This document shows positions 1-64,000 of a stretch of 64,000 bases of DNA, piece by piece; positions within the stretch are counted from its first letter, which is position 1, and every line of letters starts with the position of its first letter. Origin of the DNA: a virus; IMG/VR virus record IMGVR_UViG_3300035698_013362, positions 1 to 64,000 of that record; one strand, written 5' to 3'. The notes beneath the pieces were generated by a model that searched no databases, was not told the DNA's origin, and worked only from the letters and a program-made list of their open reading frames with translations. The position numbers and the translations under genes were made by a program.

Positions 1-92
1 ACAACACTGGAAGCTTAGATGCTGAAGAGCAATATCTAGATAATGACAAAGTTTTAGCCAAATATGAAGAATGGAAGAAAAATGCGAAATAG
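1..92 (+). CDS. 3' end of hypothetical protein (truncated by window edge)
   Basis: Open frame ...NTGSLDAEEQYLDNDKVLAKYEEWKKNAK ending TAG at 90-92. Confidence 0.5.
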   Translation, partial: NTGSLDAEEQYLDNDKVLAKYEEWKKNAK

Positions 93-432
93 GAAGCCAT
101 ATAAATGGAATCATCGTAATCGTAAGAACCAAGAAATCACTGAAGAGTTTCTTACATATCTCGATAAACGTATCGATAAGGATTTCAAAGCACAACGTGA
201 TAATCTAACGAAGCTAATTGCTTCATATACCTGTATGGGATTGAAACGTGAATGCTGTTCTTTGAATAACCAGATTATGGTTAATACGGTTATTCCTGAT
301 GATATTACCCCAGCTGAATTACAAATGCAATTCAGATCATTAGCTGAAGGATTAGCCGAAGCAGTTCTTAATGAAATGGCATCGGACCGCACAATTGGAC
401 GAGATATATTTGAAACACATGAAAGGAGATAA
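64..432 (+). CDS. hypothetical protein (start may be ATG 82)
   Basis: 122-aa ORF in a tightly packed + strand run. Confidence 0.6.
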   Translation: MKNGRKMRNRKPYKWNHRNRKNQEITEEFLTYLDKRIDKDFKAQRDNLTKLIASYTCMGLKRECCSLNNQIMVNTVIPDDITPAELQMQFRSLAEGLAEAVLNEMASDRTIGRDIFETHERR

Positions 433-433
433 T

Positions 434-769
434 ATGATACAAACAGTACTTAAAGATTATGACGTAGAAGTAAAGTGAGCCGTAGATGGAGATACTTTTG
501 CTCCATTGGCTCAGGTTAAGATTTCATTTTGCGTTGGTATTGATGAATTCCCAGCAATAAAGAATAATTTATATTTTGAAAATCTACGTAGCAAGCTTGA
601 ATTTGCTGCATCGGATATGTCAGATATAAACGATGATCTTATTGCTATTAAAATGATTGAAGCAATGAAAGAATATGCTGAAACCCATGATGTTCGAACT
701 TCTAAGAACGAACATTTGAAAATGACTAAATCAGCTTTAAACGTAGTTAAGAAATTCTTCAACAAATGA
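434..769 (+). pseudogene. hypothetical protein with in-frame TGA at 476-478
   Basis: AGGAGA RBS and ATG 434 are in frame with ORF 506..769, interrupted by one TGA. Confidence 0.55.
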
Positions 770-1254
770 AAATCGATAACGTAAACATTCACAACCCACA
801 TAACGTGGATCTATCAGGCGTCACTATTAAGGGAGATGGTGCATTACATCTCGGCCCAGGAGCTGAAATTCGCCAGGGTACTATTCTTGAATTTGGATCT
901 GGTATCCTTAAGATAGGAAAGAATTCAGTTGTAGGCTATATGAACTTCATGCAACTGTCTGGAGAGATCACAATCGGCGCAGGGACGTTGATAGGCCCTC
1001 ATTGCGATATCATTGCATCTAGACATACAGTCGTCCCAGGACGTAATATAGTTGAATTGCCTTTAGAACGTGGAACAGTCGTTATTGGAGATAATTGTTG
1101 GTTTGGAGCACATTGCACAATTAATTGTGGAATTATAATTGGGGACAGTTCTATAATTGGAGCGAACTCATTTGTCAATAAGAGCGTACCTGCAGGAAAA
1201 GTATATGGTGGTGTTCCCGCTAAGTTTATTAAAGATGTAAAGGATATGAAATGA
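766..1254 (+). CDS. hexapeptide-repeat (left-handed beta-helix) sugar O/N-acetyltransferase
   Basis: IG-x-x-x-x hexapeptide repeats, VVIGDNCWFG, IIGANSFV, GGVPAKFIK. Confidence 0.9.
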   Translation: MKIDNVNIHNPHNVDLSGVTIKGDGALHLGPGAEIRQGTILEFGSGILKIGKNSVVGYMNFMQLSGEITIGAGTLIGPHCDIIASRHTVVPGRNIVELPLERGTVVIGDNCWFGAHCTINCGIIIGDSSIIGANSFVNKSVPAGKVYGGVPAKFIKDVKDMK

Positions 1255-1829
1255 AATTCAATGAATGTAATACAGAATCAAATCGCTACGAGATAAGTAA
1301 GCGAATTATGGAACATAACCCTTGGACTAACGCTGATTGTATTCCTCAAATGTGTGCAATCTTTGAGCAAGTTATGAGAGCTGGATATGATTACTCACAT
1401 AATGTTTTTTCTGACAAATGGGAAGAACGTAAGCTTACGGCCTGGATGTCTTTTGAAATTTATAAGGAGCTTAATATCGATATTGAAAAAGAAATCACTA
1501 ATATCATGGCTCATGAACTTATTAATGATCTTCCTGACGGGACCGAATTGGCTTATATTCGTTTTGAACGGGATGGTGATGAAAAATCTTTCTCTCCACA
1601 GATCAAAGTCATTTATGGTGGTATATTCCCTAAAGTATTTGATCCATATATGCCTAAAGGTCTAGTTGGGTTGGTTCCATCTGATCCTGAAAGTGTTGAT
1701 AAGTTCCTAAGTAAGTATGGCCCAGAAGGTGCTCATGCTGTTGCTAGAGTTCTTATGGATGCAGCTGATAAAGATATGCAAGAAGGAATGAGACAAGCTG
1801 AAGAAGCAATTCGTAATGGTGAAGTGTAG
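1251..1829 (+). CDS. hypothetical protein
   Basis: 192-aa ORF, ATGA overlap with upstream gene. Confidence 0.7.
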   Translation: MKFNECNTESNRYEISKRIMEHNPWTNADCIPQMCAIFEQVMRAGYDYSHNVFSDKWEERKLTAWMSFEIYKELNIDIEKEITNIMAHELINDLPDGTELAYIRFERDGDEKSFSPQIKVIYGGIFPKVFDPYMPKGLVGLVPSDPESVDKFLSKYGPEGAHAVARVLMDAADKDMQEGMRQAEEAIRNGEV

Positions 1830-2743
1830 TGAATATCTTATTCCATGTAGGTAGTGGGAATACAGATCGGCCTTCACGTTGGTGGGGTGTATGCGTACAC
1901 TTCTCTAACTTGGCCAGATCATTCGAATCTTTAGGACATGAATGTGTTCTACAAGTTCATCCAAAAGCTGTTTCAGCTAATATATTCCACAGATTTGAAT
2001 TATCTGAGGTTGCTAAAGATTCTCAATGTAATCCTGATGTAGTCTTTACATGGAATGGTATCTCTCCGGGTGATAAAGCTATTATTGATTTGCATCCTAA
2101 TGCTATTCCAGTCTATGCTGAATTAGGTTTCTTTGATCATTATGAAACGGTCTACTTTGATTTCTCTGGAACCAATAGTCGTTCAATGAATCTTCTCGAG
2201 GACATTGATAAAGAATTTAATGGCCTTGATGAAGAAATATTCAATAGAGTTAAACGTAAATACGCTAAGTATCAACTTATTAATGATTATGAATATGTCT
2301 TTGTTCCTCTTCAGGATAATCTCGATACTCAGATCACTAAATATAGTCCGTTTAACAATATGACTGAATTTATGGATTGGGTTCTTGATGTAACAAAGTT
2401 CATGGGACCTGAAGTAAAGATTGTTTATAAGCAACACCCAATGGCTCCTACTCCAATTAAAGCAGACCCTAGATTAATAGAAGTCAAAGATGATGTACAC
2501 CATTATCTTGAGAATGCAAACTTTGTTATTGGTTGCAACTCAAGTGTGCTCTTCGAGTGTCTATTATATCATAATCGCATTATTACAGCCGGCATAGGAT
2601 TAACTTCTAGGCCTCTGAATGAAGAAGATAGAAAAGCTTATATTATCCATTGTTATAAAAAGCAAATACATCAAACAAAGTTAGGCGATCCTAACTACAT
2701 TAAAGAAACTTGGATGTATAAGGAACTTCTTAAGAAGGTTTAG
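1829..2743 (+). CDS. KpsS/KpsC-like capsule-synthesis family glycosyltransferase
   Basis: VFVPLQxxxDTQI, KQHP and NSSVxxExLL motifs. Confidence 0.75.
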   Translation: MNILFHVGSGNTDRPSRWWGVCVHFSNLARSFESLGHECVLQVHPKAVSANIFHRFELSEVAKDSQCNPDVVFTWNGISPGDKAIIDLHPNAIPVYAELGFFDHYETVYFDFSGTNSRSMNLLEDIDKEFNGLDEEIFNRVKRKYAKYQLINDYEYVFVPLQDNLDTQITKYSPFNNMTEFMDWVLDVTKFMGPEVKIVYKQHPMAPTPIKADPRLIEVKDDVHHYLENANFVIGCNSSVLFECLLYHNRIITAGIGLTSRPLNEEDRKAYIIHCYKKQIHQTKLGDPNYIKETWMYKELLKKV

Positions 2744-3398
2744 ATTTACAATTATTTAAATGATAACGAGTCATATTACACTGTCTTCCAATTTTAAAAC
2801 AATGAGGACAAACCACTTTATAAGATAAGTTATTCTTTCTTTTAATTAAGCTTCGGTTAATTGGATTTCCTAAAAATAATGCAAGTGGTTTATGTTTACA
2901 ATTATCAAAGTGGTATTTTTTAAGATTTGATATATCTATTTCTAATAGACAATGTGGACATTTCTTTATTTCACGTTTATTAGTATGATTAAATTTTCTA
3001 CCTTTAGATACCGCGATTAAATCCCCTGATGTATATCTAGGATCGGTATTTGATACTTGGAATAAATTATTATCTTTATCCCTAACATAAACCATACCTA
3101 ATAAATATCCATCACCACCTATGGCTAAATTATATGTATCAGATCTTTCTATATATTCTTCATTTACAATGTGCATTTCATCGATATATGCTTCATTTTC
3201 AGAATGATGAAATCTTAATATTTCTATAGCAAAATTTTCTATACCATATTTCTTAACGGCTTTATTTATAGCCACACCACTTCCATAATAACCATCATTA
3301 AGATCATTAGTTGAGTGTTTATCTGTATATTCTTTCTTATTAATTAAATTATATGTTCTATAAATTATATGAAATTTACCATCTATTCCTTTAAACAT
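2730..3398 (-). mobile_element. GIY-YIG (Seg-like) homing endonuclease, open frame but YIG motif altered
   Basis: IIYRTYNLINKKEYTDKHST, YYGSG, YNLAIGG, two CPHC...HxxNCK zinc ribbons; YxG reads YTD. Confidence 0.85.
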
Positions 3399-3447
3399 AT
3401 TATTACCTTTAATTGTTCTAATATTATTTATCTTATAGGAGACAAAA

Positions 3448-4584
3448 ATGACAGAAATAACAAAACCCCATTTAGGCGGACATGCTGGAATCGTCCACGA
3501 AGATATTGGAGCTCTTGAATGGGCTATCGCGAAGTATAATGTAAAATATGCAGTTGATATCGGTTGTGGTCCTGGACATATGGTTAAACATATGCTAGAT
3601 CGTGGTCTAGATGCACATGGTATTGAAGGTGATCCAGAGCTTAATTGGGGACGTCCTGAAAAATTCGTTCGTCATGATTATACTACAGGTGGATTTGCGG
3701 TAGGTCAGGATTGTGATCTTGGTTGGTGTGTTGAAGTGCTTGAACATATTGAAGAAGAATTCCTTGATAATGTTATGACTACATTCAAAGAATGTAAAGT
3801 TCTTATCGTTACGGCTGCTCCTCCTGGTACAGAAGCTTCACATCATCATGTGAATTGTAAAGATGCAGCGTATTGGACATTCCAATTTGCTAAGAATGGC
3901 TTCCGTCTTGATGATGCTGCTACAACTGAAATGCGCCGTTCAAGTACTATGACTCGTGAGTTCATGAAGAATACTGGTATGGTTTATGTTCGTGAAGAAG
4001 GGTACTGCGTTAATGATCTACCTGAATGGATTAAAATTGAACAGGGATTTACTGAAGAAGATATTGCTCCAGTTGAATCTGATGTTGAAATTGCTGAATC
4101 ATTTACAGACCAGCTTGTTGATGATGAAGACTTCGAAGTTGCTGCTGAAGTATTGCTTGCTAAACAGCAAACTCTCATTGATACTATTCAGAAATCTCTA
4201 ACATGTTCTAATATGCCTATCGATGAAATTCGTGCCTCACTTGCTGCAGTTTATAAAAGTGAAATGCCTGATTCCGAATTCAATCTTATCTTTGATGAAC
4301 AGATTAAATCATTTGAAGATTCCAAAGCTATTGTTGAACAAGTTGAAAAAGAAGCCGAACTTCCTATTGACATGATGAAGAAAGAGATTATCAAACATGC
4401 CGAAACTAATGATATTGATGAAGAATTAGCAGATATTCTTGTAGAAGAAATTATCAATGAACTAAAAGTAAAGCATAATCTTCCTGATAATAAGGATATT
4501 GTTTTTGATAGTGGTAATTATTACTTCATCACTGTAACTAAATCTGGTAAAGAACGTAAAGGCTCCAGGAAATTGGTAGAATAA
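3448..4584 (+). CDS. class I SAM-dependent methyltransferase with acidic C-terminal extension
   Basis: VDIGCGPG motif I, CVEVLEHI, HHVN. Confidence 0.85.
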   Translation: MTEITKPHLGGHAGIVHEDIGALEWAIAKYNVKYAVDIGCGPGHMVKHMLDRGLDAHGIEGDPELNWGRPEKFVRHDYTTGGFAVGQDCDLGWCVEVLEHIEEEFLDNVMTTFKECKVLIVTAAPPGTEASHHHVNCKDAAYWTFQFAKNGFRLDDAATTEMRRSSTMTREFMKNTGMVYVREEGYCVNDLPEWIKIEQGFTEEDIAPVESDVEIAESFTDQLVDDEDFEVAAEVLLAKQQTLIDTIQKSLTCSNMPIDEIRASLAAVYKSEMPDSEFNLIFDEQIKSFEDSKAIVEQVEKEAELPIDMMKKEIIKHAETNDIDEELADILVEEIINELKVKHNLPDNKDIVFDSGNYYFITVTKSGKERKGSRKLVE

Positions 4585-4585
4585 T

Positions 4586-4823
4586 ATGAAGTGTCCTTGG
4601 TATAAATTCCACAAATGGATTAAACTCAGACAACCTTCGTCTAGGTATATTAGGTGAAAAAGTTCATGGATATAGTTCTGGTCGGTTTATAAAATGTTCT
4701 GTTTGTGGAATTATACAGGAACATAAGCATGATTCCTAAGGTGGCTATTGGTCAACATTAAATGATCAAGAGGCCGCCGTGGTAAATTCTAAATTAGATA
4801 AAGACAATATAATAAGGAAATAA
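4586..4823 (+). pseudogene. decayed small zinc-finger protein
   Basis: MKCPWYKFHKW..., frameshift near 4645, then CSVC, TAA 4737-4739, open to TAA 4821-4823. Confidence 0.45.
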
Positions 4824-5639
4824 ATGGCCCAAGTATTATTTACCCAGAACTGCTTCTGTCCTGATGATAACCAATTCAACAGACTTAAGCGGTCTCTGTA
4901 TTCCCTTCAAAACTATGCTCGTCACTGTACCCCTAAGAATGTGTATCGATTTGTTCTTAGTGGGTGGGTACATGAAGATTATGAACAAGAACTCGAAACA
5001 TTCATGGAAGAGTGGGCTGATAATAATTTATTCTTCCAACAAGGTATTCATCTAGAATTAAATGAAACGAATGTAGGCAAAGGTAAAGTATGCAATAGCA
5101 TTATACCTAGATATTCTCATTCAGGATGGGATTATGTCTTTATGTTCGATAATGATATTATATTTAAAGAATGTCCTGAAGACATAGTTGATATTCTTAT
5201 CAAGCAGCAAAATGAAATGGATGCTATAGGGCCTTTAAAATATCCAGTTATAAGTTGCAACTTCGAGGAGCACCAGGTTCACAACCTAGGAGCAATGGAC
5301 CAAGGACATACAACTACAGATGGTAGACTCGTTAAATGCAGCACAGGACGATTTGGGTGTGTAGGTGGAGGATGCTGGTTAGTTAGGAGAGATCATTGGG
5401 ACGAGGTCGGAGGATACTGTGATGATACGATTTATGGCAAAGATGATGGTAAGTTTTATCTCGATACTATTATGTTGGGTAAGATGGTAGCACTTTCTAT
5501 GGAGGTATGGGTCATTCATCCTTCAGATGATGATCAAGCGTATAACCTCTTTAAAGCTGACACGAATGTGAATAGAGTCCGCAATATGAATTATGAAGAA
5601 CTTACTGTCGATAGTAATAACTTTTGGAAAAGTAGATGA
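4824..5639 (+). CDS. GT-A fold (GT2-like) glycosyltransferase
   Basis: NVGKG, FMFDND (DxD), GGCW, VGGY, YGKDD. Confidence 0.75.
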   Translation: MAQVLFTQNCFCPDDNQFNRLKRSLYSLQNYARHCTPKNVYRFVLSGWVHEDYEQELETFMEEWADNNLFFQQGIHLELNETNVGKGKVCNSIIPRYSHSGWDYVFMFDNDIIFKECPEDIVDILIKQQNEMDAIGPLKYPVISCNFEEHQVHNLGAMDQGHTTTDGRLVKCSTGRFGCVGGGCWLVRRDHWDEVGGYCDDTIYGKDDGKFYLDTIMLGKMVALSMEVWVIHPSDDDQAYNLFKADTNVNRVRNMNYEELTVDSNNFWKSR

Positions 5640-5687
5640 AAGATGATTTGGATCGGAGATGCGTAGTCTTTATGGAGGTACATAAAG

Positions 5688-5966
5688 ATGACAAAGAAGG
5701 ATAAATCTAATATCAATACATTCGGAATCCTTATAGAGGCGCTGTGTATAGCAGCAGCCCCTGATTTCGGTGTTGATATCTTCAGGAACGGTGAAAACTA
5801 CGTTAAGGCTTTAGAGGCACTTATTAAAGATAACACTGAAGCTTTTGAACTATGTGACCTCAAAAATTTGTATGTTTTTATTGATGAAATCGATGAAGAA
5901 AACCCAGTCGTATCTAATATTATTCAACTGCTTAATGGTAAGCTTGAAATTCGAACGATTGAATAG
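5688..5966 (+). CDS. hypothetical protein
   Basis: 92-aa ORF with GGAGG upstream. Confidence 0.6.
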   Translation: MTKKDKSNINTFGILIEALCIAAAPDFGVDIFRNGENYVKALEALIKDNTEAFELCDLKNLYVFIDEIDEENPVVSNIIQLLNGKLEIRTIE

Positions 5967-6582
5967 ATTTACAATTATTAAAGTGCCAACGTCCCATAGC
6001 AGTAGCGCCTCCACTTTTATTACAATGTGGACACTTTACTGTTTTAGACCCTAATTTAATACCTTTAATATGATGAACTAATTCACCACTTAAATATCTT
6101 GGATCATTCTTACTAACTGAAAACTTATTACCGTCTTTATCTTTAACATTAACTCTATCTTTAGCTATTCCAACTAATTCACGAGATTTAAATCTAGGAT
6201 CGTCTACTGATACTGATAAATTATGTCCATTTTCATCAATAACTGAAGTCATTCCAGAGAAATTACCATGTCCACCTAATAATATATTATAAGTATCTTC
6301 TCTTTCTATATAATCTTCATTTATTATTCTTTTTTCTTCTAAGTATGCAGCTTCTTCAGTATTATGAAAGCTTAATATTTCTACAGCAAAATTTTTAAGG
6401 CCATATTTGGTTACAGCTAAACTTATTATTGTGCCCGATCCATAATAATTATCTTCTAAATTATTTGTACTATGTTTACCTGTATATTCTTTGCCATTTA
6501 TTAAGTTATATGTTCGATATATTATATGATAATATCAGTTTAAATCTTTTATTATTTTTGCTTTATTTTTTGTAAAATTCTA
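5932..6582 (-). pseudogene. GIY-YIG homing endonuclease pseudogene
   Basis: YHIIYRTYNLINGKEYTGKH...YYGSG is in frame with ORF 5932..6252; TGA at 6535-6537 and TAG at the expected start (6580-6582). Confidence 0.85.
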
Positions 6583-6601
6583 TATTTATTTATCAATAAC
6601 A

Positions 6602-7603
6602 GTGAGTATAAATATAATTATGGTTAGCCATGAATTAATAGAGTGGACTAAAGAAAAGATCAATGAGAATTGTGGCCAAATTGAGGCAACTCATGAAGTC
6701 ATAAGGATCAGATGTCCTTTCTGTGGCGACTCCAAGAAGAAATCAAATAAGAAGCGTGGTAATTATTATCTCAAAGATGGGATGTTCAAATGTTTTAATG
6801 GTGATTGTCAAAAGTTCACCGACTCATATAACTTAGTTGCCGAATTGGAGTGCCGCTCATATTCAGAAGTCAAAGCCGATTTCTTTAAATATGAAAGAGG
6901 AGGAGGTGGCAACTTTGAGTTCATTGATACATTTGAGCCACGTGAAATAGTTACAATAGCCGATGACTTCGTTATCCCCAGCAATTGGATGGATATATCA
7001 GAGAAGCCTAAGCATTATGTAGATGAACGTCTTATAGGCTTAGCGCCTAACCTCACTAAAGAGTGGCAACTCTATTTCAACACCGACAACAACCGATTAG
7101 TCATTCCGTGGATTAAAAATGGCAAGATCGTGTATTATCAGGAACGAGCTATCTACAAAGATCAGATTCCTAAATACTTATTCCCTAAAGACACCATGGA
7201 TCGCCCTGTCTTCGGGATAGACAACATCAGAGAAGATTATCCGTGGATCTTCTACTTGGAAGGCGCCTTAGACTCGATCTGGGTCATAAATGGCGTAGCC
7301 ACCGGTAGTATTACTCTATCTGCAGTACAAAAAGAGATGCTATCAAACTTCTTTGGACATAAGCTAGTCTATTTTCCAGACAACCCCTGGTTAGATAAAG
7401 CCTCTAGAGAAAACATAATAAAGCTTTCTGAAAAACAAAAAGATCTTCTAGTGTGGATGTGGCCTAAGTCATTTAAGCAAAAGGATGTTAATGAATTAGT
7501 GTGTAGTATTGGTAAATCTGCTAAGGATTTCTTCTATACCACTGAGTTGCATCAGAATGTCGTGAGTATACAACGTGCAAGATGTATGCTGGAATTAATG
7601 TAA
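6602..7603 (+). CDS. 61: DNA primase (T4 gp61-like)
   Basis: RCPFCGDSKK...KRG, CFNGDC zinc finger, TOPRIM LEGALDS, PDN, KDVNE. Confidence 0.93.
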   Translation: MSINIIMVSHELIEWTKEKINENCGQIEATHEVIRIRCPFCGDSKKKSNKKRGNYYLKDGMFKCFNGDCQKFTDSYNLVAELECRSYSEVKADFFKYERGGGGNFEFIDTFEPREIVTIADDFVIPSNWMDISEKPKHYVDERLIGLAPNLTKEWQLYFNTDNNRLVIPWIKNGKIVYYQERAIYKDQIPKYLFPKDTMDRPVFGIDNIREDYPWIFYLEGALDSIWVINGVATGSITLSAVQKEMLSNFFGHKLVYFPDNPWLDKASRENIIKLSEKQKDLLVWMWPKSFKQKDVNELVCSIGKSAKDFFYTTELHQNVVSIQRARCMLELM

Positions 7604-7609
7604 GAATTG

Positions 7610-7617
7610 ATAAATAA
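7610..7617 (+). promoter_or_regulatory. late promoter-like xATAAATA (coordinates approximate)
   Basis: GATAAATA shortly before the AAGGA RBS of ORF 7633; T4 late consensus is TATAAATA. Confidence 0.55.
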
Positions 7618-7632
7618 AATTAAGGAAATAAT

Positions 7633-7815
7633 ATGGCTACATGGTATATCGGAAATTTCGTTGCGGATGATGGTACTAAATTCTATCAAGGACCTTGGTT
7701 CAAAGATGGAGAGAAGTACGAATACAAATTAATCGAATCCGATGGATCAGAAGATTTCTGTGATGAAGAACAAATGTTATCATGGGGAGTCAAGCCTAAA
7801 CGGGTAATAAAATAA
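7633..7815 (+). CDS. hypothetical protein
   Basis: 60-aa ORF with RBS. Confidence 0.65.
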   Translation: MATWYIGNFVADDGTKFYQGPWFKDGEKYEYKLIESDGSEDFCDEEQMLSWGVKPKRVIK

Positions 7816-7988
7816 TGAGTGAATCAATCTATATCAAAGAAACCAACGAGTTCTTAACCGGAGACGGCCTTGTTGTTAAAGCATCAGACCTTTCTAAAGA
7901 AGAAATCGCAGAAATGATGGAAGAAGCAAGTACTGTCAACAAACTATTTGGTAGCACCGAATCTTCAGCATCAATGCTTAAAGGGTAA
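7815..7988 (+). CDS. hypothetical protein (57 aa, not in ORF track)
   Basis: TAATG coupling; MSESIYIKETNEFLTGDG...MLKG. Confidence 0.6.
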   Translation: MSESIYIKETNEFLTGDGLVVKASDLSKEEIAEMMEEASTVNKLFGSTESSASMLKG

Positions 7989-7991
7989 TTA

Positions 7992-8705
7992 ATGAAAGAT
8001 CTAAAGTTTTCTAACCAGGAAGTTAAAAAAATAGTGGATACTATTTCCAAGAAGAAAGCTTGGAACATTAAAGTACCTTCTATAGACGATAAGTTTACTA
8101 TTGAGTTGAAGAATGTTCCTGCTAAGAATAAGATTGATGTTCTTGCTGATGGTAAGGTTGTTGATGACTATTCATATGATACAGAGGAACAGAATGACGT
8201 ATATGCTACCGTATTGAATGTCCTTGATTATCTTACTAACTTAATGAACAAATATAATAAGCGCCATCCTAAAGCGGTTAAAGAGGATGTTGATGAAGTT
8301 GTTTGTGTAACGCAAATAACTGGTGAATCCAGGAATATGGTTGAAGCCATGTCTAAAGGATTGCTTCGTGCTTATATAAGCAAAATGAAAGAAACCGACA
8401 TACATTATACCTGCAAAGCCTGCAATACACCTATTCCTAAATATAAAGGAAGATATGGTAAATCTTGCCCATCATGTGGTGAATCGATTGTAGCGATGAA
8501 GGAGAAAGATCATGAAATTGCTGTAGGAGCTGCGTTCCAACGTGGGGCTACAGTAAAAGTTCAATTGGCCGATCCTGATGATTTTTGGAATGCTAAAGTG
8601 GTAGCATACCAACCTGAAACTAAAGCGTATGCTATTGAACTTACTGAAGGTCCTGATACTGGGAAAGTAATACAAGGTATCACATTGGGACAGATCAGAA
8701 AATAA
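7992..8705 (+). CDS. hypothetical protein with CxxC..CxxC zinc ribbon and C-terminal SH3/Tudor-like domain
   Basis: CKAC...CPSC; FQRGATVKV...WNAKVV...YAIEL. Confidence 0.65.
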   Translation: MKDLKFSNQEVKKIVDTISKKKAWNIKVPSIDDKFTIELKNVPAKNKIDVLADGKVVDDYSYDTEEQNDVYATVLNVLDYLTNLMNKYNKRHPKAVKEDVDEVVCVTQITGESRNMVEAMSKGLLRAYISKMKETDIHYTCKACNTPIPKYKGRYGKSCPSCGESIVAMKEKDHEIAVGAAFQRGATVKVQLADPDDFWNAKVVAYQPETKAYAIELTEGPDTGKVIQGITLGQIRK

Positions 8706-8784
8706 TCTCTCCAGAGAACACGATTCGCTACCGTGCGAGCCTTAACCTTGGCTCATCTTAGGACTGGCGCCATAAATTAATTTC

Positions 8785-9487
8785 TTAATTTATGGCGTTT
8801 TTACAATTATCGAAATGCCATCTTCTCATTATTGTAATTCCTCCATTCTTTCCACAATGTGGGCAAACAATTGTTTTATGTATACGACCCTTGTTTACAC
8901 AAATTAGCTCTCCTGATAATATGCGGGGATCATTTTTAGAAACACGCATATTGTTTCCATCTTTATCTCTAACTACGGCGTTTCCTGTAGCAAAATGAAC
9001 AAGCTCACCAGATATATAACGAGGATCAGATTTATCTACTAAAAAATGATTACCAGATTTATCTTTAACAGTGACCATTCCATGTGCAATACCTACAAGC
9101 TCGCCTGATATATAACGAGGATCATTACTAGAAACAAATATATTTTTACCAGATTGATTCTTTGCCATTACCATTCCATTACCACCACATCCACCAGTCT
9201 TTTGATTATATGTATCTTCACGTTCTACATAATCCCAATCAACAATTAAAAATTCTTCTGCGTATGCCAAGTCTGATGTGTTATGAAAGCTTAGTATCTC
9301 AACGGCAAAATTTTCTAACCCATATTTATTGATTGCTTTAGTGAGGATATTGCCAGATCCATAATATCCATCATTTAATTTAAACGTTGAATGTTTACCT
9401 ATATTCCTTGCCGTTAATTAGATTATGAGTTCTATAAACATAGTGATATTTTCCATCTTCGCCTAATATTGTATTTAATATTTTCAT
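8785..9487 (-). pseudogene. GIY-YIG homing endonuclease pseudogene (frameshift)
   Basis: MKILNTILGEDGKYHYVYRTHNLINGKEY, then an apparent 2-nt loss near 9400 (GAA TAT AGG TAA); other frame continues GKHST..YYGSG into ORF 8785..9270. Confidence 0.88.
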
Positions 9488-9492
9488 ATACT

Positions 9493-9500
9493 TATTTATA
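9493..9500 (-). promoter_or_regulatory. late promoter TATAAATA
   Basis: Exact T4 late consensus 5 nt before ATG 9487. Confidence 0.75.
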
Positions 9501-9565
9501 CTTTAAAAGTGACTGGGTTCTATAAGACTAAAATCTTATAGCACTTTTTTTTTTGCATTTTTCTA

Positions 9566-9600
9566 TGTACAACTGAAATGTCAGTGTGTATACTCTACTC
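9566..9600 (+). promoter_or_regulatory. early (sigma70-type) promoter
   Basis: TGTACA-N17-TATACT-CTACTC; motif recurs in the window. Confidence 0.85.
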
Positions 9601-9624
9601 ACATTCAGCAAACAGAGATACAAA

Positions 9625-9903
9625 ATGATTGAACTAAACAAACTATTAGAAACGATCTTTGAATTCAACGGTAATCTTGCAGATGTCCATTTTGAAGACG
9701 ATACATTCGATACTCGTATGGATGCAATCGTTAAATTAAACACCGATAATAAAACCATTGAGTTGCATGCTCATTTCGGTAAACTTGCACATGCTATTGA
9801 TATTGATCGCATTACAACATTTAAAGTCGAATATGATGTTCAATTTGATGAACATACCGACAAGCTCACTTCACGTAAATTACTCAAAATCATTTACAAA
9901 TAA
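9625..9903 (+). CDS. early hypothetical protein
   Basis: ATG 9625 after early promoter and GAGA RBS. Confidence 0.7.
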   Translation: MIELNKLLETIFEFNGNLADVHFEDDTFDTRMDAIVKLNTDNKTIELHAHFGKLAHAIDIDRITTFKVEYDVQFDEHTDKLTSRKLLKIIYK

Positions 9904-9915
9904 GGAACTCATATA

Positions 9916-10176
9916 ATGAAATTGAAAGAAGTAATTGCTAAGACTGGTGCCGATAAGAAATTCTGTCAGAAGTTGTTCAGCATCAATATTATGACCGCTG
10001 GTGTAGTTGTTCTCCATGCTACGTTGTCTATCAGTGAAGACAAAAAGCATCTCCAGATCGGCGAAGGAGACCACTGCACGACTACTGGAATGTGGCAAAT
10101 CTCCAAGATCAGTGATATATTCACAATGGATCACAAGACACATGGAACCATCACGCACATCATAATTGAGCCTTAA
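9916..10176 (+). CDS. early hypothetical protein
   Basis: 86-aa ORF, AAGGA RBS. Confidence 0.7.
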   Translation: MKLKEVIAKTGADKKFCQKLFSINIMTAGVVVLHATLSISEDKKHLQIGEGDHCTTTGMWQISKISDIFTMDHKTHGTITHIIIEP

Positions 10177-10352
10177 GTTTTAAATTTTTGATCTATATTA
10201 AATAGAATTACTAAAAAGGAAAATAATATGCATCCAATATTCGTAGTTATGATCTTGGATCTTAATATTTATGGCACCTGATATCGAAGTTAGATATGAT
10301 AATGGCTACCATTTGAAATTGAATGGATGGATTAACAACCTCACTAAATTAT

Positions 10353-10796
10353 TCAAACGGTAGCCTTTAATTCTTTCTGCACGTAAAGATAATCATCTCC
10401 ACCCCATCGCCACTCAGGGTTGTACACCCTGTAACCCGTTTTAATAAGATTGTTGGCACTAATATGATTCTGCACTTGAACATATGTTCCTACACTGAAG
10501 CATCCATGTTTTCGTGCATAATTCTCTCTTGTCTTAAGCATTCTCTTCTGTAATCCATTCCTACGGGCACGTGGGAGAACTCCACATCTTTTATGGATTG
10601 CAAAGTTATCATAAACGATCATACCGCAATACCCACATGGCTCCATATTTTCGTCCCTGACGATCCACCACACCGAATCAACCATATCATCCACTGAAGA
10701 CATGGAGCCGTCCTCTATACCGAAACAGAGTAGATCTAGTGCATATATCTCTTCACGTTCCCTGTCAGTCTTCACTTTTCGTATGTAATATTTCAT
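10353..10796 (-). CDS. GNAT-family acetyltransferase
   Basis: GVLPRARRNGLQKRM motif A, NHISANNLIKTGY motif B; CATAAATA upstream at 10805-10812. Confidence 0.85.
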   Translation of the reverse strand: MKYYIRKVKTDREREEIYALDLLCFGIEDGSMSSVDDMVDSVWWIVRDENMEPCGYCGMIVYDNFAIHKRCGVLPRARRNGLQKRMLKTRENYARKHGCFSVGTYVQVQNHISANNLIKTGYRVYNPEWRWGGDDYLYVQKELKATV

Positions 10797-10844
10797 TATA
10801 TAAGTATTTATGTTTTTTCAAAAAGGTGTCTATCTTTAATTGCT

Positions 10845-11002
10845 ATGAAAACTAAAAACCTTTATTATGTAAGTTAGGATTACACAGATACGTACGCAAA
10901 TTAACATCTCACATTAAGTACCCTGAACAATACTGTGTTAGGTGTGCTAAAAACAACAGTTGCTATTTTTTAGCAACAGAACTGGATCATGGGTGGATAT
11001 AG
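10845..11002 (+). pseudogene. decayed small zinc-finger protein (end approximate)
   Basis: ATG AAA ACT AAA, then shifted frame LLCKLGLHRY...YCVRCAK. Confidence 0.45.
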
Positions 11003-11005
11003 GAT

Positions 11006-11569
11006 ATGAATAAGAAAACAAGGTTGAGGTGTTACACTGTTATATTTTTGGTATTAAGTATGCTAAGTCTTTTTTGGGCTTCTGATCCACTTAAAGCTGT
11101 TTTCTGTCTTATAATAGCTTTTATTATGATGAAGTGGACTGAATGGATTACAATGGTTGAAGTAACAGAAAAACGAACGGCTCCATATAATAAATTATGT
11201 GAGGGTGATATTGCGTTGAATTATCAAGGTGAACTCAAAGATCCTTGGAGAGTTGTTACAGCCGCTAATCGTCATAAAGAATCCGGACTTATTGTTGTAG
11301 GAGCAAGACATTTCGATAAGCTAATGAGAGCACAGATTTTTGCTCTTCAAGGCTTTGATAAGAAGACCGCAGCTGAAGGTCATTGGGGAGGTATGTCTTC
11401 AAGTGTAGATTGGAAAGATATGGATCAAGGCTTCATCGATAACTTTGGTGATTATCTTACTCGAAAACAAGCTTATGTTTTAGCTAAATACAATGGCCAA
11501 TTACTCAAAAATAATGACGGACGTTGCCATGACAGTAAAAACTTTCTTTACTCGGAGAATATTCACTAA
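11006..11569 (+). CDS. conserved phage hypothetical protein with N-terminal membrane segments
   Basis: Hydrophobic N-terminus; C-terminal AAN..GARH..QGFID..R..A..GQ..LYSE pattern. Confidence 0.7.
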   Translation: MNKKTRLRCYTVIFLVLSMLSLFWASDPLKAVFCLIIAFIMMKWTEWITMVEVTEKRTAPYNKLCEGDIALNYQGELKDPWRVVTAANRHKESGLIVVGARHFDKLMRAQIFALQGFDKKTAAEGHWGGMSSSVDWKDMDQGFIDNFGDYLTRKQAYVLAKYNGQLLKNNDGRCHDSKNFLYSENIH

Positions 11570-11988
11570 TGATTGAAATTATTACGTTAGAACAAGCAAA
11601 AGCAACAGCTGAAGCTAAGTGCAAGAGAGATGAAAATGCATGGCAGTCTTATTTAGACCGAAATATTGATACTTTATGTAATTGGGTTAATAAACGTCTG
11701 GTTAATTCAGTAGACACTAATACTCATATGAATGGATTTGAAATATGTCTCGATTATACCTTTATGTTTGATTTGTTTGGTGAACAACCTCCATTTGAAA
11801 AGAAACAAGGAATCGAAATATTTGCTGCACATCTTCTTAATAGGATTCGTGCTAATGGGGATTGGGAAGTAGATATTACTTCAAATTTGATAACTCATGT
11901 TAGAATGAGAGTTAAATGGTCAGTTCCTATTGTTGAAGAACCTGCTAAAAAGAAGAAAGACTGGAAATTCTGGCCAGTATGGAAATAA
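11569..11988 (+). CDS. hypothetical protein
   Basis: 139-aa ORF, TAATG coupling. Confidence 0.7.
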   Translation: MIEIITLEQAKATAEAKCKRDENAWQSYLDRNIDTLCNWVNKRLVNSVDTNTHMNGFEICLDYTFMFDLFGEQPPFEKKQGIEIFAAHLLNRIRANGDWEVDITSNLITHVRMRVKWSVPIVEEPAKKKKDWKFWPVWK

Positions 11989-12022
11989 ATCTTCTATATT
12001 ATACTATTAAATAAAGGAACTT

Positions 12023-12727
12023 ATGAACCAAACAATTGTAACAGCAGAAAATTTTGATAGCATCTATCGACATCTATTAAACAAGATCAGACATAGCCCA
12101 GACTACATTGTGGAATCACGCGGTGGAAGGATGTATGAACTTGAAAATGTAATGTTTGTTCTTACTGATCCATATGAAAACCTGGTTGACTCTGAAGCAC
12201 GTGCTTTCAATCTGGATTTTGCTGAAAAGTTCTATGACTGGATTATGGCTGGCAAAAGTGATCCATCTGAGCTATTTGGTGTTAACCCTAATGCTAAGAA
12301 CTTCGCTGAAAATTCAGGTCGTAATACAGCTTATGGCCCTCGTATCCTGAAGCAATTCGATAAGGTTCTTGAAGAACTATCTACTAACGAAGGTACACGT
12401 CGTGCCACAATTTCTATTCTAGAGCCTGATGATATCGAACTCCTCGGTACAGACACTAAGATGGAATTCCCTTGTACAGAATCAGTAAGCTTTAAGATTC
12501 GCAATGGATATCTTGACATGACGGTCAAAATGCGTTCAAATTGTGGAGTAAAGACTGTATGCTATGATACATATAACTTCACTAATCTATTTGCTGAAGT
12601 ATATAGTAGATTATGTGATGAGTACAAAATGAATCTTGAAATCGGTGAATATTGCGTACAAGCGACGTCGTATCATTTCTTCGATAAAGATATTGAACTT
12701 GTTGATGCAATCCTAGCTGAAGATTAA
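12023..12727 (+). CDS. thymidylate synthase-fold enzyme (dCMP/dUMP hydroxymethylase-like)
   Basis: AYGPR, TRRA, FPCT (catalytic Cys), FKIRNGYL, MRSN, SYHFF. Confidence 0.8.
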   Translation: MNQTIVTAENFDSIYRHLLNKIRHSPDYIVESRGGRMYELENVMFVLTDPYENLVDSEARAFNLDFAEKFYDWIMAGKSDPSELFGVNPNAKNFAENSGRNTAYGPRILKQFDKVLEELSTNEGTRRATISILEPDDIELLGTDTKMEFPCTESVSFKIRNGYLDMTVKMRSNCGVKTVCYDTYNFTNLFAEVYSRLCDEYKMNLEIGEYCVQATSYHFFDKDIELVDAILAED

Positions 12728-12781
12728 AATTTAAAAGAGAGCGCCTGTAAAGTTTTTTGCAGGTGTTCTAGTATACATTCT

Positions 12782-14647
12782 ATGAAAAATGATTTTAAAG
12801 TATTAGATGAAATATCCCACTGTTTAGCCCGCCCGAACATGTATATAGGATCTGTTGACTTAACCGAACGAACATCTTACTTATTTAAAGATAATAAATT
12901 TGAATATACAAATTATAAATTTGTTCCTGGCCTCATTAAGATTATTGATGAGATTATTGACAATGCCGTCGATGTATCTATTCGAACAGGCAAGTGTGAT
13001 ATAATAAAGGTAAAAGTAACTAAAAATGAAATTACTGTTCAAGACAATGGAACAGGAATCCCGGTCCAAAAGAATAAAGAGACAAAGACGTATTTACCAG
13101 AGCTTGCTTGGACACAAATGCGAGCTGGGACTTCGTTCGACGACACGGATAGGAAAACGATTGGTGCAAATGGACTTGGATCAGTAGCTTGTAATATCTT
13201 CAGTACTAAGTTCACTGGGATCAGTGATGATGGTAAGAAACGTTTTACTCTTAAATGTAAAAACAACCTATCTGAAATTGGATATGCTCTAGGCAAGAGT
13301 ACTGAACGAGGAGTAACAGTAAAGTTCCAACCAGACCTTCATAGATTCAATCTTTCGGAAATTGATGAGATACATATGATGCTTGTTCATCAGCGTTTGA
13401 TTAATCTAGCCGTAACGTTCCCTGAGATTGCCTTCTTCTTCAACAACAAAAGGATTACGATCAATGCAAAACAATTTATCAAGATGTTTAGTGATGGTAA
13501 AGAGATATCAGCCGAGTCCGATAACTGCATCATCGGCGTTCTGCCTAACGATTATGACGACTTTAAGTTTTACACATATGTTAATGGGATTGGAATGCCT
13601 AATGGCGGCAACCACATCGATTATCTTTCTCGTAGGATCGTGGATGGTGTCAAAGAAAAGCTCATTAAGAAGCACAAATCAATTAAGCCAGGAGACATCA
13701 AAAACAAAATACAAATTGTGGCTTTTATAAGGAACTTCCCTAATCCTAAATTTGATAGTCAGACTAAAGAGAAGCTTACTAATACTCAAGGCGAGTGCGG
13801 TAACTTCATTGATGTAGATATTGATAAGATGATTGCTCAGATCCTGCGCAATAAAGACATCATCGATCCTATTGTTGAAATGTTTAAACTCAAAGAAGAG
13901 CTTAAAGCTAAGAAAGAGCTTAAACAAGTAGGCAAGAAGAAAAAGATCAAGAGTGACAAATACATTCCATCGATTAAAGGAACTGAATATCTATTCCTTT
14001 GTGAAGGCCAGAGTGCCCTTGGTGGTATTAGCGCTATTCTAGGACGTGAAACGTTTGGGTACTATGCAATGAAAGGTGTCCCGTTGAACTCTTATGACTG
14101 TAAAATTCAAAAGTTGATCAATAACACTGAAATTAAAGAGATTGTAAATATCCTTGACCTCAGTTTAGTTAATGAAGCGAAGCCAGATGGTACATTAGTC
14201 CCTAAGCAAATGAATTACGATAACGTAGTTTTTGCTACAGACGCAGATGCTGATGGTCACCACATTAGCGGGTTGCTGATTGGCCTGTTTTATAAGTATG
14301 GTCGTAACCTTTTTGCCGAAAAAAGAATCTATCGTTTACGTACTCCTATTATGATTGTCAAGAAGGCCAAGAAGATCGTTAAGCACTTCTTCACTATTGA
14401 TGAATACAGAACATGGGAAGAGAAGCAAACTAATCTAGCTCAGTTTGAATTTAAGTATTCTAAAGGCCTTGGATCTTGGAAGAAAGAAGAGCTTAAATCA
14501 CTTATTGACAAATATGGCATCGATAACTTTCTAGAATACTTTACAATCGATGATGCAGATGTCATTGACCGATGGTTAGCTAATAATCGTGCTGATGATC
14601 GTAAAACCGAACTAAGTAACTACGAACTCGAAATCAATAAGGTATAA
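12782..14647 (+). CDS. 39: type II DNA topoisomerase large subunit (gp39+gp60 fused)
   Basis: RPNMYIGS, EIIDNAVD, DNGTGIP, GANGLG, CEGQSA, TDADADG, KGLGSW. Confidence 0.96.
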   Translation: MKNDFKVLDEISHCLARPNMYIGSVDLTERTSYLFKDNKFEYTNYKFVPGLIKIIDEIIDNAVDVSIRTGKCDIIKVKVTKNEITVQDNGTGIPVQKNKETKTYLPELAWTQMRAGTSFDDTDRKTIGANGLGSVACNIFSTKFTGISDDGKKRFTLKCKNNLSEIGYALGKSTERGVTVKFQPDLHRFNLSEIDEIHMMLVHQRLINLAVTFPEIAFFFNNKRITINAKQFIKMFSDGKEISAESDNCIIGVLPNDYDDFKFYTYVNGIGMPNGGNHIDYLSRRIVDGVKEKLIKKHKSIKPGDIKNKIQIVAFIRNFPNPKFDSQTKEKLTNTQGECGNFIDVDIDKMIAQILRNKDIIDPIVEMFKLKEELKAKKELKQVGKKKKIKSDKYIPSIKGTEYLFLCEGQSALGGISAILGRETFGYYAMKGVPLNSYDCKIQKLINNTEIKEIVNILDLSLVNEAKPDGTLVPKQMNYDNVVFATDADADGHHISGLLIGLFYKYGRNLFAEKRIYRLRTPIMIVKKAKKIVKHFFTIDEYRTWEEKQTNLAQFEFKYSKGLGSWKKEELKSLIDKYGIDNFLEYFTIDDADVIDRWLANNRADDRKTELSNYELEINKV

Positions 14648-14649
14648 CC

Positions 14650-15075
14650 ATGGAAGAAATGGGATCTTACACTAATGTTTACACTGGCCCTATAATCGAA
14701 AAGATTAATGATGTCCTTGAAATGATTGATTACAAAAAGACTATTACCATTAATGCCAGATGGGAAGAGTATAAGGAATGTTTTAAATCTAAATGGTGGG
14801 TTTACTTTAATTTAGGTTGGTCATGTAGACATCTACATCGTAAAGATGGGATGACTCTTGAGGAATGGACAGAAAGGTTCAGTGGCCTTAAGTATAAAAT
14901 GTGTTCTTATTGGGATGAAGATTGGACAGTAGATTATGAATATGAATACGAGTTAAAACGTATTAGATCACATTGCCGTTCGGCAGAGAAGATATACCTT
15001 TCAACATATCACGATAAAGTGGTAAATTATTGGAATAAATCAGTAGCAAAATATAAGGAAGATATTAATGAGTGA
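14650..15075 (+). CDS. hypothetical protein
   Basis: 141-aa ORF in operon. Confidence 0.65.
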   Translation: MEEMGSYTNVYTGPIIEKINDVLEMIDYKKTITINARWEEYKECFKSKWWVYFNLGWSCRHLHRKDGMTLEEWTERFSGLKYKMCSYWDEDWTVDYEYEYELKRIRSHCRSAEKIYLSTYHDKVVNYWNKSVAKYKEDINE

Positions 15076-15625
15076 TGAAAAAGAAGCAGTAAACGCATTT
15101 GAAGAAACAATGAAAGAATTCGATAATGTTAAACAGTCAGAAACAGAAGATGGAGTAGAACATCGTGGTGATTCCGCTTTCAGTTCTAAAGAAGAATTCG
15201 GTAAGAAGGTTACCTATATTCCTTGTGCAGAGCATTCAGTTCGTAAGTTGTTCGAAGATGCTAAAGAACTTTGTACAGAATCATCTAACATTGAAGCCAT
15301 GGGATGTAATATTGGAATCACTTTTGTTTACCCATGTATCACTAAACGTACATATGCTCATATCTGTAAACCTAATCGTTTGCTTAAAATGTATGCTGGA
15401 TATGATCTTATCCTTGAAATCTCTGGCCAGGCCTGGGATCGCATGACAGACGTTGAACGTATGGCTCTGTTGCATCACGAACTTGAACACGTTAACTATC
15501 GTGAAAAACCTAATGGTGATCTTGATCTTCGTTTGATTGATCATAACGTTAAAGACTTCGATAACATCCTTGATCTTTATGGAATTTACTACATTCGTGC
15601 CGGCTTGAACGAAGACGTTGATTAA
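15068..15625 (+). CDS. putative phage metallopeptidase (HExxH)
   Basis: ALLHHELEHV...HNVKDF. Confidence 0.75.
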   Translation: MSDEKEAVNAFEETMKEFDNVKQSETEDGVEHRGDSAFSSKEEFGKKVTYIPCAEHSVRKLFEDAKELCTESSNIEAMGCNIGITFVYPCITKRTYAHICKPNRLLKMYAGYDLILEISGQAWDRMTDVERMALLHHELEHVNYREKPNGDLDLRLIDHNVKDFDNILDLYGIYYIRAGLNEDVD

Positions 15626-15789
15626 TGAAGATGTTTAGTCAAAATGAAGAGCGCATCTTATGGTGTGCTCTTCAGTCTTATAAATCTAATATAAATGAAG
15701 AGTTGAAGAATACAGTTGGTATCACTTCAACTAAAACTTATAATGACTTAAAGATCACTGAAGAACTTATTCAGCGATTTGAACCATAA
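15625..15789 (+). CDS. small hypothetical protein (54 aa)
   Basis: TAATG coupling; MKMFSQNEERILWCALQ...RFEP. Confidence 0.5.
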   Translation: MKMFSQNEERILWCALQSYKSNINEELKNTVGITSTKTYNDLKITEELIQRFEP

Positions 15790-15952
15790 AGGAAAATATA
15801 AGAAGATGTGTGATCGGAGTCAACCAAAGGAAGAACCAATGATGATGTTGTATGGTATAAGTAATCCAAATGACATAACCGGTGCGTCTCCATACAATCC
15901 TAGGAATAATGTTCTATCTTATGGTGTAACCTTAAACCCATACACTTAATAT

Positions 15953-17305
15953 ATGAAAAACGAAAACCACATCTCTAATTTCTTTGGTAACGATTATATC
16001 TCATTTGCCTCTTATGATGGCGTAAGGAAAATTGCTTCAGTCGCTGATGGCAACAAACCTACTGCCCGTAAAGCGATATACACAGTTATTGATCTTAAAA
16101 TTAATGCTCCTAAGAAAGTTGACTCGATCAAGTCTAAGGTAGCCGATCATACTGAATATATCCATGGCCAAGATGCGATTGAAGGTGTAATTGTTAACCT
16201 TGCTCAAAACTTCGTCGGTGCTCAAAACGTTCCATTGATGATTAGAGATGGGTCTTTCGGAACTCGGCTTATCCCAGATGCTGCTGCTTCACGTTATATC
16301 AGAAGTGCAGCAGAACCTTATCTGAAGTATTTGTTCAGAGAAGAAGATAACCCAGTTATCGGAAATCAGGAGTTTGAAGGATCAAAAATTGAACCAAAGT
16401 TCTTTGTTCCTATCATGCCTATGCTCCTAGTGAACGGATCTGAAGGGATTGCAGTTGGTTATGCACAAAAGATTCTCCCTCGTGATCCTGAAAAGCTTAT
16501 GCAGTACTTATTTACTGGAATGAAGGATGAAGATCTTTTACTTCCACACTATAATGGATTTAAAGGTAAGATAATTAAGACTGATGTAAAGTCTTTTGAA
16601 ATACGTGGGGTCATTGCTAATAAGAATACGACTACCTACGAAATCCTTGAGGTGCCCGTTGGTTATACCTACACCTCTTATAAGAAGGTATTAGATAAGC
16701 TTGAAGAAGCTGGAACGATTGTTTCATATGACGATAGATGTGATATGGATAAGGATGTGTTCAGCATATCTATTAAGGTTAAACGTGAACAACATAACAG
16801 ATTAAAGGCTATGACTAACCTTGAGTTGTTAGAGACGTTTAAGCTTGTTAAGCGTGTAACTGAAAACTACACTTGCCTTAATGAAAACAACCAGATTGAA
16901 GTATTCGATACAGCTGCTGATATCATCAGACGATATGCAGAGATTCGTGTTAGATATTATACGATGCGTAAAGAATACACTGAAGCACAAATGTTGAAGA
17001 AGATGACGGAACTTAAATCAAAAATTCTGTTCATTGATAAAGTACGTAAAGCGGAAATCGATGTAAAGAGTGAAACTAAAGTCAACCTTATCTTAATCCT
17101 CGATGCAATTGATGGTGTAGTTCTCAAGAATGAGTCCTATGATTACTTATTGAACATGCCACTTTGGTCAATCAATGAAGAATCGTTTGCTAAAGCAATT
17201 AATGAAGTAAAGAAGATGGCCCAAGATTATAAGAATTACCAGAGCATTAAAATTGCCACAATGTGGAAAAACGAGTATCGAGATTTACTTAAAAAATTAC
17301 ATTAA
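15953..17305 (+). CDS. 52: type II DNA topoisomerase medium subunit (gp52)
   Basis: DGNKPTARK, YIHG, AAASRY catalytic Tyr, LLVNGSEGIAVGY. Confidence 0.96.
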   Translation: MKNENHISNFFGNDYISFASYDGVRKIASVADGNKPTARKAIYTVIDLKINAPKKVDSIKSKVADHTEYIHGQDAIEGVIVNLAQNFVGAQNVPLMIRDGSFGTRLIPDAAASRYIRSAAEPYLKYLFREEDNPVIGNQEFEGSKIEPKFFVPIMPMLLVNGSEGIAVGYAQKILPRDPEKLMQYLFTGMKDEDLLLPHYNGFKGKIIKTDVKSFEIRGVIANKNTTTYEILEVPVGYTYTSYKKVLDKLEEAGTIVSYDDRCDMDKDVFSISIKVKREQHNRLKAMTNLELLETFKLVKRVTENYTCLNENNQIEVFDTAADIIRRYAEIRVRYYTMRKEYTEAQMLKKMTELKSKILFIDKVRKAEIDVKSETKVNLILILDAIDGVVLKNESYDYLLNMPLWSINEESFAKAINEVKKMAQDYKNYQSIKIATMWKNEYRDLLKKLH

Positions 17306-18063
17306 GCTTACAATTATCAAAATGCCAACGTTTCATTGCTCCTATATTTCCTTCTTTTTTACAATGAGGACATTTAATATTATTTGATGGGTTCTTTTGT
17401 TTTTTAATATTCTTTTGTTTTTTGTTTTTCTTTATTCTTCCAGAACATATGAATTTAAGTTCTCCATTTAAGTATTTATAATCATATTTAGAAACCCTTG
17501 ATGTATTCCCTTCTTTATCTTTAACAGTAACCATACCTTTAGAGGTAGAAACTAATTCACCTGAAATATATCTAGGATCATTTTTATCTACTTGAAATGT
17601 ATTACCATCTTTATCTTTAACTGGGACCTTATCTTTAAAAAAAGAAACTAATTCACCACTTAGGTATTTAGGATCATCTACAGAAACTGACATAGTATTT
17701 CCATCTTTATCTTTAACTGTTAATTTATTACGCCTATTACAATGGTGCCAAGTTCCAAAACCACCTAAAGTTAAATTATAAGTATCACTACGTTCGACAT
17801 ATTCATAATTAACTATCCTAGATTCCTCCATTAAAGCCTCTTCTTCAGTATTATGAAAACTCAAAATTTCTACTGCAAAATTTTCTAATCCATATTTTTT
17901 TTACCGCTAAATTTAAAACTTTACCAGATCCATAATACCCATCTTCAATATTAGTTGTACTATGCTTGCCTATATACTCTTTATAATTAATTAAATTATG
18001 AGTTCTATAAACTATATGATACATTTTAATGTCCTTTCTATATTTATATTTCATATATTTCAT
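17289..18063 (-). pseudogene. GIY-YIG homing endonuclease pseudogene (+1 in A8 run)
   Basis: ORFs 17851..18129 (YIGKH, YYGSG) and 17289..17864 join if the run at 17895-17902 is 7 rather than 8 nt. Confidence 0.88.
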
Positions 18064-18064
18064 A

Positions 18065-18072
18065 TATAAATA
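18065..18072 (+). promoter_or_regulatory. late promoter TATAAATA
   Basis: Exact consensus 9 nt before ATG 18082. Confidence 0.65.
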
Positions 18073-18081
18073 TAAAGAGGC

Positions 18082-18972
18082 ATGCAAATTATGCAAGAAG
18101 TTAAAATAACTCGAGATTTTCCGAATCATATGTTTACAGTAATCAATGATCAGGTAAAAATACAGTCAAATCCGTATATCTTAATTCTTATTCCTTCAAA
18201 GGACCGAAATGACCTTTTGTTTAATTGTATTGATTCGCTTATTACTCATACATCGAAGAAGCTTACAAATATAAATGTTTGTATTATCGATACCGGAAGT
18301 ACTCAAGAAACGATAGACGAAATAAATGAATATCGCAAGGCTAATGAAGACCGATTCATTATAAGCCTTGAAGAACATGGATACTACAACTTTGCCAAGA
18401 ATAATAATCAAGCCTTCGATCACCAGAAAGGTAAGAAGTATGATTATGTTCTATTCTGCAACAATGACGTTCAACTATTAAATGATGCAGTCAGTCATAT
18501 GTTATGGACCTATGAAAACCAGAAGGATGTAGGTACAGTAGGCATCAGATTACATTTTGAAGATGGTAAAGTTCAGCATGCAGGAGCATTTTGTCATATG
18601 ACTAATGGCTTAGCGGGACCAGGGCACTATGGCTTCAGTAAAGTCATCACTGGATCTGTTTTAACTGATATTCAGGACGTTCCTGCTAACACTGCTGCAT
18701 TCTTAATGATGAAAGCACCAGTATTTGAATCTATTAAATTCTCTGAAGAGTATATCGAATGCTTTGAAGACGTTCAATTGAATATTGAAGTAGGTATGAA
18801 AGGACATGTTAATTATTGCAATATGAATGCTGTAGCTTTCCACTTCGAATCACAGTCAAGAAATGCTGATGCACAAAAAGATGCAAAACAAGCACAAGAT
18901 TTAAAAAAGCTATCTACATTTATTTTAAGAAACCAAGCAAATCCATTCATTAAACAAAAGGTATTAACATGA
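18082..18972 (+). CDS. GT2 family glycosyltransferase
   Basis: ILIPSKD, IIDTGS, YNFAKNNN, LFCNND, VQHAG, FEDV, HFESQSR. Confidence 0.88.
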   Translation: MQIMQEVKITRDFPNHMFTVINDQVKIQSNPYILILIPSKDRNDLLFNCIDSLITHTSKKLTNINVCIIDTGSTQETIDEINEYRKANEDRFIISLEEHGYYNFAKNNNQAFDHQKGKKYDYVLFCNNDVQLLNDAVSHMLWTYENQKDVGTVGIRLHFEDGKVQHAGAFCHMTNGLAGPGHYGFSKVITGSVLTDIQDVPANTAAFLMMKAPVFESIKFSEEYIECFEDVQLNIEVGMKGHVNYCNMNAVAFHFESQSRNADAQKDAKQAQDLKKLSTFILRNQANPFIKQKVLT

Positions 18973-19175
18973 TTGAATCACTAACAATTTTAATGTGGGT
19001 CATCTGTGGCTCATCAGCACATGATTGTGTATCATATATTGTTACTGAAGAATATGGTGAAATGAATAAAACCTATTATAATATATCAGGAATCATTTTT
19101 TACAGTATTTGGATTTGTTTCAATGTGTTACGCAATGTTAGTCTGGTTCCATTTTGTGTGGGACGGCTCAATTAA
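18969..19175 (+). CDS. small membrane protein
   Basis: 68-aa hydrophobic ORF, ATGA overlap. Confidence 0.45.
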   Translation: MIESLTILMWVICGSSAHDCVSYIVTEEYGEMNKTYYNISGIIFYSIWICFNVLRNVSLVPFCVGRLN

Positions 19176-19250
19176 ACTAAATAAAGGAACAGTATGAAAT
19201 AATCTCCTGATTACTGAAAATGCAACTATTAATTTAGTTACATTTTTCTA

Positions 19251-19285
19251 TTTACAACTTTGCAGATATATCGTATACTCTACTC
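19251..19285 (+). promoter_or_regulatory. early promoter
   Basis: TTTACA-N17-TATACT-CTACTC. Confidence 0.85.
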
Positions 19286-19308
19286 CTAATCAACAACACG
19301 GAGACACT

Positions 19309-20376
19309 ATGACTGATCAAGCTCGCCAGATTGAAACACAACTCGTTTATTGGAACGACGAATACCGCAAAGGTACTCCAGTCGTAAGTGATCCTGTTTT
19401 CGATTCACTCCTCGAACAATTTGAATCATTCGTTACTGTTGAAGAATACACCCGTGTTCGTGAATCCCTTTTTAATACTAAAGGTGACGTGAAACACCAA
19501 TACATCATTGGTTCGTTGAAGAAAACGAAAGCTGAAGATGATTCAATCCTCAAATGGATTGGTAAAGATAACGTAACTGAAGCATACATCGTTGAAAAGC
19601 TTGATGGAATGTCTATCGTGTTACATTACGTAGACAGCGTTCTCGTTAAAGCCGTGTCACGTGGTGATGGTGAATATGGTAAGGACTATACAGAAAACCT
19701 CAAGCATATCGCTCCACTTCGCCTTGACCTCAAATTCACAGGTCAGGTTCGTGCTGAAGTTGTGCTTCCAATTAGTGAACTTAAAAACATTAATGATATA
19801 GGCTTCACCTATAAGAACCCACGTAATGCTACGACTGGTCTCATTACTTCCAAATCAACCGAGGCGGATCTCCTTAAGCGCTGTAAAGTTATTGCTTACC
19901 AGATAATGGGATCAACTGAAAAGAAACCTACACAATACAGTGCGTTATATGATCTCGGTTTTACTCTTCCTAAACGTGAAACCTTCGATACACGCATTGA
20001 TAATGTTACACCTAATTCACTTAAAGCTATTTACGAAATCTGGACAGCTCAATCTGATTACGAAATCGATGGACTTGTTATCCACAACCTGAATTATGGT
20101 GATGAAAACATTAAACTCCCGACCCACACAATCGCTTTTAAAGTAAATGATCTCGTTGCAACAACAACCGTTCTCGACATCGAATGGGAAATGAGTCGTG
20201 GTAAAGAATATCGCCCAGTGGTTGTATTTAAAGCAATCGAGCTTGGTGGAGCTACAATCCAACGTGCTACTGGAAACAATCTACAATGGCTTATTGATCA
20301 TAAACTTGAAATTGGATGTAGTGTTATTATAGAAAAAGCGGGTGATATTATTCCTCGGATTGTACAAGTTGTTTAG
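19309..20376 (+). CDS. ligA: NAD-dependent DNA ligase, N-terminal subunit (adenylation + OB domains)
   Basis: YRKGTPVVSDPVFD, EKLDG, SRGDGEYG, NPRN, IDGLV, AFK, KAGDIIP. Confidence 0.93.
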   Translation: MTDQARQIETQLVYWNDEYRKGTPVVSDPVFDSLLEQFESFVTVEEYTRVRESLFNTKGDVKHQYIIGSLKKTKAEDDSILKWIGKDNVTEAYIVEKLDGMSIVLHYVDSVLVKAVSRGDGEYGKDYTENLKHIAPLRLDLKFTGQVRAEVVLPISELKNINDIGFTYKNPRNATTGLITSKSTEADLLKRCKVIAYQIMGSTEKKPTQYSALYDLGFTLPKRETFDTRIDNVTPNSLKAIYEIWTAQSDYEIDGLVIHNLNYGDENIKLPTHTIAFKVNDLVATTTVLDIEWEMSRGKEYRPVVVFKAIELGGATIQRATGNNLQWLIDHKLEIGCSVIIEKAGDIIPRIVQVV

Positions 20377-20428
20377 TATAACAAAATGAATCATAATTAC
20401 CTTTCTATAATTATATAACATTTTTCTA

Positions 20429-20457
20429 TGTACAAATTATAACCCTTGGGATAATAT
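20429..20457 (+). promoter_or_regulatory. early-type promoter inside the split ligase spacer
   Basis: TGTACA-N17-TAATAT in the same TTTCTATGTACAA context as other early promoters. Confidence 0.6.
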
Positions 20458-20484
20458 GTCTTACATAATTAATAAGGAATCTAT

Positions 20485-21306
20485 ATGTTTACTAAACTAA
20501 ATTTAAATATCCCAATGTTTTGTTTTCATTGTAATCAACCAACTACAATGAAAGGTCCACACCTCGTATGTGCTAATGATGCTTGTACTGGAAACCAAAT
20601 CAAGCAAATGAATACATTCCTTCGTGCTTGTGGAATTCAAGGTTTCTCTGAATCAACTTTGGAAAAATGGAAGCTTACTTCGATCGAAAAGGTAATGGCC
20701 TTCTACCCTAACACTCCTAATGAAAAGAAATTTCTTAATGAGCTATATGGTAATGTCTTCAACAAATCGAAACGTGATTTGATTATTGCTCTGCCATTCC
20801 ATAACTTCGGTTCAACCCTTGTGACCCGTATGCTTGATACATATGGTAAGCAACGTATGGCTCATAACGATATCCTCGTAGATGGAATCAGTGCTGAACG
20901 TCAACGCAACTTCAAATCTCAGTTCGCTGAACTTGTGAAATGGGTTGAAGTTATTACTCATGACAATCGTTGGAAGCCCCAGGTCGCCGTTAGACAAAAC
21001 ACTTCACCTCTCAGCAATAAACTATCAGGCCTCAGCTTTTGCTTTACAGGAAAGCTTACTACAATGACTCGTTCTGATGCTGAGAAATATGTTAAGTCTA
21101 ATGGTGGTGAAGTCAAATCGGTTTCAGCTAAGCTTACTTATCTTGTTACTAACAATCCTAACAGTGGTACCTCCAAGAACAAAAAAGCTCAGAACCTTGG
21201 TGTACAACTCATTACTGAAAAACAGTTTGGTGAATTACTCGGTAAGAAGATTGAAGATAAAAAGACTGAAGATAAATCAACACTTTTCGACATCAACGAT
21301 CTATAA
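20485..21306 (+). CDS. NAD-dependent DNA ligase, C-terminal subunit (Zn finger, HhH, BRCT)
   Basis: PMFCFHC...LVCANDAC; BRCT LSGLSFCFTGKL...GG..SVS..LTYLV...K..KA. Confidence 0.9.
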   Translation: MFTKLNLNIPMFCFHCNQPTTMKGPHLVCANDACTGNQIKQMNTFLRACGIQGFSESTLEKWKLTSIEKVMAFYPNTPNEKKFLNELYGNVFNKSKRDLIIALPFHNFGSTLVTRMLDTYGKQRMAHNDILVDGISAERQRNFKSQFAELVKWVEVITHDNRWKPQVAVRQNTSPLSNKLSGLSFCFTGKLTTMTRSDAEKYVKSNGGEVKSVSAKLTYLVTNNPNSGTSKNKKAQNLGVQLITEKQFGELLGKKIEDKKTEDKSTLFDINDL

Positions 21307-21469
21307 TCAATTATGAACCGAATGAAACAACGTGAACGCATTCAAAAGGAAAAAATCCCTCTACCAATTTAATCTGGGATGAAGAATACCAAGAAAGATT
21401 GGATGCAAATAAAGTAATAAAGAAAGAAAATAAATTCAAGAAGTTCTATAATAATTTACGAAACAAAAT

Positions 21470-21503
21470 GCGCGGTTAGCTCAGTTGGCTAGAGCACTGC
21501 CCT
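21470..21503 (+). pseudogene. 5' half of a tRNA gene (truncated at anticodon loop)
   Basis: GCGCGGT-TA-GCTC-AGTTGGCTA-GAGC-A-CTGCC-CT gives acceptor 5' strand, D arm and anticodon 5' stem; no T arm follows. Confidence 0.7.
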
Positions 21504-21754
21504 AGCATCCAGAAAGATAAGTCAAATGAAGTGGATACGCGGATTGAAACTTATTAAGTAAGGTACTAGGTTGAAAGTGAAAGCTCGAGAGGTGAAAAGT
21601 TCTATTGGCATTCAATCTTTGGTCGTATATTTGGTATGTTCGTTTGTGGATTAATATTTGGATCAGCTGGGTTTATTTACGGTCTTGTTTTTTCATGGTT
21701 AGATCAATAAATTCGTATCTATATTATAGTTAATTCTAAATAAGGAAAGCTATT

Positions 21755-22684
21755 ATGAATACAGATATTCTAGATGATATCTTAGGTGAAAACCTTGACC
21801 AAGCCCAACAGTGTAAAAATGTTCCAACATTAATTGTTGATACTTCTTACCTTGCATACCACTCCATGTTTTCTGCATGGAATACGTTCCGTGATCAATA
21901 CAGTGATCTATGCCCAGTTGATAAAGACCCAGACTTTGATCCAGGTGATCATCCAGAGTTCTTGGCTATATTCAAACAACGTTTCTACTCAAGCGTCCTA
22001 ACGGCGCCTATGAAGTATCATCCGTTTATTGAAGAAAGAAATATCATCTTCGCAACTGATTGCCCTAAGAAGAATATCTGGCGTATTGAACACTATCCAG
22101 AATATAAACAGGAACGTCGTGATGCTAAGAAAGAAGATAAGCCCTTTGCCTTTAAACGTACATTTTCCTTTCTCTACAATACTATACTTCCTGAATGGGA
22201 AGACCTTGGTTCGATTGTAGTAGGTGCCCCTTGTTCAGAAGGTGATGATGTTATTGCCACGCTCGTAAAGAATAAAATTGCTAAGACGTTTATCGTAATG
22301 GCTTCTGACCGAGATATTCTTCAGTTGTCTTCTCCTACTTGTACAATGATTAATGTTAAAGGTGATCATATCACTTATTCCAACGAGCTCGATATTCCTG
22401 AAGAAGAATTGGAAGAACGTAACTTTACTGGAAAGCATTACATCCTTATTAAAGCAATGATGGGTGACCGTTCAGATGGTATTACTCAGATTCATAAGCG
22501 CTGTGGTAAGAAGACTGCAATCAAATACTTCTTTGATCCTGATCTTTTAAATGCAAAACGTGCTTCAGATCCAGGAATTGATCCTATTATCAAGAACAAC
22601 ATTTTGATTATGGACTTCGATTATATTCCAGATGAAATTGATTCAGCTATCATGACTAAGTATAAGGAACAAATCAATTGCTAA
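21755..22684 (+). CDS. rnh: RNase H / 5'-3' exonuclease (T4 rnh-like)
   Basis: LIVDTS, WR...YPEYKQER, EGDDVIA, SDRDILQL, GDRSDGI. Confidence 0.92.
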   Translation: MNTDILDDILGENLDQAQQCKNVPTLIVDTSYLAYHSMFSAWNTFRDQYSDLCPVDKDPDFDPGDHPEFLAIFKQRFYSSVLTAPMKYHPFIEERNIIFATDCPKKNIWRIEHYPEYKQERRDAKKEDKPFAFKRTFSFLYNTILPEWEDLGSIVVGAPCSEGDDVIATLVKNKIAKTFIVMASDRDILQLSSPTCTMINVKGDHITYSNELDIPEEELEERNFTGKHYILIKAMMGDRSDGITQIHKRCGKKTAIKYFFDPDLLNAKRASDPGIDPIIKNNILIMDFDYIPDEIDSAIMTKYKEQINC

Positions 22685-23205
22685 AACAGCTTAAAGGTAA
22701 AGATTTACCTGCTCTGAGAGAAGAGTGGTGGGAAGAGAATGGTAAGAAATGTCTTATCACAGGGCTCACTATTCCTCTCTCGGAGGCTGTTATGGATCAC
22801 CAACATAAACTCAAATCTGATTTAGCAGATGAATCAGGTCCAGGTTGTTGTCGTGGGGTCCTATCTTTCCAAGGTAATGCGTGGGAAGGTAAAGTGACTA
22901 ATTCATTTAGACGATTAGGTCTCAATAAGAAAACGGATATAGTTACTGCATTAAGAAACCTTGCTGCTTTTCTAGAATGTAATCACGTTCACACAGATGA
23001 AGTTGTATGGATTCATCCTTCTGAAGAGCCTAAAGCACTTAAGATAACAAAACGATGTTACAATAAGTTATTGACTGCTATTAAGAAAGATAAGAATGCT
23101 AAGGGCAAAGTGCCTAAATATACAGGACGTTTCTCTAAGCCACTTGAAAAGCTTATGGATAAATACGAAATCGAAATTGAATATTATGAGAGTTTTAGCT
23201 GTTGA
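22678..23205 (+). CDS. 49: recombination endonuclease VII (gp49-like)
   Basis: KCLIT, VMDHQH, RGVL...NAWEGKV, WIHP. Confidence 0.8.
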   Translation: MLKQLKGKDLPALREEWWEENGKKCLITGLTIPLSEAVMDHQHKLKSDLADESGPGCCRGVLSFQGNAWEGKVTNSFRRLGLNKKTDIVTALRNLAAFLECNHVHTDEVVWIHPSEEPKALKITKRCYNKLLTAIKKDKNAKGKVPKYTGRFSKPLEKLMDKYEIEIEYYESFSC

Positions 23206-23827
23206 TGCCGTAACACTAATAAATCAAGCCGTATGTAATAACCTTGAACTATTTAAAGGATATATGGGTACTGGTGCATTTAAATCTCTATCTCTTGGTT
23301 GGAAGGATATTGAATCTGATCTCAATCATACTATTACTGCTCTTTCAGCTTGGGCGTTCCGTAATGATGCCAAGATTCTTATTATCGATGGTGGAACCCC
23401 TTATCATCATTTGTATATTACCTCAGGTGATTTAGAAGATATACCTAATATAGCATTTAAGTGTGTTCTTGATCCAATGATCCGAGAACATTATGCTATG
23501 TTCAATATTTCTCTTCCAACTACGGCTCAACTTTGTGACATCTTTAGTGAATTAATGAAACCTAAATATGTAAACATTGTCCCAGTGTCTTTGAATCTGG
23601 ATTATGATACTACATTAATTAATCTTAATTATAATTCACTTGTTCATATTGAAGAACTTGATCTAGATGAAATAACCAAAAGGGGTACTGAAGATGGGAT
23701 TGTAATCAGTCCTTATACGTTCTATAATATGATAGCCGAATCACAACTGGTTGTTCGACATAATGATCGACTCGATTCTTTTATTAAAACTCAGGCTGAG
23801 CTCGCGTTGAGCACAGTATTCAACTAA
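23186..23827 (+). CDS. hypothetical protein
   Basis: ATG 23186 within ORF 23096..23827; MRVLAVDA start. Confidence 0.65.
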   Translation: MRVLAVDAVTLINQAVCNNLELFKGYMGTGAFKSLSLGWKDIESDLNHTITALSAWAFRNDAKILIIDGGTPYHHLYITSGDLEDIPNIAFKCVLDPMIREHYAMFNISLPTTAQLCDIFSELMKPKYVNIVPVSLNLDYDTTLINLNYNSLVHIEELDLDEITKRGTEDGIVISPYTFYNMIAESQLVVRHNDRLDSFIKTQAELALSTVFN

Positions 23828-23849
23828 ACCCGAACAAAAGGAAATAGCT

Positions 23850-24302
23850 ATGTTCGTAAAAAATACAGAAATACTCATTGCAGGGGACAATTATGTAGAT
23901 GTTATTGGATATCCAATCCAGTTCGTTACACGTAAGAGTTCTATTGCTTCATATAACTTTGCACAGAAGATTATGTTCTTCTCGCATATCAACCGAACCA
24001 TTACAGAAGTTAAGACGGCCGAATTCAATATGGTCAAATTGATTGCTCGTAATACTAAAGGTCGTGCATTTGAAGTTGTATGTGACGACAAAACCCTTAT
24101 TGGCATTAGCCGTGGACGTTACATTGAATATGTTGAAGTTCGTTCATTGAAAGAAAACTCAAGCATCTTGATCGATGACGAAGGCCTTCTCTGTAAGATT
24201 CAAGTAATTGAGCCTTACTACGAAAATGTAGATAAAGTGTATAACACTGGATCTAACAAAGGCAGCAACAAATTCGTTAATGGATTAATGTTCAAGGCGT
24301 AA
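23850..24302 (+). CDS. free-standing Hint (intein-like) domain protein lacking catalytic residues
   Basis: Block A-like MFVKNTEILI, block B-like VCDDKTLI...YVEVRSLKENSSIL, block F/G-like KVYN...KFVNGLMFKA. Confidence 0.65.
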   Translation: MFVKNTEILIAGDNYVDVIGYPIQFVTRKSSIASYNFAQKIMFFSHINRTITEVKTAEFNMVKLIARNTKGRAFEVVCDDKTLIGISRGRYIEYVEVRSLKENSSILIDDEGLLCKIQVIEPYYENVDKVYNTGSNKGSNKFVNGLMFKA

Positions 24303-24305
24303 ACT

Positions 24306-24842
24306 ATGGCACATCAACTGAAGAAATTTAAAGTAACTGATGGTGATTCTGGAGGTGAATCTTTCACTGAAGGATTCAATAAAGGCGAAGTGATGCAAGA
24401 TCTTCAGCGCATGGGTTGTATGAGTTCTGGTACAACCGTTGAAGAGGTTGATCCTAGAACTAATTTACCTATTGATGGTACACAATTGCCACCAGTAAGA
24501 AGTAATGCGCCTATGCCACCAGTAAGGGCTCCTCTTGGTGCCACTGAAGGTCGTATCTTTACTATCCCTGGAACTAATCAGAAGATTAAAGATATCAATG
24601 GAACTCTTTACGGGCTCCAGTGGGTTAGTATCTCTAAAGAAGATTTGATTAGTCGAATCGGATGTGATGATATTTCTCCTGAAGGTGATACTCGTGATTA
24701 TGTGCCTATGAAGATCTTTGACTGGGTTCTCCTTGATCAAGAGAAGGAACCAGAAATTGAAATTGAAACTGGGCCAATGCAAGATCCAGCAATAATTGAA
24801 AAGGAAGAAGAAGATGATAGCAAAACAAGTATTATGGTTTAA
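24306..24842 (+). CDS. hypothetical protein
   Basis: 178-aa ORF with Pro-rich linker. Confidence 0.7.
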   Translation: MAHQLKKFKVTDGDSGGESFTEGFNKGEVMQDLQRMGCMSSGTTVEEVDPRTNLPIDGTQLPPVRSNAPMPPVRAPLGATEGRIFTIPGTNQKIKDINGTLYGLQWVSISKEDLISRIGCDDISPEGDTRDYVPMKIFDWVLLDQEKEPEIEIETGPMQDPAIIEKEEEDDSKTSIMV

Positions 24843-25104
24843 TAGTCGTAAAGAGTTTTACGATTGGGTTGTTGGTTCTGAACTAGCAATATCAGAAGAA
24901 GAACTCGAAACGAATGAGAAGAAGAAGTTTATGCTTCTTCCACCACTCGATACAGTTGTTACCTACCTTGATCTTACTAACTACTTTGTTTGTGATAATA
25001 TGCAAACAATTGTATGGATGAAGAAAGAGGAAGAAGAAGGTAAGGAACCAACTATTCAAGCGGTGCCGATTATGATCAATTCAGATAAACTTGAAATTGA
25101 TTAA
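24814..25104 (+). CDS. hypothetical protein
   Basis: ATG 24814 in ORF 24796..25104. Confidence 0.6.
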   Translation: MIAKQVLWFNSRKEFYDWVVGSELAISEEELETNEKKKFMLLPPLDTVVTYLDLTNYFVCDNMQTIVWMKKEEEEGKEPTIQAVPIMINSDKLEID

Positions 25105-25124
25105 GTTCAAAGTTCTTAAACTAG

Positions 25125-25152
25125 AAAAGCTATCCATTGGATAGCTTTTTTT
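25125..25152. terminator. bidirectional rho-independent terminator
   Basis: AAAAGCTATCCA-TTGGATAGCTTTTTTT between convergent genes. Confidence 0.85.
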
Positions 25153-25170
25153 GTATCAAGATGAAAGTGT

Positions 25171-25491
25171 TTAATCTTCGTCAGGATCTTTAGCATTCAT
25201 TTCCATATCTTCAACATATTTTGAAGACAGCATATTCTGCATAGTTGTCATGAAATGCTCTCGAATAGAATCAACAAATTTACCATGTTGAAGTAATCCA
25301 CCAAGTCCCATAACAACTTCTTCCTGTGGAGTAAGTGTATGTTTACCTTTAAGAGTACAAATGGTTTCACATTTACCATTACCTCTTAATACGAGAGCGA
25401 CATCATCACGAGCCAATTCAATTGTTTGCTTCACTTCTTTTGAAACGATATCGTCTTCTTTATTTTGTTTCTTCTTTAAAAAATTCTTCAT
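25171..25491 (-). CDS. hypothetical protein
   Basis: 106-aa ORF, ATGA overlap. Confidence 0.7.
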   Translation of the reverse strand: MKNFLKKKQNKEDDIVSKEVKQTIELARDDVALVLRGNGKCETICTLKGKHTLTPQEEVVMGLGGLLQHGKFVDSIREHFMTTMQNMLSSKYVEDMEMNAKDPDED

Positions 25492-26588
25492 TTAATCAAC
25501 CTATCAAATACATCTGTATGGTAATGGAGATTGTTTTCCAACCACCAGCCTTTATTTCGATCTTCAGTATTACCTGATTCCATTATAGCGTTATTTTTAT
25601 TTATCTCAGCATTTAAGCTTTTGTCATCCTTAAATATTCTATCAATTTGATTCTGTAGAGCGTTAGCATCACTGAATACTGAATTGGTATGTTTATTGTA
25701 AGTGCAAATGTCCTGTCCAAGGAAAGGAATACGAGAAGCAGCTGCCTCTAATAATTTGATATTTGATTTAGCTTGATTGAACTTACTATCTTCAAGTGGA
25801 GCAATAACCAAATCTAATTCTTTAGACTTAAGGCAATTCAAGTAGTTAAGGAATGGTGATCCAGAAGTAGTAGATATCTTACCTTGTTCAAGCAAATGCC
25901 ATAGACGTTTAGGAACATGAGCGAAGAACACCCACTCATATTTGTCACATGTCGCTTCAATAAAATCAATGATATGAGAGAAGTCATCCTGCGTTGTAGC
26001 ATTTGCTGAATGATTGAAATGTGAAAATGAGCATGGGAACCCGATGCGTAGGCGACGATTCTTTGGCACCTGCTTCGTCACAGGCGGAGTATAAGACCAC
26101 CATTGTGGTATAAAGTTAGGTACAACTCTAAATTTCTTCAGGTCAATCCCTAGCTTAGTATGGTAATACATACCTAATTCTACCGTAGAAACAGTAACAG
26201 CATCAGCATGTTTAAACATACATTGGATATTAGGTCCTGTCTTGGCGTGTTCTGGAGTGCTAGGGTTGTGAGGAGGCATATCTTCACCGATTAGAATATC
26301 ATCTATATCGTATATGACTTTCACTCCCTTGCGCGCCTGTAGCTCACTTAGGTAAGCTTGAAAGTATTTAGTGTGGTTTTCACTATGGAACCGCTGAGCC
26401 TTGAAGATACAATTCTCATTTACACTTCCACTTAATGATGTAGATGGACCATCAAATCTTATAGATGAATAAAACATTTCCTTCTGAGCTCTTAAAGCCA
26501 TATCAGGAAATGCCATTCGATAATAACCACAAGCAAAGTGGTCCATCTGCATATTAATTACAATAGCTGTCTTTTTAGGTTTGTTCAT
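25488..26588 (-). CDS. GT-B fold glycosyltransferase
   Basis: CGYYRM, YDIDD, ADAVTVST, VVPN, DLVIAPL..FNQAKSNIKLLE. Confidence 0.82.
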   Translation of the reverse strand: MNKPKKTAIVINMQMDHFACGYYRMAFPDMALRAQKEMFYSSIRFDGPSTSLSGSVNENCIFKAQRFHSENHTKYFQAYLSELQARKGVKVIYDIDDILIGEDMPPHNPSTPEHAKTGPNIQCMFKHADAVTVSTVELGMYYHTKLGIDLKKFRVVPNFIPQWWSYTPPVTKQVPKNRRLRIGFPCSFSHFNHSANATTQDDFSHIIDFIEATCDKYEWVFFAHVPKRLWHLLEQGKISTTSGSPFLNYLNCLKSKELDLVIAPLEDSKFNQAKSNIKLLEAAASRIPFLGQDICTYNKHTNSVFSDANALQNQIDRIFKDDKSLNAEINKNNAIMESGNTEDRNKGWWLENNLHYHTDVFDRLIK

Positions 26589-28872
26589 TAGATAAGGTTG
26601 AAGTGCCTTCTGATTTAGTGACCTTCATTACATGGTCAAATGTTTCGGTTAATTCTTCGAGTATCTCTGTTCTATGAGAGATAACAATACAACTTAAATT
26701 AGAATCTTTAGTCTTGTTCTTGAGGATGTTAATAACAGCGAATAAGGCATATCCATCAATTCCACTGTCAAGCACTTCATCAACAATCAAGAGGTTAGTA
26801 ACGAATCCATTTGTACAAAGGATATCACGGAACGAAAGCATTACAGCCATATCTAATCGACGACGTTCACCACTAGAGAAATCGAAGTAATCACATTCAC
26901 CTGTTATCGTGAAGAATTCGTATTCGAACTTGTCGTTGAAGATGACTGTGTAGTCAGTTCCCATTTCGGCAAGGTACTTTTTGATGAGGACGTTAAGTGA
27001 AGCCACGATATTAGACACGATGTATCTCTTGACCCCGTTCTCGTCGTAGATGTTTGACAGTAGTTCATGTTTCCTTTGATCTTTAAATATTCCTTCAATG
27101 TTACCTAATGCATGATCAACTTTCTTCTTTGCATCATTAACAAGATCCTTGAATGGATTTTCCTTTTCAAGAATTTTCTTTTGAACTTCTTCTAAATCAA
27201 CCGCTTTATTGATAAGATCGTATAGGTGATCATTATCGATATTAGCCTGATTGATCTGTGCAGTAAGCATATTCATTTCACCCATCATCTGGTTGATTTT
27301 AATAGCACGTTCCTGCTGAGCAGACATAACATCACTAATGGCTTCAAGATTCTCTTCACGAGCCTTAGTAATTAAACGAAGTTCAGTGTTTTTAATTTCT
27401 TGTTCGGCACTAGTTTCAGCACTAGTCACTTTAGCTTTTAAAACATCAAGGCCAGGTGAATCAATGAATCTAGTTAGCTTATTTTCTTTTTCAAGTAGAT
27501 CAGCAATCTTAGGATCAATTTCTCTTGCACGCTCACATAACGTGGAATATTCTTCAGTCAATAAACCTTCAGTTTGAAGCATTTCAGAATTAGCTTTGTT
27601 AAGCTTATCGTAAGCCTTTTGATCAAAGTCAAAATGTTTAGCAGTAGCTTTCTTGCACTCAGCACAAAGGATATCATATGTAACATCTAATTTCTTTTTG
27701 ATAGCATCAAGAGCAATAATCTGGCTACAAATATCAGAACGATGTTTAGAAACTTTCTTTAATTTGTCTTCATTTAAACTAGTAGCTTCAGATTGAATTC
27801 GTTCCTGATCTTCTTTATGAGATTCAATTAAATCATTAATGATCGTAATAGCTTCTTCAGCTACTTTGACTTTAGCTTCAATTGCATCAATTTCAATTTG
27901 AACTTCAGCTTTAAGATCTTCTATTGCTGCATATTGTTCCTGTTGGAACTCAGCTAGATCATCAGTAATATCAGGTTCTTGAGCTTCAACTTCAGTTTGT
28001 TTTTCCTTTAGAACCTTAAGTTCAGCAGCAAATACATTAGTTTCAGCTTCAATTGTTTTTCTTTGAGTCTCTAATTTCTTAATATCTACTTTGTTCTTTT
28101 CGAGTTCCTTGATATCGGCTTTAATTGTTTTAATTTTTGCCAAATGGGAATCTGCTTCTGCTTTAATTTCGTCTGTGAACTGTTGTAATTTACTAGATAA
28201 TCCCTTATGCGTTTCTCTGTGGTTCTCGAGGATCTCACGTTGTGCTCCTAGGTCCTTTTTTAAGGAACGAAGTTGTTTGCTAACTTCGGTATTGATTTCA
28301 CCAAAGGCTTCGATCTTAAATAATGTATCTAAGTAAGATTCTTTAGTACCCTTTGGAAGTTGGAAAAAGTTCTGGATGTTATTAGTTGACAGAACAACTG
28401 AGTTACGGAATGTATCGATATCAGTCTTAAGGATCTCGTCAGCAATATATTTAAGGGTATTAGCTTTAGTGCCAATAGTTTCATCGTTTTTAGGACAAAC
28501 TTCACCTTTATAAAGTTCAGCAGCAATAGAGACATTGCCTGAACGAGCAGAACGGTTCAGGATGCAATGAACATTCCACTCTTGCATGTTAACTTCCATT
28601 TTGAGCTTAATCCATCCTATGTTATCAGGGGACGCTCTATTGAAGATACGCTTATTATTAAATATATTAGAAGCTTTACCAAAGAGAACCATTAACAATG
28701 CATCAACAAATATAGCAGATTTACCTACTCCATTCTTCAATTCAGGTATATCAAGGTTTTCACCTAATACATAAGTCATCCCAGCTAGATCCTCGAAGTT
28801 AACTACAACTTCTTCAGGCCCAATCGACTTATAGTTCTTCATCGCGATAGTTTTAAAATTAATCATGTTCAT
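26575..28872 (-). CDS. 46: recombination endonuclease ATPase subunit (gp46/Rad50/SbcC)
   Basis: NGVGKS, coiled coil, CAEC hook, FSSGE signature, IVDEVLD, ISH. Confidence 0.95.
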   Translation of the reverse strand: MNMINFKTIAMKNYKSIGPEEVVVNFEDLAGMTYVLGENLDIPELKNGVGKSAIFVDALLMVLFGKASNIFNNKRIFNRASPDNIGWIKLKMEVNMQEWNVHCILNRSARSGNVSIAAELYKGEVCPKNDETIGTKANTLKYIADEILKTDIDTFRNSVVLSTNNIQNFFQLPKGTKESYLDTLFKIEAFGEINTEVSKQLRSLKKDLGAQREILENHRETHKGLSSKLQQFTDEIKAEADSHLAKIKTIKADIKELEKNKVDIKKLETQRKTIEAETNVFAAELKVLKEKQTEVEAQEPDITDDLAEFQQEQYAAIEDLKAEVQIEIDAIEAKVKVAEEAITIINDLIESHKEDQERIQSEATSLNEDKLKKVSKHRSDICSQIIALDAIKKKLDVTYDILCAECKKATAKHFDFDQKAYDKLNKANSEMLQTEGLLTEEYSTLCERAREIDPKIADLLEKENKLTRFIDSPGLDVLKAKVTSAETSAEQEIKNTELRLITKAREENLEAISDVMSAQQERAIKINQMMGEMNMLTAQINQANIDNDHLYDLINKAVDLEEVQKKILEKENPFKDLVNDAKKKVDHALGNIEGIFKDQRKHELLSNIYDENGVKRYIVSNIVASLNVLIKKYLAEMGTDYTVIFNDKFEYEFFTITGECDYFDFSSGERRRLDMAVMLSFRDILCTNGFVTNLLIVDEVLDSGIDGYALFAVINILKNKTKDSNLSCIVISHRTEILEELTETFDHVMKVTKSEGTSTLSNEQT

Positions 28873-29894
28873 ACGTTAGATTTCTCTTTGAATATTGCTA
28901 TGGCTATAGGACGAATCATCTTACGTTCATCATCCTCAATATCCATGTCATCAATGTATTTGTTAATTGCTTCTTCGTGTGACATTACAGAAACATCACC
29001 AAGCGTTGCTTGAATATTAGATAATTCCTTCTGGTATTGGTAATCCAGCTCAATGCTCTTAGGGCCCTGTGTTCCAAAGGCTTGAACAACCTTTACTACG
29101 CTGTCATATTCGTAGTCCGCATCAATGATGATTTTAAGATAATTATTGGATATCTGCTTTGTATCAAAGGTCTTGATTGTTGACCATCTGACTGGGATGT
29201 GTTTTGGTGAGAAGTCATTTTCGTAAAAGGTAAATGAGCTATCATCCGTGTCGAAAACATAAAACCCTTTTGGATTGCCGACATCTCCCCAGTTCTGCTC
29301 GTTCGGGCAGCCTCCTGTAATAATTGTTCCAGTTTTAGTAGCATAGTCTTTCCTTATGTGAAAGTGGCCAGAGAAGATCTTCGGGGCAACGTCTGTCAAC
29401 TGTTCCATGGTGTAAGCACCTTGATGAACAGCTCCCACTAATGCAGCGCCGGTAAAGTCGAAGTGCCCAAATGCAGCGCTAAGATGCTTCTCTTTTTTGG
29501 GGCTGTATCCCCATGGACACAGAGCTAAAGTTTTACCATCCTTTTCGATTTCAGCATATTCTTTATACACTGAAACATTTTCAATTAGGGCAAACTGCTC
29601 TACAGAGTTAACATCGTTGGAATGTTTGTAATGACAATCATGATTACCAATGATAAAGTGAGTGTGTTCGAATAGAGCAGCAAATTTCTCTAATGCCCAT
29701 CGAGCTCGTTCTTGAGTTCCTACAGAAAGGAAGTCACGTGAGTGGTTCCAATCTCCACCAAAAATTACTTCACGACAACCAAGCTTCTTCATCTGCTTGC
29801 CGTACTTGTGCATTACTTCCTCACAAGCTTTTACTTTGTCGTTATTATTTTTGTTGACACCCCAATGGATATCAGTGAAACACCCTATACGCAT
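28869..29894 (-). CDS. 47: recombination endonuclease nuclease subunit (gp47/Mre11/SbcD)
   Basis: TDIHWG, GGD, GNHD, GHF, SGHFH. Confidence 0.95.
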   Translation of the reverse strand: MRIGCFTDIHWGVNKNNNDKVKACEEVMHKYGKQMKKLGCREVIFGGDWNHSRDFLSVGTQERARWALEKFAALFEHTHFIIGNHDCHYKHSNDVNSVEQFALIENVSVYKEYAEIEKDGKTLALCPWGYSPKKEKHLSAAFGHFDFTGAALVGAVHQGAYTMEQLTDVAPKIFSGHFHIRKDYATKTGTIITGGCPNEQNWGDVGNPKGFYVFDTDDSSFTFYENDFSPKHIPVRWSTIKTFDTKQISNNYLKIIIDADYEYDSVVKVVQAFGTQGPKSIELDYQYQKELSNIQATLGDVSVMSHEEAINKYIDDMDIEDDERKMIRPIAIAIFKEKSNV

Positions 29895-29994
29895 AATTAT
29901 ACTCCAATTAAAGGATAAATAATTATAGAATTAAAGGAGATGTAATGTATCATATAATCTATAGATCCCACTTTGATAATTGCAAGTTTAAATA

Positions 29995-30732
29995 TTAATC
30001 ACTTCCTACTTGTTCGGGGTCAAATCCCATATCCATATCACCTTCTGATGGACTACGGTTTGATATACATTCGGCAGATTCAAATTCAGAGTAACACTCT
30101 TCTCTATATTCATTAAGGCCGTTATCATTTTTGTTTTCTTTGATAGAACGACTTAGATATACTCGATGAGCAATCATTGTGAGATAAGAGAATGGATTAG
30201 TTTTCTTGAATTGGAATTGAGTGAGGTCTATGTTCTTAATTTCAGGTTTGTAATGTCGAACGATTTCTTTAATTTTAGCATCTGGATCGTTAGGGTCTTC
30301 TGCATCAACATATTCTTCACGCTCAGTAAACATTTTGATGTTACATGTTTCAGATCCAAGATCATGTTTAGTGATAACACAATCTGCCCAATCAGTCACC
30401 TTTTCTTCAGGATTCTCGGCGTCATACATAACGCTGTATTTGATAACAGCATCCTTTTTATAATCACGATGACATAATGAGGTTAAATCTGAGGGATCAG
30501 TGGTATCAATAAGATAGAGGTTTTTATACATTCGTACAACAGCATCACCTGCCATATCATCACGATATGTACGTCTATCCCATTTAGAACCTGCCGCAAG
30601 ACCGTAAGCGATTTGAATCAACATTTCGCCTAATCTTTCTGATGCTTCTCCAGTCGTTTTATAGTCAAGGATCTCAACTCTCAAGTCTTCTGGTTGGATG
30701 TAATACTTCTTACGGGGTTTCTTTTTTTCCAT
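29995..30732 (-). CDS. 55: late-transcription sigma factor (gp55) with internal insertion
   Basis: KYYI, LGEMLIQIAYGLA, YRDDMAGDAV, NPFSYLTMIA...IKE; next to gp47. Confidence 0.85.
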   Translation of the reverse strand: MEKKKPRKKYYIQPEDLRVEILDYKTTGEASERLGEMLIQIAYGLAAGSKWDRRTYRDDMAGDAVVRMYKNLYLIDTTDPSDLTSLCHRDYKKDAVIKYSVMYDAENPEEKVTDWADCVITKHDLGSETCNIKMFTEREEYVDAEDPNDPDAKIKEIVRHYKPEIKNIDLTQFQFKKTNPFSYLTMIAHRVYLSRSIKENKNDNGLNEYREECYSEFESAECISNRSPSEGDMDMGFDPEQVGSD

Positions 30733-30748
30733 AAGAATATTATAGAAT

Positions 30749-31279
30749 TTACTTAGTCAATAATTTAGCACCAACAATCGTATAAGAAGCATATGAGTAG
30801 TTGCCTCCACCTGCTAAAGTAGCATTCAATTGTAGGTTAAGTTCTGCAACACCTACACCATACTGATTAGGCTTAACAGGTATAAAGCACATAGTATCAG
30901 AAATTTCGGACTGGCTGTCATTTTCTCCACCAAATCCAGAGACAATTTGATAAGCTCCTACATCCCAAGGATATGATGCACGTAGACCTACCGTTGCACC
31001 ATTATCGTTTGTTGCAGCTCTTTGCTTAACCCAAATACCTCGGATATTAGAAGTACTACCTGAAGAAAGGGTAAAATTACTTAAATTATAAAGCCATTCA
31101 GATACTACACCAGTGCTAACAGCTTGGCTTAAAGCTCCACCATTATCTGTTGTTGCTGTAATGGCTACATGTTCTTCATCTGGATTAACAAATGAAGTGT
31201 TACCAGCATTATCAATGTAGATATATTTACCGTAATCGGCTTCTTCTACTTTTATAGATTGTATAATTTTCTTAGTCAT
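30749..31279 (-). CDS. putative tail fibre-associated protein
   Basis: Beta-rich, follows fibre gene. Confidence 0.55.
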   Translation of the reverse strand: MTKKIIQSIKVEEADYGKYIYIDNAGNTSFVNPDEEHVAITATTDNGGALSQAVSTGVVSEWLYNLSNFTLSSGSTSNIRGIWVKQRAATNDNGATVGLRASYPWDVGAYQIVSGFGGENDSQSEISDTMCFIPVKPNQYGVGVAELNLQLNATLAGGGNYSYASYTIVGAKLLTK

Positions 31280-32709
31280 TATTCAAATACCCTCTGTACT
31301 GCTCCAAATATGTTAAATGATATTGATGAACCACCACCATATAGTATGGTTAAATCAATAGAAGTTTGTCCTTTGTTAATAGGGACCATTGTTGTTGTGT
31401 AATCATTAATAGCATCTCCATTACCACCTGCATATGCGCCACCGATTTTATACATGTTGTTATCTGGATATTCAGCTTGAACATAACATACTTCGTTATT
31501 CGTTGAAGATACAACATTAATGTATAGAGCTCTAATTTGAGTAGTATCTAAACCAACTCCAACAAAATCAGCGATGTCATATGTCCAAGTATTGTTTGAG
31601 TTAGATTTAACTAAAGCTTCAGTACCAGCACTTAAGCTAACAAATTGTTGATCCATCGAATGAATCTGAGCAATATTTGCAGCTTTTTCAGTAGAAGGTG
31701 TAACACTATCTTTAAACTCGGCATTAGAGGCGAATGGGACAGCATAATTATCCATGTAGTACTTTAGCTGATAAGGATTTATACAAACATCAGTTGCGTC
31801 TCCTGCAAGAGCTTCAGGATAAGTAGCTATACGGATTATGCCTTTAGTTATTTCAGAAGCATCAGGAACGTTATCAATAGTAACATCATATGGCTGAAGC
31901 ATTAAATCATCAGTAGTAACTTCACGAATTTCAATACCAGAACCTGGTACTAAACTAGTATCAATATGTTCCCAAGTACCATCACCTGAAACCGTTACCC
32001 ATCCAATAGAAGAATCAGAAAGTAATACAGTACGAAGATGGATTGTTGCATTAATTTCATCAACGTAATTAGATTTTAATGAAGCTTCTTGACCATTGAT
32101 CTTATCAGTTCCATTAGGAACGATATAAGCAGTAGTTGAAGTGTTGAATTTAGTTACTGAAACCTGTTGTCCTATTTGAGATGTATTAGGAAGAAGTACC
32201 TTACCTGTTGCTTCAAGGAATACGTTAGTAATATAACCAACAGAGAAATCACCTGGATAAGCATTAATCCACTTACTATATTCATCAAAATACATAAGCG
32301 ATTGTAGGTTAATAGGGGCATTGATGTTAGTATCGTCAAGGTCTGTAAGAGATGATACAAAGTCCTTTGAGATAAATGCACTTGAAGCGGCATTCCAAAC
32401 AAGACCCTGATTGTTTTCAATGGTGATTTCAGTAGCATCAACATCTGACAATCCAAAGATAGTATCGGAAAGGCCAAGAGTAGTTTTAACAGCATCAGAA
32501 TCAGCCCAAGTATATTCAGTAGGGCTAATTGAAATAAGGATAGAGTTAGCAACAAGTGGCAAATCAACAGCATTAAGAGAATTCAAATCGGCAAGATAAT
32601 TGTCGTTATAGAATAGTCTCAATATAGCACGGTTAATAGTATTAGCATTAACATACTCGTTGGCGAATAATTTTACGTCGTTTGCTTCATTGTATGGTAA
32701 AGTTGGCAT
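31279..32709 (-). CDS. tail fibre/baseplate protein
   Basis: NEYVNANTINRA, LTDLDDTNI, DASEITKGIIRIAT (T4 gp12/gp34-type repeat); AATAAATA upstream. Confidence 0.7.
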   Translation of the reverse strand: MPTLPYNEANDVKLFANEYVNANTINRAILRLFYNDNYLADLNSLNAVDLPLVANSILISISPTEYTWADSDAVKTTLGLSDTIFGLSDVDATEITIENNQGLVWNAASSAFISKDFVSSLTDLDDTNINAPINLQSLMYFDEYSKWINAYPGDFSVGYITNVFLEATGKVLLPNTSQIGQQVSVTKFNTSTTAYIVPNGTDKINGQEASLKSNYVDEINATIHLRTVLLSDSSIGWVTVSGDGTWEHIDTSLVPGSGIEIREVTTDDLMLQPYDVTIDNVPDASEITKGIIRIATYPEALAGDATDVCINPYQLKYYMDNYAVPFASNAEFKDSVTPSTEKAANIAQIHSMDQQFVSLSAGTEALVKSNSNNTWTYDIADFVGVGLDTTQIRALYINVVSSTNNEVCYVQAEYPDNNMYKIGGAYAGGNGDAINDYTTTMVPINKGQTSIDLTILYGGGSSISFNIFGAVQRVFE

Positions 32710-32734
32710 ATAGTTTAGTCTCGGTTTAAGTTAT

Positions 32735-33784
32735 TTATTGATCTACGTATTCAATCTTCCAAAGCTGAGTATGAGCAGGAGCAATTTTTGTCATTAAGTT
32801 AAATAATGACTTTTCGAATATTGAACGAAGTTTGGTATAGATTTCACCTTCAAGATTAAGTCCAGAGTTATGAATACGAATGCTGTACACATTAGACTTA
32901 TGTCCTTCGGCTTCACCTTTGTATTTACTTACTCCTTCGAAGTGTTCAACAGTTTCGTAATTACGAGTAAGATATTCATTAGGGCCTGTATCTGATTGAT
33001 CAACTTTATAGCTTAACCATAAGTTATCACCACTACGACCAACTTGCTGGTAACGTCTCCATGCAGTAAATTCACCAGAGTCATCAATGAAAACGTTGTA
33101 ATCATTTTTAAGGTGGTTCTTTGTTTTGAATGGATTTACATTAACGAATCCAGCTTTACCTTTATTCTGTCCATATGTTAAATCTGACTCTAGGATATAT
33201 GAATATGGAAGAGATGTAGGAGTTCTGGCAATTTCGATACCTGGAGCAATAGTAGTATATTCATCACCAATAAAGGTTTTATCTATACCATCCACGTTAG
33301 CACTACCGAATACCTTTTCAAGTTCAGCATAAATTTCACCATCAGTCATCGTAGGAGTAATGTTAATGGCAGCAAATTGAGAATCATCATAACGAATTAC
33401 TGTATTGTTTACCTCTTGATAGCGATCAAATAATTTAAATGGTTCTTCAAGGGATAAAGTACCAGAAGCTTCATTTGTTAGAGAGAAATCAAATCCATCG
33501 AACTGACAGAAATCACGTTGACGGACAATAGGCATTCTAAATGAGTTATCTTCTCCTGCACCTGAATAATAAAAATGATTTACGGAGTCTACGTCATATA
33601 AAGTATTGTTATTATACTTATGGAGGGTCCCTGTGTTTTCACCAGTAGTATCTTCATTCTTATTGGTTAACACTACGACATCTTCAAACCCAATTTCTGA
33701 TCCACTAAGATCATCATTCTGAATTCTTACTTTGAACTTACGCTGTCCTGGGCCAGCTGATAATTTGTCAAGAAATAGTTTCAT
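32735..33784 (-). CDS. baseplate wedge-like protein (C-terminal PAHT motif)
   Basis: KIAPAHTQL C-terminus resembles wedge gpI/gp7-like ends; start moved to ATG 33784. Confidence 0.55.
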   Translation of the reverse strand: MKLFLDKLSAGPGQRKFKVRIQNDDLSGSEIGFEDVVVLTNKNEDTTGENTGTLHKYNNNTLYDVDSVNHFYYSGAGEDNSFRMPIVRQRDFCQFDGFDFSLTNEASGTLSLEEPFKLFDRYQEVNNTVIRYDDSQFAAINITPTMTDGEIYAELEKVFGSANVDGIDKTFIGDEYTTIAPGIEIARTPTSLPYSYILESDLTYGQNKGKAGFVNVNPFKTKNHLKNDYNVFIDDSGEFTAWRRYQQVGRSGDNLWLSYKVDQSDTGPNEYLTRNYETVEHFEGVSKYKGEAEGHKSNVYSIRIHNSGLNLEGEIYTKLRSIFEKSLFNLMTKIAPAHTQLWKIEYVDQ

Positions 33785-33785
33785 A

Positions 33786-34745
33786 TTATAGTAATGTGTA
33801 TTTTTGTCCAATATTAGTAAAGCGAAGTGCAATACCAAGTTTTCGATATCCATTAGGACATCCACTAATAAGATGTTCATCATCAAATTCGATTGATCGA
33901 CCTACACCGAACGAGGACGTAAGAGGATCGCTTATAGTGTATGTAAGCTCTGAAGTAGTCGTATCAACTTTATATATCTTAACAGTATCATTATACGGCG
34001 TTCCTACGGCCACTGAGCCATCATGTATTTTTATATCACACTGTGTTCCAACATGAGTATTCGAGATAAGCACTTCTTTCGTTATATTATCTCTATTTGT
34101 ATTTATTTCAAAAAACTTAACATATCCACGTTTAGAAGATGATCCTGATGGAGCAGTACCAATAGCAACCTGATTGTTGTAAATATCGATATAGTTTCCA
34201 AATCTGGCTCCATTAACATCAGAACTTGGAGCAAATGTATAAGTCAATTCGTATTCAGATCCATTATGCTTATAAACATATGCACGACCTGAATTTTTAG
34301 TTATAACCGACCCATTGTTAGTTGTGTATCCAGGGGCACCTACAATAAAGAAGTCATCTCCAGCTACAAGTTCGTATCCAAAGTTACTTTCTTTTGTTAC
34401 ATAGTTAGAGTTACCACTTACCGTAAATTCACCTGGGGTATTGTCTGGTGTAATTGTCTGGATAAGGGATCCATCATCAAGATCGAAGATATAAACTGAT
34501 CCAAGATTTTTATTTTCCCACATAGGATCATCATCTTCAAGTGGTTCCATATAAGGACAACCAATAAAGAGGTGATTACCAATTATATCAAATGAAGCTC
34601 CGAAGTTTAGGTTATCCCCTATATTGATATTACCATCTTCAGTTAGATAATCAATAATAGAGTAAATAGATACGTAATCATATTCTTCAGTTACATCATT
34701 TTTCTTGTAGATCGCAACAGATCCAATATTTTGAATGTTAGCCAT
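33786..34745 (-). CDS. FG-GAP repeat beta-propeller structural protein
   Basis: NFGASFD..IGCP, NFGYEL..VGAPG..GRAYVY, RFGNY. Confidence 0.75.
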   Translation of the reverse strand: MANIQNIGSVAIYKKNDVTEEYDYVSIYSIIDYLTEDGNINIGDNLNFGASFDIIGNHLFIGCPYMEPLEDDDPMWENKNLGSVYIFDLDDGSLIQTITPDNTPGEFTVSGNSNYVTKESNFGYELVAGDDFFIVGAPGYTTNNGSVITKNSGRAYVYKHNGSEYELTYTFAPSSDVNGARFGNYIDIYNNQVAIGTAPSGSSSKRGYVKFFEINTNRDNITKEVLISNTHVGTQCDIKIHDGSVAVGTPYNDTVKIYKVDTTTSELTYTISDPLTSSFGVGRSIEFDDEHLISGCPNGYRKLGIALRFTNIGQKYTLL

Positions 34746-34756
34746 AAATTATTCCA

Positions 34757-34972
34757 TTAAGGGTAAGGACTTCCGTCGCCACCATCGTTGCCACCTGGTA
34801 AGGTTGGATCTCCTGAGATAATCGAGTTACCAGGGTTCCAGACCATCAGATAGTCACCTTTCAATTTAACTTTCTTGCCGAAGTTCTGTGTATAGTTGGT
34901 TCTGAAATACCAATAGCCATCAGTATCCTGCTCAACTACATAAACAACTCCACCAATAGTAATATTAGTCAT
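34757..34972 (-). CDS. small structural protein (single FG-GAP-like unit)
   Basis: GVVYVVE...NFGKKVKLKGDYLMV. Confidence 0.5.
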   Translation of the reverse strand: MTNITIGGVVYVVEQDTDGYWYFRTNYTQNFGKKVKLKGDYLMVWNPGNSIISGDPTLPGGNDGGDGSPYP

Positions 34973-36134
34973 AATATCTGTTCCAAGATTTTCTTATTCT
35001 TAGACCTTTAAGCAAGTTGCTAGAAAAGTCTTGTGGGTTAGCAAATACTGCTCTCCAAAAAGCTTTAGTGTCATCTGTGTTACTAAGAAGTGCAATAGTA
35101 TTCCAATCACTTGAAGCAAAATCATTAGGAGTAAACGTTGCAATGTAATCAGAGTAGAAATTACCAGCTGTATATGTTTGAGCTACTGATTTAGCTGAAT
35201 ATGGATCTCCAGTAATATTAATATTGGTTTGATCGAGGGCTCCTGAGTATTCACCTAGGGCAACTTTAGCTGCATTTGTTGTAACACATTCCATAAATGT
35301 AGAATTGTCTGTAGGCGCTACTGTAAGTCCATTAGCATCGATAGATGACCAATAAGCTACTGTATTATAAGAAACAGAACCCATAAGGTTCATAATATCA
35401 AAGTCTTCAGTTATACCTGCAATAATAGGAGTAGTAATTGTTTCAGCTGTAAGATCGACCTTACGACTCATAGTTACTTCAACGATAGGTTGAGTTCCAC
35501 CAGTAATTTCAATATCTAGTACTTTACGTCCAAAGATCTGGCTACCTGGAGCAGAAAGTGGTGTCCACCCAGCTCCTTTGTATGTAATATCAACTGGTTC
35601 AATTGGAAATGCTACAGTTCGTTTGTTAGTGATCGTAAGAACATCAGCTGCTACGTTCCATGTGTTTTCGTTTGCACCACCAAATGTTTCATATGTGTTT
35701 GATGCAACAGCAAATCCATCCATTAGAGTTTCTTCAACATAATAGATTGTACAAGGTTGAGCAGATACTGTTTTATTGTCTAAAGCCGTTCCAGTAACTG
35801 AATCTGTATAATTAGTGATTACTGCTTGTGATCCATCATCCCAAACAAGTAAACGAGTGTTTACAGCATCAGCTTCAAGGAAAAATGGATCAACACTAAT
35901 AAGATCATTACCACTCTGAGAAATGTTAATAGTACCAGAGTAACGAGCATTAACACCACCACCAGTTTCAAGATACACATATTCAGTACATTGAGTTGCC
36001 CAGTAATCAGAAAGCATATCCAATCCGTTATTATTGATTAGGTTATGATCCTTTTTAGACTTCCATTCGATATCCTGTGTTACAGGATCCTTCTGTCCAT
36101 ATCGTACTTCTATTTTAAAATTTGAGTTAGTCAT
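34965..36134 (-). CDS. virion structural protein
   Basis: HNLINNNGLD N-terminus, Thr/Asn-rich. Confidence 0.65.
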   Translation of the reverse strand: MTNSNFKIEVRYGQKDPVTQDIEWKSKKDHNLINNNGLDMLSDYWATQCTEYVYLETGGGVNARYSGTINISQSGNDLISVDPFFLEADAVNTRLLVWDDGSQAVITNYTDSVTGTALDNKTVSAQPCTIYYVEETLMDGFAVASNTYETFGGANENTWNVAADVLTITNKRTVAFPIEPVDITYKGAGWTPLSAPGSQIFGRKVLDIEITGGTQPIVEVTMSRKVDLTAETITTPIIAGITEDFDIMNLMGSVSYNTVAYWSSIDANGLTVAPTDNSTFMECVTTNAAKVALGEYSGALDQTNINITGDPYSAKSVAQTYTAGNFYSDYIATFTPNDFASSDWNTIALLSNTDDTKAFWRAVFANPQDFSSNLLKGLRIRKSWNRYYD

Positions 36135-36156
36135 ATTGGTTTCCTAAATATATTTA

Positions 36157-38256
36157 TTAGTTGTGGACGTAGCTAATTGTTGGACTTGGGGCTGTTCCAG
36201 CAAATCCTGGGGTATAACCATTCTGAGGAGCAATTTCACTACTATCAGTAACATAGAAGAAAGAACCAGAGGCTGGTATATCATGAAGAATTTCCCAATC
36301 AGTAGATCCATCATAAGCAATGTCATTGAATGGGGCTGAATCTTTAGTCCATTTAGGTCTAGAGTTCAATGTTCCATTAAGGTCATATGTTCCATCAGCA
36401 TCAGGAGTGTTTGTTGCACCAGCTACGATCAATTGATCAGGGATAGCAAGCTCATATGCGCCTGAAGCGATTGAACCAAATACTTGGAATGGATCTTCAT
36501 AAAAGCTTTCGATGGTACAATATACTCCACTTGGAATCGAACCTATAATATTAAACTCAGGTTCACCAGGGGCAGGATCTCCAGGGGCAACAGGTGGATG
36601 AAATGGCATATTGATTGTAATGTTCCAACCTTTAGCTATCAATGAGTTGACAGCTCCTACTGCTTCTGGATCAGTTACGCTTGGCATTCCATCTTCAGCA
36701 TCAAGGGTTCCGTTAAGGTTACCAGCTTCATGAAGAACAATAGCACAAAGTTCAAGATCAGCTTGAGTCAAATCAGTGTTCTGAATATCAATATCAGTTA
36801 ACGAAGTACCTGCATTAAATGAACCAGAGGCAGGCATTCCATTGTATTTAATACCGAAGTCAGTATCAGGAACATCACTAAGTAAACCAGCAAAACCTGT
36901 TGTAGCATGAGCATCAATCGTTACATTATCTTTGAATGAATCCATGATGAGATAAATTATACCAGGGGCAGCTAAAGTGATTACTGGATGAGAAGTGTAT
37001 TCGAATGTTCCATCAGGTTTAGCCCATTTGATTCCAGTTCCACCAAACACTTCGAAGTCCATTGTTCCTGCATTCATACGAATAGGGAATATTGGTCTTT
37101 GTTCAAGTGTATAGTCTTTAGATATCTTAGTTCCATTAGTAGGAAGAGTAGGGAAGTCAGTGCTAAATATATCTGGAGTATCGGTCGTATTAAGATCGTA
37201 AATGTAAATTGCTTCTTCACGATCGGAGCCAACAACTAGGTCATTTCCTTTAACTGAAATACTATTACCAAATGATCCTCTACCATCAGTTGATTCAGGA
37301 ATAAAGGCTTGGCAAAGCGGGTTTTCAATAAGTTTAGAGACACCATCAATAGTATCAAACACATAAAGAGTAGGGGTTCCTGTTGTCGAATCAAGGAACA
37401 CATCTTTATCCATTTCCATGAGAACAATACCTTCAGTTACGCCTGTAATGCTAGAGCGAGATGAAGGAACTAAACATTCATATGCTAGGAATAAGCCATC
37501 ATCACTATATTCGATAGACCAGATACGTCCTATCTTTTCTTCAGGGATCCCATTAATAGTGATTATACGAGATTCAACTGGATGGTAAGATAATCCAGTC
37601 AAATCATTTACTGTAGACGTTTCTTGTACAGCGCTAAAGTCCACTGAGTGTGTTGTAGGCGTAACGTTTGATTCATCTGCAATGTTAAATCGGTATGTAT
37701 TGAAAACACCTTCAGCGTACGTAATAGTGTAAAATACATTGTTGTAGATAATTGAATCCACAAAACTATAAAGTGAAGTAACTGTGTGCTTAGAAAGAAC
37801 TCCGATATCAATGAATTCTTCATCATAAATGTTTAAGATGGTTCCTTTGATTTCAAAGAGAACAGAAATCCAATCCGAATCAGATAATCCAAATGCTACT
37901 CCATAGTTGTCATACACTTCTAGATGGTAACATTGGCCATTGAAAATCTTACGTAGATCTTCATCACTTACATTAGCCTGATATTGACGTCCGGTACTAT
38001 CGATATCAGCACCTACAGCAGTAACCTTAAACCCGAATGGATCATTCTTTTTACGTAAAAGAATTTTACCAGGTTTATTCTTAGAAGTCTGTAATCTGAA
38101 CTCATCAGTTCCTTCTTCAGTGTAAGGCTCTTTATATAGCATCCACTGATTTTCTAAGAAGTCAACAGAATAGGAATCTATTACGCATCCTTCAAGTGAT
38201 TCGATCCATTCTCTGTTATGTGTAAGTTTATATTTTTCGTGATTAGTCAGTGACAT
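36157..38256 (-). CDS. baseplate/fibre structural protein
   Basis: 699 aa, FG-GAP-like unit SFGNSISVKGNDLVVGS, Pro-rich linker. Confidence 0.65.
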   Translation of the reverse strand: MSLTNHEKYKLTHNREWIESLEGCVIDSYSVDFLENQWMLYKEPYTEEGTDEFRLQTSKNKPGKILLRKKNDPFGFKVTAVGADIDSTGRQYQANVSDEDLRKIFNGQCYHLEVYDNYGVAFGLSDSDWISVLFEIKGTILNIYDEEFIDIGVLSKHTVTSLYSFVDSIIYNNVFYTITYAEGVFNTYRFNIADESNVTPTTHSVDFSAVQETSTVNDLTGLSYHPVESRIITINGIPEEKIGRIWSIEYSDDGLFLAYECLVPSSRSSITGVTEGIVLMEMDKDVFLDSTTGTPTLYVFDTIDGVSKLIENPLCQAFIPESTDGRGSFGNSISVKGNDLVVGSDREEAIYIYDLNTTDTPDIFSTDFPTLPTNGTKISKDYTLEQRPIFPIRMNAGTMDFEVFGGTGIKWAKPDGTFEYTSHPVITLAAPGIIYLIMDSFKDNVTIDAHATTGFAGLLSDVPDTDFGIKYNGMPASGSFNAGTSLTDIDIQNTDLTQADLELCAIVLHEAGNLNGTLDAEDGMPSVTDPEAVGAVNSLIAKGWNITINMPFHPPVAPGDPAPGEPEFNIIGSIPSGVYCTIESFYEDPFQVFGSIASGAYELAIPDQLIVAGATNTPDADGTYDLNGTLNSRPKWTKDSAPFNDIAYDGSTDWEILHDIPASGSFFYVTDSSEIAPQNGYTPGFAGTAPSPTISYVHN

Positions 38257-40129
38257 ATTCGTAATATCCAGTTAAAGCATTAAAGGCACCATTAAGGGAA
38301 CCGGTTGGAACAGTATTATAGATGTTCAATAAGTCACCAAGGGCTAGCATATTGAATGATCCATCTATAGCAGCATTTTTGTTTTGTTCACCTCTTGAAT
38401 CAAGGTTATCTTCTGCTTCATGGTAGCTTCCATAAGACATATATTCTTTAGCATAGTCTCTCCATGAATCAATGATCATTCCTTTTACAGAAGTATCATC
38501 TGGATTATATTTATATCCCTGATCGCCAGACACATCAACGATTCCATTATACTTTGTTCCTAATTCACGACTTGTTTCGAGAGTATATTGAATGAGACGT
38601 GGGAATGTACGATAAGTCTTTTCAATAAGGTTCCAAAGGAATGGAGTAGGTGCAATAGTTGGATAATCTTGAGATTTAGCATTTACCCATGGTGCTTGTG
38701 AGTATTCACCAGTTGTCCCCATGTATTTTTGTTGCATTTCAAGTAGTTCATCTGATGATACATAATCCGTAGCTGGGAAGTCTGTCCAGAAGGAAGGGCT
38801 ATGAGTATCATAAATCTTGTCTAAGAACTGCATAAGGACATCAAGATTATCATCATCGTTAATAATACCTAAACGTCTGAACAATGCAAGAATATCTTCA
38901 CTACCTTCTTCTGAGATATTACCTTCCCAAAAGCGTTCGTTTCCTGGATTTCTTGCAGGTTCAGAAGTTGTTACAGTTTCATATCCGATAGTACGTAAAA
39001 CAGGTGGAAGATATTCGATTTGTCCTGAAGCATTAAGATAAGGCTCTGCATACATTTCAGTAATAGGAACTTCATTTGTCTTATATGGAATAGAGCTTGG
39101 GGCAATATTCATATACTCAGTGTTGTCATAATATTCAACAACTTCAACTTCAAGGAGGGATCCAAGATCTCCAATGTTCTTAAGGAATTTAGTCCATGAT
39201 CTAAATGGGTCGTTATTGATACCCATTGAAAGTATTTCAGACTCAGATTTAGTTGGAACAAAGAATCCAAACTCTTCAATATTAGAGTATTCACGAATAA
39301 CGTATTCAGTGAGCATCTTTTCAATTATCTTCTGTGATCCAAGGATTGAGTTCTTCTGTGTAATAGATTTAAGTGTTTCTCGTAAGAAGAGAATCTTAAT
39401 GCAATAGTTACGACAGAATTTAGCAGCAACATCAAGCATATCACCAGTATTAAGGAGTTCATAATGAGCATGATCATCTAATCGATCAATCGTTCCATCT
39501 CGTACTCTGGCTACATAAGTGTAATCAGATCCTAAATATTCTTCAGGAACAACTAATTCAATAATGCCAATATGTTCAATACCTTCATCTGAGGTAGGAT
39601 CAAAAAGCATATTGATCAATACTTCTTTAAATGAAGTATCAACTAATTGGTCAAGATACCCTGCGTTGATTTCAGAATCAGTGGCATTATCACCGAATAC
39701 TTCTTCTACATCTGTTAAAGAGTGTCGTCCATACAATACAAATTCTCTATTGACTGAATATGTATCAATAAGGGATTCGAGTTGGTCACTCCAAGGGATA
39801 TCGAATAACGAAAGATTCTCAACATTAAGGAGAATCGCAATATTCTTTAGATCAGTTAACGTACACAGATCAATGTCTGCAACGTTCTCCATCATGTTAG
39901 CTACACCTTCATATATAACTTTGATTATAGAAGTTTCACCATCTTCGGAGTTTGCTGCTGTATCAAAGAACTCCCAAAGGTTGTCTTGATCTTTAAAGTA
40001 ATCATTTACAATAAGTTCTTTAAGATTATCGACAAATGCGAAGTCACCGTTCTTACGAGCAACTGAATTAATCTTAAGCTTTTGAATCTCATCATATTGA
40101 TTTACTAAGGTATTGGAAATCTTACTCAT
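38243..40129 (-). CDS. baseplate wedge protein (gp7-like N-terminal part)
   Basis: Follows gp6; ADIDLCTLTDLKNIA and KNSILG motifs. Confidence 0.55.
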   Translation of the reverse strand: MSKISNTLVNQYDEIQKLKINSVARKNGDFAFVDNLKELIVNDYFKDQDNLWEFFDTAANSEDGETSIIKVIYEGVANMMENVADIDLCTLTDLKNIAILLNVENLSLFDIPWSDQLESLIDTYSVNREFVLYGRHSLTDVEEVFGDNATDSEINAGYLDQLVDTSFKEVLINMLFDPTSDEGIEHIGIIELVVPEEYLGSDYTYVARVRDGTIDRLDDHAHYELLNTGDMLDVAAKFCRNYCIKILFLRETLKSITQKNSILGSQKIIEKMLTEYVIREYSNIEEFGFFVPTKSESEILSMGINNDPFRSWTKFLKNIGDLGSLLEVEVVEYYDNTEYMNIAPSSIPYKTNEVPITEMYAEPYLNASGQIEYLPPVLRTIGYETVTTSEPARNPGNERFWEGNISEEGSEDILALFRRLGIINDDDNLDVLMQFLDKIYDTHSPSFWTDFPATDYVSSDELLEMQQKYMGTTGEYSQAPWVNAKSQDYPTIAPTPFLWNLIEKTYRTFPRLIQYTLETSRELGTKYNGIVDVSGDQGYKYNPDDTSVKGMIIDSWRDYAKEYMSYGSYHEAEDNLDSRGEQNKNAAIDGSFNMLALGDLLNIYNTVPTGSLNGAFNALTGYYEYVTD

Positions 40130-41991
40130 TAATATTCAACTCCGCCGGAACTGTAATTAGAATCTACGATTTCCAGTTTATCTATAATACTATCAATATT
40201 ATAGAATACTGGGAACTGGAATGACTGTAGTTTTGAAGCACCTGTAAACGTTACAAAGTCGCTTCCATTAACAATTAGGTTTGTCCATCTTGCTAGTGAT
40301 ACACTATCTACTTTTACGTTGCCCTTGACGGTTTGAACTTTGGTTACTCCATTAAGAGCAAGCAATGAATTATATAGAGCAGAAGCGTCAACAACTTGTC
40401 CTAAGTTGTTGTTCTGATAATTAAAATAGTCAGTGAATATATTTAATGCTTTAGAACGAATGTTTTCAATTGTAATTAAGGCATTAGGATCGCGTTCAAT
40501 ACGAATTACTGTATCATCTACATCAGGCCATGAGGCGTTGATATCAATATCGACTGGGGTATCACCTACATAAGGCCAGATTTGAGTTTTAATAGAATCA
40601 AGAAATACAACTTCAGACGTAAGGCATTTAATAGGCTTCATGTTGTCATCCATACGATTCTTAACGAATTTAGAAACGTTGTTTGAACTTGAGTTAGCCT
40701 GTAACCAAAGGTATACGTTATTGAAGTCACATGAATCAGCAAATTTGTATCCAAATGATGCAATCTGTGGAACTAGTACATTATTGTCATATAACCACTT
40801 ATGGAAGCTAGCCATATAGTCCCAGTTGTTCATTACATTGACATCATGAACGGAATCTGAGAAATACTGCACAATATAGTTACTAAAATCGTTAGCACTA
40901 AGCAAACGACCACCGCTACGGAAATACGCAGGAGCATTTTCTTTAATTTCATCTACTGTCTCCATTACTATGTATGAAGTACTTGCTTGATCGATAGTTG
41001 CAATAATACTTCCACCTTCTGTATTATCAGAATCAAACGCATCTTCATTTACAATATAAGATTGATCATTAACATCAATACCAAGGATGTCTTTTACAGC
41101 GTCTGGGGTACCCATACCTTCAACAAAGAAGCTAAGGTTGGATTTCTGTGGAATGTTGATAAGTTCTTTACCAATAACCCCATCTGATCCATTAGACTTT
41201 AGGTAAATGAATTTAAGAGAAACATTAGCTGGAAGAATAGCGCCTGATACACCATCTCCAAATCTAATGCTGAGTTCTTTATCTTCATTTACTCGAACTT
41301 CAAATACCTTATCAGTAGGACCATAATCAAATAAGTTACGGACTGCTTTGAATTCATACCACGATCCACCGTATTTGTAATAAGCAAATAGTTTAAGGTC
41401 AGAAACAGGATTATCTTCCTGGTTGATAGTCATTTCGAATGTTTCGTTTGAAGTACCTGAAGTATTGAACTCACTGTCATACTTAGTCCAAACACCGTTA
41501 TAGAATAGCATTGAGTCTTCATATGTAAAGGTAAGATCATTTGCGTTATATAGAAGAGTGTAATCTTCTGCTAAAGCATAATAGATGTTATTACCATTAG
41601 AATCGATTGATTTACCAGTAGGTGGTTGGAATCTAATGAATTTAGAAAATATCTTAGTTGAGTTAGATGCACCAGTAATAGGATCAGCACCTTCTCCAAT
41701 ATCAAATGTAGTTGTTGAAGTTACTGCTGAAATAGGTCCACGTGGATTATATGCAAGTTTCTTAACGAGCTTATTAATAGCTTCATAGATTGTAGTGTCA
41801 CCAAATGAGGCTTGGGTCGCTTCATTGTTAGTGATATATGTCATGTTCTCGAACATCAATGAAAGAGTTTCAAGGATGATGCTCAAGTTAGAACCTTCAA
41901 ACAATTGGTCAGAATACTTTTCTGAGTTCTGAATGTTAAGTTTAAGAGTTGTTAAGATCGATTCTGCATCGAATTTTAAATAGTTAGCCAT
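40129..41991 (-). CDS. 6: baseplate wedge subunit gp6
   Basis: FEGSNLSIILE, LAYNPR, IRFGDGVSG, YLKSNGSDG, ETVDEIKENAP, RLLSANDF. Confidence 0.92.
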   Translation of the reverse strand: MANYLKFDAESILTTLKLNIQNSEKYSDQLFEGSNLSIILETLSLMFENMTYITNNEATQASFGDTTIYEAINKLVKKLAYNPRGPISAVTSTTTFDIGEGADPITGASNSTKIFSKFIRFQPPTGKSIDSNGNNIYYALAEDYTLLYNANDLTFTYEDSMLFYNGVWTKYDSEFNTSGTSNETFEMTINQEDNPVSDLKLFAYYKYGGSWYEFKAVRNLFDYGPTDKVFEVRVNEDKELSIRFGDGVSGAILPANVSLKFIYLKSNGSDGVIGKELINIPQKSNLSFFVEGMGTPDAVKDILGIDVNDQSYIVNEDAFDSDNTEGGSIIATIDQASTSYIVMETVDEIKENAPAYFRSGGRLLSANDFSNYIVQYFSDSVHDVNVMNNWDYMASFHKWLYDNNVLVPQIASFGYKFADSCDFNNVYLWLQANSSSNNVSKFVKNRMDDNMKPIKCLTSEVVFLDSIKTQIWPYVGDTPVDIDINASWPDVDDTVIRIERDPNALITIENIRSKALNIFTDYFNYQNNNLGQVVDASALYNSLLALNGVTKVQTVKGNVKVDSVSLARWTNLIVNGSDFVTFTGASKLQSFQFPVFYNIDSIIDKLEIVDSNYSSGGVEY

Positions 41992-41992
41992 A

Positions 41993-42430
41993 TTATCCGT
42001 TTCCGTTTCCGTTTAAAGCATATTGCATTTCATATTCATCTGTACCTAGAAGAGGAATGCTGTATCGTACAATTATGTCGTACTGGTTCTTAGAATGTCT
42101 TGGGGTGATATCAACTGTAATTAAGGCAATACGTGGTTCCCACTTCTCAATTCCTTCTCTTATTCTATCACCAATGGACATTGCTGTCGCTGTATTGATT
42201 GGCTCATAGATGAACGTTTCAATATCAAGACCGTAGTCCATATTATATTGACGTTCACCCTTTTTGAATCTAATAAGATTTACAAGGGAATTGTTTACTG
42301 CAGCAATATCATAATAAGAAGAGATATCACGTTTAACTGGATCAAGTTCCAAATTCTCGTTGATGTCCCTATAGATCCAGCGACGTGCTGAATCATCTGA
42401 TATTGCAATATCTATGGAAATATTGGCCAT
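41993..42430 (-). CDS. 25: baseplate wedge subunit gp25
   Basis: AVNNSLVNL..KGER...YG..IYEP...IEKWEPRI. Confidence 0.92.
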   Translation of the reverse strand: MANISIDIAISDDSARRWIYRDINENLELDPVKRDISSYYDIAAVNNSLVNLIRFKKGERQYNMDYGLDIETFIYEPINTATAMSIGDRIREGIEKWEPRIALITVDITPRHSKNQYDIIVRYSIPLLGTDEYEMQYALNGNGNG

Positions 42431-42449
42431 TTATACCTTTATAAGTTAT

Positions 42450-42722
42450 TTATACAGAAAAGGTTTTGATTGATGCAGTTGAGACAGTATCTCCACAAGA
42501 AAGTGAGTCTCCTAAGAGAACCCATCCTTTTGCATCACAAAACGTTTTAGTTGACGCTTTAATTGCCGTCAATGGATATGGGTGAGGGACATGTGGCGCC
42601 CAGGAGTCTCCCAGGCGATTAGCACCAAGACCATCTGCAAATGTCTTCACTGACCCCTGTATAGCTATGCTAGGCAATACCGTAGGGGTTGATAGGTCTG
42701 TAACACGAGCAACACCTTTCAT
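42450..42722 (-). CDS. PAAR spike-tip protein (gp5.4-like)
   Basis: GVARVTD, GS.KTFADG, RLGDSW.PH, LGDSLSCGD. Confidence 0.88.
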   Translation of the reverse strand: MKGVARVTDLSTPTVLPSIAIQGSVKTFADGLGANRLGDSWAPHVPHPYPLTAIKASTKTFCDAKGWVLLGDSLSCGDTVSTASIKTFSV

Positions 42723-44167
42723 TAGATGATTTCCTCGAGTGCTTTATTTGTTTCGTTTATATCTAATTCGATATACTTAAAATTGTCTGATAACCATTTA
42801 GATCCTGGATTCTCTAATACAGTGTCTAGTGAATCAACTCGATCGAACACGGCCGAAGCATATTGAGAGCATACGTCAAGTGAATTACATTCAGGCACAT
42901 TAACCCAATTATAATATCCTACTCCTACTTCGAAGTTAGTGATTCCGACCTCAATTAACTTTTCATTGATTTCCGCCAAATCAGTGTCTATAGTTATTAT
43001 ACCTTCAATTCCTAAATTATTGATTGCAATTGATGCTGATTGATAGAAGGTTTCTTCACCTAGATATTTCTTACCAACTATAATAGGATCAAAGGACTTA
43101 TTAGCTTTAATAGCTGTAATAACGTTCTCTATTACTTCTTCTTTCCGGATATACTCCCCATTAGGTAAAGCATCAATGGTTTCATCCCAAATAGTATTCA
43201 GCTGAGATTCTAAGTCAATTATGTACATATCAGTTTCGATTGGTTCTGCATCAGAACTGAAGTCATTAATTTTATTTAGAATATTAGGTGATTGAGTTTT
43301 AGTAAACTCTGACCACTGAAACTTTGGCATAGAAATATAGCCATTAAGACTTGAATTTGTTCCATTAGAGTCTACGATTTCTCCACCAACAAATTTATTA
43401 AGGCTTGATGTAGTTGTGAAGTTAAACCCAAAGTCAATTGTTCCTGCTGAACCGTTATCTAATGTGTATGCATCATTAGGGGCCGAAGATACATTCAATG
43501 ACCAAGTTGATCCTACTCTTGAATAACGAGTTGTTGGGTTTCCTATAATTGGTTCACTATAAGTAGCGGTAGCTACTATTTTGTCATAGTAATTTGCTCC
43601 GCGATCATCTATCTCATCTAGCGGGCCACGATATAAATCAGTATATGTAATAATAAACTCGGCGTGATCAGCATCATATCTTCCATTAGCAGCCCAGTTG
43701 AACCAAATAGTTAAATCAACTTGAACACTTCTAAAAGGCCAAGCTCGTAATTGGTCATCATTCTCTGTAATCTGAGAAAGCCTAATAATAATAGTATTTC
43801 CACCATCATCTGTTTCAATTACAGAATCACCGTATGTCATTACATCATCTAACATATGATCAGTATGGGTATATGGAAATGATAATCCATTTACCATATA
43901 TTCAGAAGGATCTTCTGGTTGCATTACAAAAGCGTCTTCAGCATTCTTCTCAGTAGCAAGAGGAAGCGATCCTACTTCAGATTTATTAACGGCAGAAAGC
44001 TTACCATTAATAGCAGCAAGCTTAGTTTCTAGATCAGCAACACAAGCAGATTTAAATGATTCTAAGGCTTCTTGATTTTCAAGAGGATAGTTAGATGGGT
44101 CAAAATTGTTATATAGGTCAATCTTTTCAGCTATTTCAGAAGCCGATTCTGGGAGCAAATTAGTCAT
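42722..44167 (-). CDS. late hypothetical protein upstream of PAAR
   Basis: TATAAATA at 44173-44180 supports start at ATG 44167. Confidence 0.7.
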   Translation of the reverse strand: MTNLLPESASEIAEKIDLYNNFDPSNYPLENQEALESFKSACVADLETKLAAINGKLSAVNKSEVGSLPLATEKNAEDAFVMQPEDPSEYMVNGLSFPYTHTDHMLDDVMTYGDSVIETDDGGNTIIIRLSQITENDDQLRAWPFRSVQVDLTIWFNWAANGRYDADHAEFIITYTDLYRGPLDEIDDRGANYYDKIVATATYSEPIIGNPTTRYSRVGSTWSLNVSSAPNDAYTLDNGSAGTIDFGFNFTTTSSLNKFVGGEIVDSNGTNSSLNGYISMPKFQWSEFTKTQSPNILNKINDFSSDAEPIETDMYIIDLESQLNTIWDETIDALPNGEYIRKEEVIENVITAIKANKSFDPIIVGKKYLGEETFYQSASIAINNLGIEGIITIDTDLAEINEKLIEVGITNFEVGVGYYNWVNVPECNSLDVCSQYASAVFDRVDSLDTVLENPGSKWLSDNFKYIELDINETNKALEEII

Positions 44168-44199
44168 ATAGGTATTTATATTCATTTTTATGAAAGTTT

Positions 44200-44253
44200 C
44201 TATGTACAAATGATATCACGTTGAGTATACTCTTCTCATACTTAACAACAACT
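44200..44253 (+). repeat. 54-bp exact direct repeat carrying an early promoter, copy 1
   Basis: Identical to 59724..59777; TGTACA-N17-TATACT. Confidence 0.92.
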
Positions 44254-44262
44254 GGAGATACA

Positions 44263-44426
44263 ATGAAAACATTCACAATGCATATTAAAGAAACGGAACC
44301 CTCTCGATCTGCGATGCTAAATCTCCTTCTAAGAAAGCTTTAAATAAATATGCGGTCGATCAAGGTTGGGAAGTTCTGTTGATCGAAGAAAAAGGTAAAG
44401 AATTCAATTGCGCAGTGGCGGTATAA
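44263..44426 (+). pseudogene. frameshifted small early gene
   Basis: GGAG RBS and MKTFTMHIK; adding one base opens a 54-aa frame to the TAA before ORF 44428. Confidence 0.5.
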
Positions 44427-44427
44427 A

Positions 44428-44649
44428 ATGGTTGAAGTAACAGATAACGCAATCGCAGTAAATCAACAAATCTTCGACGAATTGGTCGGACATCATGATG
44501 CACCTAAAGCAATGTGGACTATGAACATTAATCGTCCATCTGAAATAATCAATCATATGGCTTATGATAAGTATAACGCTCAGATTGATGTAATGATCCG
44601 TGTATGTCGTAACCTCGGTATCGAACTTAAAATTAAGGAAATCAAATAA
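44428..44649 (+). CDS. early hypothetical protein
   Basis: 73-aa ORF in early island. Confidence 0.65.
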   Translation: MVEVTDNAIAVNQQIFDELVGHHDAPKAMWTMNINRPSEIINHMAYDKYNAQIDVMIRVCRNLGIELKIKEIK

Positions 44650-45092
44650 TGCAGACTTTAATCGGAGCAATTGAGAAGTACAACCTGGAAGAAATCTCTT
44701 CATGTGCATCAATGGAAATAGATGCTGTAGATTTCCTATTGCCTACAGATCTTAATATCTGGGCAGGTCGTGAAGTTCTTACAGCCAATGATTTCGCTGA
44801 CTGGGTTGATCTTCATCAGGTTCACAGTGATGTCATGGAAGATATCAACGGAACACGTCCTAATTACATCCCTGAGACGCTCAGCGAGCTTCGTGAAGAT
44901 GATGAATATATGACTAATTATTTGTTAAATGAACTCAGAGAAAGTGAAGCATATGAACGCGAACAACGTCGAGAGGCAGCTGTTCATCGTAAAGAGAAAG
45001 AGAAAGCTATCCGTAAGCGCCGCTCTGATAACTTTGGTTCAATGATGTTCGGTGATAATCTACTGGAGGCCCTCGTTGCCAAAGCACGCTAA
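44649..45092 (+). CDS. early hypothetical protein
   Basis: 147-aa ORF, TAATG coupling. Confidence 0.7.
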   Translation: MQTLIGAIEKYNLEEISSCASMEIDAVDFLLPTDLNIWAGREVLTANDFADWVDLHQVHSDVMEDINGTRPNYIPETLSELREDDEYMTNYLLNELRESEAYEREQRREAAVHRKEKEKAIRKRRSDNFGSMMFGDNLLEALVAKAR

Positions 45093-45276
45093 AAGAAAAG
45101 GTGCTAAGCGGCGCAAACAAGCTGCTTTCGCTGCCGAGCAACATTGTCATAGCTGTGAACAAAAAGATTCTACAGTTAAATTAAGAGTTAACCCATATGC
45201 CGCAGAAATTTGCGGTGATAGTACTGAACACTATATCTGTGATGATTGTTATTACAGAATGGCCGAGGAAATATAA
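45052..45276 (+). CDS. small zinc-finger protein
   Basis: CHSC...NPYAAEICGD...ICDDCY. Confidence 0.6.
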   Translation: MIIYWRPSLPKHAKRKGAKRRKQAAFAAEQHCHSCEQKDSTVKLRVNPYAAEICGDSTEHYICDDCYYRMAEEI

Positions 45277-45528
45277 TGAACAAAGGTTGTGAAAATTGTA
45301 GAAATTTGAAGATTGTAGAAGATCTTCAGCAACATGGTCCTGTCATGGAAACAGTGCCTAGGAGCCTAAAGAAGAACCCTCTCAGACGGACCTTGCTGAA
45401 GATAGTGTAACTATGTTTTACATTATTCGTAACGTCTATAACGATCTTCCGGCTAATAAAGATTGGCTCGATCCTAACCTTGAACAAATGATGCAAGATC
45501 TATTGAATAAACATTATGGCGTTCTATA

Positions 45529-45699
45529 ATGAAATCTGATACACATGGATTAGGTATTTATGTAGATGCCATTGACACTCATGGAAATGAGGTCTTTGGT
45601 GAATTAACTGGAACCGGAGCTGGTAAATACACTGGCTTACTTCTTAAATCAGGCCACACTGTGGCAGTAATTAAATCAACAGTAGTTTACGGAGATTAA
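45529..45699 (+). CDS. small hypothetical protein (56 aa)
   Basis: MKSDTHGLGIYVDAIDTHG...VYGD, abuts both neighbours. Confidence 0.55.
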   Translation: MKSDTHGLGIYVDAIDTHGNEVFGELTGTGAGKYTGLLLKSGHTVAVIKSTVVYGD

Positions 45700-46062
45700 A
45701 TGAAAAATTATAAATGGATTAAAATGCCAGTGTACGAAGTACAATTTCGATTCAAAACAGGTGAACCAGTAAGGTATTGGTTCAAATCCTTTACAGTAAA
45801 TGCAGATGGATCGCTTGAGTGGTCTCTTTGTCTTGACCCTAAATCAGCTATGGCGGCTAAAAGACTAGCTAATCCAGAAACAAATGAAGCTAACCTTAAA
45901 AGATACGAAGAGTATGTTAAGACTCATACTAAATCCATTGTTAAATTGGTTCCAGATGAAATCACTATGATTAGTCAGGAATACACTCAATATCTAGAAG
46001 TTTATATATCCCTAAAGGCTATTAAGGACAATAAGTTATCACAATTTATTTGTGATCGTTAA
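45700..46062 (+). CDS. hypothetical protein
   Basis: 120-aa ORF, GGAG RBS. Confidence 0.65.
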   Translation: MKNYKWIKMPVYEVQFRFKTGEPVRYWFKSFTVNADGSLEWSLCLDPKSAMAAKRLANPETNEANLKRYEEYVKTHTKSIVKLVPDEITMISQEYTQYLEVYISLKAIKDNKLSQFICDR

Positions 46063-46861
46063 TTCCACCAGCTGTTTGTGTATTAGAGCCACCCGTTGTT
46101 AAGTTGTTATTCCCACCTACGAATGTAGTGTGTTCCTGGCTCACTTGAAGGTCATCGTTCTTAAGGACGGTGACCTTTCTGTTTTTCTTAATCTTTTCAG
46201 TAGAACTACCATCACGAGTAGAGTCCTTGTCACCTTTATGTATTTCTGATGTATTACCATCTACATTAAGATAGTCATCACCCTGTACGTAAGTATGGCG
46301 ATCACCAGTAATCTTCTGATAAAGATCACCATCAATAGTAAGATTTACATGTCCTTTGATAACTACATCAAGGGCCATTTGATCAGCTTCAATTTCTATA
46401 CGTGCACGTGTACCCTGATTATTCAACTTAGTTCCTTGAGGGTTCTCAGTAGAAGTCTGCATAGATGATTCACTATTGTCCGGATTTTCGTCTATAGTGA
46501 TTCTGAAGTTCTCACTAGATAAAACATGCTGCATTTCGTGCTCGGACATCCAGGCGTCTCCTGCCTGTGCACTTGCAAAATATTTAGGATAGTTCTGATC
46601 ATTACCTTCAAAGAATACCCAAACATATGTTCCATTACCTGGAACTGAAGTCCACCCGGTCGAACTAAACTTTACACCAGAGTTTTCAGATATTCCTGCT
46701 CCACCAAATATTGGCATTACTGGCTCTGCCCAAGGAAGTCTATCAGGCAAAGTTATAAACTCGCCATCATATACTCCTGGAATGTGAATCTTGCATCGTC
46801 CTGCATTTTCAGTGTCAACGTTGCTAATTACAATCCCTCTATAGAATCCATTATTTACCAT
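46046..46861 (-). CDS. 5: baseplate central spike gp5-like (OB fold + beta-helix, no lysozyme)
   Basis: FYRGIVISNVD..GRCKI..LPWA..P.NGT.VWVFFEG; VxGD/N repeats. Confidence 0.9.
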   Translation of the reverse strand: MVNNGFYRGIVISNVDTENAGRCKIHIPGVYDGEFITLPDRLPWAEPVMPIFGGAGISENSGVKFSSTGWTSVPGNGTYVWVFFEGNDQNYPKYFASAQAGDAWMSEHEMQHVLSSENFRITIDENPDNSESSMQTSTENPQGTKLNNQGTRARIEIEADQMALDVVIKGHVNLTIDGDLYQKITGDRHTYVQGDDYLNVDGNTSEIHKGDKDSTRDGSSTEKIKKNRKVTVLKNDDLQVSQEHTTFVGGNNNLTTGGSNTQTAGGINDHK

Positions 46862-48042
46862 TATTTTGTAAGCTTCCCAATACGACTCATGATGATCGTT
46901 TGATCGTATTTATTTGTTCCAAAACTATATTCATCCGTAGTACGCATGTTCATCCATAAACCAGAGAAAGTTGCCTTCAAGGATGGCGAAGAGCGCATTA
47001 CTATTATGTCGCCGATGTTTCTTTCAGCTGCACCTCTAATCTTAACCATGACGCCATTATACGTTCTAACAGCGTTACGTATGTTGGCAAACCAATTATG
47101 TCCTTGACCAAACTGAACGTAATTGATATCTTCTTCAGTATTAGACGTATTATCTATAATGCTATCAAATCCTGTAACTGAAGTACCATTTGTGATGTCT
47201 GTATAAAGCATTCGTCTTGTATCGAAAACACCTTTAAGATGATCAAACTTATATTCCTTGATTCCTTTAGACAAACGATCTATTTTAGTTGCTGTAACAT
47301 CATTTGTGTATTCAATTGAAGTAGGGGTATAATAATCCTCTGAACCGAATCCTTCAGATGGAACTGAAAAGATATTATACGGTTGTAGAGTTGAGTTATT
47401 GATAATGTTCGTTAATGAATCAATCTCTAACTTATTCTCAATCTGATTGTACCAAGGGAAATAAAACCCAGACCCATTAATAGACGCTAAGTCAAGTAAT
47501 CTATTGATATGTTCTTTTACCGATGAGTTTATGTCTGTAATAAAACTAGAGGTATATGATGAGTCTTTAATAGGACGAGTAAATGGGATCTTAGCTCTTG
47601 CTAGAATATTACAAGCAGTTTCGGTCACTGAAATATTCTTTGCATTCCCTGTACTGAATTTGATAGGGTTCATCCAAGCTTTATAGTGCTCAGATACTCC
47701 TTCAATCTTATACGTATTTGATTGTCCTGAGAAGTTTATTGGGATTACACGGTTAATGTTGAAAGCATGTATCTTATTAATTGTTCTTACATCAGCGCCA
47801 TATTTCTCTTGAGCAATAATCTTAATTCCGATAGCTGAGTTATTATCTGCAGCATAAAGAGGGATTACGGTAGAGCTAGGGTCCTTGATGATAATCTCAA
47901 CCCTAGGAAATGGTTCCATCGAGTCGTTAATAACCGATAGTTTTAAGACATGATCAAGAGGGATTTCTTGAGCTATGCCACCGCGACGTATTAAAGTAAT
48001 TCCAACTTGGAACTCACTATTATTGAGAGTGCATATATCCAT
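46861..48042 (-). CDS. baseplate hub protein (gp27-like)
   Basis: Between LysM gene and gp5; IRG..ERNIGDII...SGLW. Confidence 0.65.
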   Translation of the reverse strand: MDICTLNNSEFQVGITLIRRGGIAQEIPLDHVLKLSVINDSMEPFPRVEIIIKDPSSTVIPLYAADNNSAIGIKIIAQEKYGADVRTINKIHAFNINRVIPINFSGQSNTYKIEGVSEHYKAWMNPIKFSTGNAKNISVTETACNILARAKIPFTRPIKDSSYTSSFITDINSSVKEHINRLLDLASINGSGFYFPWYNQIENKLEIDSLTNIINNSTLQPYNIFSVPSEGFGSEDYYTPTSIEYTNDVTATKIDRLSKGIKEYKFDHLKGVFDTRRMLYTDITNGTSVTGFDSIIDNTSNTEEDINYVQFGQGHNWFANIRNAVRTYNGVMVKIRGAAERNIGDIIVMRSSPSLKATFSGLWMNMRTTDEYSFGTNKYDQTIIMSRIGKLTK

Positions 48043-48392
48043 TATTCAACAATCCTATCAAGAACAACCTGAACGATGTTCTGCTTAGGAATATTTATAA
48101 CTGATTCTTCTTCAGGAATATTAAACGGGTTAGTTATTTCGTTAGCTTTAGCAATAATCCACCAAAGCTTTGAATTACCATAATAAGCATATGCAAGCTT
48201 ATACCAGCTATCTCCATCACGCCAGAGGTGTTTAGTTACGAATTTTTCGTTTAGTTGATCAATATTACCAAATTCAATTGTTCGACCTGAGTAGAAATAG
48301 TCGTCTCCTTCATCAGTCTTATATGCATTGAACATATTGGCCATATCGGAGAACTTTAGTCCAATATTAGATTTTTTAATGTCTTGTACCAT
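48042..48392 (-). CDS. 53: baseplate wedge gp53-like LysM protein
   Basis: GDSWYKLAYAYYGNSKLWWIIAKANEITNPF. Confidence 0.85.
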   Translation of the reverse strand: MVQDIKKSNIGLKFSDMANMFNAYKTDEGDDYFYSGRTIEFGNIDQLNEKFVTKHLWRDGDSWYKLAYAYYGNSKLWWIIAKANEITNPFNIPEEESVINIPKQNIVQVVLDRIVE

Positions 48393-48400
48393 AATTTCCT

Positions 48401-49555
48401 TTAATTCGATTCACTAGTAATTCTAACCTTTTGATTACCCATTAAGTAATTAGCGTAAACGTTGAAACATGGAGGAGTAAGGTCACGTGCACTAATCGAA
48501 ACTTTATAAGCATCAGGATAAAGAGTATTTTCGTTTACCATTGGAACATCAGTGATTTTAGTGTACAATGGCATCTTACGAACATTACCTACGAACTCAA
48601 TAGTCATATCAATAGCGACGAATAACTGTATGAAGCGTCCTGGGCACTCAACTCTGAATACGTTTGGTGATTTAGTATATGCAAGAGAAAGGTTGCCTAT
48701 AGAGGCTCCATCTGCTTTAGATTCAACATATTCTCCTACAGCATTTACAGCGTCTTCAATGTTTTCAGAGGCAGGTGAAGATCCTGTCATATGGACCCAC
48801 TGTGTACTTGGGTATAATGCATTAATAAAGGTAAAGTTCTTCTGTAAAGCTTCAAGGTCGTCATTAAGTAAAAAGAATTCAGTATCCCAACCTGGACCTT
48901 CAGAGTTATTGTTTGACCATTGTGGTGATTTCATAATATTCATATTGAAACCATCATTCATCAATTCACCGAAACGTCCCGCTGAATCAATTGCATTACC
49001 CATTGTCCAACCATCTTTAGAGTTAGAGCTTAAGTAAGTGTTATTGTAAAAAGGGATTTCGTAAGTATTAACTACTTCACCTTCGATCAAGCCGTCAATA
49101 GCACTTATATCAAGAAGCTTATTTGATTCAGCAACAGAGGATGAATATTTGTCAGCAAGGTTATTCAAGTAAACTGATCCAGCAATCTGACTTCCTGTCT
49201 GGGCTACGGAAGTTGTTGCTCTTATAAATTTCTCTACTAGAGGTAGTTCACCTAAGGCGGTCATATCAGATAAGATTTTAGACCAATCTACTTTCTTCTT
49301 AGGTTGCTTTTCAACCATGATTAGTTTAGGGATAGAATCATAATCAACTAATGAATCAGTTCCATTAATCTCATAGTTATCAGACCACTTATAATCTTTA
49401 AGGGTGAACGATCTTCTATAAAGTGATCCGTTATAGGTAGTAGTTGTAATCCTTTTACCGTTTACTTTAATTGCCCCAACACTAGATACTTTAGCACCCC
49501 TAAAATTGATTGCTGCTCTTAAATCTTTCTTTGGTCCTAATTCATTATTTGCCAT
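48401..49555 (-). CDS. baseplate tail-tube cap (gp48-like)
   Basis: YEIPF, SPNVFRVECPG, YPDAYKVSIS; between tape measure and gp53. Confidence 0.6.
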   Translation of the reverse strand: MANNELGPKKDLRAAINFRGAKVSSVGAIKVNGKRITTTTYNGSLYRRSFTLKDYKWSDNYEINGTDSLVDYDSIPKLIMVEKQPKKKVDWSKILSDMTALGELPLVEKFIRATTSVAQTGSQIAGSVYLNNLADKYSSSVAESNKLLDISAIDGLIEGEVVNTYEIPFYNNTYLSSNSKDGWTMGNAIDSAGRFGELMNDGFNMNIMKSPQWSNNNSEGPGWDTEFFLLNDDLEALQKNFTFINALYPSTQWVHMTGSSPASENIEDAVNAVGEYVESKADGASIGNLSLAYTKSPNVFRVECPGRFIQLFVAIDMTIEFVGNVRKMPLYTKITDVPMVNENTLYPDAYKVSISARDLTPPCFNVYANYLMGNQKVRITSESN

Positions 49556-51353
49556 AGTTGTCCCCACCATCTAATCCACTATAATTAAAGGACTCATTAT
49601 TTCTTGGAGTCATTATAAATGTATTTAAGTCTTTTGGTTTGTTATCTTTTGTTGCAACAAGTATCTCTTGCAAGAATGGAACTAAAGCGTTATAACTATC
49701 TGTGCCGCCACCACTCATTAATCTTTCACCTCTTGCTAACATTGCGTCAGTAGCTGCAGTTTCGAATATGTTAGGTAAAACAGAGGCATGTCGTTTCTTA
49801 ACAGCCATTCTTCTTGCTGCAACTTCCTCCGCTTTTCTTTTAGCAGCTTCTCTTGAAGCTCGGGTATTCTGGATGTATTCCAGTTGATCAGCAAGCTTCT
49901 TATCCCAATACATATCTTGAATCTTGCCAATTCCATTAGCAATTTTATCAGAGATGTCAAATTTACTATCTAGATATTGTCCAATCTTATATCCGGCTAC
50001 ACCTGCACCTGCAATAAGGGTACCTTTAGCTAATACTTTAAGAATACCTGGGGCCGCTGTAGATACAGCATTAGCAATTCCTGTACCTACACCTGATCCC
50101 ATTGCAGTACTTGCAAAATTACTTCCCTTTCCAGATTTTACATTAGATCCCTTAGCGTGGAATAGAGAACCATCTGCTCCTCTCATTCCTCCTTCATTAA
50201 ACATTTTCATAAGGATTTCATTACGATCCATGTCTAACTGGAACTGCTTATCTAATCTATTTTGTTGTTTATGCTGACTGAATTCATTACCTTTAGAATC
50301 ACGTTTGATCGCATTAGCTTTCTGTTTTCCTGAACGAGCAATAGACTTAGCAATAGCTTTAGCGATTACTCCACCTGCTTCACCATCCTTGAATAAATTC
50401 TCAGGCATGATACGTTCTAATAGGTCTTCACCTTTAGAATCAAATGTAAGGCTTTTAATACCCTTATTGATCTTACCAAGCATTCGATGCTTAGCCATAG
50501 CAAATCGTAACATATAGATTGGATCATTACCAACTGGGAATATGAATGAGTCAATAGGAACTTCAACTTTAGTTTGAAGAGGCTTCCATTTAGTAAGCTT
50601 AAATGACTTGTGAACAGGTCCAGGAGAAGGAGCTACAAAGGTGATGTTCTTAATACCTTTATTTACTTTAGTCAACATTCTGTGCTTGGCAAGATTATAA
50701 CGTAAAGAGAAGAATTTACTGTTCGTTGTTGGAAGAACAAATGAGTCAATAGGAACTTCAGCTTTAGTTTTTTCGATCTTAGTAAGTTTAAATGATTTGT
50801 GAGTTGGTGGAGTAACAAAGGTGATATTACTAATGCCCTTATTAACCTTAGACAAAAGTTTATGTTTTAGTAATCCATAACGAGCTGTATAAAATTTGCT
50901 GTTTGAAGTAGGGAACAACATCGTTGATAATGGAAGTTCATGCATATCGGTGAACTTCATTAAACCTACACCTTGCTCAAGACGACCTAAGGCCATCTGC
51001 TTCACTTTGTTGTAACGCTTCATAAATTTAGCATTACGTGAAGTATCATCATCGAACATATCAAATAATGACACACGGTTACGACTTGCTACCATTAAGC
51101 CAACAAGTTTATTAACACTTTCAAGGATTCGCAACTTACTTTTAGTGAATTTACGAGCAATCTTTTTATCTTCCTGTTCGGAAGTAGAAGGCATTAAAAG
51201 TTTATCTATGTCTAATTGGTACTCTACGACAGCTTTACGTGTAAGCTTTGCAACTTCACGATAAACCTTCTCGTACATTTTGCCCATTTTTTCATCGAAC
51301 TCTTGCGTTGCAGGAGAACGTGCTATTTGTCTGTTTTGAGAATCTAGAGCCAT
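49545..51353 (-). CDS. tape measure protein (gp29-like)
   Basis: 602 aa, helical repeats, Gly/Ala-rich hydrophobic segment; AATAAATA upstream; position. Confidence 0.65.
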   Translation of the reverse strand: MALDSQNRQIARSPATQEFDEKMGKMYEKVYREVAKLTRKAVVEYQLDIDKLLMPSTSEQEDKKIARKFTKSKLRILESVNKLVGLMVASRNRVSLFDMFDDDTSRNAKFMKRYNKVKQMALGRLEQGVGLMKFTDMHELPLSTMLFPTSNSKFYTARYGLLKHKLLSKVNKGISNITFVTPPTHKSFKLTKIEKTKAEVPIDSFVLPTTNSKFFSLRYNLAKHRMLTKVNKGIKNITFVAPSPGPVHKSFKLTKWKPLQTKVEVPIDSFIFPVGNDPIYMLRFAMAKHRMLGKINKGIKSLTFDSKGEDLLERIMPENLFKDGEAGGVIAKAIAKSIARSGKQKANAIKRDSKGNEFSQHKQQNRLDKQFQLDMDRNEILMKMFNEGGMRGADGSLFHAKGSNVKSGKGSNFASTAMGSGVGTGIANAVSTAAPGILKVLAKGTLIAGAGVAGYKIGQYLDSKFDISDKIANGIGKIQDMYWDKKLADQLEYIQNTRASREAAKRKAEEVAARRMAVKKRHASVLPNIFETAATDAMLARGERLMSGGGTDSYNALVPFLQEILVATKDNKPKDLNTFIMTPRNNESFNYSGLDGGDNYGK

Positions 51354-51381
51354 ATGTTTATTTATTCAAATACTGTATGAA

Positions 51382-51531
51382 TTAATCATACCATAGGCGT
51401 CTATATAGTTTCTTGACCCACCAACGGTATCTAGTAACTACCTGATTGGTTCTATCCTGCTTAACAACAAATGGATCCTCAAATCGAAGATCTAGATCAC
51501 GTTTGAAGTCTTTAATGATATTTTTATTCAT
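51382..51531 (-). CDS. small hypothetical protein (49 aa)
   Basis: MNKNIIKDFKRDLDLRFEDPF...RRLWYD. Confidence 0.4.
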   Translation of the reverse strand: MNKNIIKDFKRDLDLRFEDPFVVKQDRTNQVVTRYRWWVKKLYRRLWYD

Positions 51532-51706
51532 CTGCAGCCTGGGCCTTTGCCTGTTTATTGATTATTGAACATTGAAGCTCAAAATCTAGGATGGATACAT
51601 TACCTATATCAAATGGATTGAATTTCATTTGCAGAGAAAAAGAGGCGATCATCTCAAGTATGTAGAAAAGTCGCCCTCGGTCTTCTTCTCTTATAACATA
51701 AAAAAA
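51524..51706 (-). CDS. gp51-like frame, probably reached by -1 frameshift from gp26
   Basis: Open -1 frame FFYVIREEDRGRLFYILEMIASFSLQMKFNPFDIGNVSILDFELQCSIINKQAKAQAADE starting at the T7 run. Confidence 0.65.
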   Translation of the reverse strand, partial: FFYVIREEDRGRLFYILEMIASFSLQMKFNPFDIGNVSILDFELQCSIINKQAKAQAADE

Positions 51707-52494
51707 TCAGAGGTATCCATGAATGTATTGATAGGCTCACCACAGTTAGGGCATGGAATATCGTAGAAGAATCTAGAGGTGATGAGGCCAATATCTTCAA
51801 AGAATGAAGCAAGTGATTCAATATTAGCAGAAATATTCTGAATGAACTCGATCTTTTCCATGAAGGCTTTATCAGCAAAGTCATCTACAAGTTCCCATTC
51901 GCCTTCTTCATTTTTGAAGGACATATCCTGGATACAGCAAATAACGTAGTCAATATATTTTTCGGCTGGAGTAACATCACGGGTCTGAGCAACACGTGAG
52001 TAATACATTTCAAGCATGATCAAATCAAGTTGTCTTGGTAAGCCAAGTTTAACTTGCGCTGTGCCTGCTGTAGTTTCAAGCTCTTCTAATTTGAAGGTCT
52101 TATCAAATTCAGTAGCAGATTCAATAAGTCGATCGAAGTCGACCTTCTCCTGGAATGCTTCGGTACACTTAGGACATTGGTAATTTACAATGAACTCATT
52201 GATGTAGTTCTCTTTACGTAGAGCACAACACAAAATGAAGAAATCACGAACATCGATTGATTCGAGTTCAACTGGAGAAAGAGAATTTGTTTCTACCAAG
52301 GCTATCTTGGCAAGGTCTGCTTCAGACGCAAAAACCATACGGTTATCATCAATAGCTAGCTTAGAAATAATCTTCTGATCATTTACACTAAGATGTTTGA
52401 TACGTAGTTCTTTATCTAGAGAAGGTAGGTTAACAACGAAGTAGCCGGCGCCCTCTTTATTAGGGATGTTTTTTAGGATTTCAGATGTATTCAT
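51691..52494 (-). CDS. 26: baseplate hub assembly protein gp26-like
   Basis: VNLPS..LRIKHLSVNDQK, YQCPKC, IPCPNCG...SDFF. Confidence 0.8.
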   Translation of the reverse strand: MNTSEILKNIPNKEGAGYFVVNLPSLDKELRIKHLSVNDQKIISKLAIDDNRMVFASEADLAKIALVETNSLSPVELESIDVRDFFILCCALRKENYINEFIVNYQCPKCTEAFQEKVDFDRLIESATEFDKTFKLEELETTAGTAQVKLGLPRQLDLIMLEMYYSRVAQTRDVTPAEKYIDYVICCIQDMSFKNEEGEWELVDDFADKAFMEKIEFIQNISANIESLASFFEDIGLITSRFFYDIPCPNCGEPINTFMDTSDFFML

Positions 52495-52499
52495 ATTGT

Positions 52500-52958
52500 T
52501 TACTTGACAGGGATGGCTTTATCAATATCTAATTTAGAAAGCCCAGCTCTTTTCGCAATACGACCGATTGCTGATCCTAAAATTTTCGCAAATTTTATTG
52601 AAGTGGACTTTGTTCCCTTTGCAAGTTTCTTTGATAGTATCTTAGAACTACTTGGACCGAATTCATCTTCGATGTCCTTAGCGTCTCTAAGATTCTCATA
52701 TGCATACTTTCTGATTTCTAGAGGGTTTAAAGAGCCTTGATGCTCGGCTGAACCCCATGTAAAAATAGCTGTTAAATAATGAATAAGTTTAGGCTTGTTG
52801 CCCATGATAACGTCGGCAGCACGTAATACCATTCCACTGATTACTAGAGTAGCAATAGCTGTCCCTATAATCTCGTCGAGCTGTTCAATTTCTTTTAGAA
52901 TCTGTTCTTCTTTTTCACTGATTAGGCATTCATTATATGATTCGAAAATTGCGTCCAT
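52500..52958 (-). CDS. putative internal head protein (IFESY leader)
   Basis: MDAIFESY...QLDE, then hydrophobic helix. Confidence 0.65.
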   Translation of the reverse strand: MDAIFESYNECLISEKEEQILKEIEQLDEIIGTAIATLVISGMVLRAADVIMGNKPKLIHYLTAIFTWGSAEHQGSLNPLEIRKYAYENLRDAKDIEDEFGPSSSKILSKKLAKGTKSTSIKFAKILGSAIGRIAKRAGLSKLDIDKAIPVK

Positions 52959-52968
52959 TGTATTATCC

Positions 52969-53808
52969 TTAAATTATGCTTTTAACTTTGTCACCGATTT
53001 GGCGTATTGGGGTAAGGTATTTAGTATCCATTAAGCTCTTAGCACCTGAAACGAGAGGGTTCCCAAATACTTCCATTTTATTAAATTTGAAGCCAACTGA
53101 TCTATTGTCCATTGCTACTTCATGAGAAAGGTTTGGGGTATCACAGAAAACTGGATAAACCCCACTTAGTTTATATGTGTACTTAACATTGGCTTCATCT
53201 AAGAGTGCTCCTAGACCAAATAAGCCATCACTATTACTGTTCTCGTTATATACATGGATGAAGACGTTTGCACGCCTAAAAGGTACGTTCTGTCTGGAGT
53301 GTGTACTCATTACTTCTTCCATCCAAGGATGAAAATATCCTTCGATTGGAGATTCAACAGTACTAAGTAAATCTAAAGAGAATGAATCAGATTCAGGTTC
53401 GATAGTTCCCATACCTGGACAATTCCATGTACTGAAGCTATTTGATTCAGAGCTAATTGATACACTATTACCATCTGATGTTTTTAAATTCGGAAGATTA
53501 ATCCCTTTTACAAGGAATGGAATATCCTGTACTGGGTAACGAGAGATATAGTTTTTTTCAAGACCGATTTCTTTACTTATCAAAGAGAGTCCTGTTGTAA
53601 GAGCCGATCCAGCAGTTCCTAAACCAAATAGATCGGCTTTATCAAGAGCAGCATTACCATCCTTACCAGCCTTACCAAAAAGACTATCCCCACCTAAGCT
53701 ATTATTTGGGAATGAAAATGTAATAGAGAAAAACCGACCAGTTGATAAAGTAAACTTATCATCACCTGATCCGAATTTTTGATAGAATTGTGCTAGTTTA
53801 TTGCTCAT
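52969..53808 (-). CDS. tail tube-like/baseplate tube initiator (gp54-like)
   Basis: VKGINLP, YFHPWME, YKLSGVYPV, VGFKF; GATAAATA upstream. Confidence 0.65.
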   Translation of the reverse strand: MSNKLAQFYQKFGSGDDKFTLSTGRFFSITFSFPNNSLGGDSLFGKAGKDGNAALDKADLFGLGTAGSALTTGLSLISKEIGLEKNYISRYPVQDIPFLVKGINLPNLKTSDGNSVSISSESNSFSTWNCPGMGTIEPESDSFSLDLLSTVESPIEGYFHPWMEEVMSTHSRQNVPFRRANVFIHVYNENSNSDGLFGLGALLDEANVKYTYKLSGVYPVFCDTPNLSHEVAMDNRSVGFKFNKMEVFGNPLVSGAKSLMDTKYLTPIRQIGDKVKSII

Positions 53809-53817
53809 TTATGTTAT

Positions 53818-54948
53818 TTATCGCAATAACATCTCTATCTTACGCATTAACTCATAGTCTTTGATATTTGAAATTGTGTTGATTATATTTTCACGGAGCT
53901 CAGCATACTGCTCGTCCATCATAAGAGGGATTTTAATAACTTCATCACCTTCAGTAAATGATGTCAACTTGGAATATGAAGCACAGAATTTAGATCGAGC
54001 CCTTCCTTGTTCTCTTTCAATAATTCTGAAACAGTGTTCAAGGACAAGTGATTCTTTAATAGCATTAGTTTTGTGTATACAAAGTTCGTTTTTCTTATTT
54101 ATGTATGACACAACAAATTGAACTGAATTATCAAGGTTTGTAGTGAACTCAAGCAACTCATCTTTATAAGCAAGAAGGTCTTTAATATCTTTGAAACTAC
54201 AACGCTCTTTATATGTGTCACGGTCCATTCGATATAAAGTTGATAAGATCAATGCAGAGGTCTTAATCGAATTAGAGTTCCTGTACGCTTCTGAGACGGT
54301 ATGCCTTGATGATGATGATTTAACTGAGATAAGGTCATCACCGCTACCTAGGTCATATCCTGGGTATTCCATTGAATCAGAGTTTAAATTACCAGCTTCA
54401 TATAGATATTCAGCTATTCTTTCAATGAATCCAGCAAACTTCTGTTTATCTGAAATAGCTTCTTTGATTTGAGCATCAAGGAACAATTTAGCTTCTGAAT
54501 TGTTTGTGCCATCTTTGACTGCTTGAATTGATTCCTTTAGTTGGTCTTGGGATATAGCCGTTTCTATCATAGTGATTGCAATGTCACTGCCTTCATTATG
54601 AAGAGCGGTAAATACACCGAGCTCTTCCTTATCAAATTGAGAAATCTTAGCGAAGGCTTCGTTTACTGATTTCTTAAACCTACGCTTCTGTTGGTGGTAT
54701 GTATTAAATGGCACAGTTCCAGGCTTCACGTCTGAATAACTGATACCACCCGATGGATTTTCTTCGGTCTTGATTGAAAGCATTCTTTTCAAAACTCCTG
54801 TTAATAATTTATAGAATTCTTCAGAGCCATCTTGTACATCAGGATAATCGTCTGTGACTAATGATTTAGCCTTATTCCAAAGCCCTTCTACTTCAGCTTC
54901 GGTACGATTGGTGCGTTTAGCAAATGACTTGACTATGTTGTTTGGCAT
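53818..54948 (-). CDS. late protein with helical N-terminal module and putative PD-(D/E)XK-like domain
   Basis: MPNNIVKSFAK...LWNKAK; GFIE...NLN...YPGYDL...ISVKS. Confidence 0.6.
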   Translation of the reverse strand: MPNNIVKSFAKRTNRTEAEVEGLWNKAKSLVTDDYPDVQDGSEEFYKLLTGVLKRMLSIKTEENPSGGISYSDVKPGTVPFNTYHQQKRRFKKSVNEAFAKISQFDKEELGVFTALHNEGSDIAITMIETAISQDQLKESIQAVKDGTNNSEAKLFLDAQIKEAISDKQKFAGFIERIAEYLYEAGNLNSDSMEYPGYDLGSGDDLISVKSSSSRHTVSEAYRNSNSIKTSALILSTLYRMDRDTYKERCSFKDIKDLLAYKDELLEFTTNLDNSVQFVVSYINKKNELCIHKTNAIKESLVLEHCFRIIEREQGRARSKFCASYSKLTSFTEGDEVIKIPLMMDEQYAELRENIINTISNIKDYELMRKIEMLLR

Positions 54949-55259
54949 TATTTGATTAGAATATCGTTAGCGTCGGCTACTGTGTAGATCGAGTTGATTA
55001 AATCATCGACCTTTAGTGGATCTTCTTCTTGTTTGATCTTACCTAAAATCGTAGTTAGGGAATCAATCGTTGAGTCCTTCAAATCTTCCTTCTTTATGAA
55101 GGAATTTATGCGGGAGGAGATTTGTGCTTTAGCATGGTTAAACTCAATCTTATGATCTTGATAATTTGAGAATATATCGGTTAATCTAAGAGTGAATTTT
55201 GGACCTGCTTTTTCTCTAATTTCTTTTGTAACTTGTTCAGAAAGGTTAAATAGTCTCAT
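54948..55259 (-). CDS. small late protein
   Basis: AATAAATA upstream; MRLFNLSE leader. Confidence 0.65.
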   Translation of the reverse strand: MRLFNLSEQVTKEIREKAGPKFTLRLTDIFSNYQDHKIEFNHAKAQISSRINSFIKKEDLKDSTIDSLTTILGKIKQEEDPLKVDDLINSIYTVADANDILIK

Positions 55260-55267
55260 GCAACTAT

Positions 55268-55585
55268 TTATTGCATGCCCATTGTGATATAGTTTTCAGG
55301 GCGTGAATCGCCGTATGAATCTTTATATCCATTCAAGTATACAACAGCAACTTCGGATTTCTTCAATTTAGATTTGAACATCCATACACCTTCGATGTTA
55401 GGATCCATAGTAGGCTTTTGACCTTTGAATTCTTTATCATATATTGCTGGATCAAGCTCATCATGCATCATGGCAAGATCATGAAAGGCTTTGGCAGCGC
55501 CTTTGGCATTATCTTTATATTACTTTTTGGTTACATTAGCTGATTCAACTAAACATTGCTGATATGATTCGAAAATTGGGTCCAT
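55268..55585 (-). pseudogene. putative internal head protein with nonsense codon
   Basis: MDPIFESYQQCLVESANVTKK, TAA 55520-55522, then in frame with ORF 55268..55471. Confidence 0.7.
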
Positions 55586-55586
55586 A

Positions 55587-55880
55587 TTATCCTTTATTAA
55601 TTATGTTAATTATATCATTTTTAATTTTTATAAGTTCGTCGAATCCTTTCTTGGCATTCAGCAAGATTTTTATTGACTGTTTAAGCACAGTGTTATAGTC
55701 GTCTGCTACTTCCTCTGGAGTTTTAGGGCCAGAGCGAGATCCGATGCTGCGCTTACGGTGTTCAATAGTAGCTTCTAAGTTAAATATAACGCTTTCAAGA
55801 TCTGCTAATGGATCTGTCCGTTTTTCATCTAATTTCTTAGGCTCATTTGATTTCTGGTATGATTCGTAAATTGTGTCCAT
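55587..55880 (-). CDS. putative internal head protein (IYESY leader)
   Basis: MDTIYESY...KLDE. Confidence 0.65.
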   Translation of the reverse strand: MDTIYESYQKSNEPKKLDEKRTDPLADLESVIFNLEATIEHRKRSIGSRSGPKTPEEVADDYNTVLKQSIKILLNAKKGFDELIKIKNDIINIINKG

Positions 55881-55881
55881 A

Positions 55882-56625
55882 TTATACTCCTACTATGAAT
55901 GCCGGTGGCATCATATTTTGAATTTCTTCCATTACTGCTAATTCCTCTTCTTCACCTTTTTCACCAATACCTTCGTTGATATTAGCTCCAGCGAATAAAG
56001 GAACATTTTGGAACGTGCCACGCACAGCTCCTAAGATTTGTTTAACATAAGCAAGAGCAAGCTTCTTAACGAGGCGTTCTCCATAAATTTGATCTTCTGG
56101 ACGAACAACATAAACCCCAGTCACAACCCAGTTACTTTTTTCACCATCAGTTACAGGTTCAGGTAGAAGTTTAAGCATTTTGGTACGTTCATTGAAGTTC
56201 CAGCGATATCCTCCACCAAGCATAGTACGAGTCATTTTAAGACTCTGCTGAGCAATTTCATAATCAACCCACTGTCCACCTTGACTGCGAGTCATTGGGA
56301 ACGAACGGTTGTTCATCATTTGGTTAGGAACAGTAAATAGAGTGTTGACACTTCCTGCTACACCTTCATCAGATAAGCTAAAGATACCACTAACAGTATC
56401 GTCAAGTTTAACTCCAGTTCCAACCACATAATCGGTAAGCTCAACTCCTAGGTAATCCTCGTCGTAAGTAACGAATTCTGTAAATACCTCAAGAGCGTCG
56501 TCGATGCACTGCTTGATCATATCATCATCGACTTCTACTTGAATAAGAGGGTAAGCCAAACGACGTTTGATCCAAGAGACTAGATCGGCGTAATTTTGAA
56601 TTTGAAATTTTGCATAAGTTGCCAT
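55882..56625 (-). CDS. 13: neck protein gp13
   Basis: WIKRRLAYPLIQVEVDDDMIKQCIDDALE, VKKLALAYVK; CATAAATA upstream. Confidence 0.9.
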   Translation of the reverse strand: MATYAKFQIQNYADLVSWIKRRLAYPLIQVEVDDDMIKQCIDDALEVFTEFVTYDEDYLGVELTDYVVGTGVKLDDTVSGIFSLSDEGVAGSVNTLFTVPNQMMNNRSFPMTRSQGGQWVDYEIAQQSLKMTRTMLGGGYRWNFNERTKMLKLLPEPVTDGEKSNWVVTGVYVVRPEDQIYGERLVKKLALAYVKQILGAVRGTFQNVPLFAGANINEGIGEKGEEEELAVMEEIQNMMPPAFIVGV

Positions 56626-56826
56626 ATCATTATTTATGTCGGAGACCCTTTGAAACTTTTTGCCATGGTGTCATAAATTTTAAAAGAAAAGGTTCTATAA
56701 TAATTAAAAACAAAAATTCCTGTTTTAATTGAATGGGCTAAGCTAAAGTATATAAAGATTACCTGCCCTAATTTCCCAGATATTACACCTAACTATAAAC
56801 CACTTTCAATTATTCTATTATACTAT

Positions 56827-57237
56827 ATGAACAGAGATGATCTATTACCTGAAAGAATGAAGCTTCTTAATAACGAAGCTCTTGAAGATTTCCGTATTGA
56901 AGACTTTAATCTTAAAGAGAAAACGTTTGAGGCTCCTAACGTTAAGATCAAATGGATTCGTATTCTTGCTGAAGAGCAACGTCTCTTAGCAGTCCTTGAT
57001 GAGAAGACTGAAGAAGTTAAAGCAGCTATCATGAAAGAACGATTCAGCATGCAATCAGTTAATCAATTCAAAAAAGAACTTGAACTTGATAAAGCTCCTG
57101 AAATGGTTAAGATGAAGAAAGCTATTTCATCTCAGAGAGATATTATTCGTTTTGTTGAAGGCATCGTTAAAGTAGCTCATGGATATGGGTTCGATATTAA
57201 GAATTGTGTAGACATTGTAAAATTAGAGAACTCATAA
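56827..57237 (+). CDS. uvsY: recombination mediator UvsY
   Basis: EDFRIE..NL.E...P..KW, GFDIKN; upstream of UvsW. Confidence 0.8.
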   Translation: MNRDDLLPERMKLLNNEALEDFRIEDFNLKEKTFEAPNVKIKWIRILAEEQRLLAVLDEKTEEVKAAIMKERFSMQSVNQFKKELELDKAPEMVKMKKAISSQRDIIRFVEGIVKVAHGYGFDIKNCVDIVKLENS

Positions 57238-57467
57238 TGGATTTTTGGATAGATGGTGTATGTGAATGTGGGTATAAAGTAATAGAAGGCCCTAGTAAAG
57301 TCAAAGACTATGTGAATTTCTGTAGTAACGAATCATGTGAGCATCATGTTCTCCACGATATATTTGATATGGAAGAACTTGAATACTATAAACATGAATA
57401 TCCATATTCAGCTCTTCGTAAAGAAAATGAAAAGTTTAATGAAATATTTGACAAGTTATCACTGTGA
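57237..57467 (+). CDS. small zinc-binding hypothetical protein
   Basis: CECG...CSNESCEH; TAATG coupling. Confidence 0.6.
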   Translation: MDFWIDGVCECGYKVIEGPSKVKDYVNFCSNESCEHHVLHDIFDMEELEYYKHEYPYSALRKENEKFNEIFDKLSL

Positions 57468-58891
57468 TCAAAATAGTCTATAACAACAAAATCCGTGGCC
57501 AGATTAAACATGACAACCAAGCTCAATTCGATGAGCTTTATGGTAAGTTATGCTATCAACACACTAAATTTGGAGCTAATCGAACTCATGAAGTAGAAAC
57601 AGTGTGTCCTATTTCACCAGTAGGGTCTTTTTCTGCTGGCATTGCATTAGATTTGAAACGTCTTGAGCCCGATATAGAAATAGATAAGAAATTTACAGAC
57701 TTTCATTTTCCTTACATCTTTTTTAATCGACTTGATGGAAATTTAAAGCAACCGCTCAATAAACCGTGGAAGTATCGTTCTTATCAGGAAGATGCCATCA
57801 GGGAGGCTTCCTTGTTTGGCAGAGGCATAATCGACTCCCCGACGGGCAGTGGTAAATCCATCATAATGTATGGAATCATCACGAACTTAGTCCAAATGAG
57901 CGAAGGTCGTGTTCTTATTTTAGTTCCGAGTCCATCTCTTGTAACTCAGCTTGCTGGTGATTTCACTAAATATGGATTAGAAGACTTCGGCACATATACT
58001 TCAAGTACTCAAGCTTTCCCGGATGCCCAGGTCGTTATTACATCTAGGACTGTAATGAATAAGAAGGGGTTAGCTGCTTTACCTAAGATTTCACATCTCA
58101 TGATCGATGAAGTCCATAAGCTTATTCCTAAGAGTGCATATGAACGAGTTGTAAAAACTTGTGCTACCCCATCTATTTTTGGATTTACTGCTACAATGCC
58201 TGATGACCCTAAAGAAATGTGGTACATCAAAGGGATGGTAGGTCCAGTAATATTCAAAGAGCACACTTATGTTCTCCAGGAACAGAACTATCTTGCCAAA
58301 GTGAATATCGTATCATTCAAGTTCATCCATAAGAATAAACCTCTTTATATTGTAGAGCCAACCTATGATATGGGTGAACATCCAACTAAAATGTATTCAG
58401 ATGAATATCATTACTTGGAAGGTCGGCTTGATACAATTGAAACGATTGCTAATGTTGTTGCTCAGCTCAAAGGCAACACAATGATCTTATTTGATCACAC
58501 GTCGCACGGGCAGGCGTTATATAAAGCTATTAAAGGGAATAAGGTATTTGTTGATGGTAAGATATCAATGGATGAACGTGAAGATGTTAAAGCTGCTCTA
58601 GAGAAATCAAATGATCTGACTTTAGTTGCTCAGAGTACATGTTTTGGTACAGGTATTTCGATTAACAACATCCAGAACTTAATCATTTGTTCTCATAGTA
58701 AGCGTATGTCTAAGATCATTCAGCAAGTAGGTCGTTCACTTCGTAAAATGGTTGATGGTGATGAATATGTAATGTTCTTTGATTTCCATCATAACTTTAA
58801 ATATAGTGAACGACACTTCTATGAGCGTGTAAAGCTTTACAAGAAGTTCTATAATAAGTCATATGACAAACGTGTAGTAATAGAGATTTAA
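57464..58891 (+). CDS. uvsW: SF2 DNA helicase UvsW
   Basis: RSYQ, SPTGSGKS, DEVH, GFTAT, FGTGISI, QQVGRSLR. Confidence 0.95.
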   Translation: MIKIVYNNKIRGQIKHDNQAQFDELYGKLCYQHTKFGANRTHEVETVCPISPVGSFSAGIALDLKRLEPDIEIDKKFTDFHFPYIFFNRLDGNLKQPLNKPWKYRSYQEDAIREASLFGRGIIDSPTGSGKSIIMYGIITNLVQMSEGRVLILVPSPSLVTQLAGDFTKYGLEDFGTYTSSTQAFPDAQVVITSRTVMNKKGLAALPKISHLMIDEVHKLIPKSAYERVVKTCATPSIFGFTATMPDDPKEMWYIKGMVGPVIFKEHTYVLQEQNYLAKVNIVSFKFIHKNKPLYIVEPTYDMGEHPTKMYSDEYHYLEGRLDTIETIANVVAQLKGNTMILFDHTSHGQALYKAIKGNKVFVDGKISMDEREDVKAALEKSNDLTLVAQSTCFGTGISINNIQNLIICSHSKRMSKIIQQVGRSLRKMVDGDEYVMFFDFHHNFKYSERHFYERVKLYKKFYNKSYDKRVVIEI

Positions 58892-58909
58892 ACTCCTCCT
58901 CCTGATAAG

Positions 58910-58944
58910 AAAAAATGCAATCATTAATTTGATTGCATTTTTTT
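58910..58944 (+). terminator. rho-independent terminator
   Basis: AAAAAATGCAATCA-TTAATT-TGATTGCATTTTTTT. Confidence 0.8.
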
Positions 58945-58954
58945 CACTTTCCAT

Positions 58955-58989
58955 TATACAAACGAAATATCGTTGTGTATACTCTACTC
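58955..58989 (+). promoter_or_regulatory. early promoter
   Basis: TATACA-N17-TATACT-CTACTC. Confidence 0.82.
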
Positions 58990-59014
58990 CTAATCAGCAA
59001 CAAGGAGATACACA

Positions 59015-59711
59015 ATGCAGCTTGAATTTAAAACAATCGAAGAGATTAAATCAGCTTTCCTTGATTTCGATGTAGCAGAACAACCTACTTTTAAGAAATA
59101 TGATGACAACGGTACATATACTATATACCGCATGTGGTACAAGGAAGATACATATAACTGGCGCCGTGATTCATATAAAGTGAAAGATATGGTGTACTGG
59201 TTGCTTGTTTCAAACAAAACTAATGCCGTCTTCACTCATAAAGATTCATTAAAACGAGCACGGATCTGGCTCGGTGTCCCTACTAAAAAGACCGTAGTAA
59301 AGCGCGAGATACGTTGTAAAGATACTAAAGTATGGGATAATCAGATTTGTGTTGATGGAAGCGCCAGCGGCGACAAGGCATGGTGTGGCATACGTTCTGT
59401 AGCAAACATTACACATGTTACTTACGCTGAAGCTCGCGACCTCTGTAAAGCATATGGTTGGACCAAACGAGGAATGTTCAATCATCAGATTAAGAAACTC
59501 TTTAAAGAAGAGGGATACACCGTAGAAGAAAAAAACCGAATCAGTCAGAGAACATGCTAAAACAATTAAAATGTTCGAACGACATGGTTTTGAAGGTAAA
59601 TGGTTGATCCATGTGAACGGTCATTTCGTAAGCTCTGTAAACGGTGTTGTGACGGATTGGTCTGCTGAAAGAAACCTTCGAATCATCAACGCCTGGCAGA
59701 TTTCGAAATAA
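59015..59711 (+). pseudogene. early protein with C39-like peptidase domain, frameshifted at an A run near 59530
   Basis: WCGIRSVA (Cys) in ORF 59015..59560; GHFV and DW lie in the shifted frame ending TAA 59709-59711. Confidence 0.7.
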
Positions 59712-59723
59712 AAGTGAAATTAA

Positions 59724-59777
59724 CTATGTACAAATGATATCACGTTGAGTATACTCTTCTCATACTTAACAACAACT
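59724..59777 (+). repeat. 54-bp exact direct repeat carrying an early promoter, copy 2
   Basis: Identical to 44200..44253. Confidence 0.92.
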
Positions 59778-59804
59778 ACACTAATTAACTAACGGAGAAA
59801 CACA

Positions 59805-60560
59805 ATGAATGCATCAGTACTGAACGACAAGAACTGGATCAAAACCACTAACATGGATCAGCTTCGCGGAGTTGCTGCAAATTCAGAAGGTCCTCGCCAT
59901 TGCCCAGTAAACCACGGTGAAATGCTTCATCGCTTTAAAGAACGTGGTGAAGCCAAAGGAATCGTTGTTTCAGCCGAGCAGGGATTGCTCAGCCCGAACG
60001 GAAAACGTTTCATGTATGTAGCTGATGTTGAAGATCCTAACCTCGATTCAGATTACAAATTCACCGTCGGCTTCATTAACTTCAACGATCGCTCACGTTC
60101 CTTCACTGGAATTGCCGGTCAGCGTGTTATGATCTGTTCTAACCTTTGTGTAACAGGTATGCTTGAAGATGCGAGAACACGTCACAGCACATTCGTTGAT
60201 AGTCGTCTCGATGGTAAGATGGATACAATCTTCGATCGCTTTAAAGTGATCAGTGACGCTCAGAAGGTCAATGTCGAACGAATGAAAGCAACAACTCTTA
60301 ATGATGATTTGCTCGGTCGATTCCTCCTTGACTGCACTCGTACTGACTTCATGGGAGCGGCCAACACTCGTCGAATCATTACAGAGATCGATAAGCCCAC
60401 TCTGAATAATGTCGGTGATGATAGCCTATGGCGCTTGCACAATGCCGCTACCTACGTTCTTCGTGAAAACATTAAGAACCCAATTCTTGTTGCTGATTGT
60501 TCTAAGCTCATCAACGAAAAAGTCCTGAAGCTTGCTACAGGTATTTCTGAACTGATCTAA
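59805..60560 (+). CDS. DUF932-like early protein
   Basis: PVNH, NFNDRS, RVMICSNL, RH, SLWRLHNAAT. Confidence 0.75.
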   Translation: MNASVLNDKNWIKTTNMDQLRGVAANSEGPRHCPVNHGEMLHRFKERGEAKGIVVSAEQGLLSPNGKRFMYVADVEDPNLDSDYKFTVGFINFNDRSRSFTGIAGQRVMICSNLCVTGMLEDARTRHSTFVDSRLDGKMDTIFDRFKVISDAQKVNVERMKATTLNDDLLGRFLLDCTRTDFMGAANTRRIITEIDKPTLNNVGDDSLWRLHNAATYVLRENIKNPILVADCSKLINEKVLKLATGISELI

Positions 60561-60577
60561 CTTAACCATTAACCGAT

Positions 60578-60606
60578 AAAGCCTAGGAGCGATCCTAGGC
60601 TTTTTT
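60578..60606 (+). terminator. rho-independent terminator
   Basis: AAAGCCTAGGA-GCGA-TCCTAGGCTTTTTT. Confidence 0.9.
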
Positions 60607-60609
60607 GCG

Positions 60610-60617
60610 TATAAATA
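60610..60617 (+). promoter_or_regulatory. late promoter TATAAATA
   Basis: Exact consensus 5 nt before ATG 60623. Confidence 0.8.
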
Positions 60618-60622
60618 GAAGT

Positions 60623-61207
60623 ATGAACCCTATTTATGAAGCATATATCGGATGTACTGTTGAAAAGAAAGTCTCTGATGACTATTCAATCTATATTACA
60701 TGCACCCTATCCTCAGAGCTTCAGGATCGATGGAAGCTTTTAGTCCATAATCTTGACGAAGCAGAAACTGTTGAAACCGAGCCACATTGTACTTTCCTCT
60801 GGGCTAAGCTAGATGAAGAATTCAAAGAAGAAGAAATCTTCGACTTCCTTCAACCAATGCTTGAAGATATGGAATTCTACCTCATGCCACTTGGCTTCAA
60901 GATCTTTGAAGGTGTAAGTGATGGTGAACAGAACTGTTTAGTAGTTGGCCTCGATGCGCCTGGTGAAATAACCCAGCATCAGTTAGAGGTTAAGCGCAGA
61001 TTAAAAGAAGAAGGCATGGAGTTGATGCAGGAGTTCCCTGAGTGGAAACCTCATATGACCATAGCTTATTATCCAGTGGAAACAGAGATACGTTATGAGC
61101 AACCAAACAATGGAATGCTTAATACCCCAATCAAAACTAAAATTGACTTCATGAAGCTCAATAACGGCAAAGAACTTAAGTTCAATAAAGAGACTAAAGA
61201 AAAGTAA
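60623..61207 (+). CDS. 2H phosphoesterase (Acb1/gp57B/LigT-like) with IYEAY leader
   Basis: Two HxT motifs: PHCTF and WKPHMTIAY. Confidence 0.85.
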   Translation: MNPIYEAYIGCTVEKKVSDDYSIYITCTLSSELQDRWKLLVHNLDEAETVETEPHCTFLWAKLDEEFKEEEIFDFLQPMLEDMEFYLMPLGFKIFEGVSDGEQNCLVVGLDAPGEITQHQLEVKRRLKEEGMELMQEFPEWKPHMTIAYYPVETEIRYEQPNNGMLNTPIKTKIDFMKLNNGKELKFNKETKEK

Positions 61208-62253
61208 TGAGTACAAAACAAAATTACATACATTTTATGAATCCTGCAACTTTGGCCGCTCAACAGAAATTGATGGCTGGGTATTATCAACAAATGATCC
61301 AAATGTATGGAATATCTATTCAATATTTTAGAAAGAAATATGAATTTTTTGATCCGGATGGGTTACTTAATGCTGATGGTGATGTTAATTGGACATATGG
61401 GTATGATAATGCTTATGAGTTTGGTAATGTTGTCGATATGATTGGTTATTGCGAATTTGGTAATGATGCATTCATTTTCTCTATGATCGGCGCTGATTCT
61501 GAACAAGATGGAAAGATTTATTTTACCAAGAAGCAATTTGAACTAGACTTTATTAGTGCTGTCGGACGTATGACGACTGAAACCTTCGAAACAACCTTCA
61601 CAGTTGATGTTGAAGGATTCAATGGAACATATCTACATACTGAAAATTACGATCCATTTAGTATAACGTTTACCGATGATGTCACGTTTGCTTCATCTGG
61701 TGTTATAAATGAACCTATTACTCTAACGGTTGAAGATATTGAGTCTCATATTCGAAACGATATCTGTGGTAATAAAGCTTACATCTATAACTGGTTAGTT
61801 CAAGGTGATATGGCTGGAACTATTAGTGGTGTTCTTGATGAAGATGGAAATGGAACTCTTACAATTTCTGCTTCAGGTGATTTGACTTACAACCGTCCTG
61901 CTAATGATGAAGAATCTAACGGATGGGGAATTGCTCCTCAGAATGGTGACTTCATTCGTATTACTTATGGTGATGCTACAACAGAAGACTTTGCAATTAC
62001 GTCTATTACAGACCGAGATTTGAATAACGATGGTATTTCCCCTTTCATGGGTAAGCTTGTTTGGAAGTGTAACTTTACACGTAGAACATACAGCCATGAG
62101 TCAGTTCCATCTGGTGAAATTGCTAAAGAACAAATTGAAAATGATTACCTTAATCAGGTGATCGAAATTAACGATACTATTTCAGATGAAATTTATGATT
62201 ATGACAATGATGATGATGGGGAAAACTCTAGCGATATATATGGTGGTTTTTAG
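61207..62253 (+). CDS. 14: neck/head closure protein gp14
   Basis: QQKL...QMIQMYGISIQYF, FSMIG, PQNGDFI, YSHE, DIYGGF. Confidence 0.8.
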   Translation: MSTKQNYIHFMNPATLAAQQKLMAGYYQQMIQMYGISIQYFRKKYEFFDPDGLLNADGDVNWTYGYDNAYEFGNVVDMIGYCEFGNDAFIFSMIGADSEQDGKIYFTKKQFELDFISAVGRMTTETFETTFTVDVEGFNGTYLHTENYDPFSITFTDDVTFASSGVINEPITLTVEDIESHIRNDICGNKAYIYNWLVQGDMAGTISGVLDEDGNGTLTISASGDLTYNRPANDEESNGWGIAPQNGDFIRITYGDATTEDFAITSITDRDLNNDGISPFMGKLVWKCNFTRRTYSHESVPSGEIAKEQIENDYLNQVIEINDTISDEIYDYDNDDDGENSSDIYGGF

Positions 62254-62276
62254 TAATTAATTTTATAAATAAGTAT

Positions 62277-62651
62277 ATGAAAAAACATATACTATATAAA
62301 ACTACAAATCAAATTAATAATAAAATATATATTGGTATTCATTCAACTGAAAATCTTGATGATGGATATTTAGGTTCAGGTAAAGTTCTCTAATTTGCAT
62401 TAACAAAATATGGTAAAGAAAACTTCACTAGAGAAATATTAGAGGAATTTAATACACGAGAAGAAGCATCTAATGCAGAAGAAAAAATAGTTAATGGTAC
62501 CTTTATAAGACATAGAGACAATTATAACACTAATACAGGTGGTGGACATAATTGGTATGGAATGGTTTCTGTTATTTACGAAAAACCTATAACAAAAAAG
62601 AACATAATAGGGTATTATGACCCTGAAGATGAAGAAATAGAGTTCCTTTAA
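62277..62651 (+). pseudogene. GIY-YIG homing endonuclease pseudogene (not in ORF track)
   Basis: TATAAATA 62264-62271; ILYKTTNQINNKIYIGIHST...GYLGSGKVL, TAA 62391-62393, FALTKYGKENF...YNTNTGG. Confidence 0.88.
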
Positions 62652-62689
62652 ACGATAAATAAAATAAAGGAATATCTCAGGAGAACTAT

Positions 62690-63244
62690 ATGTCAGACCT
62701 TAATAAATTCAAAGATTTTTTAGTAAACACTGAAGAATTGTATGAATATCAATTCCAGATTAACGTGTTCACAAATGGTGGGGATTTTGATCCTAACCTT
62801 ACTGAACTTAAAAACATAGCTTTCTATGTGAATACAACTACGTTGCCAGGTAAAAGCCTTGAACGTGCTGATGTATTCCACTTTGGTATGAACTTCAAAA
62901 AGCCTTCTCGTATGATCTATACTGATACAATTTCAGTTGATATGCGTGTTGATGCCAATATGAATCTTCATAAAGCTATATCTAATTGGATGGATACTTT
63001 CTACAATATCGGTGAAGGTGGAGCAGGCGATCGTGCCCTTCCACAATATAATATCAAGATGTACATCTTGGATAAAAACCTTAACCCAGTTGAAGGATCT
63101 AAAACCATTATTCTATCAGGTGTATATCCATCAAACGTAGGTGATATCAACCTTACTCATGAAGGCTCTGCTATTGCAATTTGCCCTATTGAATTCACTT
63201 ACCAATATTGGTATTATGAAGAAGATGGTGATCCTTTAGGATAA
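62690..63244 (+). CDS. 19: tail tube protein gp19-like
   Basis: TTTLPG, AISNWMD, LSGVYPSNVGDINL, IEFTYQYW; GATAAATA and AGGAG upstream. Confidence 0.85.
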   Translation: MSDLNKFKDFLVNTEELYEYQFQINVFTNGGDFDPNLTELKNIAFYVNTTTLPGKSLERADVFHFGMNFKKPSRMIYTDTISVDMRVDANMNLHKAISNWMDTFYNIGEGGAGDRALPQYNIKMYILDKNLNPVEGSKTIILSGVYPSNVGDINLTHEGSAIAICPIEFTYQYWYYEEDGDPLG

Positions 63245-63525
63245 TGATTTTCTTTGCTCTATCCGAAACCATGGCTGCTACTTATTCTGTAAAGGATGAG
63301 ATTCGCAATCAAGGTAAAGCTTTAAAGATGTTAGCTCAAGGCAATAAAAAACTTGAGCTAGTATTGATAGATTTGTATGGAGCAGAATTCAGAAAGATCA
63401 TTAATCAGTTTAAAAAGAATTATAAATCGCTACCTACTCCTGATGATTTAATTTGGGTAGCTGGTGTACACACAGGGAAAGACCCTAAGAAAGTAGCTAA
63501 AGAATTGGCTAAAGGAACAAAGTAA
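63244..63525 (+). CDS. small late protein
   Basis: MIFFALSE leader, TAATG coupling. Confidence 0.6.
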   Translation: MIFFALSETMAATYSVKDEIRNQGKALKMLAQGNKKLELVLIDLYGAEFRKIINQFKKNYKSLPTPDDLIWVAGVHTGKDPKKVAKELAKGTK

Positions 63526-63827
63526 TGAAACCAACTATTGCAGAAGCATATCTAATGGCTGCTCAACCTATTGTTGAACAGAAAACTGAATCACTTGATG
63601 AATCCAAAGGTGGCATTATGCCTAACCTTAAGAAATGGGAATCAGCTGGCCGAAATTTAGCACCAAGTGAAAAAGCCGGATTGAAAGCTATTAAAGAAGC
63701 ATTATATGACTTTCATAGTGAAATTGAAGATTTAGCTGATACCCTTGGTGATGCTTTATCGCCAGGTCTTAAATATACTATTAAGAAAGACCTAAAGGCT
63801 TACGCCGAAACTTTAGCACGAGGATAA
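63525..63827 (+). CDS. putative internal head protein (IAEAY leader)
   Basis: MKPTIAEAY...SLDE. Confidence 0.65.
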   Translation: MKPTIAEAYLMAAQPIVEQKTESLDESKGGIMPNLKKWESAGRNLAPSEKAGLKAIKEALYDFHSEIEDLADTLGDALSPGLKYTIKKDLKAYAETLARG

Positions 63828-63829
63828 TT

Positions 63830-64000
63830 ATGAAACCTAATATTGCCGAATCTTATATGCGCTCAGCACATGTAATTAATGAATCTGCTGGCTCGGCAGG
63901 AACCCAACGTGGGTATGTAAAAACTACTCTTATGCGTTATGCTAAGAAAGTTGGGATTAGTCTTAACTTTGATTCTAAACTAGGGTATGATGTTTATACT
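63830..64000 (+). CDS. putative internal head protein (IAESY leader), runs off window
   Basis: MKPNIAESYMRSAHVINE; open to window end. Confidence 0.65.
   Translation, partial: MKPNIAESYMRSAHVINESAGSAGTQRGYVKTTLMRYAKKVGISLNFDSKLGYDVYT

Follow-up and report, generated by a model that had tools for sequence, protein, structure and literature searches.

An N-terminal peptide shared by nine otherwise unrelated proteins of a T4-like phage is a probable counterpart of the T4 capsid-targeting sequence

It is well established that the internal proteins of T-even phages are diverse and have nothing in common but a capsid-targeting leader (PMC3012670, PMC9026906, PMC12373910). The T4 prohead protease gp21 cuts after L/I-x-E (PMC9026906), and the T4 leaders are 10-19 aa long, as read from the N-termini in AF158101. 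Head-internal proteins of the phiKZ-like giants (phiKZ, 201phi2-1, SPN3US) are also processed after a Glu, with x-x-E as the minimal motif; gp21-related proteases cut these propeptides, for which targeting into the prohead has been proposed as a role, and SPN3US gp53 and gp54 are diverged paralogues with identical N-termini (PMC5694885, PMC9026906). Unlike the short tag described below, the phiKZ-like propeptides are mostly longer than 100 residues, have an S/A-x-E motif, and include no common tag across unrelated proteins. In encapsulins, a short terminal peptide suffices to load unrelated enzymes into a shell of the HK97 fold. These peptides differ from phage leaders in that they are usually C-terminal, bind the shell directly, and are not removed by a maturation protease, with neither DNA nor injection being involved.

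The DNA stretch analyzed here, referred to as the window, is the first 64 kb of an 82.9-kb contig from an uncultured phage of salt-lake metagenomes, and CheckV estimates this contig to be about 30% complete. The phage is T4-like, as the contig encodes virion proteins (neck adaptor, sheath, tube, baseplate hub, wedge, a gp15-like protein, and TerL), replication-type proteins (UvsY, a UvsW-like helicase, a clamp loader, and a gp46-like protein), and a gp55-like late sigma factor, whereas the tail and replication modules of phiKZ-like phages are not T4-like. An earlier note on the window had described six ORFs that open with the same motif, and all six were confirmed; three more tagged ORFs lie shortly past the window end on the same contig:

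52500-52958, minus strand: tagged ORF of 152 aa, tag MDAIFESY, candidate cut sites ISE-15 and LDE-29
55587-55880, minus strand: tagged ORF of 97 aa, tag MDTIYESY, candidate cut site LDE-19
55520-55585, minus strand: tagged mini-ORF of 21 codons (MDPIFESYQQCLVE followed by SANVTKK), tag MDPIFESY, ending with TAA at 55520-55522
55268-55519, minus strand: in-frame continuation of this interrupted tagged gene, holding a 67-aa ORF at 55268-55471
60623-61207, plus strand: tagged predicted 2H phosphodiesterase of 194 aa, tag MNPIYEAY, TVE-14, HxT motifs HCT and HMT
63525-63827, plus strand: tagged ORF of 100 aa, K-type tag MKPTIAEAY, candidate cut sites IVE-18 and LDE-26
63830-64000, plus strand, continuing to contig position 64387: tagged ORF of 185 aa, K-type tag MKPNIAESY, INE-18
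Contig position 65671, minus strand, past the window: tagged ORF of 112 aa
Contig position 68001, plus strand, past the window: tagged ORF of 320 aa
Contig position 70854, plus strand, past the window: tagged ORF of 227 aa

The consensus of the tag peptide is M-[D/N/K]-x-(x)-I-[F/Y/A]-E-[S/A]-Y, and it is followed by a variable spacer of 3-11 residues and then by a hydrophobic-x-Glu triplet. The proposed motif scan over the contig proteome gave a clear picture: the pentapeptide I[FYA]E[SA]Y has nine matches in the six-frame translation of the 82.9-kb contig, all of which stand 2-4 residues past the first Met of an ORF, and a relaxed tag pattern added no further ORF start on the contig. An equal frequency among early and replication proteins had been named as an outcome that would speak against a specific tag, but the contig scan did not find the tag on early, replication, or recognized structural proteins, and the majority of late genes lack it. 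In agreement with the described end of similarity past the triplet, the nine tagged proteins have no pairwise similarity beyond residue 23 (all E>0.07). The recurrence of the tag on otherwise unrelated small proteins is far above chance. As the codons of the nine paralogous tags differ synonymously (Ser, for example, is encoded by TCA, TCT, or AGT), selection on the tag appears to act at the protein level. The upstream contexts of the tags also vary, with a 5-nt spacing, a 21-35-nt leader, or coupling inside an operon. A second shared start, MxxFxLSE, had been suggested for another two late ORFs; this pair exists, but with two such pairs observed and 1.5 expected from shuffles, it is at chance level.

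Every Glu-ending triplet listed earlier for the six window ORFs is present, and all nine tagged ORFs have a hydrophobic-x-Glu triplet at residues 12-23. When the tagged ORFs of at least 70 aa (n=8) were set against 92 other ORFs of the contig, the stricter [LI]xE was found at these residues in 7/8 versus 19/92 cases (Fisher p=2.7e-4). In three orthologue families, every member has this Glu. Besides L or I, position P3 of the putative site can be V, T, M, or F, with Thr in the 2H protein of the window and mostly Phe in its orthologues; this differs from T4. Several tagged ORFs have a second hydrophobic-x-Glu soon after the first, such as LDE-29 in the 152-aa and LDE-26 in the 100-aa ORF. The triplet is best read as a candidate cleavage site of the T4 protease (gp21) type. 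Searches of the approximately 30%-complete contig gave no match to a prohead protease (PF03420), scaffold, portal, or major capsid protein (Gp23), and a Peptidase_S77 protease was present in three of three distant TerL relatives searched, using a search that had been validated by finding the T4 protease.

The tagged genes had also been assigned to units with xATAAATA late promoters. The following late-promoter-like motifs are relevant in the window:

60610-60617, plus strand: TATAAATA, 5 nt upstream of the ATG of the tagged 2H gene
62654-62661, plus strand: GATAAATA, heading a tube-like gene (62690-63244), a 93-aa ORF, and two tagged ORFs
56631-56638, minus strand: CATAAATA, 5 nt upstream of the neck gene (55882-56625) and heading the unit with the tagged ORFs that start at 55880 and 55585
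53815-53822, minus strand: GATAAATA, upstream of the ORF 52969-53808 and heading the unit that ends in the tagged ORF starting at 52958

All nine tagged ORFs are in such units, but only four of them start within 40 nt of the motif, and the other five are downstream in operons headed by it. The 97-aa ORF, for instance, starts 2 nt past the stop of the neck (head-tail adaptor) gene. In several late genes, xATAAATA is merely 5 nt upstream of the ATG. Judged by these motifs, the tagged genes sit in predicted late operons.

The mature parts of six of eight tagged proteins are basic (pI 9.0-9.7), as in T4 internal proteins; they include those of the 152-aa (pI 9.4) and the 185-aa ORF (pI 9.0). Transmembrane-like hydrophobic segments, which are unusual, though not unknown, among head-internal proteins, are found in two cargoes. 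The 152-aa ORF has a hydrophobic segment at approximately residues 30-48 and no Pfam or PHROG match. Profile searches of the Pfam/PHROG type revealed no recognizable enzymatic domain in most tagged ORFs, and no cargo homologues were found in cultured phages. In AlphaFold2 models, the tag is a low-confidence short helix outside the folded domain. The mini-ORF at 55585 is the 5' part of a frame of about 105 codons that is broken by one stop: a single TAA separates it from the 67-aa ORF in the same frame, which would be without a tag if translated alone. This TAA was reproduced, without variants, in contigs from three metagenome runs.

Orthologues from metagenomes show that the tag is retained while the cargo diverges or is replaced. 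It is kept in three families, namely those of the 112-aa, the 320-aa, and the 2H protein (nine sequences), and in the 320-aa family, this holds for the amino-acid tag at an overall identity of only 32-34%. Pairwise identity within the families is 73-81% for residues 1-8 versus 33-40% for the spacer; in one orthologue, Lys replaces Glu6 of the tag. A close relative (L006), which has a TerL with 79% identity to that of the contig, was aligned with it at the DNA level 3' of the sheath gene. The terminator position, TATAAATA, the ribosome-binding site, and the tag through E-A-K are common to both, and past E-A-K, the cargo is unrelated; the similarity boundary falls directly past the Glu of the candidate site. 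L006 also lacks the two tagged genes that lie on both sides of TerL in the contig. On another metagenome contig of 1.2 kb, three tagged ORFs lie in tandem. Cargo genes are swapped or missing between close relatives, and promoter and tag remain. The modularity, the protein-level conservation at about 32-34% identity, and the cassette swap with L006 bear out the view of a lineage-specific modular tag with interchangeable cargoes, but not the novelty of such a system.

The product of 60623-61207 is predicted from its structure model to be a member of the 2H phosphodiesterase superfamily with an Acb1/LigT-like fold. The AlphaFold2 model (pLDDT 80) leaves residues 1-19, i.e. tag and linker, outside the folded domain, and Foldseek matched it at a probability of 1.0 to phage phosphodiesterase, Acb1 (TM up to 0.70 by target), and LigT; a poxvirus cGAMP phosphodiesterase was a further structural match. 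All nine orthologues are tagged and have invariant HCT and HMT motifs. The profile matches to PHROG 755 and to Pfam 2_5_RNA_ligase2 and Acb1 were below cut-off, with Pfam scores of 24.6 bits for 2_5_RNA_ligase2 and 18 bits for Acb1 against a cut-off of 27. We filed the protein as a 2H phosphodiesterase and not as Acb1, the anti-CBASS nuclease, because the PF23474 score was below this curated cut-off. T4 Acb1 (gp57B) resembles it in having two HxT motifs and the 2H fold, and acb1 adjoins ipI in T4 (PMC9117128); however, T4 Acb1 has not been reported to be packaged, whereas the protein described here has a candidate head-loading leader.

In comparison to T4, both phages have a short N-terminal leader as the only common element of unrelated, non-essential, small, and often basic proteins, and in both a hydrophobic-x-Glu of the type that gp21 cleaves stands behind the leader, which in our case is a matter of sequence. 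Leader lengths are similar (14-22 aa here), the late expression in T4 may have its parallel in the predicted late operons, and the T4 ip genes, like the tagged genes, are scattered outside the head module. Cargo is swapped among related phages with retention of the leader in T4-type phages (PMC3012670, PMC9026906, PMC12373910) as well as in this lineage. The leader itself differs, being MD(P)I[FY]E[SA]Y instead of MKT[YF]xEF, and shares with the T4 leaders (MKTYQEFIAE / MKTFKEF..., AF158101) only M1, E6, and the hydrophobic/aromatic spacing. There are at least nine cargoes on 30% of one genome, compared to three in T4, and unlike in T4, a predicted 2H phosphodiesterase is among them, as are two proteins that contain hydrophobic segments. 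In T4, both packaging and cleavage have been demonstrated, whereas the present system is known from genes alone. The idea of a new kind of system therefore has to be dropped, as its principle is already established in T-even phages (PMC3012670, PMC9026906, PMC12373910). What is new is the sequence form of the leader.

As the same eight-residue start and a protease-type site occur on nine unrelated proteins, head loading and trimming are the most likely explanation. We assign a probability of about 0.6 to the view, which is based on analogy, that the tag does in this lineage what the capsid-targeting sequence does in T4, that a cleavage site of the gp21 type follows it, and that the tagged proteins are loaded into the head and trimmed. 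The link from tag to head is drawn by analogy because the contig represents about 30% of the genome and is without head genes. The tagged proteins would be synthesized late, and their N-terminus would form a short amphipathic helix (I4, F/Y5, and Y8 hydrophobic, E6 acidic) that binds the scaffold core of the prohead during assembly. A prohead protease of the T4 gp21 type would then cut after the Glu at about residue 14-22, and the mature, mostly basic proteins would remain beside the DNA inside the head and probably reach the host along with it. The cargo set would be an exchangeable accessory repertoire, one member being the predicted 2H phosphodiesterase.

It is also conceivable, albeit unlikely, that the tagged proteins enter the prohead and are cut but serve assembly as accessories of the core or scaffold, comparable to T4 gp67 and gp68, which undergo degradation or expulsion, and are not injected effectors. 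T4 core proteins are processed at L/I-x-E just as internal proteins are (PMC9026906, PMC5694885), and the second hydrophobic-x-Glu (LDE-29, LDE-26) and the scarcity of recognizable enzymatic domains fit this possibility. However, close relatives can dispense with these genes or exchange them, in contrast to those of essential core proteins, one cargo is an intact predicted 2H phosphodiesterase, and one tagged gene is broken by a stop found repeatedly in different runs. Slightly less probable still is a role of the tag in docking to some other late structure or factor (neck, tail, baseplate, assembly chaperone, or cell membrane), in which case the Glu triplet would be no cleavage site. The position of the tagged genes among neck, tube, sheath, baseplate-hub, and terminase genes rather than head genes, as well as the variable P3, would agree with docking, but the dispersal of the T4 ip genes weakens the argument from gene position. 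Moreover, three orthologue families keep the Glu without exception and at a constant distance, hydrophobic-x-Glu is enriched, the similarity in the cassette swap stops directly past the Glu, and equivalent cargo elsewhere bears T4-like leaders.

We consider it improbable that the shared start acts at the level of nucleic acid or translation, i.e. as a recombination homology patch behind late promoters or as a set of initiation-favoring first codons on very short-leadered late mRNAs, with a peptide that has no role. Such a feature would be compatible with the conserved block in L006, which spans promoter, ribosome-binding site, and tag together, and with the 5-nt distance from xATAAATA to ATG in several late genes. 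The synonymous codons, including TCA and AGT for Ser, the differing upstream contexts, the persistence of the amino-acid motif in orthologues at 32-34% identity, and the many late genes without the motif all speak against it. The least probable reading, and one hardly to be expected, is a RiPP-like system with one maturase and many substrates, in which a modifying enzyme or a non-head protease would recognize the tag: the contig has no radical-SAM genes, no candidate enzyme adjoins any of the nine dispersed tagged genes, and the substrates, among them a folded enzyme, vary in length from 97 to 320 aa.

Returning to head loading, distant 2H homologues in other phages have different short leaders that end with L/I/V-x-E, are common to non-2H ORFs on the same contig, and in some cases are nearly the T4 leader (MK.IKTFE.FI.E type). 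As these homologues carry other local leaders, the same cargo class takes the tag of its lineage, and in at least four separate lineages, the 2H enzyme class bears the tag of its own phage. We tentatively suggest that head-loading tags may be a general, lineage-specific addressing code of T4-like and jumbo phages, with 2H enzymes as a recurrent cargo, so that an enzyme that would degrade cyclic nucleotides or 2'-5'-oligonucleotides may be pre-packaged and injected with the DNA. If this is true, the injected 2H enzyme would blunt host immune signaling ahead of any phage gene expression.

When all six frames of the 82,918-bp contig were scanned for the core I[FYA]E[SA]Y, as the earlier note had proposed, nine matches were obtained, and all nine were located two to four residues after an initiator methionine. 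Six of these tagged ORFs are in the window, the first 64 kb of this IMG/VR record, where each of the N-termini described in that note was recovered, and three lie further downstream; a deliberately loose pattern found no additional tagged ORF starts on the whole contig. The motif occurred in none of the about 90 other ORFs, including recognizable replication, early, and structural proteins, and hence is not equally common among early and replication proteins. The nine tagged proteins are 21 to 320 residues long and, as had been claimed, share no mutual similarity beyond the leader. Seven ORFs carry the form M-[D/N]-x-I-[F/Y]-E-[S/A]-Y, and two adjacent ORFs carry M-K-P-x-I-A-E-[A/S]-Y, which is one residue longer. 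The codons differ synonymously between copies (TCA, TCT, or AGT for serine, TAT or TAC for tyrosine), and constraint therefore acts on the peptide. MxxFxLSE, which two more late ORFs (55259 and 63244) had been noted to share, is rejected as a second tag, as this pair is not above chance, with two ORF pairs sharing 4 of 7 positions among 92 ORFs in comparison to 1.5 in shuffles.

Tagged genes referred to individually in the text
window 52500-52958, minus strand: 152-residue protein
window 55265-55585, minus strand: interrupted tagged gene, in-frame TAA at 55520-55522
window 60623-61207, plus strand: 194-residue 2H phosphodiesterase-like protein
contig 65671, minus strand: 112-residue protein
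contig 68001, plus strand: 320-residue protein
contig 70854-71537, plus strand: 227-residue protein

The Glu-ending triplet that had been noted in each leader is indeed general, as every tagged ORF has a hydrophobic-x-Glu sequence ending at residue 14-22. Within residues 12-23, [LI]xE was found in 7 of the 8 tagged ORFs of at least 70 residues and in 19 of 92 other ORFs (Fisher p = 2.7e-4), and with a wider hydrophobic set the counts were 8/8 and 31/92 (p = 3.3e-4). In T4, cleavage by the prohead protease gp21 follows L/I-x-E; within the leader, positions 4 and 7 are important to targeting, and positions 8 and 10 to processing (PMC9026906). When the terminal Glu of the T4 leader is substituted, loading reportedly persists although cutting is lost. 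In GenBank AF158101, the T4 internal proteins IpII and IpIII have the leader MKTYQEFIAE and IpI has MKTFKEFTSTTTPVSTITE, each followed by A at the cut. In both T4 and the tag leaders, a conserved head is followed by a variable spacer and then by a terminal I-x-E, whereas the residues differ, and only Met1, Glu6, and the hydrophobic/aromatic pattern are common to both.

Orthologues from large protein collections retain the tag. Four sequences were found for the 112-residue protein (71-82% identity), three for the 320-residue protein (32-34%), and nine for the 2H enzyme (56-78%). Mean pairwise identity is 73-81% over residues 1-8 in all three families and 33-40% over the spacer residues 9-13, in comparison to 31% over the remainder of the 320-residue family, and the Glu of the cleavage-like site is invariant throughout. 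Judged from these alignments, this is the pattern that a two-part signal with a constraint of its own would be expected to leave. Exceptions occur in the 2H family, in which P3 is mostly Phe and one orthologue has Lys at Glu6 of the tag. The orthologues P0002, P0003, and P0132 are encoded on contigs of about 156 and 186 kb. Searches of IMG/VR with the neck protein and the 112- and 320-residue families returned no relatives, and the 112-residue family had no match in GTDB genomes. A 381-residue distant homologue of the 320-residue cargo, P0008, has a different N-terminal extension of ~146 residues that has two I-S-E triplets at its start (..NKIISE.., ..NIISE..); in another lineage, this extension may serve as the leader for this cargo family.

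Cargo exchange behind a constant tag is visible in a close relative, L006, whose large terminase (TerL) is 79% identical to that of the contig. Downstream of the sheath gene, the alignment of the two DNAs includes a terminator position, TTTTCTATAAATAA, and the ribosome-binding site and extends into the tag as far as ...E-A-K; from there on similarity is random. The two tagged proteins match only in their first 30 residues. The tagged genes on either side of TerL on the contig have no counterparts in L006. The L006 terminase gene itself (3043-4780, plus strand) is split over two overlapping frames, 3043-3930 and 3593-4780, by a frameshift that is either genuine or due to misassembly. A DNA pattern of the tag retrieved one real relative with two tagged ORFs (L001) and one chance match from IMG/VR, where a second tag pattern gave no match. 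The same pattern had 38 matches in JGI metagenomes, of which 37 were rejected, being due to chance or to internal matches in eukaryotic Atg8-like proteins, and the one that is real is a 1.2-kb contig (L058) with three tandem tagged ORFs.

Among the available in-silico arguments for a functional equivalence of MDPI[FY]E[SA]Y and a capsid-targeting sequence, the best comes from the leaders of 2H enzymes in different lineages. The 194-residue protein has two HxT motifs and matches PHROG 755, with matches below the cut-offs of the Pfam 2_5_RNA_ligase2 and Acb1 models. Modelled with its orthologues, it adopts a 2H phosphoesterase fold (pLDDT 80), and among solved structures it is closest to a Burkholderia phage phosphodiesterase, a poxvirus cGAMP phosphodiesterase, phage Acb1, and LigT; a PDB sequence profile search with the family gave nothing significant. 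In the model, residues 1-19 form a low-confidence helix and linker outside the domain, whose first strand begins at residue 22. Distant 2H homologues from other IMG/VR phages (24-41% identity) mostly begin with a short extension as well, whose terminal L/I/V-x-E directly precedes the domain, as at loci L072, L074, L092, and L095, and on several of these contigs non-2H ORFs begin with the same extension as the 2H gene. At L072, three further ORFs begin with ..[YF]S.FI[TN]E; at L074, three ORFs have MK.IKTFE.FI.E, which is almost the T4 leader, and a fourth has a looser leader ending in ..EFVSE; at L092, one further ORF shares the extension. As leaders of 2H genes recur on non-2H ORFs of the same contigs, the 2H class receives whichever tag its lineage uses, and such tags may repeatedly have 2H enzymes as cargo. 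PF03420 had no match in five incomplete records of distant phages with tagged 2H genes, and these phages are not assigned to the T4 type. T4 Acb1 (gene 57B, L064 13953-14411, minus strand) starts with MMEFKDFSTG, similar to the neighboring IpI leader MKTFKEFTST; its residues 1-8 are outside the Pfam Acb1 domain (residues 9-150), and no L/I-x-E follows directly. Its start may be left over from a leader, or the similarity may be due to chance.

For 7 of the 8 longer cargoes, Pfam and PHROG gave no match. No homologue of the cargoes turned up in cultured phages, which were searched by tblastn with the 320-residue and 2H proteins, and the ESM Atlas returned nothing usable for the 185-residue protein. 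Hydrophobic, transmembrane-like stretches are present in the 152-residue protein (residues ~30-48) and the 227-residue protein (~196-214), and in the latter a second one near residues 95-125 was seen by eye; if packaged, these two proteins might act at the host membrane upon injection.

The ORF at 55585 does carry the tag, but it is a 21-codon stub that is in frame with a 67-residue ORF (55268-55471) across a single TAA. Both are parts of one tagged gene of ~105 codons that is interrupted by a stop. The TAA showed no variants in contigs from three salt-lake runs, and the distal ORF has its own ATG, from which the product would be untagged. In T4, alt.-1 and alt.-2 are a counterpart, annotated as a duplicated alt start with a stop codon. 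The assignment of all tagged genes to late promoters was correct in part: four have xATAAATA 5-35 nt upstream, whereas the other five have no motif of their own and are distal in units headed by a motif before the neck, the tube-like, or an unassigned late gene. In many genes xATAAATA is exactly 5 nt before the ATG (window 51366, 55272, 56638, 60610, and 6607; contig 70841, 76117, and 78548), which leaves no room for a Shine-Dalgarno sequence and suggests late mRNAs with very short leaders or none.

The gene content of the contig is T4-like, with a gp55-like late sigma factor, a gp46-like SbcC protein, the clamp loader, UvsY, and a UvsW-like helicase, as well as the baseplate hub and wedge, neck head-tail adaptor, sheath, tube, gp15-like sheath stabilizer, and large terminase. 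A further protein of the sigma-70 family (PHROG 351; contig 72916-73734, plus strand; L005 9916-10734) is conserved in L006. Between a 348-residue late gene and the tube-like gene, a 38-codon ORF (window 62277-62393, plus strand) with a GIY-YIG-like start (..KIYIGIHSTENLDDGYLGSGKVL) behind a TATAAATA motif looks like a truncated homing-endonuclease gene, with full-length look-alikes at window 2730-3398 and contig 75115-76104, both on the minus strand. No close DNA relative was found among cultured phages, in which the neck protein reached only 25-28% identity (Vibrio and Stenotrophomonas phages). Near-identical DNA is present in several salt-lake metagenome runs from 2018, and no RNA runs holding the sequence are listed among public runs.

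This contig, which is ~30% complete by CheckV, contains no prohead protease, scaffold, portal, or major capsid gene (no match to Pfam Peptidase_S77 or Gp23). As the protease family search found gp21 in T4 and a protease in 3/3 distant TerL relatives searched (contigs of 67-216 kb), a protease is expected on the other, unsequenced 70% of the genome. T-even scaffolds such as T4 gp22 have DSIFESV and TVFEATV conserved near the N-terminus; in T4 gene 22 (L063 4118-4927, plus strand) and its T-even homologues (P0009-P0128), L[DN]S[IV]FE[ST]V and TVFEATV are located between gp21 cut sites and resemble the tag core I[FY]E[SA]Y. The motif is absent from a divergent scaffold (G002, locus L065). Tags could mimic a scaffold self-contact, and we treat the resemblance as possibly chance.

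In the mechanism that we propose, tagged genes would be transcribed late by the gp55-type sigma factor. By analogy with T4, the amphipathic N-terminal helix of the tag would bind the scaffold core, the tagged protein would be enclosed in the prohead, a gp21-type protease would cut after Glu14-22, and the mature proteins would stay with the DNA and probably be delivered into the host. The mature cargo parts are basic in six of eight cases (pI 9.0-9.7). We assign this whole mechanism, with the tag as a head-loading signal and every step from scaffold binding onward taken from T4, a probability of about 0.6. The earlier note had called it a candidate new capsid-targeting system, which is appropriate for the peptide, as its sequence differs from that of T4, but not for the architecture, gene behavior, and predicted processing, which agree with T4 and the T-even phages. 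The capsid-targeting sequence and internal proteins of these phages are the closest known system. In phiKZ-like giant phages, many head proteins are processed after x-x-E, but their propeptides are long and non-uniform (PMC5694885).

Other explanations of the shared start are less probable. That the tagged proteins are assembly or core components instead of effectors is rather unlikely, and a role of the tag in docking to some other structure or factor, with an incidental Glu, is unlikely. A recombination or translation feature in which the peptide has no function is quite improbable, since the tag codons vary synonymously and the tag is conserved in orthologues of only 32-34% identity. We give hardly any weight to a recognition leader of a modifying enzyme, against which speaks that the contig contains no radical-SAM gene.

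T4 Ip1-3 have proved to have anti-defense functions (PMC12373910), and by analogy such functions are candidates for the nine cargoes, most of which lack known homologues. The presence of a 2H phosphodiesterase among the tagged proteins suggests possible delivery of finished enzymes that act on nucleotide immune signals; for Acb1-type enzymes, this is unreported in the literature that we found. The most interesting question raised here is a possible role of 2H phosphodiesterases as pre-packaged anti-signaling enzymes. If the tag loads the head, the injected proteins of a deeply divergent, uncultured T4-like lineage could be listed by means of a simple sequence handle, and the T4 strategy of one address peptide for many swappable cargoes would survive with a completely different peptide.
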